DNA from: Eledone cirrhosa
Taxonomy: Eukaryota
Assembly: GCA_964016885.1 (NCBI GenBank)
Contig: OZ024740.1
Coordinates: forward strand, 157,108,001 to 157,172,000
DNA length: 64,000 nucleotides
Direction: 5' to 3'
Shown here piece by piece: positions 1 through 64,000 of this stretch (its first letter is position 1; each line of letters opens with the position of its first letter). Both the position numbers and the translations under genes were made by a program. The notes under the pieces are model-generated. The model saw only the letters and a list, made by a program, of their open reading frames with translations, was not told where the DNA came from and searched no databases.

Positions 1-138
1 TTTATCCTTTTCTTTTGTAACTCCCTATCAATTAAGTGGCGACTGTATTGTGAGTATTATTTGCCATCATGTTGAAAGTAATCTTCAATTTGAAAGCAGC
101 CCTCAAACTTTTAGAGGAAACACAAATGTGGAAAAGTA

Positions 139-305
139 CTGTATTTCCCGGCGCCGAAGACGCTTCGTCCTCGAAGACGCACCCTAATTTTGACAACCAA
201 AAATTTGAAAAAAAATAATAAACAACCTTCGGCCTCCAGGACGCATGGTAGTTTTTGAGACTTATTTTAGGGAAAGAGTAGCGTCTTCGACGTCGGGAAA
301 TACGG
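139..305. mobile_element. MITE, Tc1/mariner-pogo type
   Basis: 25-bp terminal inverted repeats (ctgtatttcccggcgccgaagacgc / gcgtcttcgacgtcgggaaatacgg, 3 mismatches). Flanks are TA and CA, consistent with a decayed TA target duplication. No ORF. Confidence 0.75.
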
Positions 306-383
306 CAATTCTTATTGAAGCATTGATAAATAAGAATGAGATAATTTACTATATTTCATACTTTCAACCTGTAATCATTTCAG

Positions 384-478
384 GACCATGTTGATCGTGT
401 TAATTCCATAGCGACATTCGGTTATGGCGCTTCACTTTTGTCATTGAGTGCAGCTATCATAATAATGATTTCTTGTAG
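384..478 (+). CDS. Class B1 (secretin-family, PTH-receptor-like) GPCR, TM1 exon
   Basis: tttcag| acceptor and |gtgagt donor. Translates DHVDRVNSIATFGYGASLLSLSAAIIIMISC(R), matching the class B TM1 pattern GY..SL..L..A..I. Ends in phase 2, compatible with the next exon. Confidence 0.9.
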
Positions 479-1009
479 GTGAGTATAACATTTTATGTAT
501 GTATGTATCTTCTTCTGGTTTTATAATTTCACAATTTTTTTTCTCCCAATAGAGAGAGAGTCGGTTTCTAACATAGACACAAGACTCTCTCATTGGAATT
601 TACACATCAACTAGGTAGATTATGTCTGCATGCATGTGTAGATATGGATGTTATTGTATGTGTGGATGTGGATGTTTTGAATTGTATGTGTGCATGTGTA
701 TATGCTTTGTATCTGTAAATGTGTATATGCAGTTATTAGATGCAAAATTTTAGAATGTTTTACATATTTTTACTGTTCCATTAATGGATTGTACTTGTAA
801 TTTCCTAACTAGTTGTGTATGTATGCGTGTATGTATGTATGTGTGCATGTATGTATGTATATATTCTTGTATGCACGTTTCATATTTGTGTGTTCGGTTT
901 CATTAAATGCTAGCACAGCTGATACATAAATATATACATTTAATATATATATACACACATATATATACACACACCTATATATACATATACATATGTACGT
1001 TTGGGTTAT

Positions 1010-1175
1010 TCGAATATTAATAAATAATATTCGAACCGTTGGTAAACAAACGGCCCAATTAAAGCTGTGCGGTGCCGATCACAAATTATCAGTATGGCAC
1101 AGCCTTAATCGGGCCGTTTGTTTACAAACGAATCGAATATTATTATTAATATTCGATATAACTCATACGTACATA

Positions 1176-1246
<71 letters not shown>

Positions 1247-1504
1247 CTACATATGCATACTTATATAAATATATGTATATATAATTTTTTACAAAATTAT
1301 TACTTAAAACATACAATCCAGAAGAATAGGAATAACATTTATTGCATAACAGTGACACGTGTTTCATTGATGTTACATGTCAATGAACACGTGTCACTGT
1401 TATGTAATAACTGTTATTACTACTCTTCTGGATTGGATGTTTTAAGTAATAATTTTGTAAAAATGTATATATACATATATATATATATATAAGTATGCAT
1501 ATGT

Positions 1505-1579
<75 letters not shown>

Positions 1580-1625
1580 TATGTACGTATGAGTTATATC
1601 GAATATTAATAATAATATTCGATTT
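1010..1625. repeat. Overlapping inverted repeats (1010-1157 and 1131-1625)
   Basis: tcgaatattaat...gctgtgc pairs with gcacagc...attaatattcga. A larger palindrome is centred near 1375 (gacacgtgtttcattga / tcaatgaacacgtgtc), and its arms differ in microsatellite length. Confidence 0.85.
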
Positions 1626-1727
1626 GTGATGTTTTAAATAATAATTTAGTAAATTTTATATACTCTGTAAATTGTTACGCATGGTAGCTTGAGTGGAACT
1701 ACCACATAATTTACCAAATGAAATAAT

Positions 1728-1781
<54 letters not shown>

Positions 1782-1783
<2 letters not shown>

Positions 1784-2280
1784 AAAAGAGTCAGGACCCC
1801 GACGGCTGAGCTCCGGCCGTTCCGACAACTACATCCGAACTCAATATTTTCTTTGTTTTAAAGGCTATTTCTCTCTCTCTATCACTCATTTCTGCTCCTC
1901 TCTCATCCTTTCTTCTTATACTCCTCCCCCATCAGCCTTTTCTTTCTTCCTCTTCCTTACCTTTTCCTACCCCCCCCCCCCTTTTTTCCCAATCTCATAT
2001 ATCCAGCTTACTTTATTTTTCATATGTCGATTCAACACTTCACTGCTCGCAAGTGTTTTTTAAGCTTCATATCATGTCTCCCTATTTTATCTGATGAAAA
2101 CGCAAATATCATCCCATGATGATATCTGTTTTTGAAATGCGGATAATAAAATACTTGGAACTCTTTTAACCATCGTTTGATCTTATATTATTTTTATACT
2201 CCAGTCCTATAAAATGTGGATGTTACTGATCCGATATTTGCATTGCTTTATTGTGCTACAATAAAAATCACCTGCTACAT
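1782..2280 (+). mobile_element. Non-coding PLE-derived module between (TA)n tracts
   Basis: Contains an HHR (2083-2153) and a 3' terminus (cattgctttattgtgctacaataaaaatcacctgctac) that recurs at 5116-5152 and inverted at 25251-25290. The left end 1782-1830 is the reverse complement of the motif seen at 51950-52000 and 53597-53645. Confidence 0.65.
2083..2153 (+). ncRNA. Minimal type I hammerhead ribozyme motif
   Basis: Stem I tattttat/ataaaata; core CTGATGA; stem II (a)aaacgcaaatatcatc-ccat-gatgatatctgttttt; GAAA; short stem III t-gcgg-a; cleavage triplet ATA. Confidence 0.8.
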
Positions 2281-2829
<549 letters not shown>

Positions 2830-3351
2830 TAGTATTTACGTATCGAGAAAGAGAGAAAAAGGAGGGATAGGTGATACATATAGTTATTTGCCAAGTAGCG
2901 TATGCCAAAGGTGCTCGATACTAGTGCTGGCAGTATTAAATATTCGAAGTGTTAATATTTAGTGGGCTAGAGAGTTAGCAGAGCGTAAGCACGTGGGAAA
3001 GTGAAAAATCGGAGAATAGACCGTTAAAACATGTTTATTTAAAATATCACCTACGTACGTTTCGCCCAGTTGGGCTTCTCAGGGGCATAAACAATCACAA
3101 GTGTTCCTTATATAGTTCGGAAAGAGTTTTGGGGGTTAAATCCACATCAAGATTCATTGCTCGCAAAAATATCTTTTTGCGAGCAATGAATCTTGATGTG
3201 GATTTAACCCCCAAAACTCTTTCCGAACTATATAAGGAACACTTGTGATTGTTTATGCCCTTGAGAAGCCCAACTGGGCGAAACGTACGTAGGTGATATT
3301 TTAAATAAACATGTTTTAGCGGTCTATTCTCCGATTTTTCACTTTCCCACG

Positions 3352-3352
<1 letters not shown>
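2830..3352 (-). mobile_element. Solo fold-back pseudo-LTR of the Naiad-type PLE at 3710-5115
   Basis: 2830-3170 is a near-identical copy of 3710-4030. 2991-3352 is a palindrome centred at tcgcaaaaatatctttttgcga. Confidence 0.8.
3250..3311 (+). ncRNA. Hammerhead motif with U3-A8 core variant (mirror copies on - strand at ~3030-3093 and ~3910-3972)
   Basis: tgtttatgccc TTGAGAA gccc-aact-gggc GAAA cgtacg TA ggt...ataaaca. Stem III is palindromic. Confidence 0.65.
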
Positions 3353-3384
<32 letters not shown>

Positions 3385-3391
3385 ACATATT

Positions 3392-3447
<56 letters not shown>

Positions 3448-3507
3448 TATATATATATATATATATTTGTATATATATATATATATTTGTATATATATAT
3501 ATATTTG

Positions 3508-3573
<66 letters not shown>

Positions 3574-3601
3574 TATATATATATATTTATATATATATAT
3601 T

Positions 3602-3632
<31 letters not shown>

Positions 3633-3709
3633 ATATTTATATATATTTATATATTTATATATATATATATTTATATATATATTTATATATATATATATAT
3701 TTATATATA
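3353..3709. repeat. (TA)n microsatellite with TTTA variants
   Basis: Seen directly. Confidence 0.95.
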
Positions 3710-5115
3710 TAGTATTTACGTATCGAGAAAAGAGAAAAAAAGGGGGATAGGTGATACATATAGTTATTTGCCAAGTAGCGTATGCCAAAGGTGCTCGATA
3801 TTAGTGCCGGCAGTATTAAATATTCGAAGTGTTAATATTTAGTGGGCTAGAGAGTTAGCAGAGCGTAAGCACGTGGCAAAGTAAAAAATCGGAGAATAGA
3901 CCGTTACAACATGTTTATTTAAAACAGCACCTACGTACGTTTCGCCCAGTTGGGCTTCTCAAGGGCATAAATAATCACTAGTGTTCCTTATATTGCTCGG
4001 AAAGAGATTTTGGGGTTAAATCCACATCAAGGTTCATTGCTCACAAAAATTTCTTGTTTTGATTTTGCAGCAGGTCAAGGGAGGTAAATCTGGCCGGTGT
4101 TAGGGCAGTCTTTCCCGCACAATTTTTTTTTTTTTTTTTTTTGCCGCATCCATTTGTCTGAGGCTGGGTCTGGTATGCAAGGATTGTTTCCTGGGTGTTA
4201 TTTTGCAGCGCCTGCCTGCCGGGGTGTTAAGACTTGTTGCAGGGAGGTCCAGTGTAATGTTTCACTCTTCATCCTTAACCCATCTGAAGAAGGATATTTT
4301 TAAGCGATGTGTACAACTTATCGCTGTTTCAGCTCTGCTGTTGATGAGCTCGTGGGGTGCAGTTATGATGTGGTCGAGCTCCATGAGGCAAAGATCGCAT
4401 TTCCTCTTGAAGTTGTACGGTGCAGCCCTGCCGACAATCTCCCAGTGCGTGGAGAAGCTGATGTTTAAGTCCTTTAGTGATGTGATGTAGTGCGCGAGCG
4501 AAGTGGAGTGCCTTAGTTTTCTATTTGTGAAAGAGTGGAGATGTGTTCGAAACCTAATTTTGAACGGGCCGGAGGTAGCCCCTATATAATGTTTAGCGCT
4601 ATTGTGGCTAGTAATAGTGCATCTATATATAACCCTATCAGTCAAGCAGTATCCTCTAAGGGGGCAGCGTCCTCTGTCGCGGCAGTTGCAATTTCTGTCG
4701 CGGTTCCGTCTATTTCCCACGGTAAGGCTATCATTGTTGCTGCCTACGTTGTTACCTATGCTACCGAAGCTGTCGTTAGCACCATTACAACCCACAGCCC
4801 GCGGGGTGGTGCGATTGTTATTCCGCACGTCATGTTCTGCATGTTCCCCAGTGATTTCGCGGTTATTCTGATTGCGTCTGCGGATTCCGCTGCCAACACT
4901 ATTGGATGCTGCCAGGGAGTTGTTAAGGCCGATATAGTTATTGTCAGGTGTAGCTGCGTCTGTGTCGAGGTGCTGTGTCTTGGTGATCTTACTGTGGTTC
5001 GTTGTTCCTATAATGTCTGCTAGGTTAGGAGTAGTAGAGAAGGATATTTTTATATTGTTCCTATTAAGAATTTTTCTATACCTATGGTTGGGCGGGAATT
5101 TTTCTATACCTATGC
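3710..5115 (-). mobile_element. 5'-truncated Penelope-like element, Naiad-type
   Basis: GIY-YIG ORF remnant followed by a 3' pseudo-LTR with an HHR, ending ...TACTA(TA)n on the - strand. Confidence 0.85.
4262..5115 (-). pseudogene. PLE C-terminal fragment: linker plus GIY-YIG endonuclease
   Basis: [65 protein letters not shown]. The N-terminal part of the track ORF (to 5260) is microsatellite read-through. Confidence 0.85.
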
Positions 5116-5150
5116 ATTGCTTCATTGTACTACAATAAAACTCACCTCCT

Positions 5151-5152
<2 letters not shown>

Positions 5153-5235
<83 letters not shown>

Positions 5236-5387
5236 TATATATATATTTATATATATTCATATATATATATATATATATACATTTATATATATATATTTAT
5301 ATATATATATTTTTATATATATATTTATATATATATATTTATTTATATATATATATATTTATATATATATATTTATATATATATATT

Positions 5388-5423
<36 letters not shown>

Positions 5424-5449
5424 TATATATATATTTATATATATATATT

Positions 5450-5513
<64 letters not shown>

Positions 5514-5527
5514 TATATATATATATT

Positions 5528-5559
<32 letters not shown>

Positions 5560-5645
5560 TATATATATATATATATATTTATATACATATATTTATATAT
5601 ATATATTTATATATATATTTATATATATATATTTATATATATATT

Positions 5646-5706
<61 letters not shown>

Positions 5707-5783
5707 ATATTTATACATATATATTTATATATATATTTATATATATATATTTATATATACATATATATTTATATATATATATT

Positions 5784-5819
<36 letters not shown>

Positions 5820-5865
5820 TATATATATATATTTATATATATATTTATATATATATATTTATCTT

Positions 5866-5896
<31 letters not shown>

Positions 5897-5948
5897 ATAT
5901 ATTTATTTATATATATATTTATATATATATATATTTATATATATATAT
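5153..5948. repeat. (CA)n then long (TA)n/TTTA microsatellite
   Basis: Seen directly. Confidence 0.95.
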
Positions 5949-6540
5949 CGTTTCTGAATTTGTTTAGCAAGATTCTTTATCTGAAATCGTGTGTTGAAAC
6001 CGATATTGTTATACTTTGGGGGGTTCATGTTGCCAATAAGAAACACACGCACCAGTTGCTTTCACTTTAATTTATTATATATTTATAAATTTACAAATTT
6101 ACAAATTTACAAACTTATAAATTTCTGGTTGGATGGTTGGTTCCACAACCAGATAGTTGTTTATATATAGTCATAGTCCTTTCCTCACACACTCTGTGAC
6201 CTCTTCAGTGACTGGGGATTCCTTTCTTTGTTTCTGTGCCTTTCCTTTCTTCTATCCTACGCACACAGAAACAAAATGGCGTAGGATAGAGGAAAGGAAA
6301 GGCACAGAAACAAAGAAAGGAATCCCCAGTCACTGAAGAGGTCACAGAGTGTGTGACGAAAGGACTATGACTATATATAAACAACTATCTGGTTGTGGAA
6401 CCAACCAACCAACCAGAAATTTATAAGTTTGTAAATTTGTAAATTTATAAATTTATAAATATATAATAAATTGAAGTGAAAGCAACTGGTGCGTGTGTTA
6501 CTTATTGGCAACATGACCCTCCCAAAGTATAACAATATAT
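5949..6540. mobile_element. Palindromic PLE pseudo-LTR module with two HHRs
   Basis: Arms ~6003-6262 and ~6280-6538 are reverse complements. The left arm carries an extra ~55-nt terminus homologous to 54820-54910 (inverted). Confidence 0.8.
6328..6372 (+). ncRNA. Minimal hammerhead motif (mirror copy on - strand ~6168-6213)
   Basis: agtca CTGAAGA g gtcaca-gagtg-tgtgac GAAA ggac TA tgact. Confidence 0.75.
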
Positions 6541-6630
6541 ATATATATATTTATTTATATATATATTTATATATATATATATATATATTTATTTATATAT
6601 ATTTTTTTTTTTTATATATATATATATTTA

Positions 6631-6710
<80 letters not shown>

Positions 6711-6714
<4 letters not shown>

Positions 6715-6870
6715 TTATTTTTTTAATATTTTATCTTGACTCTGTATTCCGTTTATCTTTCACCGAAAGTGATTTTTCATTGCATCTCTTCTTTCCATGA
6801 TATCCGGACTACATTGAGTTCTTCATACGGATTGGACACTACCGTAAACTCTTGGTAGATTTATCTACAT
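6711..6870 (+). repeat. (TA)n-anchored element terminus, homologous to 13261-13395 (inverted)
   Basis: acattgagttcttcatacggattggacactaccgt...ggtagatttatctacat is shared in reverse complement with 13261-13320. Confidence 0.75.
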
Positions 6871-7767
6871 ATATATATATATATATATTTATATATATTT
6901 ATATATATATATTTATATACGTGTGTGTGTATGTGTGCGCGCGTGTATGTGTGTGTGTGTGTGTGTTTGTGTGTGTGCGTGTGTGTGTGTGAAGACATCT
7001 ATAATTGATATGTATGTGAGCATATATATATATATATAAATTCATACATACATACATGCGTGTGTGTGTGTGTGATATTCCTAATAGGTGTGTTATCAAT
7101 TTCCATTCCCTTGGTAATTGTATTTTAGTGAGAAAAATGTATACAAAACAATGTAGCAATTATTAGCGATGCTTAAAAACAGGCAGGATATTAAAAAATA
7201 TTTCACAGGAAATGTGTTTCTTTGTTAACACTCAAATTGAGATCGACAGATAATTTTGTTCTTTTTTTGTTTCCAGCCGATATACGATATAAGCTATACA
7301 ATGACAGTGTGAAATGCGGGTGGATTAGTAGAACAGTGTGATTTCAAGTTCAGTTACCCTGGGATCTCTTCAATTATAGCCACCGCTTTATCGATACCTT
7401 GTCAGTGATCATTGCTAGAGGGAAACCTGAAAGCTATACAAAAGCATTTAGTTGCGAGTTTTCTATGGATGGTCAGTGATGAATAGCTTATGGTAAAGGT
7501 CACAACAGGCACTGAAACTTTTCCAATCTAAATTTTAAGAGAAATACGTAAATAAGAGTTGTTTACATGTTTTCATACATATAAATGTATGAGTGCTTTT
7601 ACAGCTTCCATTAAATCCTACATCGTTTATGAAGAGGTATGAATTTTTAATATTCATACATACATACATACATACAGACAAGGATGGCTTGCCAATTCGA
7701 TGTTATTGTAACGGCAAATCATCCCTGAATGTTTATGTTCACCGAAATCCTGTTATCGTATATAACT

Positions 7768-7866
7768 AATTTTGCAATAAACACCTGATGAAATCGCCTA
7801 AGTCTTGCATCATGATCGGATGATGAACTGGACTATTGAAATACGGATAGCGTTTTCGCAAAATTA
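7768..7866 (+). ncRNA. Hammerhead motif in a short module upstream of (TA)n
   Basis: aattttgc..aaacac CTGATGA [long imperfect stem II] GAAA t-acgg-a TA gcgttt..gcaaaatt. Confidence 0.6.
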
Positions 7867-7904
7867 AACTTTGAAGAATCTTTCCACTTCGGCCTTCTGG
7901 TCTT

Positions 7905-7937
<33 letters not shown>

Positions 7938-7940
<3 letters not shown>

Positions 7941-8374
7941 GTTTAAATAGCTTGACAAATTGAACATTGTGGTCGGCAAAACCTAACACACAATACCAAA
8001 GAAACGAATAAACTAACAGGTTAAAAAGATACACCTGGACAAATCAAACGATAAACGTTTAAAGTGTTTCTATGAATTCGAAATCAAATATCCAACTTAC
8101 GTAACAGGCACGCTCGTGGTATTCCATGATCGAACAGCGGATTCATTTCATCAACAGGGATTCTGTTCTGCTAAAAATCGGAGTGGACGAGCTAAATGTT
8201 GCTGCTATAAGCCAGCCATCTTACACTTAGTTGTCACGTGTTATTTCCAACAAGGGAAGCAACCCCCGGTTTTTGGCGGGTAGATTCAAAGTGTTAACAA
8301 AGGAAATATTATAATTTGCGCTAACATTCAGAATAAAAGCTCTCAACCAGATGTTATTAAACAAACACTTGTAC

Positions 8375-8375
<1 letters not shown>
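7938..8375. repeat. (TA)n-flanked module related to 60186-60660
   Basis: ggcaaaacctaacacacaataccaaagaaacgaataaactaacaggtta resembles ggcaaaacccaacgatacaataccaaaacaacgaaagaactaatcaggtta at ~60337. Confidence 0.55.
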
Positions 8376-8471
<96 letters not shown>

Positions 8472-8738
8472 AGTGGAATTGGAAATAGCACAAAAAGTAT
8501 ATTTATAGGATTTGTTTTCTTTTTTTTTTTTCTACTTTGATTCATCAAAGTGACATAATTGAAAAAATGAGAGGAGCAATTCTTTTTTAAAAAAGGAGTT
8601 TTATAATGTATATAAAATATATATATTGTAGAATCAAAGAAGGAACAAATACAGATCTTTTGAATATGCTTTTCGTGCTATTTCCAATTCCACCTTTTCT
8701 CTATAGCTTCTGTTATGTATAGAACCCTACTCCTTTTT

Positions 8739-8958
<220 letters not shown>

Positions 8959-8975
8959 TGTATGTTTCGGATATA

Positions 8976-9017
<42 letters not shown>

Positions 9018-9035
9018 TATATGTATGTATGTACG

Positions 9036-9067
<32 letters not shown>

Positions 9068-9735
9068 AAACATACATAGGTGTTGTGTATTTAACGCTTG
9101 TTATAGAAGTATTGCATTTGTAGAGTGTCACACAAAATACATTGCGCTCTTTGCTCTGACTGGTTACATCCTGAATTCAAATCTCACTGATGTCAAGTTT
9201 GCTTTTCATACTTTCGATGTCAATGAAATAAAGTGTCAGTTAAGAATTGGGATATAATTGACTTTTCTTTCCACTAGAATTATTGGTCTTGAGCGTGTTC
9301 CGAAATTAGAAACCCTTATTAAAATAATTACTGAATAGTTGAAATGAGTCCTTTACTTCCCAGCTTAATTGGACCTATTACATATGTGTGGGTGGGTGAC
9401 CATACTTTACACATCTAAATTGGCCTATTAACAGCTTTGCATGGGCTTGAAAATAATATTTTGAGTTCTAAGTTACATTATCAAAATCAATTAATATATT
9501 TGTCTTTATCTTATTATCAGTATTATTCTTTGTTTTGTTTTTGTTGCCGTTATTGATGTTGTTTTCTAATTAACTGAGAGACCACATGATTGGCAGGAAA
9601 GCTAATTATAGCTAGCTATTCTCGTTTCATCTGTTTTTCTTTCAATTCACAATAAATGTGTAAAATATCGCATTCTTAATGAATACTTTATATTTTCATT
9701 TTTTATCTTTTATTTTTCTTTAATTTTCTTATCAG

Positions 9736-9898
9736 GCGGTTTCATTACAAAAGCAACATTCTACACATCAACCTCTTCTTGGCATTTTGTGTTCGTTCCA
9801 TTTTCGTATTGCTGAAGACCTCTCTCTTCACACATGGATATGCAATGTCAATTGATGTGTATGATAAAGATGGCACAGAACGTTTTAAACCGGGGTCG
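9736..9898 (+). CDS. Class B1 GPCR, ICL1-TM2-ECL1 exon
   Basis: ttttcttatcag| acceptor and |gtaagt donor. Translates RFHYKSNILHINLFLAFCVRSIFVLLKTSLFTHGYAMSIDVYDKDGTERFKPGS, containing the class B H.NLF..F..R TM2 signature. Phase 2 in, phase 0 out. Confidence 0.93.
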
Positions 9899-11220
9899 GT
9901 AAGTTCGATTAAACACACACACTTACACTTATACACACGCATACGCACACACAAACAAACAAACACCCACACGCACGCAACGGATTTATTTCTCTTCTCT
10001 GTCTCAAACTCTACTGTCCCAATATCGCTATGCAGCAGATACGTCACTCATAATATATATAACCGAAATTTATGAAGATAAAGAAGCAAAGAAATTTAGC
10101 CAGCTGTTGGAGAATAATGCTGATTTGATTGATTGCTCCCCTCTCTCTCTCTCTCTCTCTTCACACACACATACACACACAGACATATACATATAATGGG
10201 AATTTGTCATAAACGTTTACGACATCATTCAATCAAAACCTGTGCTAGCGGATGATTAATTCGTCAACGAGGTGGCGAAGAAAGGTCAACTTCAGTTTTA
10301 GATAATCTAAACAAATTGATGGATGTTTTCCATATCATTCCACGTCATTCTACTGTAGATTTCGCTCTGGAATGTATACAGTTCATGTATGATTTTACAG
10401 ACGGTCATAACCTTTGCAATTAGCAAGAGTGAATTCTTTCATACAATACGATCAACAGGTTTTGTCCATCTTTCATTTTCCTTTATACAATTTAGTTAGA
10501 GGAAGAGGTTTAGAGACATTTTTCTGCAGAATCTCCGAAACTGCTGACCACCGCAGATATCTAGGCCAGACAAAAGGAAGGAGGGTGGGGGGAGATAGGC
10601 CAGTTGGTAGAGTTCTATAATGTTAAGGGTTAACTCTTCTTATGATCTAATTGTTTTATTGTGTTCTGTTACTTGTTTACTATATACACATTCATATACC
10701 CATAAACCATACAAAATTCATATGCATTTTCTAAATACAGCAAATTTAGTATTGCGTTTGATTAATTTATCTGTTATAAAAACAAATCATGAGATAATAA
10801 TGTAAACCTTTCGTCGAATATAATAACTGCTTTATTAACTATAGTAAACATGGCATCTATTTGAGATGATGAGTGAGAATATTGATACATTTCTTACCTA
10901 AAGACTTAACGCTTTGAATGTAACATTATTGATTTTCCAATAATTCACAATATGCCACCCTTTGAATATAATGCATTTCAATGGACTGTAAACTCATAGC
11001 CACTGTTTTGTTAATGTAGACAGGTTCTATTTTACTTATAACATTTTGTATAGGTTCAATGTACGTTCGTTCAATGATGATTTTACCGATAAAATAAATT
11101 GAAAAAGATATGAGAAGGCACAAAATAAAGTAGGAATCCATAGGGAATTTCTGAAGTCATTGCTTCTTTACTTCTATTTTCTAATTCTCGCTTCTGTTAT
11201 CTCTTTATCTATATATGCGC

Positions 11221-11307
<87 letters not shown>

Positions 11308-11493
11308 TATTGAAGTTTCCGTTGAAAATTGAAATAAAAATATATATATATATATATATTTAATATAGAAATGACTTCTACTTATATATATATATATAAG
11401 TACATAGATACAAATATACATTAGTGCGCGTATGTGTGTGTGCGTATGTTTTATCTGGTGGCTATATCACTTTCATTCTTTTTTATATTTCAG

Positions 11494-11650
11494 CATTGGC
11501 AATGTCGTCTTGTGTTAACGTTATTTCACTACGGCATCGCAGTCAGCCAATCATGGATTTTTATCGAAGGACTTTATCTTCAGATGTTATTTTATAGAAC
11601 TCTTATGACGCAACAACGAGGCATTAAACTCTACATCATCTTTGGATGGA
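11494..11650 (+). CDS. Class B1 GPCR, TM3-ICL2-start of TM4 exon
   Basis: tttcag| acceptor and |gtaagt donor. Translates HWQCRLVLTLFHYGIAVSQSWIFIEGLYLQMLFYRTLMTQQRGIKLYIIFGW, with the conserved Cys, W...EG.YL and GW. Phase 0 in, phase 1 out. Confidence 0.95.
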
Positions 11651-13038
11651 GTAAGTAACACTTACAATCTACAATAATTCTCGTCTCGGTATTCATTGAT
11701 TATTATTTTTTATCTTCTTTTGAATATATAAGGTTATTTGATATCACTTAGACAGTGGAAATATATCTTTAAATCAGAGAACTGCCTTGAAAGTTTACAA
11801 CAAACCACAATTTGCTAAAGACACCCCAAGACCAAGCTACTGGTAATAAACGATGACGGTTTCAGTCTATCATCCAAGTAATCTACGATTCCGTCAATCC
11901 AGTGCTGGAGAACGGATCTTCCTTCATCGATCCCAGAAGGGTGAAAAGCGAAGTTGGCCATGGCAGAATAAATAGCATATGTTGCTCTAACTCCTCTGGC
12001 AGAATGAGTAGCATCTATTGCTCTAACTCCTCTGACAATTCACTGCCTAAAGTAGAATTGCAATCAGTACATAGCAGAATGTTACAGTTCTCCTTTCTTT
12101 ATGTAACAAAAATTGCTCTTTGTAGTGTCCCATATAATTCCAACCTTTCAAATATAGTAGCAACAATAGTTTTGCTGTATCAGCTTTTGTCTTTTCCCTT
12201 GGCCGATATCTGAGATGAGACTTATATGTAATTGGTAATTACTGGTCTTCCACATAAACACCTTGTCCGGGCTTGTGCAATGGCGGGGAAATTCTAGGTG
12301 CAATTCGATGGTCATTCAATGACAAAGGAGGTCTTTACACTTTAAACTTTACTCTCTATACCACCAACATTATTCAATGAAAAGACAAAAGCTGGTAAGT
12401 GAACACAAAAGGCAAACGACCGAAAGAGACATCGCAAAATATCCCGTTCCTCTGCTCCAACAATTCTACTAATGCACCGCAGGGTACTGGTACTTTATTT
12501 ATGGATGCTGAAAAGCTGAAAGCCAAATTATCCTCGTCAATATTTGGAGGTATGGCCCAAAGAACCAAGACAAATACTGTAAGGCACATAATCCGACGCC
12601 TAAACAATTCGTAGCCTTAGTTATTGACGAAATTCTTTATGGTGAAACTTCAAAGAATTAAAATAGTAGGATGCTCAGGCATGGTTATGGGGCTCGTGGT
12701 TCAGTCCCGCTGCACATCGCCTTTGGTAGATGTCTTCTACTATAACCTCGGTTAGAGCAACATCTTGTGAAAGGAATGTGGTAGACAGAATCTATGTATC
12801 TGTGAGCGTGTTTGTGTTTGTGTGTGTGAGTCCATGTTTCTTTTTGTAAATGTATCTATGATTATTTGCCGTAACCTAGCGGTTTGAAAAAAGAGGCCGA
12901 TAAAAGTACTGGGGTTTTAGATGATCATCTACACCCTGTTAAAGAGGTATCCATGCATGGCTAATGTTTGATGTCTGAAAGTAGTAAAAGAATGTGTATG
13001 TAAATATATATGTGTGTGTATGTAGATGTATGTATATA

Positions 13039-13236
13039 CAAGGGTCAGCTGAAACGTTCATAGGCTGACCAACATACTCTCATGGAATAACTAAATGAGG
13101 TGTATTTTTCTACATAGTGTCTTAAAAGAAACAATGTAGTTATTAATAAAAAGTGTTGAAATTAATGCATGCAAGATTTCGCACCACTAGTATCATTCCT
13201 TCATAGTCAGCCAATGAACTTTTCAGCTTACTCTCG
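13039..13236. mobile_element. mariner-type MITE
   Basis: 31-bp TIRs (caagggtcagctgaaacgttcataggctgac / gtcagccaatgaacttttcagcttactctcg, 5 mismatches) with TA on both sides. Confidence 0.8.
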
Positions 13237-13260
13237 TATATACATACATATATATATATA

Positions 13261-13758
13261 TGTAGATAAATCTACCAAAATATACGGTAGTGTCCAATCC
13301 GTATGAAGAACTCAATGTAATCCAAATATCATGAAAAGAGAAGATGTATTCAAAGTTTTTTCGATGAAAAACACAGGAAAACAGAGTCAATATAAATTAA
13401 TAAAAATAATGAATAAAAACAAAGAAAAAGTTCCTTATATTAAAAAATTCATCATTTTACGATCGTTTGTAGGATATATATGTGTGTGTTGGTATGTATA
13501 TCATATAGATCTATGTAAAAATTTTACAAACTATCAGAGGAAATATACATACCTACACATATATATGCTGTCTTCTGAAGACAGCATATCTATGTGTAGG
13601 TATGTATATTCCCTCTGATAGTTTGTAAAATGTTTACATAGATCTATATGATATACATACCAACACACATATATATCCTAGAAACGATCGTAAAATGATG
13701 AATTTTTTAATATAAGGAACTGTTTCTTTGTTTTTATTCATTATTTTTATTAATTTAA

Positions 13759-13765
<7 letters not shown>
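13261..13765. mobile_element. Palindromic (TA)n-anchored module
   Basis: Arms ~13394-13573 and ~13575-13757 are centred at gctgtcttc-t-gaagacagc. The left arm has an extra terminus shared with 6711-6870. GAAA-cgatcg-TA (HHR 3'-half-like) at ~13681. Confidence 0.75.
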
Positions 13766-13810
<45 letters not shown>

Positions 13811-14155
13811 ATGTGTATCTGTGTGTGTGTGTGTGTGTGTGTCTGTGTGTGTGTGCGTGTGTGTGTGTGTGTGTGTGTGCGTGTGTGCTCAAATATTGTT
13901 CCTTCTCACTTCTTGCTCTCGTTCAGAATTTATTGTAGATTCTTAATGAAGATGAATAAACTCCTGGAAATAACTATCTTTCCTCGAAAGGTCGTCAATA
14001 ATATCGAAAGCAAGCTGAGCCTGATCCCAATTTCCTTCTATTAACAATGATAAATGTGAAAGGGGTTGAACTGATATGAAACCTTATACTTAAATATATA
14101 AATTGTTAGTTTCATATGTTTCTATATGCTTGCGCGCAACAACACACACACACAC

Positions 14156-14204
<49 letters not shown>

Positions 14205-14671
14205 CTAGCAGATGTACCCGGGGTTGCTAGGAAAATGAATGACACCCTGTTTGTTCATATAAAGAGAGCCAAAGGTTGAGCAAAGAATTGAAATGTAATT
14301 GTAAAAAAAAGTTTAACAAAATGGGTGTACAGTGACATGATTGAGTGAAATAAACGGCAAAATAAAAACAATTCATGGGGTAGCTTGAGTTAATTGACGT
14401 GAATGATTTCAGGTCCGGCCTGCTGTAGTAGGTATGAGTAAGGGGATAAAGATGGAATAGACGCACCGTATGTCCTTCAGTAGACTAAACCCTATGCGTA
14501 AGATGCCGCTGCCACTACCACGTTGACCATCCACTGGACATAGAAATATCATTCCTTGAAGCAACTATTCCCCCTCAACGCCTGAATACACGATGAGAAT
14601 GAGCAAAAAGGTTAAGTTAATCAAAACGAAGACACTGTTGCCGAGAATGCTGCTGCACGATTTTCAGAGGC

Positions 14672-14762
14672 CATAGCGAGTCAAACTGCTAGGTTAGGGG
14701 GACATAGCGAGTCAAACTGCTAGGTTAGGAGGACATAGCGAGTCAAACTGCTAGGTTAGGGG
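14672..14762. repeat. 31-bp tandem repeat x3 in the Helitron 3' region
   Basis: catagcgagtcaaactgctaggttagg(g/a)gga starting at 14672, 14703 and 14734. Confidence 0.9.
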
Positions 14763-15037
14763 GTAAATTCCAAGTAATCAATGACATAGAATGCATTTTA
14801 AGGCAATCATTTTCGCAATGGTCATTGTTGTAACATGAAAAGGTTTTATATAATGAACTAAGAAGCAGAAAGAAGAACTCTACCTGCCCTAACTGCTCTG
14901 ATATTCCAACCGGCTTCATGTTAATAACATGCTATCCGGTTCTATCCGGTCATGTATGTGTGCTAGTCATGAGTGCCTGGGTGTGTTTGTTGTGAGTATG
15001 AAGGACCGAAAACCAAACAAACGGCATGAATCGGTTT

Positions 15038-18000
15038 CTACAGAACCTCATGATAGACGATGTTCTTTGTTTTACCCCTGGGAAGAAAGGCAAAGATATT
15101 GTCCCGACTCCCGACTCTGGAGCATGCAACGTATAAGTGGCTATGTGAGAAATATGGCTCTTCCAGGTGAAGACCTGCCACTGAAAGTGTCTGGCTCTGG
15201 GACTTATTGACGGACATTGCAAAGCACACACGAAACGGAAATTGTGATCGCCTGAAAGTGAAATGAATGTCCGCCCCTGATGTAGTCAGGTGGACCCTGG
15301 GTATTAGTGCATCCTCTCCCTTTCCACACCCAGTGAGAATTGTGGCCTCTATCAGGCGCGGAGATATCTTTTTGACCACAAGGCGCGTGCCATTACAGAG
15401 TTTTGGTGGGGTTTGATTCCTCAAAAGCATCACGGGGGTTCCCTCTTTCAGCTTTAATATGTGGGGAGGTAGTCCTGGAGGATTCCCGGAGTTAAGAAAT
15501 TCAGTGGGTAATTCACTGCCTCCTGCGGATCTGGGACAATATCAACGGATTTAAATGTGTGAAGCTCACCAGGAAGGCACTGCAGTAACTGGTCGTTGAT
15601 TCCACTGACAGTGCTATTTTTCGGAGCCAGGATGGCTCTTTCACATAACCAACGCTGGTCTCTGAAGTTTTCTTGTAGATTAGATTGGGGAAAACTCTTG
15701 CCTTCAGGTCAGCCACAGTTGTAACAGTAGTGCAAAGGTCGTCGATGAGTATGTCGCCATGTGCATCCATAGGAATCCTGCTACCGCCCAGTGCAAGGAG
15801 GTCCTGAGCAAATTTTTCTGAAGAAGGGTCGCCGTGCTGCTGTGCCCGCATATTCGTAGACAGCCTCAAAGTTTTTACATGCTGCCAAAGTGAAGAAGAC
15901 TTTAGACAGGCGCGTACCTCATCGGCTCGCGTTCCTTTGGGTATGACGGGAAGAGTTTGTCTGAAGTCTCCTGACAGTAGCAGAGTAACACCTCCCATGG
16001 GATCTTCACAATCCTTGATATCTCGCAAGGTCCTATCAAGTGCCTCGAGAGCACCTTTGTGTGCCATTGTGCATTTATCCCATACAATGAAGTCGCACCT
16101 CCTCAGCAGTTGTCCTCAATCGGAGTTTTTAGCAATGTTGCATGATGGAGTTTCTGAGGACGCTAAATTGAGGGGAAGTTTAAAACAGGAGTGTGCTGTC
16201 CTGCCACCAGGCGGCAATGTTGGAGCAATACTAGACGATGCTAATGCTAGCGCGATTTTTTTCTGCTGCCTTAAATTAGCGAGCAGTAGTTTAATAACAA
16301 ACGTTTTTCCAGTCCCTCCGGGAGCATCCAGGAAGAAGATGCCCCCTTTCCGAAGAACTACGGAATCAGAGATAGTGTTGTACGCGAGTAGCTGGTCGGG
16401 AAGTAGTTTTGGCATAGTATCATCGACGTATTTTGCGAGGGCGACAACGTCATATGACGTTTCTCGGATGATGTCAGTGGGGAGTTTATTTGAATCCGAT
16501 CGTAGGGTTTGCGGCAGGCCATATGTCGGTAAAGTACCCCCCCCCCATGAATATTGATCGGTCTTCTAAACTAATAAGTGCCCTATTGTAGACATCATCG
16601 CAGAAGCCTACGTCAACATTTGGAAGCAGTAGCTGGGCCTAGTATCTGAAGTCCTCAGGCATGTGGTTTCTATATTTTAACCACAAAGAATCAGGATCAG
16701 GAAAATCGCACGCGTGCAGCATAAGTGCGAATAACTTTGTGCGAATGTAGTGCACAATAGGCCATCAACAGTTCTGAGGCTGGGGAAACCTGTAAAAGCA
16801 GGCGCAGGTAGAAGCACTCGTGCTGGTTGGGATGAACCATATAAACTCTCTCCAGGCAAGAGTCAAATCGGATGCCGGGGTATCCATCAACATACTGGCC
16901 TGCCTTTCTCCGTGTCCATGATATTTTGTTCCAGGTGTAATATAATGGCACCTGTGGATACAGCAGCATTCGAGCGAACTGGCTTTGCTGGCAGAGCCTA
17001 AAAAACGCTGTGGGTGTTGTTTCCTTCAGCTCATCTGCAAGCTGAAAAGCATTGTTGTTGTTGAAATAAATACATTGCCCATTCTCAAGGTGAACCGCAA
17101 GCTTTTCAATTGCAGGATGCCTCTGATGTATGGGAAAACCAATAATCTGCCAGAAGGCCTCGTTGCTGTTTATGTATCGCCCCACCTGATAGTGCGTAAC
17201 TTCTTCGCGGGAGGATTCATTATGAAAGGCGAACATAGCAGCATCTGAGCCCTTGTTGACGTACTTGAAGACATACTTGATGGACTTAATGGAATTGCAG
17301 AACTCAACATTGATATGGGCATTGAATGTCTTAAGGAGGAGTGGACAGTAAGGTACAATCCATCTGTTGTCCACCTCGAAGTTACCAACCTTTGCAGTAA
17401 ACCCCCCATCCTCAGGACTTCTTCGGTATAATGGATACCCGTCATGACCGGTCTGGGTTTCGAGAATGAACTTTCTGGGGTATCTTTTGGAGCACCCATT
17501 GTCCTTCATACATGGGGGGGGGGGGGACAAATTGAAGCCACGCCCACACGGACCATGCACCATGTGTGTCTTAACCTGAACTCAGAGTTCCCTATCAGTT
17601 GATGGGTCGGGAAACTCTGCCGATATAATTCTGTTGATGTCATTAGATGTAATCTTTGTCGTTAACCAAATCAAGATGTGTGCATGTGGCAGACCTCTTT
17701 TTTGCCATTCAATTGTATACATGTCACACTTAATAGGTCCAAATATATGGCCTGTTTTAATAAGGTACATCAGTTTAATTAATCGAAGCCTAAATACTCT
17801 TCCTGTGAGATCATGCCTGCCTTTGGCCTTTTGACCAGGAAAAGGTTCATTCTTGATCTCCGGCCACTTGGGGTTGCAAGTAAAAGTAATAAATAAATCC
17901 GGCCTGCCATAATGCCGTACATATGTCATGGCGTCCTGCGTTCTTTCATGCATATATCTGGGGCTCCCGGTGAAAGATGAGGGCAGTATGCACACTTGAC

Positions 18001-19609
18001 CTAGGCTTCCCCGATCTGCATCACCGTTGATTCCTTCACGGATGTGGATGTAACTGTCACAACGAAGCTGTTTTTTATTCAGTCTGATGAAACACAAACT
18101 TTCCGACTCCATTTTTGCACACATGTCAACAGCGAATTGGTTGAAGAGATCTTGTGAACGGTGAAGGTGATTGAGGGAGGATTCTCGGATCATGAAACGG
18201 AATGCGTAGAAGTCCATACAGGAAACTTTTTTGGTTGGGTGCTCAGCCTGATTGTTAGTCGTATGCTGCGGAATGCCAAAATGGCATCCATCTTCCTCAT
18301 TCACAAAGAGCAGTGGATACTGGAGTGCATCGTAGGATCTCTGTATCTCACTGATGCGCTGGGGGGAGTTGTCTCGGTGTTTGATGACAATGTCTCTTTT
18401 GTTGTTCTGTTCACCGTGCAGGACAATGGCTATTTCATTGCACGAGGGTGCATTATAGCGGCCGGCATGTTCCTCCGACGGTTTCTTGTCAGCATTAATG
18501 ATAATGTTAAAGTCATCCAAAGGCGCTGATTCCAAAGCACATTTGAAGCTCCTGACATAGCTGTTGTTCCTATGAAGCATGTCTTGAAGTTGAAGTAGGA
18601 TATCCAAATCAGTATCGTTGGTAATGGTGTGTCGCCTGGTAATTTGTTGGTGGAAGTTTGCAATGAAGTATACTTGAAGAAACCGGGGTTCCTCCTTTTC
18701 CAAAGGATGCAGTGGTCCAATAAGATGGTACACCTGCCCCTGAACCTTGAAAGTAGGCATAAATCCAGCCTCCGTGATGCGCTGCGCTCCGAAAGAGGTC
18801 ATCTGGAAGGCGCAATTGTATTGACGGATGTGACGAAGGAAGCCTCGAGACTCCGACGTAGTTCCGGTAAGAAGAAGCTGCAATGGTTGTGGCGTATCCT
18901 GAAGAGGGGGCAAGTGTACATTGGAGCAGCAGATTGCTGCAGGTTCTGCTGACCATTTTTTGGCCCTACAAAACTGACAAGTGGTGGACATGCTGCCGAT
19001 TGCAATATCAGAATGGTGTGAATAGTTTTCTAATGGGTCATAATTAAATGCCTTCAATGACCATCGTGAGCGGGAAGGTCTTGAAATACCCTGTACATTT
19101 GCTCTGCGGTGAACAGTACCCCCCGACTGGGCGGTTTGGTTAGAGGTGGCCTCGAAAATCCGTCCCGCAGCAGTAGCATCAGCATCTCTGTTTCGAAGAA
19201 GTTCACCTTGTTGCTCATTCTCTGCATATCGAGCAGCTGCCGTTGCTGCAGCACCACTTGCAAGGCGAATTTCACGTTGTTCATTGGTCATAACAGTTCG
19301 TGCGGCTGCAGTTGCGGAAGCATCTCTGGTTTGGCGAAGTTGGCGTTGTTCGTCATTCTCATTAGCTCGTACAGCTGATGTTGCGGCAGCATTTCTGTTC
19401 AGACGATTTTTGCGTTGTACGCCATTCTCAGCAACTCGTGCGGCTGCAGTTGCTGTGGCATTTCGTGTTTGGCGACGTAAACGTCGTTCTTCATTCTCAG
19501 CAACTCGTGCTATGTTTTCTGACTGACTTATTTCATGATCAATCCTTGCCTTCTTCGTCTGATATTTGGCCGACTGCCGCCCAATTGAAGGTTTTCTCTT
19601 TTTAGGCAT
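15038..19609 (-). pseudogene. Helitron RepHel transposase, split over at least 5 ORF fragments
   Basis: Rep motifs PDLFITFTCNPKWPEI, EWQKRGLPHAHIL (HUH) and KYVFKYVNKG (Y2). Helicase motifs FLDAPGGTGKTF, LLSGDFRQTLPV, LCNGTRL and [20 protein letters not shown]. Likely start MPKKRK at 19609. Confidence 0.95.
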
Positions 19610-20305
19610 TATCTCGCGGAGTACCAAACTGTTGGCCTAAGTGGGGAAAGTAGCAAAAACTTGAGAAGTTTAAACTTAGATGTTATGCATTGAGAACGAT
19701 AATTTAGAGGTTAATAATTTAAATGGAAGAAGAAAAGGTTTAAAAGTAAAAGCACACAATATTCGGAGATTCGCAATGTCAACTTAAATTGAGAGAACTG
19801 CTAATGTGCATCTTACGCCCGCATTAATGTACGGGGAGTAGAAAATTTAATCGTTTTAACTCCTGCGAAACATATAATATTTATTATTGGCATTAATCTA
19901 CGGTGGGCGTAAGGCAAATATAGATGGTAGTTTGGTAAAATTAACACAGGAATAACATCAACAACGTACCAGAAAGCTACAAAATACTCGTACAGTTGAT
20001 CGACTAACGTCGTGCTATCAAACGTATTTCTCACAGGAATATGCACGGTATATGTTCAGTCGTGTTGACTAATGTTAGTTGCGTAGTCCAATTAGAAATC
20101 GCGACCTTCAATCGGGCGAATTGTTCGAGGTCGTTTATGGCTTAGCTAGCAATTTCTGAGAGCATGTCAGCTTATGTCAGCTAATTGGCGAGCCAATTAA
20201 AGGTCGCCTCAATAGCACGGGCCAAATCGGCCAAGTACTTCAAAAGTTAAAAGGAGCCTAGTATTTGTACACAGACAGACACACACACAGACCGACTTGC
20301 TCGTA

Positions 20306-20813
20306 TATATATATATATATATATTATATATACACACATATATATTTATATATATATATATTATATATATATATATATATATGTTATATATATTATATAT
20401 TTATATATATATTATATATATATATATATGTTATATATATTATATATTTATATATATATATTATATATAAATATATTATATATTATATATTATATATATA
20501 TATTATATATTATATATTATATATATATAAATATATTATATATTATATATTTTATATTATATATATATATTATATATTATATATTATATATATATATTAT
20601 ATATTATATATTATATATATATATATAAATATATTATATATTATATATTATATATTATATATTATATATATATATTATATATTATATATTATATATATAT
20701 ATTATATATTATATATATATATTATATATTATATATATTATATATATATATATATTATATATATATATTATATATATATTATATATATATATATATTAAA
20801 TATATATTTTATA

Positions 20814-20882
<69 letters not shown>

Positions 20883-21011
20883 ATATATATTATATATATA
20901 TTATATATATTATATATATATATATATTATATATATATATTATATATATATTATATATATATATATTATGTATATATTTTATATATATATTATATATATA
21001 TATATATATGT

Positions 21012-21044
<33 letters not shown>

Positions 21045-21069
21045 ATATATATATATTATATATATATAT

Positions 21070-21101
<32 letters not shown>

Positions 21102-21185
21102 ATTATATATATATATATATTATATATATATATATATTATATATATATATATTATATATATATATATTATATATATATATATATA
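20306..21185. repeat. (TA)n microsatellite with TATTA variants
   Basis: Seen directly. Confidence 0.95.
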
Positions 21186-22888
21186 TAGTATTAGTTATAC
21201 TATTTATGGTTATGCAAATACAAAACCTTAAGCAGTTGTAAGTATTTTACACACACCCTAAATAGTGGTAGGCAGTAATGTATTACTACCTTATTACCAG
21301 TAAGTTAAGTAGCTCAATGTAAAAACATCAGATGGTTTACAGAGCAGTTATATGAAATATAAGAATCAAAGAACTGCTCAAAACATTATTGTGCTTACAG
21401 CTGTTTCCTCCAAACCGAGGTTTGGATTCTTCGGAGCAATTTATTAATGCATGGACAGTTATATGACCTCCTTTTCAGCCGAGAGACATACCAAATACAT
21501 ATTCAAACATTGATACATATTCAAACATTGTGGGTCAACATTCATTACAGAATTTAGAGTGGCAGTACACACTTCGAGATTACATTTATATTAATAGGTA
21601 CAATCAAAAATCAAAGATATAGGTTAAAGTACAACATGAAGATAAGTGGTTATATAGTGCAAATGTTATATGTGTGGCACGCATGTGCGTCTTGTTTATA
21701 TAGTGTGGCAGAGAGATATGTGTGGTAGAGGCACTTAGGTAGGTAAATAAGAGTGTTAGGTTGGTAGATCTGGTGGCAAAATCTTTATATGATTGATATA
21801 GTTTGTGTGTGGAGAAATATTATAAGCATTAAAGATAGTGCAAGCATTAAAAGTGTTAAAAGTGTTATAAGTATTGGAGATGCACAGCGCAGGGATGTCA
21901 AGTATTTCATGTACTTCGGCATTTTCATGGTCAGGGGAGTGTATATTTCGATTATATGCCTTTCACATAATCCACGACAATCCAGTTAGAGATCGTAGTC
22001 TGGTGTTCTTTAGTTCGATACAGGAGGTTGTTACGTTTCGAGAAACGCCATTGAATACCGGAAGTGTGTGTGTGGCTAAGGGGAGTTAATGCATGCGGGG
22101 AGGTAACTCTGGGGTTTCTATATCTAGCCATTAAAATGTGTCCCAATATAGACCCTAAATTCTATGGTGAAGTGCACCTTCCAAGAGAGACTTTTAAAGT
22201 ATAAAGTGTATTAACTATAGAGTAGTTTAACTAAGTTATGCTGAAGGTGATCATATTATTATGGTGGATTAACCCATCTTAAGGTGCTACAAATGGAAAT
22301 TATAGATGATGAGCGAGGATTCTAAATTAATGATCTCTGTGGTTGTAGTCTGCTCATATGACCAGGCGCGGTGACTGCAGGATTGCTTCAGGACCCAATG
22401 ATCTCTGGTAAGATCTGGGTCATCGCTTGCTACATTGGATGTCGAAAGATAATCGTCCCCAGGCAGGCCAAAGGTCAGTCCGCAGTCCTCGCGACCCCTC
22501 TCAGACCGTCAGATCCTCCATATACGTACAACCCGCACGGCAGTTGCATTGCATTCACTCACTGCGCCCAGCAGCCCGGTCCTACTGGTCAATAGCGCTA
22601 CTCGATTAAATCACTTTACATCTGTCTAAGGAAGGTGTTTCCTCTGCCCAACACTATCCAACCGATCAATTCATGCTCAAATTACCCTTAGAGCGGTGTA
22701 GTGCCGTTCAAGTGGGTGGATGTTGTCACACCTGCCGTAGAGGTATAAATGGGTATTTTCCCTGCGAAGGGTTCCGGAGGGATGTCGTTGTTTGTGTTAT
22801 AAAGGATCAGCTAGTGTTGGGTATGTAGTATAGGGTGTGTCTCTGGTGTTTGATGCTAGATGTGGTGTTAGGTTCTAGTCCGACATTG

Positions 22889-24266
22889 CTATATATAGGG
22901 CTTAAAGTTTTGGAAGGAATGTCTGAGGCGGTGCTGGCAAGTTGCAAACACCTCAGATTTTTTGTTAAGTAGGTTACGGTTGGAGAAGATAATATTGTGT
23001 GTCTCTAGTATACAGAGGTTACAGAATTTATTAGGTGGTTTGTAAGAGGTCGCGCTGCCTATCACTTCCCATTTGAGTGTGTATGGTTTATTTTTAGATT
23101 TTAGATAGTGTATGTAGCTAGAAAGTGAGGTGGAATTGGCTAGGCTGTGCTTTTTGAACGAGTGGATGTGCGAGTTATATCTGATTTTGAAGCAGTTAGA
23201 AGTGGAGCCTACATAGGTTTCTGAAGAGTTATTAGTCGTGACTGTGCATGAGTATATGACATCCTTGGTTAGGCATTTTTTATCTAAAGGGCAGGTTCTA
23301 TTAGCTCTACAGTTACAATTATCCTGTGCGTTAGTCCGCTGGTTATAATGCAATGCGGAAGTCTGTGTGGTGGATATAGGATTTTGGGTGTTCGGGTTGA
23401 CAACCCTGGTGTTATTACTTATACTAGTGTTATTTCTATTGTTACTGCCGTTGCTATGGTTGCTTGCTACAGTGGTATTTAGAGGGTTTGCATCCCGTTG
23501 TGATTTTGTTTGATGGAAGTAAGAACTAATTTTACTATTATTGCTGCTAGCTATGTGGTATGCTAAGTTAGGCGTCGTAGAGTATGAGATTTTAATGGTG
23601 TTTTTGTTTAAGAGGTTGTGGTACTTGTGTCCTAGAGGGAAGTTTTTATCTAGTAGTGAGAAGAAAGCCCTAGGTATGTTGGTGGAGACATTTAGGTTGA
23701 AAGGAGGGTTGAAAAATGTATTATTTCTTCTTCTATTTTTGCTTTTAGTGTTTGGTGTGTTGCTTCCTCCTAAGGCCCCACAGTAGTTTCCATGGTAATG
23801 GTTACTTCCGGTGGCACCCTCCGCTTTGGTGTACTTGTGGTTGCTATTCCTATTATTAGATTTCCTCATGGACATGTTGTGCGAGATGATGTTGTAGCTA
23901 TGTGTTTTCTTAGGTAGGAACTCAATTTCTATATTATGGCCGGAGCTAGCTAATGCTTGATTGTAATATTGTGAGTTTTTGCTAAATATGTTTGCGTCAT
24001 AGGACAGACTAGAGATTCTATTGGACACCCCCTTAGAGATAGAGTTTAATATTGATCTAGGGTGATTAGACTTGGTATCTACGTAAATAAGTTTCTCATT
24101 AGGCTTATGGAAAGGTGTATATATTTTTGAGTCTAGGTATAGTGTGGCGTCTAGGAAGTTAACATTTTTAGTGTTTTTGTCCATGGTGATACTAAGGTTA
24201 AAGTTTTTGAATGTCTTATGCAGTTGTTTTCTAGTTCTTTCTATATTAAATTTTTTATATTCTATA
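22889..24266 (-). pseudogene. PLE ORF: RT C-terminus/thumb, linker and GIY-YIG; open but 5'-truncated
   Basis: VNFLDATL, YTPFHKPN, SNHP, FFNPPF, CNCR..CPLDKKCL..VIY..YVGST..FKIRYNSH..SF, CNLCILE, LLNKKSE, CQHR. The first residues of the track ORF (MQALK) come from the inverted arm. Confidence 0.92.
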
Positions 24267-24679
24267 ACTTTTAATGCTTGCACTATCTTTAATGCTTATA
24301 ATATTTCTCCACACACAAACTATATCAATCATATAAAGATTTTGCCACCAGATCTACCAACCTAACACTCTTATTTACCTACCTAAGTGCCTCTACCACA
24401 CATATCTCTCAGCCACACTATATAAACAAGACGCACATGCGTGCCACACATATAACATTTGCACTATATAACCACTTATCTTCATGTTGTACTTTAACCT
24501 ATATCTTTGATTTTTGATTGTACCTATTAATATAAATGTAATCTCGAAGTGTGTATTGCCACTCTAAATTCTGTAATGAATGTTGACCCACAATGTTTGA
24601 ATATGTATCAATGTTTGAATATGTATTGGTATGTCTCTCGGCTGAAAAGGAGGTCATATAACTGTCCATGCATTAATAA

Positions 24680-24732
24680 ATTGCTCCGAAGAATCCAAAC
24701 CTCGGTTTGGAGGAAACAGCTGTAAGCACAAT
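24680..24732 (+). ncRNA. Hammerhead motif with U4C core (identical sense copy on - strand ~21388-21441)
   Basis: tgct CCGAAGA a-tccaaacc-tc-ggtttgga-g GAAA cagctg TA agca. Stem III is palindromic. Confidence 0.7.
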
Positions 24733-24770
24733 AATGTTTTGATCAGTTCTTTGATTCTTATATTTCATAT

Positions 24771-25250
<480 letters not shown>

Positions 25251-25639
25251 GTAGGAGGTGAGTTTTATTGTAGTACAATAAAGCAATATTTATAAGATAT
25301 CGGATAAGAAGCACTCTACAGTTTGTAGGACTGGAGTATACATAATATATAAGAACAAATGCAACCATTCTGGTTGGAATCTCCAGAATTGTTGCATTTT
25401 TTATGGGTATGTCAATATTTATTTATAAAACTAACCTATATTATATTTTATCTGATGAAAGCGCACCATAATTTGCTTTGGTGGCCCTTCAAATATGTAT
25501 AATGAAATAAATATGGTTTTATAAATATAGTTTCCATTTGTTAATATATTGTATATTTACTCCAATAATTTGTTGAGTGCTTTATATCAGTTAAAAAATT
25601 ATTTTGCTTCTTTTATCCCAACAAATTAAATATAACCTC

Positions 25640-25642
<3 letters not shown>
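25251..25642. mobile_element. Chimeric module: two different 3' termini back to back, with a decayed HHR
   Basis: 25251-25360 is the reverse complement homolog of 2170-2278. 25444-25642 is homologous to 53975-54170. The HHR has CTGATGA at 25452 but CAAA in place of GAAA. Confidence 0.75.
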
Positions 25643-25705
<63 letters not shown>

Positions 25706-25710
<5 letters not shown>

Positions 25711-26740
25711 GAATAATCGAGTATCGAAAAATCGGCGCACGAGTTCACGATAAACAAAATTCGATATGAGTGGCAGAGGGCTCAATAATCCAGATAAATC
25801 AGAGCTATAACTATCGTTAAAATACCAACACACATAGATCATGTCTAAAATCAACCATACGACCGAAAAATTACGATCTGGAAGATTCGGGTCACTCAGA
25901 TAAAATATCAATAAATCAATAAATCATATGAATGTAAAAAGCTTACCCGGACCCGCTAGAAAGATGGTAAATCTAGCTTCTTGGGTTTCGTTAAATCCTT
26001 AAATCGCCCACTATCAGCCCACATAAAAATATATAAGAGTTCTAGGGGGCAGCGGACAGGAATTACTTTCTCAACGAGCTTTTGTTCGAACGAATAAAAT
26101 GGCACAACCCAAGCTGAAAACGCACATGGAATTCAGCAAGGGAGATAACCTCTATATCCGCAAAAAATATTCGGGAAAATGTGGAAAATCACATATCGAA
26201 TAAGAGTGCTCAATAGACATGTTAAAATAAACAGGAGCTATTCATTGTTTAATAGAATCGACAAAAAATGAACAATAAAATTAACTGGTCAATAGCTAAG
26301 TCTAGAGCTAAATATAGTAGAATAATCGAGTATCGAAAAATCGGCGCACGAGTTCACGATAAACAAAATTCGATATGAGTGGCAGAGGGCTCAATAATTC
26401 AGATAAATCAGAGCTATAACTATCGTTAAAATACCAACACACATAGATCATGTCTAAAATCAACCATACGACCGAAAAAATACGATCTGGAAGATTCGGC
26501 TCACTCAGATAAAATATCAATAAATCAATAAATCATATGAATGTAAAAAGCTTACCCGGACCCGCTAGAAAGATGGTAAATCTAACTTCTTGGGTTTCTG
26601 TAAATCCTTAAATCGCCCACTATCAGCCCACATAAAAATATATAAGAGTTCTAGGGGGCAGCGGACAGGAATTACTTTCTCAACGAGCTTTTGTCCGAAC
26701 GAATAAAAAGGCACAACCCAAGCTGAAAACGCACATGGAA
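25706..26740. repeat. Tandem duplication, 609-bp period (one full plus one ~425-bp copy), between TA tracts
   Basis: tagtagaataatcgagtatcg starts at 25706 and 26315. The copies differ by scattered substitutions. Confidence 0.9.
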
Positions 26741-26887
26741 TATCATATGTATATATATATATCATATATATATATATAATATATATATATATACATATAT
26801 ATATATATTGTAATATATATATAATATATATAATATATATATATATATATATCATATATATATATATATATATATCATATATATATA

Positions 26888-26921
<34 letters not shown>

Positions 26922-26962
26922 TGTAATATATATATATATATTGTAATATATATATATATATA

Positions 26963-27006
<44 letters not shown>

Positions 27007-27044
27007 AATATATATATATATATTGTAATATATATATATATATA

Positions 27045-27129
<85 letters not shown>

Positions 27130-27160
27130 TGTAATATATATATATATTATATATATATTA
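26741..27160. repeat. (TA)n microsatellite with TTGTAA and TCATA variants
   Basis: Seen directly. Confidence 0.9.
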
Positions 27161-27943
27161 CTCTGGTCGAGTAATCTTTGAAGTGTGGTGACTGCTGGAA
27201 AGCTTCCATTAGTCATACTTCTCGCCCCCTTTACCACCTCTTCTACGGCTTCGATATGAATACCCCCTCCACCTCCGTGGTATTTTCTTCGGGGTTATAA
27301 GAGGCTTAGCTCTGTTTCTCGACCGTTATATCGCGTGACTATCTCCCCCTCCGCCTTTTGGGATTCTTTCTCACGTCGTGTAGACGCGTTCTTGAAGCTA
27401 GTAAAATGAGGTATCCTCTTGATAAGTCGGCAGACCTCGCAAGGGCTCTATATCTTTATGATGTACTGTTTTTGTTTATGCCACGAAACTACGTAGTCGA
27501 GGAATCTAGGAGCAGTTTAGGTATGATACATGTTATTACTAATTATATCTAAATGTTCCTTCTCTCTTCATAATGTATTTTTAACTCTGATACTGGTTCA
27601 GTCTAGTTCAACCGGATTGGTCTGTCCCAGTCATTCATTGAGCAACATCGGTAAGGTTGGCACCATTAACTCACGGTTGGATGTGGATGCATTCATGTAT
27701 ATGTGTGTGTCCGCATGTATCTGTGTGTTTTTAAATATATTATATATATATGTATATATATTATATACAAAAGTTTCTGTGACAGATAGGCTGAAAAAGA
27801 CACACACAAAAAAAACACACAATCCCACACATACACAGACATGTGTTTATTGCTATGACAGACAAACTGAAAAAAACACATACATACATATACACATACA
27901 CTCACATGTGTGTACTGTTGTATATACACCCTCACTCTCTCTC

Positions 27944-28000
<57 letters not shown>

Positions 28001-28059
28001 GTACACATACAATCATACTACTACTCAGATTTCAGCTCTAACTTACAATCCCCTATCCC

Positions 28060-28420
28060 CTTTGAACTTTTGACCACTCGATTAACAATACACTCACAGG
28101 ATATTTTTCAAAACAACTTCCTCCATTGCAGAAAAACAAGTAAAGTTCTCCACCCAACCTTTCAGCAAGCAGGATGGAAGAAAATTTATTCAAACGTTTG
28201 ATTTTGATCTTAATTTTAAACCTTTCGTTTTTAACTCCAATCAACTCTTTTTAATTTTTTATTTTTTACACTCAACATTTGACAAGATGGATTTTAATAA
28301 CACATCGAAACCGGTAATTTCTTCATATACTTTATATACATCATAAACATTTTTTAAAAAAGAATTGTCCCTCTCATTTTTTAATAACATTATCTTTTCA
28401 ATAATGTTACTTTGACGAAT
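28060..28420 (+). mobile_element. Old PLE 3' remnant with decayed U3-A8 HHR
   Basis: LTTRLTIHSQDI resembles the GIY-YIG L..R..VHRQQI motif. Downstream TTGACAA gatg...catc GAAA ccgg TA at ~28279-28316. Confidence 0.4.
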
Positions 28421-28584
28421 CAAGAAAGAAAAACAGTGCTATTCCCAACTTCCTATTTTCTCTATATCCACTGTTTTGTATTGAATCCTTACTTCCCTTT
28501 TCTAATATATATATAACAAATAGTTTTATCACTCTACATGGCTGAATACAAGAAATTTAAATCTGAGTTTTTCGAGTATTAATA

Positions 28585-29075
28585 ATTGTTTCTACTTTAG
28601 GCACAAGGCCAGCAATTATCCAGTGCATTACTGGTACTTTATTTTATCGACCCCGTAAGGATGAAAGGCAAAGTCAACCTCGGCTAATAATAATATTCGA
28701 TTTGTTTCCAATTATGTAAACAGCCTCTTAAGCCATGTGAGTAGAATAACCTCGTCATTCTTACTCAACACAAGAGTATTATTAATACTCGAAAACTCAG
28801 ATTTCCATTTCTCATCTTGTGCCAATAGTAAAAACAATTATTATTATTATTATTATATTTGGGGAGGGTCATATTGTTATAATATTGCCAGAAATAATCG
28901 TTTCTACTTTTGGCACAAAATGTACCCAGTACATTACTGGTACTTTAGTTCATCGACCCCATAAGGATGAAAGGCAAAGTTAACCTCGACGGGATTTGAA
29001 CTCAGACCGTAAAGGGACGTAACTATGCTAGAAGGCATGGCGTCCAACCCTCTACAAATACTGCCAATTTAACCC
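28585..29075 (-). mobile_element. Two tRNA-derived SINE copies (family 1: 28585-28684 partial, 28897-29075)
   Basis: Reverse complement of gagttcaaatcccgccgaggttaactttgcctttcatccttacggggtcgataaaataaagtaccag. Confidence 0.85.
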
Positions 29076-29439
29076 CAGAAATAATAATAAAACACACCCA
29101 CTGTTTGGTCTGGATTGGTTTTCGCTTCTGTATCTTTTATATCTCCATAGTTAATTTATCTGGCAATCAATGTTTATCATTGATTGACCAACGGTTAAAA
29201 ATACAGGCATGAATATATATTATTCAAAATGTTAACAAATGAAAGATATTCTCATAATCAAAATATATACTTTATTATATACGGCCCTTTCCATTCTGAG
29301 TTCAAATCCCGCCGAGGTCACCTTTGCCTTTCATCCTTACGGGGTCGATAATATAAGAAATCAGAGAAAATCCTTAAGCGTTGGCAAGACAATTTCACTG
29401 GTTTATTTGATAATCCATCATCAGTTGATCATGATGTGC

Positions 29440-31130
29440 TAGATGGCATCCTCCAATGTGTTGGACATTTTAAAATGGATCGATTACCAGATTATAATGA
29501 GGTTAAAATGGCTATCAACTAGTTAAACACAGGTAAGGCACCTGGATCAGATGTTAGTAATAAGAACATAACACAAACAATACTCCATCTCATCACAAAG
29601 TGCCGTGTTGGAGCTCTTTTACCACAAGATTGGATAGATGGTATCTTGGTGACTTTATTTAAAGGTAAAGGGATAAAGGAATTTGCGATTACTACCGTGG
29701 CATCACTCTGTTGGAGTCTGTAGGCAAAGTTCTTGCTAGATTATTGTTGAATAGGTTGATGGAGGACATTTGTCCTACAGTAATCCTTGAATCACAAAGT
29801 GATCTGGCAGAGGAACGATTAATATGATCTTCTCTGCAAGGCAGATATAGGAGAAATGTATTGAGCAGCGGGCTCCTCTGTATCAGAGTTTTGTTGATCT
29901 GACAAAGGCTTTTGATACGGTGAACATAGGTGCACTGTGGAAAATATTAGGATAAAAAGGGTGCCCACCAAAGTTTATTTATATGTTCGTCCGACTGCTC
30001 AGAAATATAAAGGGTTGTCTTGAATGGAGAATTGTCCAATGAAATACCAGTTGATAATGGCGTGAAGCAGGGAGATATCCCGGCTCCCACACTGTTTTCA
30101 ATATTTTTTTACTCATGAATTCCAGGACTGTGTAAAGGGTGTTCTATTGCAAGTTAGAACTACAGGAAGGATCTTTGAACTAAGAAGGTTCAATTTCAAA
30201 TCCAAGGTGTTCCAAATATTAATTAGTATGCAAACGATGTTGACATTCTGGCTCACTCTCAAAATGACATGGATTGTTTTGCAGCTTCTTGTAATGCCTT
30301 TAGCATGAACATTCTAAAGAAGTCCAAGGTAATGTTGATCCCATCATCAGGGGAAGTATATATTGAGCCAAGTATAATAGTGCATAGAACTAGGTTGTGT
30401 GTAGTTGACACTTTTGTTTACCTGGATAGTGCATTATCAAGGGATGGTTCACTGGATGCAGAAATACACCTGCGCATTCAAAAGGCCTCTGTAGTCGTTG
30501 GAAAACTTGAAAAAAGAGTGTGGGCGGATCATGGCATTAATATCAAGACAAAGATTAGTGTGTACAAGACTTGCATTCCGAGTGCTCTGTTGTACTCCTC
30601 GGAAACGTGGACAGTACATCGTAGACACCTTAATTAGCTTGAACACTTTAATCAAAAGTGTATAATACGAATTCTAAACATCAAATGGCAAGAGAAAATA
30701 CCTGACACACAAATCCTTATAGATGCTGGTTGCACAAGCATTGAATCTGCCATCATATCCTCTCAAATGTGTTCAGTAGGCCATGTTATGCGCATGAATG
30801 AGGAAAGACTCGCAAAATAACTATTTTAGCACACTGGAAAACGCCCTCAGCACAAACCAAGATAAAGATATAAGGAATGCATAAAAAACAACCTTAATGA
30901 TCTACAATTTGAAGTTCAGGACGGGGAAGTGCTTGCTTTAAAGAGGACATGTGAAGGATGGCTGCAGAATATTTGAAGAGAGACGTCTGGACCATGAAAA
31001 ACTTAAACGTCAGCTTCGAAAAGGCCACAGTATGAACCTCAATAAAAACATAAGGAGCTGGATTTGAGAGGTGTGTGGTCGTTTACTGCTCTCTAAATCT
31101 GGGTACATCACTCATTTAAAATCATATAAA
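29440..31130 (+). mobile_element. Decayed RTE-clade LINE (RT and C-terminus)
   Basis: Frameshifted peptides GKAPGSD, YRGITLLESVGKVLARLLLNRL, FVDLTKAFDTVN, NGVKQG, SLDAEIHLRIQKAS, LLYSSETWT, plus a terminal C2H2-like segment. Confidence 0.9.
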
Positions 31131-31375
31131 TCATATAGATTGGTTGATTCAATTATAGCAGTAGTTAAATCTAAAATATTAAACCGTCGAAATTTTAATT
31201 TTCACATCCTCGCTTTCCTATAGTATCCTCCATTATTCCCCCTTCCCAATCATATGGTTCGGAAAGCAGAGCGTCTCTTCATTTCTGCCTTATTTGCATC
31301 AACTGCACATTGCACACATTGAGTCCTTCTTAACCGTTGTAGGTTGCTTATTCATGCATTGTATTATTATTTCTA

Positions 31376-31765
31376 AGTATCGGTAGAGAGTCGGACACTA
31401 TGCTTTCCAGCATAGAGTTACGGTCCTTTACGGTCTGAGTTCAAATCCTGCCAAGGTTAACTTTGCCTTTCATCCTTACGGGGTCGTTAAAATAAAGTAC
31501 CAGTAACGTACTGAGTCGATTTAATTGACTTTCTCCCCCCCCCCCCAATTACTGGCCTTGTGAAATCATTATTATTTGTGGATTGGCAGTATCGGTAGAG
31601 GGTCGGACGCCATGCTTTCCAGCATAGTTACGTCCCTTTACGATCTGAGTTCAAATCCCGCCGAGGTTGACTTTGCCTTTCATCCTTACGGGGTCGATAA
31701 AATAAAGTACCAGTAATGTACTGGATAATTACTGGCCTTGTGCCAAAGGTAGAAACAATTATTAT
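31376..31765 (+). mobile_element. Two tandem family-1 SINEs
   Basis: A-box-like tggcagtatcggtaga, B-box gagttcaaatcc, central gcctttcatccttacggggtcgataaaat domain (resembles the Meta/Sauria SINE central domain), (att)n tail. Confidence 0.88.
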
Positions 31766-32406
31766 TTCTAAAATCAACATAAGGCAGCATATTATTATGA
31801 AGGGTTGGGTGATTAAACTGAACTCAATACGTGACAGACACTTTAATATATCGAACAATCACGCGCGAAAAACGAAAGTGGCCTCAGCGAAATTTGATCT
31901 ATTGGTTCTGGTAGTTCACATCATTATATAATGCATTGTCAATCAAGAACATCGATTTTACTTTCTTCGTCAGAATCTGTTGGACACCACTTTCGATATT
32001 ATCTACAATTACTATTGACTACAACGCCATTGTTTAGAACAATTTCGTTGCAGTTAATAAAGAAGTTTTAATGAATTATGAAACGGTAACTAATTGTACT
32101 GTCCTAAGAGAGAATTACCAACTGATTCTTATCAATCTTCCATACTCTATTATTTCCAAGACAAATGGAAATTGTTTTCCCCTTAACTAACCTCTTTTCT
32201 GCCATTCATTGTATCTTAAAATTAAATTAAATTGACTTAATCTGACTCTATAACAAGCAGAATTATATGAATTGGTTCATGAACAATTAGTCAGAAAGAG
32301 TGCTAAAGATATTTGTATGTTACTTATATGCTTTGAAGTAAATACAAAAACAACGTCACTAATATATAAACTCTAAAACCTTGATAGCCAGAGGTTGACA
32401 TTATAT

Positions 32407-32595
32407 GGTGGATTGGCAGTATCGGTAGAGGGTCGGACGCCATGCTTTGACGCAATGAGTTACGGCCCTTGCCATTCTGAGTTCAAATCGCGCCGAGGTT
32501 AACTTTGCCTTTCATCCTTACGGGGTCGATAAAATAAAGTACCAGTAATGCACTGGGTAATTGCTGACCTTGTGCCAAAAAGTAGAAACAATTAT
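32407..32595 (+). mobile_element. Family-1 SINE
   Basis: Same consensus as 31577-31765. Confidence 0.9.
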
Positions 32596-32602
32596 ATATA
32601 CA

Positions 32603-33014
32603 CTAGCAGATGTACCCGGCGTTGCTCGGGAAATGAATGACAGCCTGAATTGTTCAAGGTCGTTTATGGCTTAGCTAGCAATTTCTGAGTGCATGTCAGC
32701 TTATGTCAGCTAATTGGCTAGCCAATGAGAGGTCGCCTCAATAGCACGTGCCAAATCGGCCTAGTACTTCAAAAGTTAAAAGGAGCCTAGTATTTGTACA
32801 CAGACAGATACACACATAAAATCGATTTTTCGGCCCCAATATCGATTTTTTTTCAAATTTGTTTCTGTCCAAAACCTGCTCTGGTATATAAGTAACATGT
32901 GTGCCAAATTTGGTTGAAATCGGCCTAGTACTTCAAAAGTTAAAAGGAGCCTAGTATTTGTACACAGACAGACACACACACACACACAGACCGACTTGCT
33001 TTTATATATATAGA
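32603..33014 (-). mobile_element. Non-autonomous Helitron, deletion derivative of the 14205-20305 family
   Basis: On the - strand: A|TCTATATATATAAAGCAAGTCGG ... cccgagcaacgccggg hairpin, tacatctgCTAG|T. Both ends are homologous to the autonomous copy. Confidence 0.92.
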
Positions 33015-35282
33015 TACCACGTCATGCAATTCGATTTAAGTTACTAATGTTAGTTGTTTAAAATATTATTAAACAGTAATTACAAGAAAACTATGTTTGA
33101 CTGCAGATATTTGCTTCAAGATAAAAAATTATTTTATGAATAGAGAAAATTAAAATAGTCCGCTGGCATATAAATTGGGCGGTGTTTCTTTCTGATGCTA
33201 TTTTGACTCGAGGTAAATAGCAAGATAAACATCTCGTGTTGTTATTTCCTTGCACAAAATGCCACCATTCACTAGGTTGATTGTTATTCTCAAACTTGTA
33301 TCTTCTTTCCAGAGCATAGCATTTCTCACGACAGCATACTATTTGAATGTGTAGGAGATAGAGTAAAGGCGGTAGGTCACCATTATTTTCTACGTGCTCA
33401 CAGAATGAGGAACTTGAAATCAGAACTTAAAGAGCAGAAACACAAAGTATCTCGCCCGATGCTCTAACAATTTCGCTAATCCATCGCCTCTGAATTTATA
33501 TTTTAGTTATCGACCCGAAACGTTTGACCTGGGTGCGATTTGAACTCAGAGCGTGAGAGCTGGAACATATACTGCAGATGCATTAATCCGACGCGCAAAC
33601 AATACTGTCAATTCTTCTCCCTCAAACTCCTGCAGCGTTATTTAAATAAGAGATAAATATTCCCCTGAATATGAAGTTAGTCAATTGCAAATGTAACTTT
33701 TGTCTGTGGATAGAGCTGAACTCAGCCTTATAGACAGACGTACGATTCATGGGATTTACAGTTCTTTCATAACTTGCATCATTGAATTATACTCCACCTC
33801 GACTGTGTGACCGCAGAATGGCCAAATAGGAACGAGGATTGCTTTATATTCATTTTGTTCTGTGTTCGAACCCACTTTCGGCAAGTGTAGACCCAAGTAT
33901 TGAGGGGGAAAATATGTAGATGGAAACTGTTTGGAAGCCTATCAAATGGACAGTACCTGTAATTCGAATGGCCAATCTTATCACACACTGTGTCAAGCTG
34001 AATCTCCTTGAGAATTATGTTTTGTGTATTCATGTCTATGGCATGCATGCTCAGCCACTTCCACGCTAATATTATAGGCAGGCTGTTTCGTTGATCTAAC
34101 ATCTAGATCACTTATCACCGAAACCGATGGATGTCTATTATATCTTGGCAGTACCTATAGGCTGTTCCGCGGACACAATCGTTCAGAACCAGGTATTTTG
34201 TTTTTGAACATATTGCAGGTCTTGCACCGCCAATTTCTTATGGCAATCCGTATTAAGCGATCAGCTCTTCTAAAAATCTCTTTCAACATGAAATTCATTA
34301 TTTGATTTATAGACAAGTTCACTAAGGGTTATCTTATGCTGGAAAATTTATTTAAAAGATTTCAAAGTTTTCAGCTAGGCAGATATTTCGCTTAGTTCAT
34401 CGATAACATTCTAATTATTTTAAGCTGGGCTTGTTGGAGGTGGGGTCAAGCCATAAAGTGATGAATCAGCTTGAATAAAAAATACAACAGGGCTGATGAA
34501 AGTTCAAATTGTAGCGCTCAATATTACATCTTAAGCCGCAATATTAGGCATGATAAAGTATTATACTAAAACGAACAATACCTTAATTAATGTTGCTCTG
34601 CAAAACATATTTACACATACATTTTGTAAAAAACACTAATTGACATTTTGAGAAAATTATTTTTTGTTGTGTGGTTGAGATGTTTGCTGTTCTATCACAT
34701 GGTTTTGGTTTCAATCCGACAGCAATGCGCATACGGAAAGCATTTTCTATTTTAACTCTGGATCTAACCAAATATTGTGAGAGAAATTGGATAGGCAGAA
34801 ACTGTGCAGAAATCCAATGTATAAAGAAGACCAGTTCTTGGATGGCGGACGTAATCCGCCACTTGGTGCACCATGACCACCTGGTCCCTAGGAATCCAGT
34901 CTGTTGCAAGTATTCGGATAAGGCCTCTAGTAGGATGATAACTAAATATTTAAATCCATTGTTTTCTAAAGTAATAGGAACAATTCTAACTCTCTTTTGT
35001 AAAACTAAACAAAAGATCATGGGCGTTGTCTTCCCTTCTTTGACTATTGCATAAACAGTAAAGGCCTTGGGATGGTAAACATTGTAAATCCTATTAGTAA
35101 ATGCAGCCATAACTCTCTAATTTGTATTTATTCTCAACCCTTTTTCGTTTTGAAGTCGAATTTCTCCAATGATCAGCTTTAGTGTTTTTCCAGTCAATAA
35201 AAATGTACCAGTCATATACTGCGGCATACTATGTTTTTGTCAGATTTCATTGTAAATAGCCAGTAGAGATAAGTACAGTTAA

Positions 35283-35748
35283 TAATTGTTTCTACTTTTG
35301 GCACAAGGCCAGCAATTACCCAGAGCATTACTGGTACTTTATTTTATCGACCCCGTAAGGATGAAAGACAAAGTTAACCTCAGCGGGATTTGAACTCAGA
35401 ATGGCAAGGGCCGTAACTCTATACGTCAAAGCATGGCGTCAGACCCTCTACCGATACTGCCAATCCACCGAGTTAATAATATCACAGAACTGGCATTCGA
35501 AGGAAGAAGATATTGAACAGATGGTTCAAGTAAGATGTGATATTCTTTCTACTATTGACACATGGCCAGCAGATGGGGGATATCGATTATATCGATCCCA
35601 GTACCTTAGTACTACTTTATTTTATCGACCCAGATGGGTGTAAGGCAAATTTGACCTCGGTAGAATTTGAAATTAGAATGTAAGGAGCGTAATAAATACT
35701 GCTAAGATTTGGCCGACGATATAACAATTTTGCTGATTCGCCGCCCTT
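35283..35748 (-). mobile_element. Two family-1 SINEs (young 35283-35470, diverged 35575-35748)
   Basis: Reverse-complement matches to the SINE consensus. Confidence 0.8.
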
Positions 35749-37314
35749 AGATGCAATCACGAGAAGAGACGATCATAAAATGTATTTTTAGTACAAAGTC
35801 TAATAACATTGAGGCGAGAGGGAAAGAAAACGAAGAGCATCGTTAAGTTTAGAAAGAGATGTAATACACCCAGGAAGTTCAACAGAACTGATACCAATAT
35901 AGTCGTACTAGACGAGGCAGTATAAACACAACTCGATACTGAGCCAGATGGGTTGATGAGTAAAAGATTGCTTATCAGTTGGACGGAGATCTTCCTCTTG
36001 TTTTTTCTTTTGTTTGTTTTTTTTTGCATATTTGTTTTTCATTTGTTTTTTGTAAGCAATCTAGAATGTATGTACGCATGTTAGGTGTAGAAATATAACT
36101 GGATTTATCAATCAAACTGAATGGCCCGACAAAGTAAGCAAAATTATATATCACGAAAGAATTACCTTTTAAGCTCAAGAGTAGTTGATCATCGACTAAT
36201 TTTCCGTTTAGTGTTTTGTTTCTTTCAGTTACATTAGTAGATAGCGTGTGTGGTGAAATAGCAGAGTCCTGAGAACGTCGGATAAAATGATTTGCGATAT
36301 TCTCTCTGCTCTCTTAGTTCAAATCCTGTCACGGTCAACTTGTCTTTTATTATTTCGGAGTCGATTAAAAATGTAGCTGTCCAGTACTGGGGTAAATTTT
36401 TCCTTTATATCTCTTCCGCTCACTCTTTTTCTCTTATTTTATGGAAGAAATCGGCTGTGTTCAGACCAGGTGAGTGGATGGGCTCCCTCAGTTTAAAAAC
36501 ATACCCAATACGCTGTATTTCACGACGGCGCCACTGCGACTCCATTAGGAACTACATGTCTATATATAAATACAGTTAGATGGAGTGTCACGAAGATTTG
36601 TTTTCGTTTTTGTTGTTCTTCTTGTTAGTTTTAATTCCCCTGTCCCATGCCGCCTCGGTCATTCCGTATATTTGTATACTTAGATCTGAGATTTCTAAAC
36701 TGTGTTTTGCTGATAATCTCTGAGTGTGTCGCGAAATTATGTAAAATCTAATCAGTTTTTATGAATATTTTGCAACGAAGCATATTTGAGATCTGACAAT
36801 TAAACGTGTGAGGGTGACATATGATGTGGTACTTAATTACGTATTTATTAATTAATATCATTAATTCTGTGTCGTTAACACAATATAATTAATTTGCTGA
36901 ACTCGAATCCCTGATATCTGGCGTGTTTTTTTCCCCTTATATAGACAGAACATACTACACTGGAACCAAACCTAGAATCTTGTGATTGAAAAGCAAATTT
37001 CTTAATCGGACGGACACTTATGCATTATTAATTTGATATATGTTTAAGTGAAACAGCTATAAACCAGAATCAAAAGAGTTTGTTGAGATCGGACTCACCG
37101 ACATCTGACATCTGTAAGTTTCCTACGAAGACAGAACATTTCAGATTTATAGATAAATATAATGAGATTGTGTGACGTTAAGTACTTCTCGCCTTCCAAT
37201 CGCAGATGCAGTGGAATTGTTACAACCGGATATCAAAATCCGATTCAATTGATCGTGATCTTATCGCTATTTTATATTACTCGCCGATTAGACAGCAACA
37301 TATCGTTGATGTGA

Positions 37315-37680
37315 TGGCGCGTGGCTTAGTGATTAGGGTAGTAATCTCATGATCGTGAAATAAATTTCAGGACTGGACTGCGCGTCGTTTCCTTGATCAA
37401 TGCACTTTTTTCACGTTGCTCCAGTCAACTCATCTGGAAAAAAAATTGATGTAACTGTGATTAAATAGGATAGCTGTTACACACACTGTCTCACGTTGAA
37501 TCTCCCTAAAATCTATGTTAAGTTTGGTTCTTTTGTGTTCCGACTTGGTGTGTCAGTTGGTGCAATATATCATAACAAGGAGGAATGTGTGCATGTGATG
37601 TGGAAATCTGTCACTTGCACATTAATTTCACGAGCAAGATATTCCATATTTCTAACAACTGGAGCATTCGTTTTCAGAAA
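37315..37680 (+). mobile_element. Diverged family-2 tRNA-derived SINE
   Basis: ggcgcgtggcttagtgattagg head and tccttgatcaatgcactt...cacgttgctccagtc body. Related to 42147 and 46709. Confidence 0.65.
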
Positions 37681-38209
37681 TGAAGGGATCCCCCAACACA
37701 CACAAAAGCACTTATCCTTGTGTTCTCATAAACATTACTATATTCACGTATAGAAAGACTCCACTACCCATCTAATCCCTAGTCTTTATTATTGCATTCT
37801 TTTAGTTGTATCAATCATTATATTATGGTAATGCTGTGAGTTTTATTTACTCATATAAACCGCTATACTTATTGTTAGACTAGCACTTATGTTATCGATC
37901 TATTAATCGAAACTTTATGTCAGACTAAAGAGTGAGTGTTATTGCTAGCTGAACAAGGTAGTTTTAAATGGTTGTTAGTTCTCATTAAAATGGCAGCAAA
38001 CTTTCCTTCAAATCACATCTATTCATTTTAAGAAATGGATAGGTGTCATACACAATATCTAAAATAAAAGGTAGTGTCGTCCAAACTTGGAATTCCTTCT
38101 ATCATTGGTCTTCTTGATCAGACCTTACTAGGGCCCGAACGATAACAACAACTATATTTGCCATGATACACGACATCATTAAAATGTTATTCTATCACAC
38201 ACACACATA

Positions 38210-38353
<144 letters not shown>

Positions 38354-38408
38354 TGTGTATCTCACTCTCAAGCACATGCACGCATTCTCTTTTCATACAT
38401 CATTATTA

Positions 38409-38990
38409 GGGCGGGTGGATTGGCAGTATCGGTAGAGAGTCGGACGCCATGCTTTCCAGCATAGTTACGTCCCTTTACGATCTGAGTTCAAATCCCGCGA
38501 GGTTGACTTTGCCTTTCATCCTTACGGGGTCGATAAAATAAAGTACCAGTAATGCACTGGCTTATTGCTGGCCTTGTGCCAAAAGTAGAAACAATTATTA
38601 GGGCGGTAGATTGGCAGTATCAGTAAAGCGTCAGACACCATCCTTTGCAGCATGGAGTTATGGCCCTTTATGTTCTGAGTTTAAATCCCGCCGAGGTTAA
38701 CTTTGCCTTTCATCCTTACGGGGTCGATAAAATAAAGTACCAGTGATGCACTGGGGTAATTACTTGCCTTGTGCCAAAAGTAGACACAATTATTATAACA
38801 GTGTCGGTAGAGCATCAGACACCATGTTCTGCAGCATGGAGTTATAGCCCTTTACGTTCTGAGTTGAAATCCCGCCGAGGTTAACTTTGCCTTTCATCCT
38901 TACAGGGTCGATAAAACAAAGTACCAGTAATACCCTGGGATAATTGCTGGCCTTGTGCCAAAAGTAGAAACAGTTATTATTGTTGTTATT
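38409..38990 (+). mobile_element. Three head-to-tail family-1 SINEs
   Basis: Units start at ~38409, 38601 and ~38799, each ending ttgtgccaaaagtagaaacaatt(att)n. Confidence 0.9.
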
Positions 38991-39077
38991 GCAATTATTG
39001 TTAATTCAATGTTAATTCAATATCTAATACACTCAAACTGTATGTATAGAACCATTTAAAAGACTATAGTGTATCAG

Positions 39078-39361
39078 CAGCTAGTCTCTTCTATCATCTG
39101 CAAGCGACGCCTGGGCTGGTTTGGACACGCTTTGAGACTTCCTCCGGAGAGACTGGCGAACCAAGTACTTAAATGGCACCCGCAGGGAAGCAGACGGAGA
39201 GGGCGACCCATTATGAACTGGCGCCAGACAGTTGAGAGGGACCTGCGAGCGACAAACAGACAATGGAGGGACGCTGTGCAACTGGCTGCTGACCGAACGC
39301 GATGGAACACTACGATTGCCTCATACGTCGCAAGACGCGGGAGCTTCTGAGTCTGAGTCTG
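39078..39361 (+). mobile_element. 5'-truncated RTE-like LINE 3' end with target site duplication
   Basis: RRLGWFGHALRLPPERLANQVLKWHPQGSRRRGRP..W. (CTGAGT)3 tail. agtgtatcag is duplicated at 39068-39077 and 39362-39371. Confidence 0.88.
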
Positions 39362-40262
39362 AGTGTATCAGGACATTTAACATGTGTAATCGATTATTCG
39401 AATGAATATATTTGTGAGAAAAAGATTACTTTTTAAAAATTTATTACGAAAAATCATAAAATCAGTTAACACGTGGGCTGGCAAAAGAATTTCAGAAACG
39501 GGAAATGATATACCCAAAAGCTCCACAAATATATGGTTGCTGGTGTAGCAGAAGAGAACAATCGTTATTTCGGATATGAGATTATGTGGTGGAAGGGCTG
39601 CTGGAGATAATCTTAATAGGTCATTCAAATGTTTTGGTGCGTGACCAAAGATAAACTTAGACAATAGAAATATTTTGAATTTCATTCGAACATATATTGG
39701 TAGCCAATATATCTATAGATATCTTCTTTCACTCCAGCTTTTTCCTTCTCTCTTTCTCCCTTTCTCTATCTCCCTTCCCCCTCTCTCTATCAACTGTTAC
39801 CTCTCCTTCTCTCTTTAAAATGCATTTATAATAAAATGCATTTATATTGTCACTTGTAAATACCGACATATCTTATTAGAACTTATTAAATTATGAGATT
39901 GGTGAATCTCTTTCATTTTAACTTTAAATAGCTTCAATCGCAGAATTTCAGCTCCACTCAAACGTATTGTCCTAATGACAACTCTGATATCTCTACTCTA
40001 TATAGTCGATATCTCTTCTAAATACAATTAAATTTCTCACATCAAACGGATTCCATATTATACTAGTTTTCATTTATTTGAGTAGAAGACTAATGCATCA
40101 TATATAGTGACGTGGCACTTCGATATGTTAAAATACAGATGATACACAGAATATGCATGTGATAATATGTGATAAAACCACATTGTAACATATGTTAAAA
40201 TCACATTCTATGTGATGACACTGCATCACAAGACGAGATAAAACCACATTATTATATTTGGA

Positions 40263-40950
40263 GGGCGGTGAATTGGCAGTAGAGACACCATGCTTTCCAG
40301 CATAGTTACGTCCCTTTACGGTCTGAGTTCAAATCCCGCCAAGGTTAACTTTGCCTTTCATCCTTACGGGGTTGATAAAATAAAGTACCAGTAATGCACT
40401 GGGTAATTGCTGGCCTTGTGCCAAAAATAGAAACAATTATTGTATGTGCTAAACCGATATTATATATGATAAAGCCACATTATATTATGATAAGGGCGGT
40501 GGATTGGCAGTATCGGTAGAGGGTCGGACGCCATGCTTTGACGCATAGAGTTACGGCCCTTGCCATTCTGAGTTCAAATCCCGCAGAGGTTAACTTTGCC
40601 TTTCATCCTTACGGGATCGATAAAATAAAGTACCAGTAATGCACTGGGTATTTGCTGGCCTTGTGCCAAAAGTAGAAACAATTATATTATGATAAAGCCA
40701 CATTATATTATGTGATAAAATCACATTATATGTAATGGTTTCTAATTTAGGCACCAGACCAGCAATTTCGGGGGAAGGAGAAAGTCGATTTAATAGACCC
40801 CAGTGCATTACTGGTACTTTATTTTATCGACCCTATAAGGATGAAAGGCAAAGCTAACCAAAGGAATTTCAACATAGAACGTAAAGAGCCATAACTAAAT
40901 ACTGCAAAGCATTTTTTCCGACGCTCTAACGATTCTGCCAATCCACCGAC
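40263..40950. mobile_element. Three family-1 SINEs (40263-40442 +, 40494-40685 +, 40737-40950 -)
   Basis: Matches to the SINE consensus. They sit within a gataaa(a/g)ccacatt minisatellite. Confidence 0.85.
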
Positions 40951-40959
40951 TTCACGTTA

Positions 40960-41341
40960 TCTCCTTATAATATATAACCAGCAATTTCTCTGTCTGTCTG
41001 TCCGACAGTGGAAACACGTGCGCGCGTGCGAATGTTTTTTGCGCACGCGTAGAGAGAGAGAGTGAGAGTGAAAGAAAGAGACAGACTACAAGAGGGGGAT
41101 AGCGGGAGGGAGAGAGGGGGGAATTGAGGAGTGCTACAGAAACATATATACATTTCTGTGTGTGTGTAATATATATATATATACACACACAGAAATATAT
41201 ATATATACACACAGAAATATATATACATTTCTGTGTGTGTAATATATATATATATATACACACAGAAATATATATTCATTTCTGTGTGTGTAATATATAT
41301 ATATACTAGCAGAAAACCACCCGTGGGCGGTTTTCTGCTAG
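40960..41341 (+). mobile_element. Probable small non-autonomous Helitron
   Basis: A|TC..tataatatataa..ctgtctgtctgtcc 5' end. Internal palindromic cagaaatatatatacatttctg repeats. 3' hairpin cagaaaaccaccc-gt-gggcggttttctg followed by CTAG. Confidence 0.55.
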
Positions 41342-41639
41342 TCTATATATATAAAACTGAGGATGTCTGTCTGTGTGTGTGTGAGTTTGAATCCCTAAAC
41401 CTCGAGAAGCACCCAACCGACTGTTTTCAAACTTTACACATGTAATACTTATGTTTGAGGAAGTGTTCTAAGCAAAAGAAATTTCAAATTTTCAATGCCC
41501 TATGGACCTCATTAGGCGATTTAGCGATCTCTCTCTGTAATTCTTAGTCTTTCTCTTTTTAGATAGATACATACATATAACATCGCACCCTTATAATATA
41601 TGTCTGATGTCTGCATTACGTCACTTCCCTGAGGATATC

Positions 41640-41724
<85 letters not shown>

Positions 41725-42102
41725 ATCCCTAAAACTCGAGAAGTACCCAACCGACTTTTTTCAAACTTTACATGTGTATTACTTATGTTTCAGGGAGTGT
41801 TATGCACATGCATATAAAGAATTTCAACTTTTGATCCCCTAGGACCCGCATTAGGTGAAAAACTTCGTTTTTTCAGGTTTTTAGGGGGTGTTTTAGGCGT
41901 TACATCAGACCGATTTCCTAGAAATTGTAACTATGTATTAGTCAGTCTCTTCTACGGTATGTAGAAGAGACTGACTAATACATAGTTACAACTTTTTTAT
42001 GGCCTAGGACCCGCATTAGGTGAAAAACTTCATTTTTTCAGACTTTTAGGGCTTTTTTGAGGCGTTACGTCTAGCCGATTTTCCCGAAATTTCAATTGCT
42101 AG
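41342..42102 (+). mobile_element. Non-autonomous Helitron family B, copy 1
   Basis: TCTATATATATAAAACTGAGG 5' end and CTAG|T 3' end. Internal duplications. Homologous to 43597-44479. Confidence 0.85.
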
Positions 42103-42146
42103 TTTATAATAAAACCACATCATAACATGTTAGAATATTATGTCAT

Positions 42147-42300
42147 GCGCATGGCTTAGCGGTTAGAGCATTGAGCTTGCAATTGAGAGGTTGTGAGTAA
42201 GATTCTCGGAACGGGTGATGCATTGTGTCCTTGAGCAAGACACTTTATTTCACGTTACTCCAGTTTACTCAGCTGTAGAAATGAGTTGTGACGTCATTGG
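42147..42300 (+). mobile_element. Family-2 SINE (further copies at 45715-45830 - and 46709-46855 +)
   Basis: gcgcatggcttagcggttagagc head and tgtccttgagcaagacactttatttcacgtt body. Confidence 0.8.
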
Positions 42301-42917
42301 TGCCAAATATACGGTAAATCCACATAGAATGTGTTCAAAGTACAGTATATTTGATTAAACTACATTGCAAAATGTCAAAAAATCACATTATATATGATAA
42401 AGCCATAACATAACGTGTGGTAAAATCACATTACAATGTGATAAAATCACATTACAATGTGATAAAACAATTTACATATGATAAAGTCACATATATGACG
42501 AATTGATAGAATCGTATGAACGTATGCCAAAATACCTCGAAATGTTTGTTCCAATTCTCTAGGATCTGAGTTTAAATAAAGGCGAGGCTAACTTTATTTT
42601 TATTCCAGTCGAAAAGTAACGAACCAGTTCAAGGCAGTTGATTGGGGGAATTGTTTGACTTTTAGACGAGACTCCATACAATATATCTTCCGAATCTTTG
42701 CGTTCTGAGTTCAAATACTGCTGTGGTGTTTTTTTATGTTAAACCTACGATTAACAATGCCTATGTATTCCATTAGCTTATCACTCTTTATGACCAGCTG
42801 GAAGGGAGAGCAAAGGTCGAGCGAGGTCAAAAAGTAAATAGGAAAAGATATATATATATATATATATATGGCAGTTTATTCGACATTTGAATTAGCTCAA
42901 CAAATTAACGGAGCCGA

Positions 42918-43457
42918 ATATATCAAAGGTATATATTGAGTTAGAAACTCAAAATAGTCTCTTACAATAAAATAGCTCTAGGAAAGAGAATTTTCCGAGC
43001 CGTATATTATAATGGCTGCTATTTTTAGTGGTGTAAGTTTGTGAGACGCGCTAAGTTCAGATACCTTGTGCACTGTTCAGTTTCTTAATATACTTAGAAG
43101 TATCTATGATACTAATTCTTCACCCACTGATGAGCAAGAATTCGGCATTCCTATTCACAATTAATTTTGCGATACAGCAGTACCAAAAGCTATCTGGATG
43201 ATTGGTAGTTACCACAATTCCGGTTTGTATTTATTTTCTTGATTTATTCTTAAATTGAACAGGCAAACCCTATTGTCTATAGTTAGTATTCTTTTCACCT
43301 TAGCGAATCTGGTCCCTTACGATTTGAACACATATATGTATATATCTGTGTTCGTCTTTCTTTTATATTCAATTATAATATACGGCTCGGAAAAATCTTT
43401 CCTATAGCTATTTTATTGTAAGAGACTATTTTGAGTTTCTAACTCAGCATATACCTT

Positions 43458-43465
<8 letters not shown>
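42918..43465. mobile_element. Module with ~95-bp inverted arms and a decayed internal HHR
   Basis: 42918-43013 is inverted at 43372-43465. CTGATGA gcaagaatt...aattttgc GATA cagcag TA at ~43127-43182. Confidence 0.65.
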
Positions 43466-43491
<26 letters not shown>

Positions 43492-43596
43492 CGAACGAAG
43501 TGTGGTAAGGAACCAGGTGGACCATAACGCACCAGAGTACTCAATACTTAGAGTAGTAGAGTGAGTAATAGGAAAATGTTCAAGACCTCGTTATAA

Positions 43597-44479
43597 TCTA
43601 TATATATAAAACTGAGGATGTCTGTCTGTGTGTGTCTGAGTTTGAATCCCTAAAACTCAAGAAGCACCCAACCGACTGTTTTCAAACTTTACACGTGTAA
43701 TACTTATGTTTGAGAAAGTGTTCTGAGCAAAAAGATTTCAAATTTTCATTAGGCGATTTAGCGATCTCTCTCTCTGTAATTCTTAGTCTTTCTCTTTTTA
43801 GATAGATACATACATATAAAGTCGCACCCTTATATATGTCTAACTGTCTGCATTACGTCACTTCCCTAAGGATGTCTGCCTGTGTGTGTGTGTGTGAATC
43901 CTTAAAACTCGAGAAGTACCCAACCGACTTTTTTCAAACTTTACATGTGTATTACTTATGTTTCAGGGAGTGTTATGCACATAAAGAATTTCAACTTTTG
44001 ATCCCCTAGGGCCCGCATTAGGTGAAAAACTTCGTTTTTTTTCAGGTTTTTAGGGGTTTTTTGAGGCGTTACGTCAGACCGATTTCCTTGAAATTGTAAC
44101 TATCTATTAGTCAGTTTCTTCTACGTGCCGTAAGCAAAAAAAATCCAACTTGTTTATGGCCTAGGACCTGCATTAGGTGAAAAACTTCATTTTTTCCGTT
44201 TTTTAGGGCTTTTTTTGAGCCGTTACGTCTATCCGATTTTCGCGTAATTTCAAGGCATATTTGGAACATACTAAAAATTCATTTTCTTTATCCCTAGGGC
44301 CCGCATTAGGTGAAAACCTGCATTTTTCCTGCTTCATCTAGGAAAATCTTAAAGATTATCCAGCCATCAGAGTATTCGATTTATTTTCTTTACATATTGT
44401 CCAGGCATGCAGTTTTTCTATGATTAGGTCTGTTGGCGGCCCACGTTCCAAAATACTTTATCCCGAGTACCACTGCTAG
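43597..44479 (+). mobile_element. Non-autonomous Helitron family B, copy 2
   Basis: A|TCTATATATATAAAACTGAGG ... gCTAG|T. Inserted into a (TA)n-anchored inverted module spanning 43491-44690. Confidence 0.88.
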
Positions 44480-45961
44480 TATATAGTATATTATAAAGAG
44501 TCGAGACTCCAACGGCTGATCTCTTGCCGTTTCAACAGCTAATTTCAGTCTGGAACTAGCTGTTGAAATGGCAAATGTTCTGCTGTCGGGGTCTCGACTC
44601 TTTATAATATAACCATACTTTACTACCCCAAGTATCGAGTAATCTGGTGAATAATGGTCTAACCAGTTTCAACCCGATTCGATCATGTACTGTGCCGTTT
44701 GTTTTGTTATTTTTGTTTACCTTTTACGTATGCACGTATATATATATATGTGTGTGTGCATGTTATTTTCATTCTGAGTTGAAATCCTACTGTGATCTAT
44801 TTGAACGGTGTAGGTTTAATACCTCCACATAGGACCCCCTTTGGTTAACCCCACTGTGTTTCAACCAATCACGTCACATCTAGGCTTAGAATTTATATCT
44901 CTGCCCTTCGAAATCTCTCCAAAACCAACGAGATCTATATGGTTAATGGATTGTTGTTTATCCTATATAATGTAAAGTGAATGAATGAATTTGTTACTAA
45001 TTGAAATTTCCAACGATACGTTATAAATTTTATTTTATAAAGCAGTTTATTATATAAAAACCGAGAAAGGAGTTTTTTTACGGTAATTCACTTCACTGTT
45101 TGATTGAACATAACGATTACAATAAATTACGTGCGAAGCAATTAAACCTGAAATTTGGAGGAAAACCCATAATAACAATTGTGGTTATAATTTTTTGATT
45201 TTCAGTATGTTTCTCCGTTTGGGATTTTATTTGATTTAAAAACATTATTTCATGAGAGGCTATAGAGGTGAGTCAGTGTCGAAGACTTTAAAATTAATTG
45301 TAAAAAGGTTAGGTGATTTGTTATCGCTATGGGTCTTTAACAGAAACATTGCTGAATAATGGAATGGAAAAATCTAACGTTCTAAATAACATATTACATA
45401 TAGACAACGTTATTGGCGAAACAACAGCAACAACAACAAAGAAAGCTGTTATTTTGTTTTGACTTAGCCAAAAACAGAAATAGGAGTGGGAAAGAGAAAG
45501 AAGTGGAAAAGTAAGGGATACAAAATTAGGAGAAGGTGATTGTGGGGTCGAGGAAGACGAAGAGAAGGCATTATTTTCGAATCGATCGACATTCCAGAAC
45601 TCATCTGCTTACCATGTGGTATGGCACTCGTCAAATCGGACCAAGGAAACAATGTTTCCATTGGTATCTCCATTGCTGCTATTATCTACCCGTTGCAACT
45701 CCTGGCAGAAAAAATAAACATGAAATAAAGTGTCTTGCTCAAGGACACAACACATCACCTGGTCCGAAAATCGAAATCGCAACCTCACGATTGCAAATCC
45801 AATTTTTTAACCACTAAGCCACGCGCCTATACATTATAGATACAGCTCAAGGTATACAAAAATGAATTTACGGTGTCATTATCTTCTTCATTGCTGTACT
45901 TTGATATCGACTGGAAATAGATTGTTTCGTATCTCACGTGAGACACTGAGCTGAATCTATA

Positions 45962-46470
45962 ATGGTTCCTGATTTAGGCACAAGGCCAACAATTTTGGGG
46001 GGAAGGGAAAGTTGATTAATTCGACTCAGTGCGTCACTGGTACTTTATTTTATCGTCCACATAAGAATGAAAGGCAAAGCTAATCTCGACGGGATTTGAA
46101 CTCAGAACGTAAAGGGTCGTAATTCTAAGCCACGAAGTAGGGTGTCCGACGCTCTACCGATATTGCCAATTCACCACCCTACTGAGCTATATCTACAATA
46201 GATACATATCGTGTTTCTATAAGCTGTAGTTGCTGCAGTGATTATGATGGTGGTGATGATGATGATGAAGATCCTGAAGATAATAATTGTTTCTACTTTT
46301 GGCACAAGGCCAGCAATTATCCCAGTGCATTACTGGTACTTTATTTATCGACCTCGTAAGGATGAAAGGCAAAGTTAACCTCGGCGGGATTTGAACTCAG
46401 ACCATAAAGGGCCGTAACTCTTTGCTGGAAAGCATGGCATCCGACCCTCTACCGATACTGCCAATCCACT
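45962..46470 (-). mobile_element. Two family-1 SINEs (45962-46180, 46283-46470)
   Basis: Consensus matches. The second is flanked by the direct repeat gatcctgaagataataat (TSD). Confidence 0.88.
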
Positions 46471-49400
46471 GATCCTGAAGATAATAATGATGATGCTGCG
46501 GATCAACTTTGACTTTTATCTTTTCGAGGGTTGATAAAATAAAGTCTCTGTTCAGGGCGGTGGATTAGCAGAATTGCGAGAACGTCAGTCGATTGTTCCA
46601 GTTATTTAAATTCTGAGCTGAAATACCCATGTTACCTATTTGGACGGTAGACATAATCTGTCTCCTGGCTTAGTAATTACATTTATGATATAGATACCTC
46701 AATTGTGAAGGCGCATGGCTTAGTGGTTAGAGCATTGGGCTTGCATTGCAATCGAAACGTTGTGCGTTCAATTCTAGGACCGGGTGATGTGTTGTTTCCT
46801 TGAGCAAGACACTTTATTTCAGGTTGCTCCAGTTTACTCAGATGTAGAAATGAGATGATAGGACTGGGGTCCCTATCATTAAATTACCCAAGACACCTCC
46901 AACGAGATATACCTTGGATAAGGCGAGCTAAACCTGCACGTGAGCTGTCACACAAACACTCTGTTTCAATTATTCATGTCAGGTCTCTGATTTGAAGAAA
47001 TCTTCCGACATTATTTCCATGGGTCTCAATGGCAATGAAAATCATCAATGTAACTGCTCCTTCCTCCCTAATCAAGCAGTTAAAGAATAAGGACATATAT
47101 TATGAGTCTGTATTGTAGTCGATTATATCAAACACTGTGGAGGCAGCATGGTGGTTAAGCGGTTCACTTCGAAATCATTAGGTTCAAGGGTTAATCCTAC
47201 TTCGTGGTATCATGGGCAAGAGTCAATTACCACAGTTTCAGATTGACTCATCCTTGAGAGTGAAATTAGGTAAACAGAAACTGTTTGGAAGTCCGTCTGA
47301 TTGACAGTATTAGTAATTCGAAGGACTAGCCATGTGATACACTGTATCACACTGAATCTCCCTAAAAATTACGTGAAGAGGTACACGTGTCTATATAGTG
47401 CTCAGCTACTTACACGTTAATTTCATAGACAACTTCTTCCGTTAATTGAACAGTTGGAACACCATTCGATTCATATTAAATACAGTACTTGTCTAGAACT
47501 TGGATTTATCTTATCGACCCTGAAAGAATGAAAGGTAAAGCCAAACTCAGCAGAAATTGAAATCATCAAACAACTTCACGTAATTAAATACCACAAGCTA
47601 TATATTTATATTGGCTATCAACCACATGAATTCCTTACCTTCGTTGAATTCACGTGAACTTATTTACTAATTGGCTATGGGGAGGGAAGGACTACAATGT
47701 GAGATTTCAAATATAAAAGGGCCCCATAATAAAGATTCCGTTACTAATGGCAACGAGAGATTTCACCGGTAAATGTGGTAGGTTACGAAGGCGAACTCTA
47801 CCCTCTCTTTTATAAAGTGTTGTTTTTGTGCCAAGTCAAATAAGAATATAATTAATATAGTATTGAAAATATTGATTGGCAAAAAGCCACAAATTATTTG
47901 GGGTCAGGGCTATAATCGACTGACTGGTTTTTTCCTATTTTATCGATACCGGTATTTTGAAAGACATAAATGACTGAAGCTAGTGTTTGAGCTCAAAATA
48001 TTGATGGGTGAGACTAATTATTCAACATTTTTATTCCACTTCACTACCGCCGGAAGAATATTCAGATATTTTGTCAAAATAATATAGAAAACGGTATTCC
48101 TTTTAATTAATGTGTTACGGTATATTAACTAATTTTGTGACTACCCCATACTAACTACTCTACACCTCATTTGATTATAATATATTGCATTTGGTATTAT
48201 TAGAAACACACCCTACAAAGTCGTCGTTAAATTAAGGTATATGTTTTAAGTATTGCAGTTGATTTGATAAAATACACCGTCATTACGCCTACGTTTAAAA
48301 GTTATACTACCATTATACAAATTGAAAAAATAAAGGATAGAGCCTTTGTCAAAATACTCTTGTGTATTTAATTACGGTTATTTCGAATGGCGCTAATGTC
48401 AATTTTGCATTTCATCTTTAAGGCGTCGTTGAAATAAAATAACAGCCTTGTGATATCATTGATTTAATTGACTCTATAATTCTACATAAAATTAATGGTA
48501 TTGTGATTACGTTTAAAACCATCATTAAAAATACACAAGAGCGTCGAATGAAATACCTTGCTGTATTTATTTCAATATTTTACGTTCTGAGATCGAATTC
48601 CACACAGATAATTTTGTACCTTTCACACTTCAGGAGTCGATAAAATAAAGCGCCGATCAAGTTCTAACGCTATATAATCGACTAACCTCCTCCCTTGCGT
48701 TAGAATCATTATTAGAAATCAACCAAGGCTGCGGATTATCAGTCTCCTTAGATTCATCAGTAAATTTCCCTTTACGTTTTAAAATATGTGTTCAATTTTT
48801 GTCGGGATCGATAACATTACTACCAGAGAAGTACTGGCATCAATTTAATATTCCTTCATTAGATTTCTGGTTTTGTATGAATGTCAAAATAAAAACCAAT
48901 ATTACAAACAGTTTAGAAATACTGGAAGAACCGTCAAACATATTTGTTTGACTACTCTTCCATTAATGTTTTGGAGAAAAGCTGAACTATATACATAAGC
49001 GATTATTAATATGTTTATCAGAAATTTATTATTTAAACTGTCAAATATCTTCTCTAATGAACAAATCTTCAATATAGTATGATTAATCCCTTCATAGGCA
49101 TAGTTTTAAAGACAAAATATTATATTGAAACAAATATTAAAAAACTTTAATTTAAGAATAGAAAAATAAATATTAGTTCATTCCATCGCCCCCTCTCAAG
49201 GTGATCATCCCATTTATATGATTCTTCCGCTTACTTAACATTTTCCGCCACTGAATAAATAGTATAACTGTCGGCAAAAGTATTATCAAAATATTATATT
49301 CAACAACATCTAAATTTACCAGAAATATAGCTTCCCAATAGAGTAGCAAAATTAAAACAACACAGCAGTAACCTTATAACTAACAATTGTAACTGCACAA

Positions 49401-49699
49401 TCTCCAGTAGTTTCTGACCCCTGAAGTTTCTTTTAGTTTCAATCATTCATTAAATTTATGCGATTTATAAGTCATTAAGTGGATTTATTATTGAGATTTT
49501 TCTAGCACGTTGAACAAAGAAAGAAAATGGATTATTCCCTGAGAAATTGATATGGCTACATCAAAAGGTAGTACTATATCACTACACTACGCATTTTGTA
49601 AGGCTTTTTACAATTTGTTGGACACCAGGTCCGAACACAAAAGAGCTTAACTCCCACTGTCATTGCCTCCATCTCTCTCGCCCTCCCCATTTCTCACTA

Positions 49700-50480
49700 T
49701 TATGAGCAAATGGGGTTCCACGTGCTGGTAGCCCCACGGCCCCGGCGAACAGAATGGAGAAGACGTTTCCCCGTAGGATGGTAAGGGAGATGCACAGGAA
49801 GAGCCATGCCATCTTGCAAGGTTCACGCATGCGGCTAGCCAGCTCAGCGCCTATGGTGGAAAGTAGGGAGGTAGCCCTAGGGCCAAGGACACCAGAAGTC
49901 TCCACTTCTAGGGGTTCGACTGCAAACCTGCCGGAGAGCGACCGATACTTGGAAAGTTTACCCTCTTCAGCCCGAAGTGCAGCAGAACCTGAATTACTCG
50001 CAGACTGCACAAGGTTGCCGCTGGGGAATGTGTCACTGCAAGTGTCATCCCAGACGAGGGGTTTACCACAGCGGAACTGGAAGCTGGTCATGCCGTTAGG
50101 CCTTTTACCTCGGTCCAGCTCCACCGGCTCGATCTGGGAGGGGGAAGCCTGCAGCATCCAAACCATGCTTTATGACCTCGTTGAGAGCAACATGGCGTGG
50201 AAGGCGGCCGGCACTGTAGCAACAGGAAAGCGGGTGGAGGCCGAAAGCGTCCACGGTGGATCCGCAGCGACATTTGTGTGACTTTCAGATCCGGAGGCCA
50301 AGCCTCAGGGAAACTCAGTCTATCATTGTCAAGCTGCGAGCCAGTAGAGAAGGAGAGTAAGGCCTGTGAGATTGTGAGGTCACCCGAAAACGTGTAAGAC
50401 AGCGCTGGTCGAGCTGGTGCGCTAGCCTGTTTGAGGCCAGGTTGCACTGGATGGCATCCCAAATACTCGGGGGGAGGGGA
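49700..50480 (-). mobile_element. CRE-clade (restriction-like endonuclease) LINE 3' remnant
   Basis: [17 protein letters not shown] (CCHC knuckle), [52 protein letters not shown]. Frameshifted. Confidence 0.85.
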
Positions 50481-50898
50481 CAAGCAAGTTGAAACTCCTA
50501 TACCAGCATTATACACATTACTCCCATAACCCGACTAAATTCAATGTTATATTATTTTAAGTTTTATCAGGAATTTAAAACTAAAATCATATCTGGGGTA
50601 GGGAGGCGGAAGTGCAGGAGCACTGAGTCGCGATCGTGTGTTGACGCTTCATATGTCTTCTGCGAATGAGTGTGTGAGTTTTGCTATGTTCACTGGTCAG
50701 AAGCAAAGCAGTTGAGCTTTTCACAGGTACATTTAGTCCGGATACGAGGATATTTTATCTCGAAAATTAAAGTCATATTTGAATAAAGAACGAGTAACAC
50801 AGAGCATCTTTGTTGCCTTCCTTTATCTTAAATCGTACCACACCTTTCGCATTATCTCAGCCTTCAAGCACAATGATTCAAGTAAACTACAACACTTT

Positions 50899-51000
<102 letters not shown>

Positions 51001-51103
51001 AAAAATTGTATACACATATTTATTAGAATGGTATTGAAGTGTGTATACATGAATGTATGTATAGTATATTTGGCAGAATTCTATAAGAATCCAGCTTGTA
51101 TAA

Positions 51104-51194
51104 TTTTCGGTGAAAGCCGGAGAGTGCGTAGCTCTGATGATCGCCAACCAGCGTGAAACAGACTGTCAGCTTCTCTCTCTTCTTTCACCGAAAA
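51104..51194 (+). ncRNA. Hammerhead motif with extended stem I and GUC cleavage site
   Basis: ttttcggtgaaag..gagag..agct CTGATGA t-cgc-caacca-gcg-t GAAA cag-a-ctg TC agct..ctctc..ctttcaccgaaaa. Confidence 0.8.
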
Positions 51195-51298
51195 GAAGTA
51201 AGTGACATAGTCACTACTTTAAAACTGATAGCGTATGGTTTTCTAAATGTTTTTAATTAAACATACGGTATATTGTCAAATATACTATATATACATTC

Positions 51299-51339
<41 letters not shown>

Positions 51340-51996
51340 TATTCTCGAAATGAACATATATATAATTTATGTTACTTTAAAAATTTAGTAACAAGTGAAT
51401 TTAATGCATCCTATATCGACAGAAACTTGTGTCGGTCATTACCATAGGAATCTCATTTTATTTATATCTTACTACACTTATCGTCCCAATATAATTTTAC
51501 ATGTATATTGGAAAATATATGTAGAACTATATGGATAGAATAAATTATTTCATACTAAGACATCCTGTTACCTAATTATTGTAATTATTTCAATTATCTA
51601 AGTTTGAATTATCTTGTACTCCCCCCCCCCCCCCTTGTACTCTGGCAATCTCCCAGTTCTGGTAGTATCAATCAGCTGTAGGAAGATATAATAATCCAAA
51701 ATAAAATGATTTGAACCCAGTATTCAAGTGAAATTTTAAACTATGAAAATTATTTTTGATTATCACAAAGTTAGTCTTCCATAATTCTATTTTAAATTCT
51801 AAAATTCTTTTCTAATTGGGAATATGGTTCAGAGTTAAATATAAACGAATTATAAACTATTACCACCCATTTCGTTCAAACTGAATGGCAGTTACATGAA
51901 AAATACAATTATTGATATTCTTAATTCAAAATTTTTTTTAGTCCAGAATTAGCCGTCGAAACGGCTTGAGCTCAGCCGTCGGGGTCCTACTCGTTC

Positions 51997-52046
<50 letters not shown>

Positions 52047-52047
52047 C

Positions 52048-52266
52048 AATGATATTAATGAATGAAAACTATATTTATAAAACCATATTTATTCTATTAC
52101 ATATTTATTCTAGTACCTATTTCAAGGGTACCAAAACTTTGGTACGCTTACATCAGATAAAATACTAAGTTTGTTTCATAAATATTGACATATCCGTTTT
52201 GACGGCTATTTCTGGTCCAGAAATAGCCGTCGAAACGGCTTGAGCTCTGCCGTCTGGGTTAAACAT

Positions 52267-52272
<6 letters not shown>
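52048..52272. mobile_element. Chimeric module with outward-facing termini
   Basis: The left part is the reverse complement of the 53975-54085 family, with a decayed HHR (CTGATGT). The right part is the gtcgaaacggcttgagctc(a/t)gccgtc family. Confidence 0.7.
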
Positions 52273-52307
<35 letters not shown>

Positions 52308-52568
52308 AAAGTTAAACAAGGTTCAATGAATACATCAAAGAATAAGTTTTACAATAGATTGGAAGCACTCTACAGTCAAAAGGTTTTCCAGAGTTATTAA
52401 TATTAATTCAAAATATTAACAAAATAGATATTCTTGTGATCAATTATATTTTATTATACATATTTCAGAGGTACTGAGTTAAGTTCAACAGTACGTCCTC
52501 ATCAGATAAAATAAGATGATGCATGACATACCCTGACATAGTAGATGGTTAAGATTCAGTCATGGTAT

Positions 52569-53386
52569 CTGATGAGGACGTACTGTTGTACATGGTAGAA
52601 CCATGACTGAATCTTAACCATCTACTATGTCATGGTATGTCATGCATCATCTTATTTTATCTGATGAGGACGTACTGTTGTACATGGTAGAACCATGACT
52701 GAATCTTAACCATCTACTATGTCATGGTATGTCATGCATCATCTTATTTTATCTGATGAGGACGTACTGTTGTACATGGTAAAACCATGACTGAATCTTA
52801 ACCATCTACTATGTCAGGGTATGTCATGCATCATCTTATTTTATCTGATGAGGACGTACTGTTGTACATGGTAAAACCATGACTGAATCTTAACCATCTA
52901 CTATGTCATGGTATGTCATGCATCATCTTATGTTATCTGATGAGGACGTACTGTTGTACATGGTAGAACCATGACTGAATCTTAACCATCTACTATGTCA
53001 GGGTATGTCATGCATCATCTTATTTTATCTGATGAGGACGTACTGTTGTACATGGTAAAACCATGACTGAATCTTAACCATCTACTATGTCATGGTATGT
53101 CATGCATCATCTTATGTTATCTGATAAGGACGTACTGTTGTACATGGTAGAACCATGACTGAATCTTAACCATCTACTGTGTCAGGGTATGTCATGCATC
53201 ATCTTATTTTATCTGATGAGGACGTACTGTTGTACATGGTAGAACCATGACTGAATCTTAACCATCTACTATGTCATGGTATGTCATGCAACATCTTATT
53301 TTATCTGATGAGGGCGTACTGTTGTACGTGGTAGAACCATGACTGAATCTTAACCATCTACTATGTCATGCATCATCTTATTTTAT
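52569..53386 (+). repeat. 92-bp tandem repeat x9 (last unit 82 bp) containing the HHR 5' half
   Basis: CTGAT(G/A)AG starts at 52569, 52661, 52753, 52845, 52937, 53029, 53121, 53213, 53305 and 53387. Confidence 0.95.
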
Positions 53387-53445
53387 CTGATGAGGACGTA
53401 CTGTTGAACTTAACTCAGTACCTCTGAAATATGTATAATAAAATA
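53379..53445 (+). ncRNA. Minimal type I hammerhead motif (mirror at 52447-52513 -)
   Basis: tattttat CTGATGA ggacgtactg-ttgaacttaact-cagtacctct GAAA t-atgt-a TA ataaaata. Confidence 0.8.
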
Positions 53446-53486
53446 TAATTGATCACAAGAATATCTATTTTGTTAATAGTTTGAAT

Positions 53487-53566
<80 letters not shown>

Positions 53567-53570
53567 ATAT

Positions 53571-53720
53571 GAAAAGAAACAGGAGCCCGACGGCTGAGCT
53601 GTCGAAACGGCCGGAGCTCAGCCGTCGGGGTCCTAAATCTTTTCATATGACTCACTCTACTACCATATCGAGTACTCTGGTGCATATGGTTCACCTGGTA
53701 TCTTACCATACCCTTTCTGA
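53571..53720 (+). mobile_element. Short fold-back module
   Basis: cccgacggctgagct..agctcagccgtcggg hairpin, then terminus ctactac..gagtactctggtgc..cacctgg..ttacca, which is shared with 43491-43570 (inverted) and 44615-44670. Confidence 0.7.
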
Positions 53721-53741
53721 TATATATATATATATATATAT

Positions 53742-54167
53742 ATACGATATTAAATAAATGGAAACTATATTTATAAAACCATATTTATTTCATTATACAT
53801 ATTTCAGGGATACCAAATTAAAATATGGTATGCCTTCATCAGACAAAATACAATATATAAACAGTTTTATAAATAATTTTGACGTACACTATTAGATGCA
53901 ACCATTATTTTTGGAAGCTGTGTTTATTTATAAAACTGTTTATATATTGTATTTATAAAACTGTTTATATATTGTATTTTTTCTGATGAAGGCATACCAT
54001 ATTTTAATTTGGTATCCCTGAAATATGTATAATGAAATAAATATGGTTTTATAAATATAGTTTCCATTTATTTAATATCGTATATCTACTCCAAAAACTT
54101 GTCGAGTGCTTTATATCAGTTATAAAATATTTACTTGTTGTATCCCAACAATTTTAAATAGAACTTT

Positions 54168-54172
<5 letters not shown>
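53742..54172. mobile_element. Palindromic module with two HHRs (53787-53850 -, 53975-54039 +)
   Basis: Arms 53742-53877 and ~53950-54085. CTGATGA aggcatacca-loop-tggtatccct GAAA t-atgt-a TA. Confidence 0.8.
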
Positions 54173-54248
<76 letters not shown>

Positions 54249-54339
54249 ATTTTTTTATAGCGAGTCAATTCTTTCGTTGCTACGTATATATACAAAATAT
54301 AATTTGAAGCTTTTGAGTAGAGAAAATAGTTTAATGGCA

Positions 54340-54458
54340 GGGGATATAAGCCCCCATAACGGAATAAAAATAGGCAAAAATTGGATGGGAAGATTAGTAG
54401 TTTCGATTCCCACGCGTGTTGATGCGCATTTTTTCCGTTATGGGGGCTAATATGCCCT
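54340..54458. mobile_element. Short MITE-like element
   Basis: ~28-bp inverted repeats, ataagcccccataacggaa / ttccgttatgggggctaat. Confidence 0.5.
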
Positions 54459-54499
54459 ATTATTAGACAACTGTTGTTGTCTGTCATGTTCGTATAGTA

Positions 54500-54912
54500 T
54501 ACTATATGAACATGCCAGACAAATCTGACCTAAGAGAAGTATAAATAAATAAACAGACTAAATAAAGATGGCGTAGGCATGCGATAGAACAGGGGGAAAC
54601 ATAATAGCACGACTGACGATGTTGCAGATGTGCAACGAAAGAACTTTGTTATACTATATATATGTGTTTGTGTCTATATTGTATCTGTATTTTTGACCGT
54701 TGGTCAGTCAATAGTAACATTGAGGACCGAGTAAATTAAATTAACCGATATAAAAGACACAAGCGAAAACCAACCAAACAGTGAGTGTGTTCTGTTATTA
54801 ATTCTGGCAATATTATTATACACAAATATGACCTTTCACAAGTATAACAATATTTGTTTCGACACACGATTTCATATCAAAAACCTCGCAAAAATAATTC
54901 ATCGCCGTTATG
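54500..54912 (+). mobile_element. Pseudo-LTR of the 5949-6540 family with an imperfect HHR
   Basis: aagatggcgtagg motif; CTGACGA t gttgca-gatg-tgcaac GAAA gaac TT at ~54613-54646; terminus homologous to 5949-6035. Confidence 0.65.
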
Positions 54913-55032
<120 letters not shown>

Positions 55033-55493
55033 TGTGGATATATATATAGAGAGCGAGAGCGACAGAGAGAGAGAGACGAAGAAGAAGAAAGACAGAAAAA
55101 AGAGATATGTATGGCTATAATTATTATCATTTTATGAGATTTCACTGTGAGATGTTAGTTTGGTTTAGTTGTGTATGGATGTGTGTGCGTATGTGTTTTA
55201 TTATGTGTGCAAGAGTGTGCGTGTATATGTGTATAATTATTTGTAGCAATTTATGGAAATAATAGAAGCTTAACTGTATGGTTATAAATAATACAGACAC
55301 ACGCGCTTACGCATGCACACATATACGTACACAAACGTTCTCCCAAAGATAAGACAACGCGATAGACAGATTTAAGTTACAGAAATAGAATTCTAATAAT
55401 ATACATGAGTACACATATATATGTCTCTGCGTGAGATTATGTATGTGGTTGCGAAATATACATTGACAGAGGTCATAATTTCAAGCCCAATTA

Positions 55494-56126
55494 TAATAAT
55501 GATATACACACGCGTACATATTACACACACTATGATGTATAATGATACGAATACACTTATATGTGAGCACAGGTGTTTTTCTATATGCCCCATAGAAATC
55601 TCTAACAGAAGCCTTTTTATAATCGCTTAGGTCTGTTATTAATGAGTGGTCTATTCAATACTACATACGCATGCACACACACACATACACACACACACAC
55701 ACATACACACATGTATCATGTGTTGGCTATAATTGGAAAACACATTTTACTTTGAATACGATACATAGGCATAAACACACATACAAACAAAACACACACA
55801 CACCTGCATGTGTATATATATATACATATTTGTGTGTGTGTGTATATCTATATATATATATACACATACACACACATACACACACACATACACATACATA
55901 CACATATATATGTATATATATATATAAATACATACATACAAATATATATTCATATATATATATGTATATAGTAATGATATTGGATTTAAGGGATTATAAA
56001 AAGGCTTCTGTTAAAGATTTCTATGGGGCATATAGAAAAACACCTAAGCTGGATTGTTGTGCTCACATATAAGTGTATTCGTATCATTATACATCATAGT
56101 GTGTGTAATATGTACGCGTGTGTATA

Positions 56127-56137
<11 letters not shown>
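55494..56137. repeat. ~140-bp inverted repeats with a microsatellite spacer
   Basis: 55494-55633 is the reverse complement of 55983-56137, with a ~13-nt indel. Confidence 0.85.
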
Positions 56138-56167
<30 letters not shown>

Positions 56168-59100
56168 GTCGACCTACGTAGTAAATCGTATCATCGTGAG
56201 CTCCGCAAAGGTTTGTTATTTTCAGTTGTTTAAAATTGCCATTTATGGAAAAAGTTTTATTGTTAACTGTATATAAGTGCACATACATTGATTTCTGAAA
56301 AGGACACTCAAAAATATTGGGGCTTTGAGCCCAAAATTTAAACTTTTTATAATTATCAAACAAAAAAAAATTTCTTTAAAAGATCATGGCCGACTCAGAG
56401 TCACACCTTCCTCACAAACTAACACCTCACACCGACACCACCATTGTAAATATTACTACGTTTGCCAACACTAAAAATATAAGCAGTAGCAATATTTTAA
56501 ATTTGTCTCAGGCAGCACATTCATTTCCCGCCATTACCAAGGACTGCCGGTGTTAAAGCCGCCACCCCCACCACCACCACAGCGACAACAGAAACAAAAG
56601 AAAAAAATAAATTAACTCGTGATATCGAAATGAATTCAACCAAAATGAACTCTTCCACACCGAACACCACTGACGCCACCACCACCACAACTGAAACTAA
56701 AATTAACAATAACAAAAATAACGATAACAGCAACAATGAAATTAAGAAAACCACCCTGAGTTTTTCCAAAGTAGCAAAACAGTGCGAAGTATTCCAGGTA
56801 ACTCAGGAGGAATTAGAAGAAGCCAAAAAAATGGTAAAGAAAGATGGGTACAGGGTCAGCCTCCCCCCCCCCCCCCCACACACACACACCTAATAAAATG
56901 GAGCATCGGCGCCTATGCACCGTGTCTTATCGGACGATTAGCATAAAATCGCGCCGAGTGGAACGGGCATCCGAGTCCCAAATCCCAAAAGCTTTGGGAC
57001 ATGTGTCGGCAAAAAAAACCCACATCAGACATGAGCAGAAATATGGAACCGTGGACGTGTTCTTTGAAACACCACATGAGGCCAGAGAACACTCCATTCC
57101 CCCATTAAGAAGTGACGACTTCACACTCGTCCCAAACTATTGTGGCCAGAGACTCGTGAAGATCAGGGTGACCCATGTTCCACCGGCCATCTAAATTCCC
57201 TGGCTAATAGCTGCCGTCCTCGCCGGCATCGAAGCCAACACCAAGATAATCGAAATAGCGAAAGAAAAGCAGGAGAACTGGTCCGGATCTGGGATGGAGC
57301 TCCTGATCCAAGCGGCACATGTGGGTCCTTGATCAATTTAGATCAGACGAAAGCTTTCGATAGGGTCGACCATCGTTACCTAGCGGCTGGCTGTTGGCCC
57401 GTCTTCAGAGGCTGGATCGCTGCCATGCACAGCGACATCTGCTCTGTGGTGAGAGTGAACGGTCACCTTTCGGAACCATTCAACATCATGTGCTCGGTCC
57501 GCCAAGGATGTCCCCTTTCAGCCCTCTTGTACGTATTGACTCTCGAACCATTACTGCACAGACTGGAGACGTTGAGGGGGGTCCCGCGCGAACTAGGATG
57601 CGGAAGATCCTTGTCAGCATATGCGGACGATGTCACCGTAGTGGTGCCGAACGCCAAACACATCGAGGCGACCGACACTACACTAAGAGAATACAAAGCG
57701 GTGACAGGAGCAATGATCAACCAAGAAAAGTCAGTGGGCCTGCAGCTCGGCACCTGGAGAGGCAGGTCCATGCCGTCCAACAGCGTCGTCGGGCGCTGGA
57801 CGGACGGACCGGTTAAATTGCTAGGGGTCTGGTTCGGTCCGGACCTCCAGACAGACAAAAACTGGGCCGAGGTGACGAGCAGGGTGGCTTCTCTCACCCA
57901 GAAATGGGCGGAGAGGAAGCTATCTCTGAAAGGTCGAGCGGAGGTGACTAACGCGTACATCGTGTCCGTCATCTACTACCGCTTGACCGTCGTACCTTGT
58001 CCTAAGCCCCGCCTGACTGACCTGGAGCGTTTGTTCTTTCGCTTTTTGTGGAAGGGGCGCGCTCCGATGGTCAGGCGGTCCATCTGCTGTCAACACCCGC
58101 TACGTGGAGGGCTGGGCATGCCGTGGCTGATGATGCGCAGACACGCGCTCAGGCTACGACATCTCCACCTCTTCCTCGACGGTGATCAGGTGTGGTCGCC
58201 GTTTACTAGACACGTCTTTCCCCAGCTCGTCTCCTTGACGGAGCTGCAGTCCTGGGTCAAGCGAAGACCGAGAGGTAGCGCTTGGAGACTGGAATGTCTT
58301 CAGGCGCTCAACCAATCGGGCAATGTGATCGGTGGAAACTCCACCTTGGCGTTCTATAGACGATTAGTGGAGGGGAAGAGCGATGACGTACTTGGAGAAA
58401 CTCTAGGCGTCGACGAAAATCAACTAGCCAATCTCTTTGGAAGGACTTTCGGGCCGGGGCCTATGGACAACTTCCAGAAATCCCTGGCCTGGCAGTGCTA
58501 CCGAGGAGCTTTGCCAGTTCGGGATAAACTCTACAGGCATGGAGGTGCTGTCAGCCGGGCATGTCCGAGATGCGCGCAGGGCGACGAAACCGTCCTGCAC
58601 GCACTCGTCCAGTGTCCGAGCATTGCTGACTTGTGGGTTTATGTCGAACACCTGCTGTCACGTGTAGGACGGATCCAGCTATCAGCTGAGTCCATCGTGA
58701 GGATTGCCCCGCCCTCTTCCTTTAGCCGGGAAGGGCAGGCAATTTTTATCTGTCTGGTGGCCATGGCGAAAGAGATAGTATGGTGGACACGTTTGAAAGG
58801 GCTGAAGACGAGCACTTACCTCTTCGGTGATGCCCTGATTAACTTTTTCAAATTTCATTTGAAAAGGAGAATTAGGGTAGAGAGGGAAGTGCTCTCTTCC
58901 CAGCATTTTGTTGAAAGATGGGTGAGAGAAGCAAGTATGGCCCGAGTGAATGGGCCTACTCTGAGTATGTGTCTGTAAATTAAAGGTGGAAAACTGGGAG
59001 AGGGCACTTGCCCTGGTGGTCAGGGTCACTGTTGCCTTTTAATGGGCTTTCTCCACAAATGTCCCTCGGAAGTCTCCCCCCTATTGGGGAATTTTTCATT

Positions 59101-59221
59101 GTTATTTTTTATTACATCCTCTGTTTCTTTACACGCAGAAATGCCCATTTGTACCGTCCTGTATTGTCCTGCACTGTCCTTAATGTCTACTTTATGTAAA
59201 CCCTTGTGGTTAATAAAGAAA

Positions 59222-59223
<2 letters not shown>
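56168..59223 (+). mobile_element. Tx1/L1-clade LINE, internally deleted, in an (ATT)n tract
   Basis: Frameshifted ORF1 from ATG 56386 is fused near 57320 to the RT. AATAAA precedes an (ATT)n tail, and (ATT)n is also immediately upstream. Confidence 0.88.
57320..58978 (+). pseudogene. LINE ORF2 RT and C-terminal zinc finger; no endonuclease
   Basis: LINLDQTKAFDRVDH, VRQGCPLS, AYADD, KLLGVWF, LSLKGRA, GGLG, CPRC..ETVLHALVQC. Confidence 0.92.
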
Positions 59224-59264
<41 letters not shown>

Positions 59265-59564
59265 GTATGTCCATATGATGACTATGTGGATTTATATTTA
59301 TATACCAAATGGTTTGCACGTGTATTTTTATGTTTCCATTTTTATCTTTATTGTTTTTAAATTGGGGTTGTAATTGTTTCAGACTGTGTTGGATTAATGT
59401 ATAAATTTTGAGGTTTTGCATATTTGTTTAAAATAATTGTTTGTTATGCTCTAAGAATATAAACATTCACACACACACACACATATTCACACAGATATAC
59501 GTATATGTATGTATTTATGTATGTATATGTATATATAACGTTTATATATTATGTGTGTCCGCGT

Positions 59565-59597
<33 letters not shown>

Positions 59598-59608
<11 letters not shown>

Positions 59609-60135
59609 TTATATATGATGGCTGCAAACTCTGCTAAGAGTATTGCAATCGCTTGTCAGATTATAGAAAATGGTGCACTTTTAGGCTCGGCCAGCCATAC
59701 GAACCTGTAACATATCCTCAACAAGCAGTGCCTGTGCTTTGAAGGTTTTTTTAAGTGAGGAAAGGCCTTGCACTCGACCAATCCCATTCTCTGAGCATCG
59801 AAAACATTACCCGAAAGGAGAACTGGTCTACATCATCGGATGCTTCCGAAACCGCAGGGTTTTTTTATTTCAGTTTCCATCTCCTAGCACGATGTTGTGA
59901 TAACATCTGGGGGCCTTTCACTTTTCCCAGGTGGAAAATTTAAAAACTAGTATTTGGATGGCCGTACACTCTGGTGAGTTCCTCCACCCTTTGCTGGGTT
60001 TTGTATTTCAACCAGCATGGTGTCCAAATATCACCGTCCTCACCAAGCTAGCTTGGTGGGGTTGCCGGTTTAGTTGCCGACCATGAGACAAGTTGTACTG
60101 TGTTACATGTTACCAGTAGCACTCGAGACCGACCT

Positions 60136-60137
<2 letters not shown>
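59598..60137. repeat. Unclassified GC-richer insert between TA tracts, possibly a LINE 5' UTR on the - strand
   Basis: Composition shift and (TA)n flanks only. No recognisable protein motif. Confidence 0.3.
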
Positions 60138-60189
<52 letters not shown>

Positions 60190-60764
60190 AGTGGAAGCTT
60201 AGTAAAATCGAAGCTTTGGCTGTGGCCAAGCAAAGTCGACCTACAATAAGGAATGAGTAGCAAAGCAATCAATAAGGGTAGGTCCTGAGAGTAATAACAT
60301 ACGTTTAAATAGATTGACAAACTGAAAATTGAGGTAGGCAAAACCCAACGATACAATACCAAAACAACGAAAGAACTAATCAGGTTATATATATATTCAA
60401 GAAAACCAATACAAGAAAACAAAATAATTATAGTATATTAGTTTAACGCTTAGTTGAATTAGAAAATAGCCATAACGTTTCGAATATTAATCTTTCATCG
60501 GAAGATAGAGACAGGACGACGAGGAGTTGTGTAAGACATACACTAAAATCGAAGATGGGGGAGGATAAAAAATGAAAACATGGAAAAACGAAGCGAGGGA
60601 AAAATACGAATTGTTACCATTTATCCAACTTAATGTGCATTTTGCAGACTATATATAGGTCGTTCTCTCTATATATATACATATATCTTTTAATTTGAAT
60701 CATTGATGCTCTGGGCAAATGTCCATTGAGCTTTTCTATTGAATATGTTGTGATACCTTAAATT

Positions 60765-60765
60765 A

Positions 60766-60836
<71 letters not shown>

Positions 60837-60842
60837 AGCGTG

Positions 60843-60910
<68 letters not shown>

Positions 60911-61462
60911 TTATATTTTATGTATGTACGGTTTATATATTTGTTATTGTATGTGTGTGTATTTATATATTGTATGTATGTATGTGTATTCATGTGTTTG
61001 TGTATGTCCGTATATGTGTGAGTATGTCCATATTTGTACGTATGTACATATGTGCATATATATGTATATGCATGTGTGTATATGCGCGTGTATATGTGTG
61101 TGTATGCATATGTAGATATTTATATATAGTTATGTGTGTGTATGTTTGTATGTATGTATGTCTATGTACGTGTGTTTGTATATATGGGTGCATGTATGGG
61201 TGCATGTATTTATGTATATAGATATATATGTGTGTAAGTGTGTACATGTGTGTATTTACATATATATATGTATCTTTATGTATATATACATATGTGTGTA
61301 TGTTTTTGTTTATATATGTATATGTGTGTGTGTGTATGTAAATATATATATATATCTTTGTGGGTATGTATGTATATATACAATTGTATGTATATGTGAG
61401 TGTATGTATATATGTGTGTGTTTGCGTGAGAGTTTATATATGTATGTATATCTATCTATCTA

Positions 61463-61550
<88 letters not shown>
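60765..61550. repeat. Compound (TA)n/(TG)n/(GA)n low-complexity tract
   Basis: Seen directly. Confidence 0.95.
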
Positions 61551-61579
61551 AATATACACGGGTGTGTATGATTGTGTAT

Positions 61580-63780
61580 AGAAGATTATATTAATAAGAG
61601 GAATTCCAACTTTGTCTGATTTACTCGTTTTATTTACAATCCTTTAAAATATATAATGGTATTATAATGAAATAGTATGATAGAATATTAAATTCTAAGT
61701 GTTAATTGAACAAGTACGTTCATGCTTTCGCAATCTTCAGGTTCATAATATGTGGTGACAGTCAAGTTTGCAATTTTCAACTGTAATAAGATGGGTAAAT
61801 TTCCTACCTTTTATACATTTTATACAGAGAAAAGTGGCTCCAGAATGCTAAACCCTATAAACTGTATTTCGACCAATCAGTGTGTAGTTTCACTGAATTA
61901 CTAAAGCTGATTGGTTTAAGCGTCACGGCTGGTTGAGCATGTCTAACGACCAATAATCATATCCAAAGCATCAATTGTTTTGCTATTTTTAGAAATGATG
62001 AAAATAGCATTTTCTATTAATCATCACCATCAACATCACTTTTATTATTATTATTATTATTGTTGTTGGTGTTGTTGTTGTTGTTAGTGGTCGTAGTCAG
62101 AGTGGTAGTAGAAGTAATACCCCTAAGCGTTATTATTGTTCATTTAGCTTGGGTTTGAATTTATCAATAAAATTCTTTTCTTTGATTTTTCTCTTGATTT
62201 CACTTGGGCTGTGTAATTTGACCACATGTTGCTAGATGGTTACTTAAGGGTATCTGACGGACATTTGGGTCTCTGATTTGTTGACGGTGTACCCGTGCAC
62301 GTTCCGATAGTGCATTTCCAGTTTGACCGACATATAGTTCTTCACAATTCGGGCATTTAATGCAGTAAATTAGATTTCTGCTTTTGCAGTTCATATTTGC
62401 ATTTGGGAATATTTTTCCAGTTTTTGTTTTCATATATTGACCGGCGTGTATGGATTGACATGTGCCGCATCGACTATCATTGCATTTAGATACAGTGGAT
62501 GATTGGTCTTTGTTGTTAAGGTCAAACTTTGCTTTTGTTAGTAATTGCTTCAACTTTTTTGGCTGTCTTTTACTAAGAGTCAAAGATCGATCTGTGATTA
62601 AGCCTTTTAATTCATTACTTTGAGCAATGATCGGTAGGTTTGCTTTGGCAGTGTTGAAGATATTCTGGTGACATGGGTTGTGTGTCATTATAAATGGTAT
62701 GACCAGTTCTTGGTTTCTTCTTCCTTGGGTTGTCCTAAGTTGTTGTATAGGTATTTTTATAGCCCGCTGTATGCCATTTTCTATAAGTAGAGATGGGTAT
62801 TTTTGTTTGAGCAAAAATTCTCTTAGTTCTGTTAGGCGTTTGTACCTGGTATTCGTATCTTCTACAATGGTACAAATTCTTCTGGCTAAGCAGTATGGGA
62901 TGTTGCGTTTTGTATGAGGTGGATGGCACGACTTAAAATTCAGATATATTTTCAATGTACTTTCTAAAGTCAGTACTATATTTTTCCTCTATTTCTTGGT
63001 AGAGTTGTTGTTCTAAGTATCCCATTACAGAGTTCGCGTAAACGGGAGCAAACTTCGTTCCCATCGCTGTGCCTCTAATTTGGATGTAATTCTTTCCATT
63101 GAAGAAGAAAGTGTTGTTTTCCAGAATAAGTTTAACTGCGTCTAATATAAATGGCGCTGTGAATCTAATGGGAATCATTTCTCTGTGTTTTTCCACCCAG
63201 TATTTAACCGCCTTTATTCCTAAATCATGTGTAATGTTGGTGTAAAGGCTTACCACATCAAAACTGAGTAGAAGTGAATTCGTTTCCGTGGTTTTGGGAA
63301 GATGGGACAGGAAGTCGATATCATCCCGGATGAAACTGGGTATGTGAATACATAGTGGTTTCAAAATAATGTCAACAAAATTGCTTAGACGGTGGGTGGG
63401 GCATGTTGGACCAGCTATAATAGGTCTAAGTTTTAAGTCTTTTGGGTGTAATAATTTAATGTACTCACTGTTTTGTTCTCTTACTGCCAGTTGTATTTCT
63501 TTTGACTTATGAACTTTCGGTAGGCCATACAGGTTGCTGGGTTTCGGCTCAAAATTGGTGATGTAGTCTCTTTCCTTATCAGTAAATGAGTTGTGGTATT
63601 TTGAAGCCAGGTTGTTGATCTTCTTCATGATGTTGTGGTCTATATTTGACGGTATTTCATGATAGAATGTTGTGTCTTTCAGTTGTTCCTCGACCAAATC
63701 CTTGTAGTATTCAGTATCCATTATAACAACTGCACCCCCCTTTATCTGCTTGTTTAATTATTATTGTTTTATCATTTTAT
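61580..63780 (-). mobile_element. Penelope-like element (Neptune/Poseidon-type), truncated and internally deleted
   Basis: ADKGGAVV, LYGLPKVHK, LRPIIAG, SFDVVSLYTNI, GTAMGTKFAP, SCHP, C..RC.TC..CKSRNLIYCIKC..C..LYVGQT..L..R..HR..I, FKPKLN. The YxDD motif is missing at a deletion near 62950. 3' HHR-like motif. Confidence 0.92.
61707..61745 (-). ncRNA. Decayed minimal HHR in the PLE 3' region
   Basis: tgaac CTGAAGA t-tgc-gaaa-gca-t GAAC gtac TT gttca; A15.1 is replaced by C. Confidence 0.55.
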
Positions 63781-64000
63781 CATTATATATATATGCACAT
63801 GTATATGTACGTATACATATGTGTGCGTATGTTTGTATGTATGTCCTTGTACCTGTATATATATATATATACATACATACATATATATATATATATAACC
63901 AAGCAAATTATAAACGTAAACATGTAAGTATGTTTTTGAAACGGTGCGCGAGTTTGAAATTAGAAATTAGAAATTATAAGCTTTCACCGTATTTTAGACT

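Follow-up and report, generated by a model that had tools for sequence, protein, structure and literature searches.

Penelope-like elements (PLEs) of the Hydra clade carry several marks, including a CxCX5C linker, CxxC and CxH motifs and no CCHH motif, as set out in the consulted portion of Craig et al. (PMC8557442, section 11). The same portion gives these elements as generally under 3 kb, which is a tendency and no strict criterion, and describes for PLEs a truncated copy that lies next to the element in inverted orientation, as well as a one-sided tail. For a PLE of Anolis, the consulted part of Frangieh et al. (PMC11167929) reports that in vitro the reverse transcriptase (RT) starts at two internal sites and that both strands are extended. 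The formation of tandem and inverted PLE structures and the origin of retrozymes from pseudo-LTRs (pLTRs) are stated to be open questions in the parts used of both papers and of a preprint (bioRxiv 10.64898/2026.07.22.740005). In the preprint, a retrozyme is recognized when two or more successive units each contain a complete hammerhead. Dimer-type hammerheads with a self-complementary stem III show poor in vitro activity, according to the consulted part of Cervera and de la Pena (PMC4209133).

The locus described here is an array of hammerhead 5' halves in the window, i.e. the whole stretch of 64,000 nucleotides of Eledone cirrhosa DNA that was analysed. Array and arms together are regarded as an ordinary by-product of a known class of element. 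Transposon-derived minisatellites, with which the array was also compared, are single-locus arrays with shared, recombined variants and with changes piled up at one end.

Structure of the array and its flanking arms

The array consists of nine units, eight of them 92 bp long and one 82 bp long, flanked by two inverted arms. TRF placed it at 52566-53406 (+; period 92, 9.2 copies, 95% match), and the hammerhead cores start at 52569, 52661, 52753, 52845, 52937, 53029, 53121, 53213, 53305 and 53387. Each unit combines pLTR positions from about 0 to 83 with an 11-base piece, mostly antisense of the pLTR 5' end. This locus-specific junction piece (first copy at 52589..52599, +), made of two extra bases and a copy of the antisense pLTR 5' end, is found in all nine units. 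The first restart past the join (52566..52588, +) starts at the hammerhead core, without the stem I 5' strand. The last core is the only one that has a 3' half: it is followed by the stem II 3' strand, GAAA at 53426, a stem III that is self-complementary and the stem I 3' strand.

The arms (52395-52530 and 53362-53497) are inverted and 98% complementary. The left one is a full pLTR of a Penelope-like family with its 3' end outward (52400..52566, minus strand) and bears, upstream of the array, a complete type I hammerhead (52447..52513, minus strand; core start 52505). It extends as a 96-bp tail (52304..52399, minus strand) down to 52304, beyond the span of 52400..53492 given in an earlier reading of the sequence alone. 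The same tail occurs at L063, L081 and L082, and in full elements it sits after the pLTR and before the ORF. The right arm (53336..53492, +) is a tail-less pLTR with a 10-bp internal deletion. Its complete type I hammerhead (53379..53445, +; predicted cleavage after 53437) has a stem I of 8 bp, a stem II of 3 bp, a mismatch and 6 bp, closed by a G-U pair, and a palindromic stem III. The outer ends of both arms adjoin (TA)n tracts, the target microsatellite, which TRF located at 52271..52304 on the left and 53489..53570 on the right. In Rfam, no hammerhead family appeared among the 150 of 168 matches listed.

The core positions, the TRF result and the arm complementarity confirm a 92-bp array of hammerhead 5' halves within a fold-back, as the sequence-only reading had proposed. 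The single complete hammerhead that it placed at the array end is the last core, which alone continues into a 3' half, and the inverted full copy that it saw upstream corresponds to the complete minus-strand hammerhead. Some details had to be corrected. Ten cores do occur at the 92/82 spacing, nine of them being CTGATGA as claimed for all ten; the seventh (53121..53127, +) is CTGATAA, in which the conserved G8 is altered. The stem II strand ggacgtactg generally follows the cores, except for gggcgtactg in unit 9, and tattttat generally precedes all cores but the first, with tatgttat at 52937 and 53121. The alternation of variants described for units 3-7 is strict in units 4-7 only, unit 3 being of mixed type, and the dimeric higher-order step read from it is suggestive at most, the two-unit period not being significant (permutation p 0.075).

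The parent element

By their motifs, the arms appear to be the pLTRs of a Hydra-type Penelope-like element with RT and, at the C terminus, a GIY-YIG domain, and the previous assignment to PLE hammerheads of the dimer type was borne out. A 33-letter hammerhead pattern gave 2,369 exact matches in the AT-rich, 3.0-Gb host genome (control 0), and a sister subfamily with a shorter stem II gave 1,892 matches there, eight of them within this array. Using the last unit and the right arm as query, 71 matches were obtained in the same genome (40 of 130 candidates scored). In some copies a common AT-rich UTR lies upstream, with the last part of a GIY-YIG frame beyond it. The RT fragment beside one copy, used as query in turn, gave 150 scored matches, and six loci were inspected. 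At L080, L081 and L082 the pLTR flanks RT/GIY-YIG ORFs in sense orientation. The order of the full element is pLTR-tail-ORF(RT, GIY-YIG)-UTR-pLTR, in sense at L081 and L082, where an inverted truncated copy stands in front of the element.

At L080, a frame of 750 aa contains YRDD (318) and YNYIG (635); by its motifs it is a single ORF with RT and C-terminal GIY-YIG. Both RWR, a conservative change from RWK, and DKT are present in L081 and L085, and DKT in L080. The CxCX5C linker was found in four of six frames, CxxC in two and CxH in two, the frames being partial or decayed, and CCHH, judged by eye, is absent from the element frames. The hammerhead in the pLTR is in sense and the target is (TA)n, as in the Hydra clade; the tandem period at L082 is about 4.0 kb, above the length tendency of the clade (<3 kb).

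Pfam returned no family for any of three element proteins and a PDB search with the element protein gave no relevant match, so that the clade assignment is based on motifs. The Naiad clade was ruled out as parent, since the endonuclease is C-terminal. Judged by sequence, the parent would represent a new Hydra-type family, which differs from Hydra-1_Obim because its hammerhead is unlike the one listed for that element.

Head-to-head fold-backs

Of 20 head-to-head pairs examined, 18 have one tailed and one tail-less arm, which is the usual arrangement in this family. Arm divergence was 2.4% within a locus against 4.5% between loci (20 pairs), with the own partner being the closest arm in only nine of the 20 and two pairs being worse than average. 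Among 56 pLTR segments, 37 start within -6..+5 of one position, while 32 have their 3' end at position 158-172 and 22 at position 255 or beyond; this sample comes from queries without native upstream sequence, long copies below 84% identity being filtered out. At the present locus, an inverted 5'-truncated copy is adjacent at the 5' end and a tail is found at one end only. The two arms here differ by the tail, the 10-bp deletion and one substitution (1 in 156).

Palindromic joins with a spacer of 0-1 base would fit two molecules better than a self-primed hairpin. We infer that the fold-back is formed by two cDNAs from one source, started on either side of the (TA)n cut and joined at their 3' ends. 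An origin of the two arms from two source elements was rejected. Among 21 pairs, eight have arms that agree at diagnostic sites apart from the 10-bp deletion, in which they differ, and for this reason the deletion is regarded as recurrent. An RNA-editing footprint was also discarded, with A>G at 11 against T>C at 8 (p 0.36) and no overall A>G excess. At pLTR position 70, in stem II, A>G was observed in four of 21 pairs, each time in just one of the arms (L002, L012, L023, L086), and also in unit 9 of the array (window 53314), a value of about 0.002 among A sites for a position chosen post hoc. Position 70 may be a hot spot of RNA editing or of RT error.

Proposed aborted restarts at the join

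A genome search for other arrays with the same junction, suggested in the sequence-only reading, gave eight matches, all eight at this locus, and no second array. Similar restarts with different junctions occur at dozens of loci. A junction of sense, antisense 5' end and sense restart was found at L086, L089, L094 and L096, as a single occurrence in each. L106 was excluded from the restart set, its 23-bp repeat being unrelated. The restarts at related joins support a template switch during insertion, which had been one of the proposals, as the most likely origin of the repeat.

The breakpoints were tallied with a stem I-core motif across related families, in lists covering contigs C1-C4 and the start of C5. 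Of 41 loci, 33 were usable (four SINE insertions with target duplication and four loci with (TA)n at the break were dropped); eight breakpoints were placed, and four loop limits changed, by visual inspection. At these 33 loci, the number of breaks per base is about 1.0 close to the core and drops with distance, to 0.11 beyond 54 nt. Loop II is not enriched: it took six of the 18 breaks in stem II, where 4.76 would be expected (P 0.33). In a search with a 5' motif, all 12 of 12 other loci were read by eye to break well before the hammerhead, at positions 17-52, and 11 of these breaks lie no further in than 27. These results argue against the stem II hairpin as the trigger, as had been supposed. 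A weak hairpin effect is possible, with 14 of those 18 breaks falling in the 5' strand or the loop of stem II. A loop II hot spot was rejected: the first signal, seven of eight loci broken in or next to loop II, was biased because the search patterns demanded a stem II strand, and less biased motifs removed the effect.

A derivation of the junction from the sister subfamily was examined in 12 copies, of which the 10 informative ones differ upstream and two are mis-oriented. The short stem II of this subfamily has the same first five bases as the junction, and the local fold-back yields the same bases; such an origin is a minor possibility. A second head-to-head fold-back, of a related hammerhead family, lies at window 53737-54088, with a 25-bp restart at its join (53925-53979). 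No description of multi-unit arrays at PLE joins was found in the literature searched or in the consulted part of the preprint bioRxiv 10.64898/2026.07.22.740005; older PLE papers may hold one, and the supplements of the preprint may list similar ones.

Predicted ribozyme activity

Both complete motifs have the CUGANGA and GAAA core, helices I and II and a palindromic helix III, and on folding the complete motif forms stems I and II. At the position of the G10.1-C11.1 pair there is G-U here, and G-C in the sister subfamily. The sequence of helix II varies among related families and its pairing is kept. The predicted energy of the trans target complex is -11.0 kcal/mol, against -32.5 kcal/mol for the best joint fold. 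The predictions put the cost of opening the enzyme strand at 15.8 kcal/mol in one unit and at 6.5 kcal/mol for the middle strand of three and, for an intact pLTR, the cost of opening its 3' half at 8.0 kcal/mol. In a read-through RNA, GAAA and the cut site of the last ribozyme are predicted to pair with the left arm. The modelled folds thus point to buried half-ribozymes, to a complete ribozyme paired with the antisense arm and to an array that would be catalytically silent. The many enzyme strands that had been thought able to cut in trans are, by these folding energies, predicted to be buried or out-competed.

Probable origin and multiplication of the unit

A variant inside the junction piece is common to units 3, 4 and 6, all four combinations of two variable sites are present among the units, and units 4-5 are the same as units 6-7 at shared sites. 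The five private changes all lie in units 7-9 (chance 0.008), none being found in units 1-6. To judge from this pattern, the shared and recombined variants would need duplication and exchange at the DNA level, at least for units 3-7. The junction itself was copied, because independent jumps would leave varied junctions, as at L042, and here one junction repeats. The frequency of private changes (five over some 820 bp) is comparable to the difference between the arms (1 in 156), so that array and insertion may be of one age. At least two repeats of one junction were counted at seven of 33 loci, including this one, which speaks against an exclusively late origin and would suggest reiteration during insertion rather than later; the other 26 loci have a single one.

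The locus is probably best explained as a head-to-head pLTR pair in (TA)n, in which an aborted restart produced a 92-bp unit that was then multiplied and reshuffled mainly as DNA. The enzyme would cut both (TA)n strands and start reverse transcription at two internal sites, giving a tailed and a tail-less arm, in line with the consulted part of PMC11167929. Both cDNAs would come to a halt close to a single fixed 5' position, which is likely the 5' end of the RNA, and their 3' ends would be joined by a polymerase (the RT of the element or a host repair enzyme being the candidates) that copies one onto the other, often drops off and re-primes. At this locus, about 83 bases would have been copied before a switch to the antisense 5'-end piece and then a restart. 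The unit with its junction would have been duplicated and recombined as DNA, as is evident in units 3-7 and presumed for the others. A transcript is predicted to fold the halves away and to pair the complete ribozyme with the antisense arm, and would be silent.

It is rather unlikely that the whole array was written in one insertion, by an RT or repair polymerase that repeatedly slipped back by one unit in a telomerase-like manner and re-paired on 80 bases of identity, later exchange merely shuffling the variants. Identical junctions are indeed repeated at L119, L129, L133, L139, L172 and L181, the array and the arms are of similar apparent age, and PLE RTs are sister to telomerase RT (PMC8557442, consulted part), but units 1-6 lack private changes, shared variants require duplication after mutation, and most restarts are single (26/33 loci). 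That a Hydra-type RT joins two cDNAs by jumping and can reiterate the same jump in one event, as in telomerase, is conceivable and rather doubtful. A fold-back chimera with an over-expanded repeat, produced by the assembly or the library, is very unlikely. Fold-backs are known to trouble assemblies (PMC8557442, consulted part) and the array is known from assembled sequence alone; against this, the arms differ in tail, 10-bp deletion and one substitution, the same asymmetry of a tailed and a tail-less arm is seen in 18 of 20 pairs and the units hold ordered variants.

The array could also have been kept since its transcript supplies enzyme strands or dsRNA that cut or silence family RNAs. An inverted repeat would yield dsRNA, and the unit holds exactly the strand that we take to be used in helix I/II trans hammerheads. 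This is highly improbable: the predicted energies disfavour the trans complex, one core is without G8 and two have a stem I mismatch, a single locus is involved, and stem III needs a dimer, such ribozymes being weak in vitro (PMC4209133, consulted part). Rolling-circle copying of a small circular RNA was among the initial proposals. With an RNA of 92 nt (or 184 nt), reverse-transcribed in the manner of non-LTR retrozymes, it would account for head-to-tail units with a single junction; circles have been proposed as PLE templates and shown for retrozymes (consulted parts of PMC4209133 and PMC7229834, respectively). It is hardly tenable here, since the junction occurs at no second locus, the unit has not moved, the antisense piece of the junction is typical of a join, and a single circle would give no shared, recombined variants; moreover, the unit is unable to release itself because it has neither GAAA nor a cut site. 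Two of the three outcomes that the sequence-only reading itself had named as telling against its interpretation were in fact found, namely a junction unique to the locus and a variant pattern that fits exchange at the DNA level.

Other arrays and neighbouring elements

An 81-bp array of the same family, with nine units, is present on the minus strand of contig C3 (149688523-149689187; L139, L067). In eight of its units the hammerhead core is complete as far as the cut site; an AT-rich stretch then replaces the normal stem I 3' strand. Its junction gave eight matches, all at its own locus. The C3 array resembles a retrozyme at birth and, being an array of complete hammerheads, is a better lead than the window array. 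Other multi-unit arrays of pLTR pieces were found at L129 (C2:307.828 Mb; 78 bp, two variants alternating), L133 (C2:345.521 Mb; 81 bp), L119 (C1:63.698 Mb; 65 bp), L172 (C3:236.265 Mb; 132 bp) and L181 (C4:365.468 Mb; 25 bp). A 45-bp satellite of about 300 units occupies C5:23436000-23450860 (L183, L184); a derivation from PLEs was set aside, as it appears to come from a SINE end (SINE-tail-like). L066 (C1:247583000-247591800) consists of tandem copies of another Hydra-like family, 99.7% alike, with a nearly open RT-endonuclease frame.

Within the window, hammerhead-like motifs of other families lie at 2091, 7785, 51134 (+) and 52156 (-), with a stem II that varies and keeps its pairing. A short GC-rich hairpin repeat stands beside PLE ends in three copies (51935-52000, 52209-52260 and 53580-53640), as it also does at L009, L042 and L088. 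Hydra-like RT/endonuclease remnants with 33-42% identity to L080 were found at 22892-24295 (-) and 4289-5098 (-), the former within a large fold-back with an inverted repeat at 20823-21854 / 24267-25253. The frames at 15516-19636 (-) are presumably those of a Helitron Rep/helicase. We also take 57116-58975 (+) to be a LINE-like RT frame and 62203-63757 (-) a second PLE-like RT frame, of another type.

Significance of the locus

The array as such deserves little weight, as a minisatellite confined to one locus and seeded by an ordinary PLE insertion. It is of value as one frozen join among many, which is mildly useful for documenting the joining of PLE copies. On thousands of recent copies in the genome, the joining step can be modelled from the fixed 5' stops, the two 3' ends and the aborted restarts. 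If reiterated RT jumping were true, the position of the jump would decide between arrays of half-ribozymes, as in the window, and complete ones, as on C3; the C3 array would be a retrozyme at birth without circular RNA; and thousands of joins would map PLE second-strand synthesis base by base. Reiterative RT jumping as a route to retrozymes is a tentative and somewhat unlikely idea, best pursued on the C3 array and on joins genome-wide.

Comparison with known systems

The parent element is similar to the Hydra-clade PLEs of Craig et al. (PMC8557442, consulted parts) in its RT with DKT and RW(R/K), its CxCX5C linker, its C-terminal GIY-YIG with CxxC and CxH, its sense pLTR hammerhead, its (TA)n targets and partial tandems, and its inverted 5'-truncated copy with a tail at one end. 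It differs from what is given there in its period, which at about 4.0 kb includes a long 3' UTR, the published elements being mostly under 3 kb, in its tail of 96 bp, against 30-40 bp for PLEs, and in its hammerhead, which is unlike that of Hydra-1_Obim. In the consulted part of Frangieh et al. (PMC11167929), Poseidon of Anolis has in vitro two RT start sites leading to ends with and without a tail, which fit the two classes of 3' ends observed here. It cuts and extends both strands of AT-rich DNA, and its protein is predicted to be a dimer; Poseidon belongs, however, to another clade and its hammerhead overlaps the ORF start.

The hammerhead shares with the minimal PLE hammerheads (Cervera and de la Pena, PMC4209133, consulted part) the type I core, the long helix II and the palindromic helix III suiting a dimer, except that helix II is closed by G-U and not by the conserved G10.1-C11.1. 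The closing pair is A-U in neighbouring families and G-C in the sister subfamily. Like the non-LTR retrozymes (consulted parts of PMC7229834 and bioRxiv 10.64898/2026.07.22.740005), the array consists of tandem repeats related to PLE pLTRs, but none of its nine units contains a complete hammerhead, whereas two consecutive ones mark a retrozyme, and its 92-bp period at one locus contrasts with the 150-450 bp and many loci of retrozymes in PMC7229834. With the transposon-derived minisatellites the array has the same variant pattern in common; its seed, however, is the product of an insertion junction and not a repeat inside the element.
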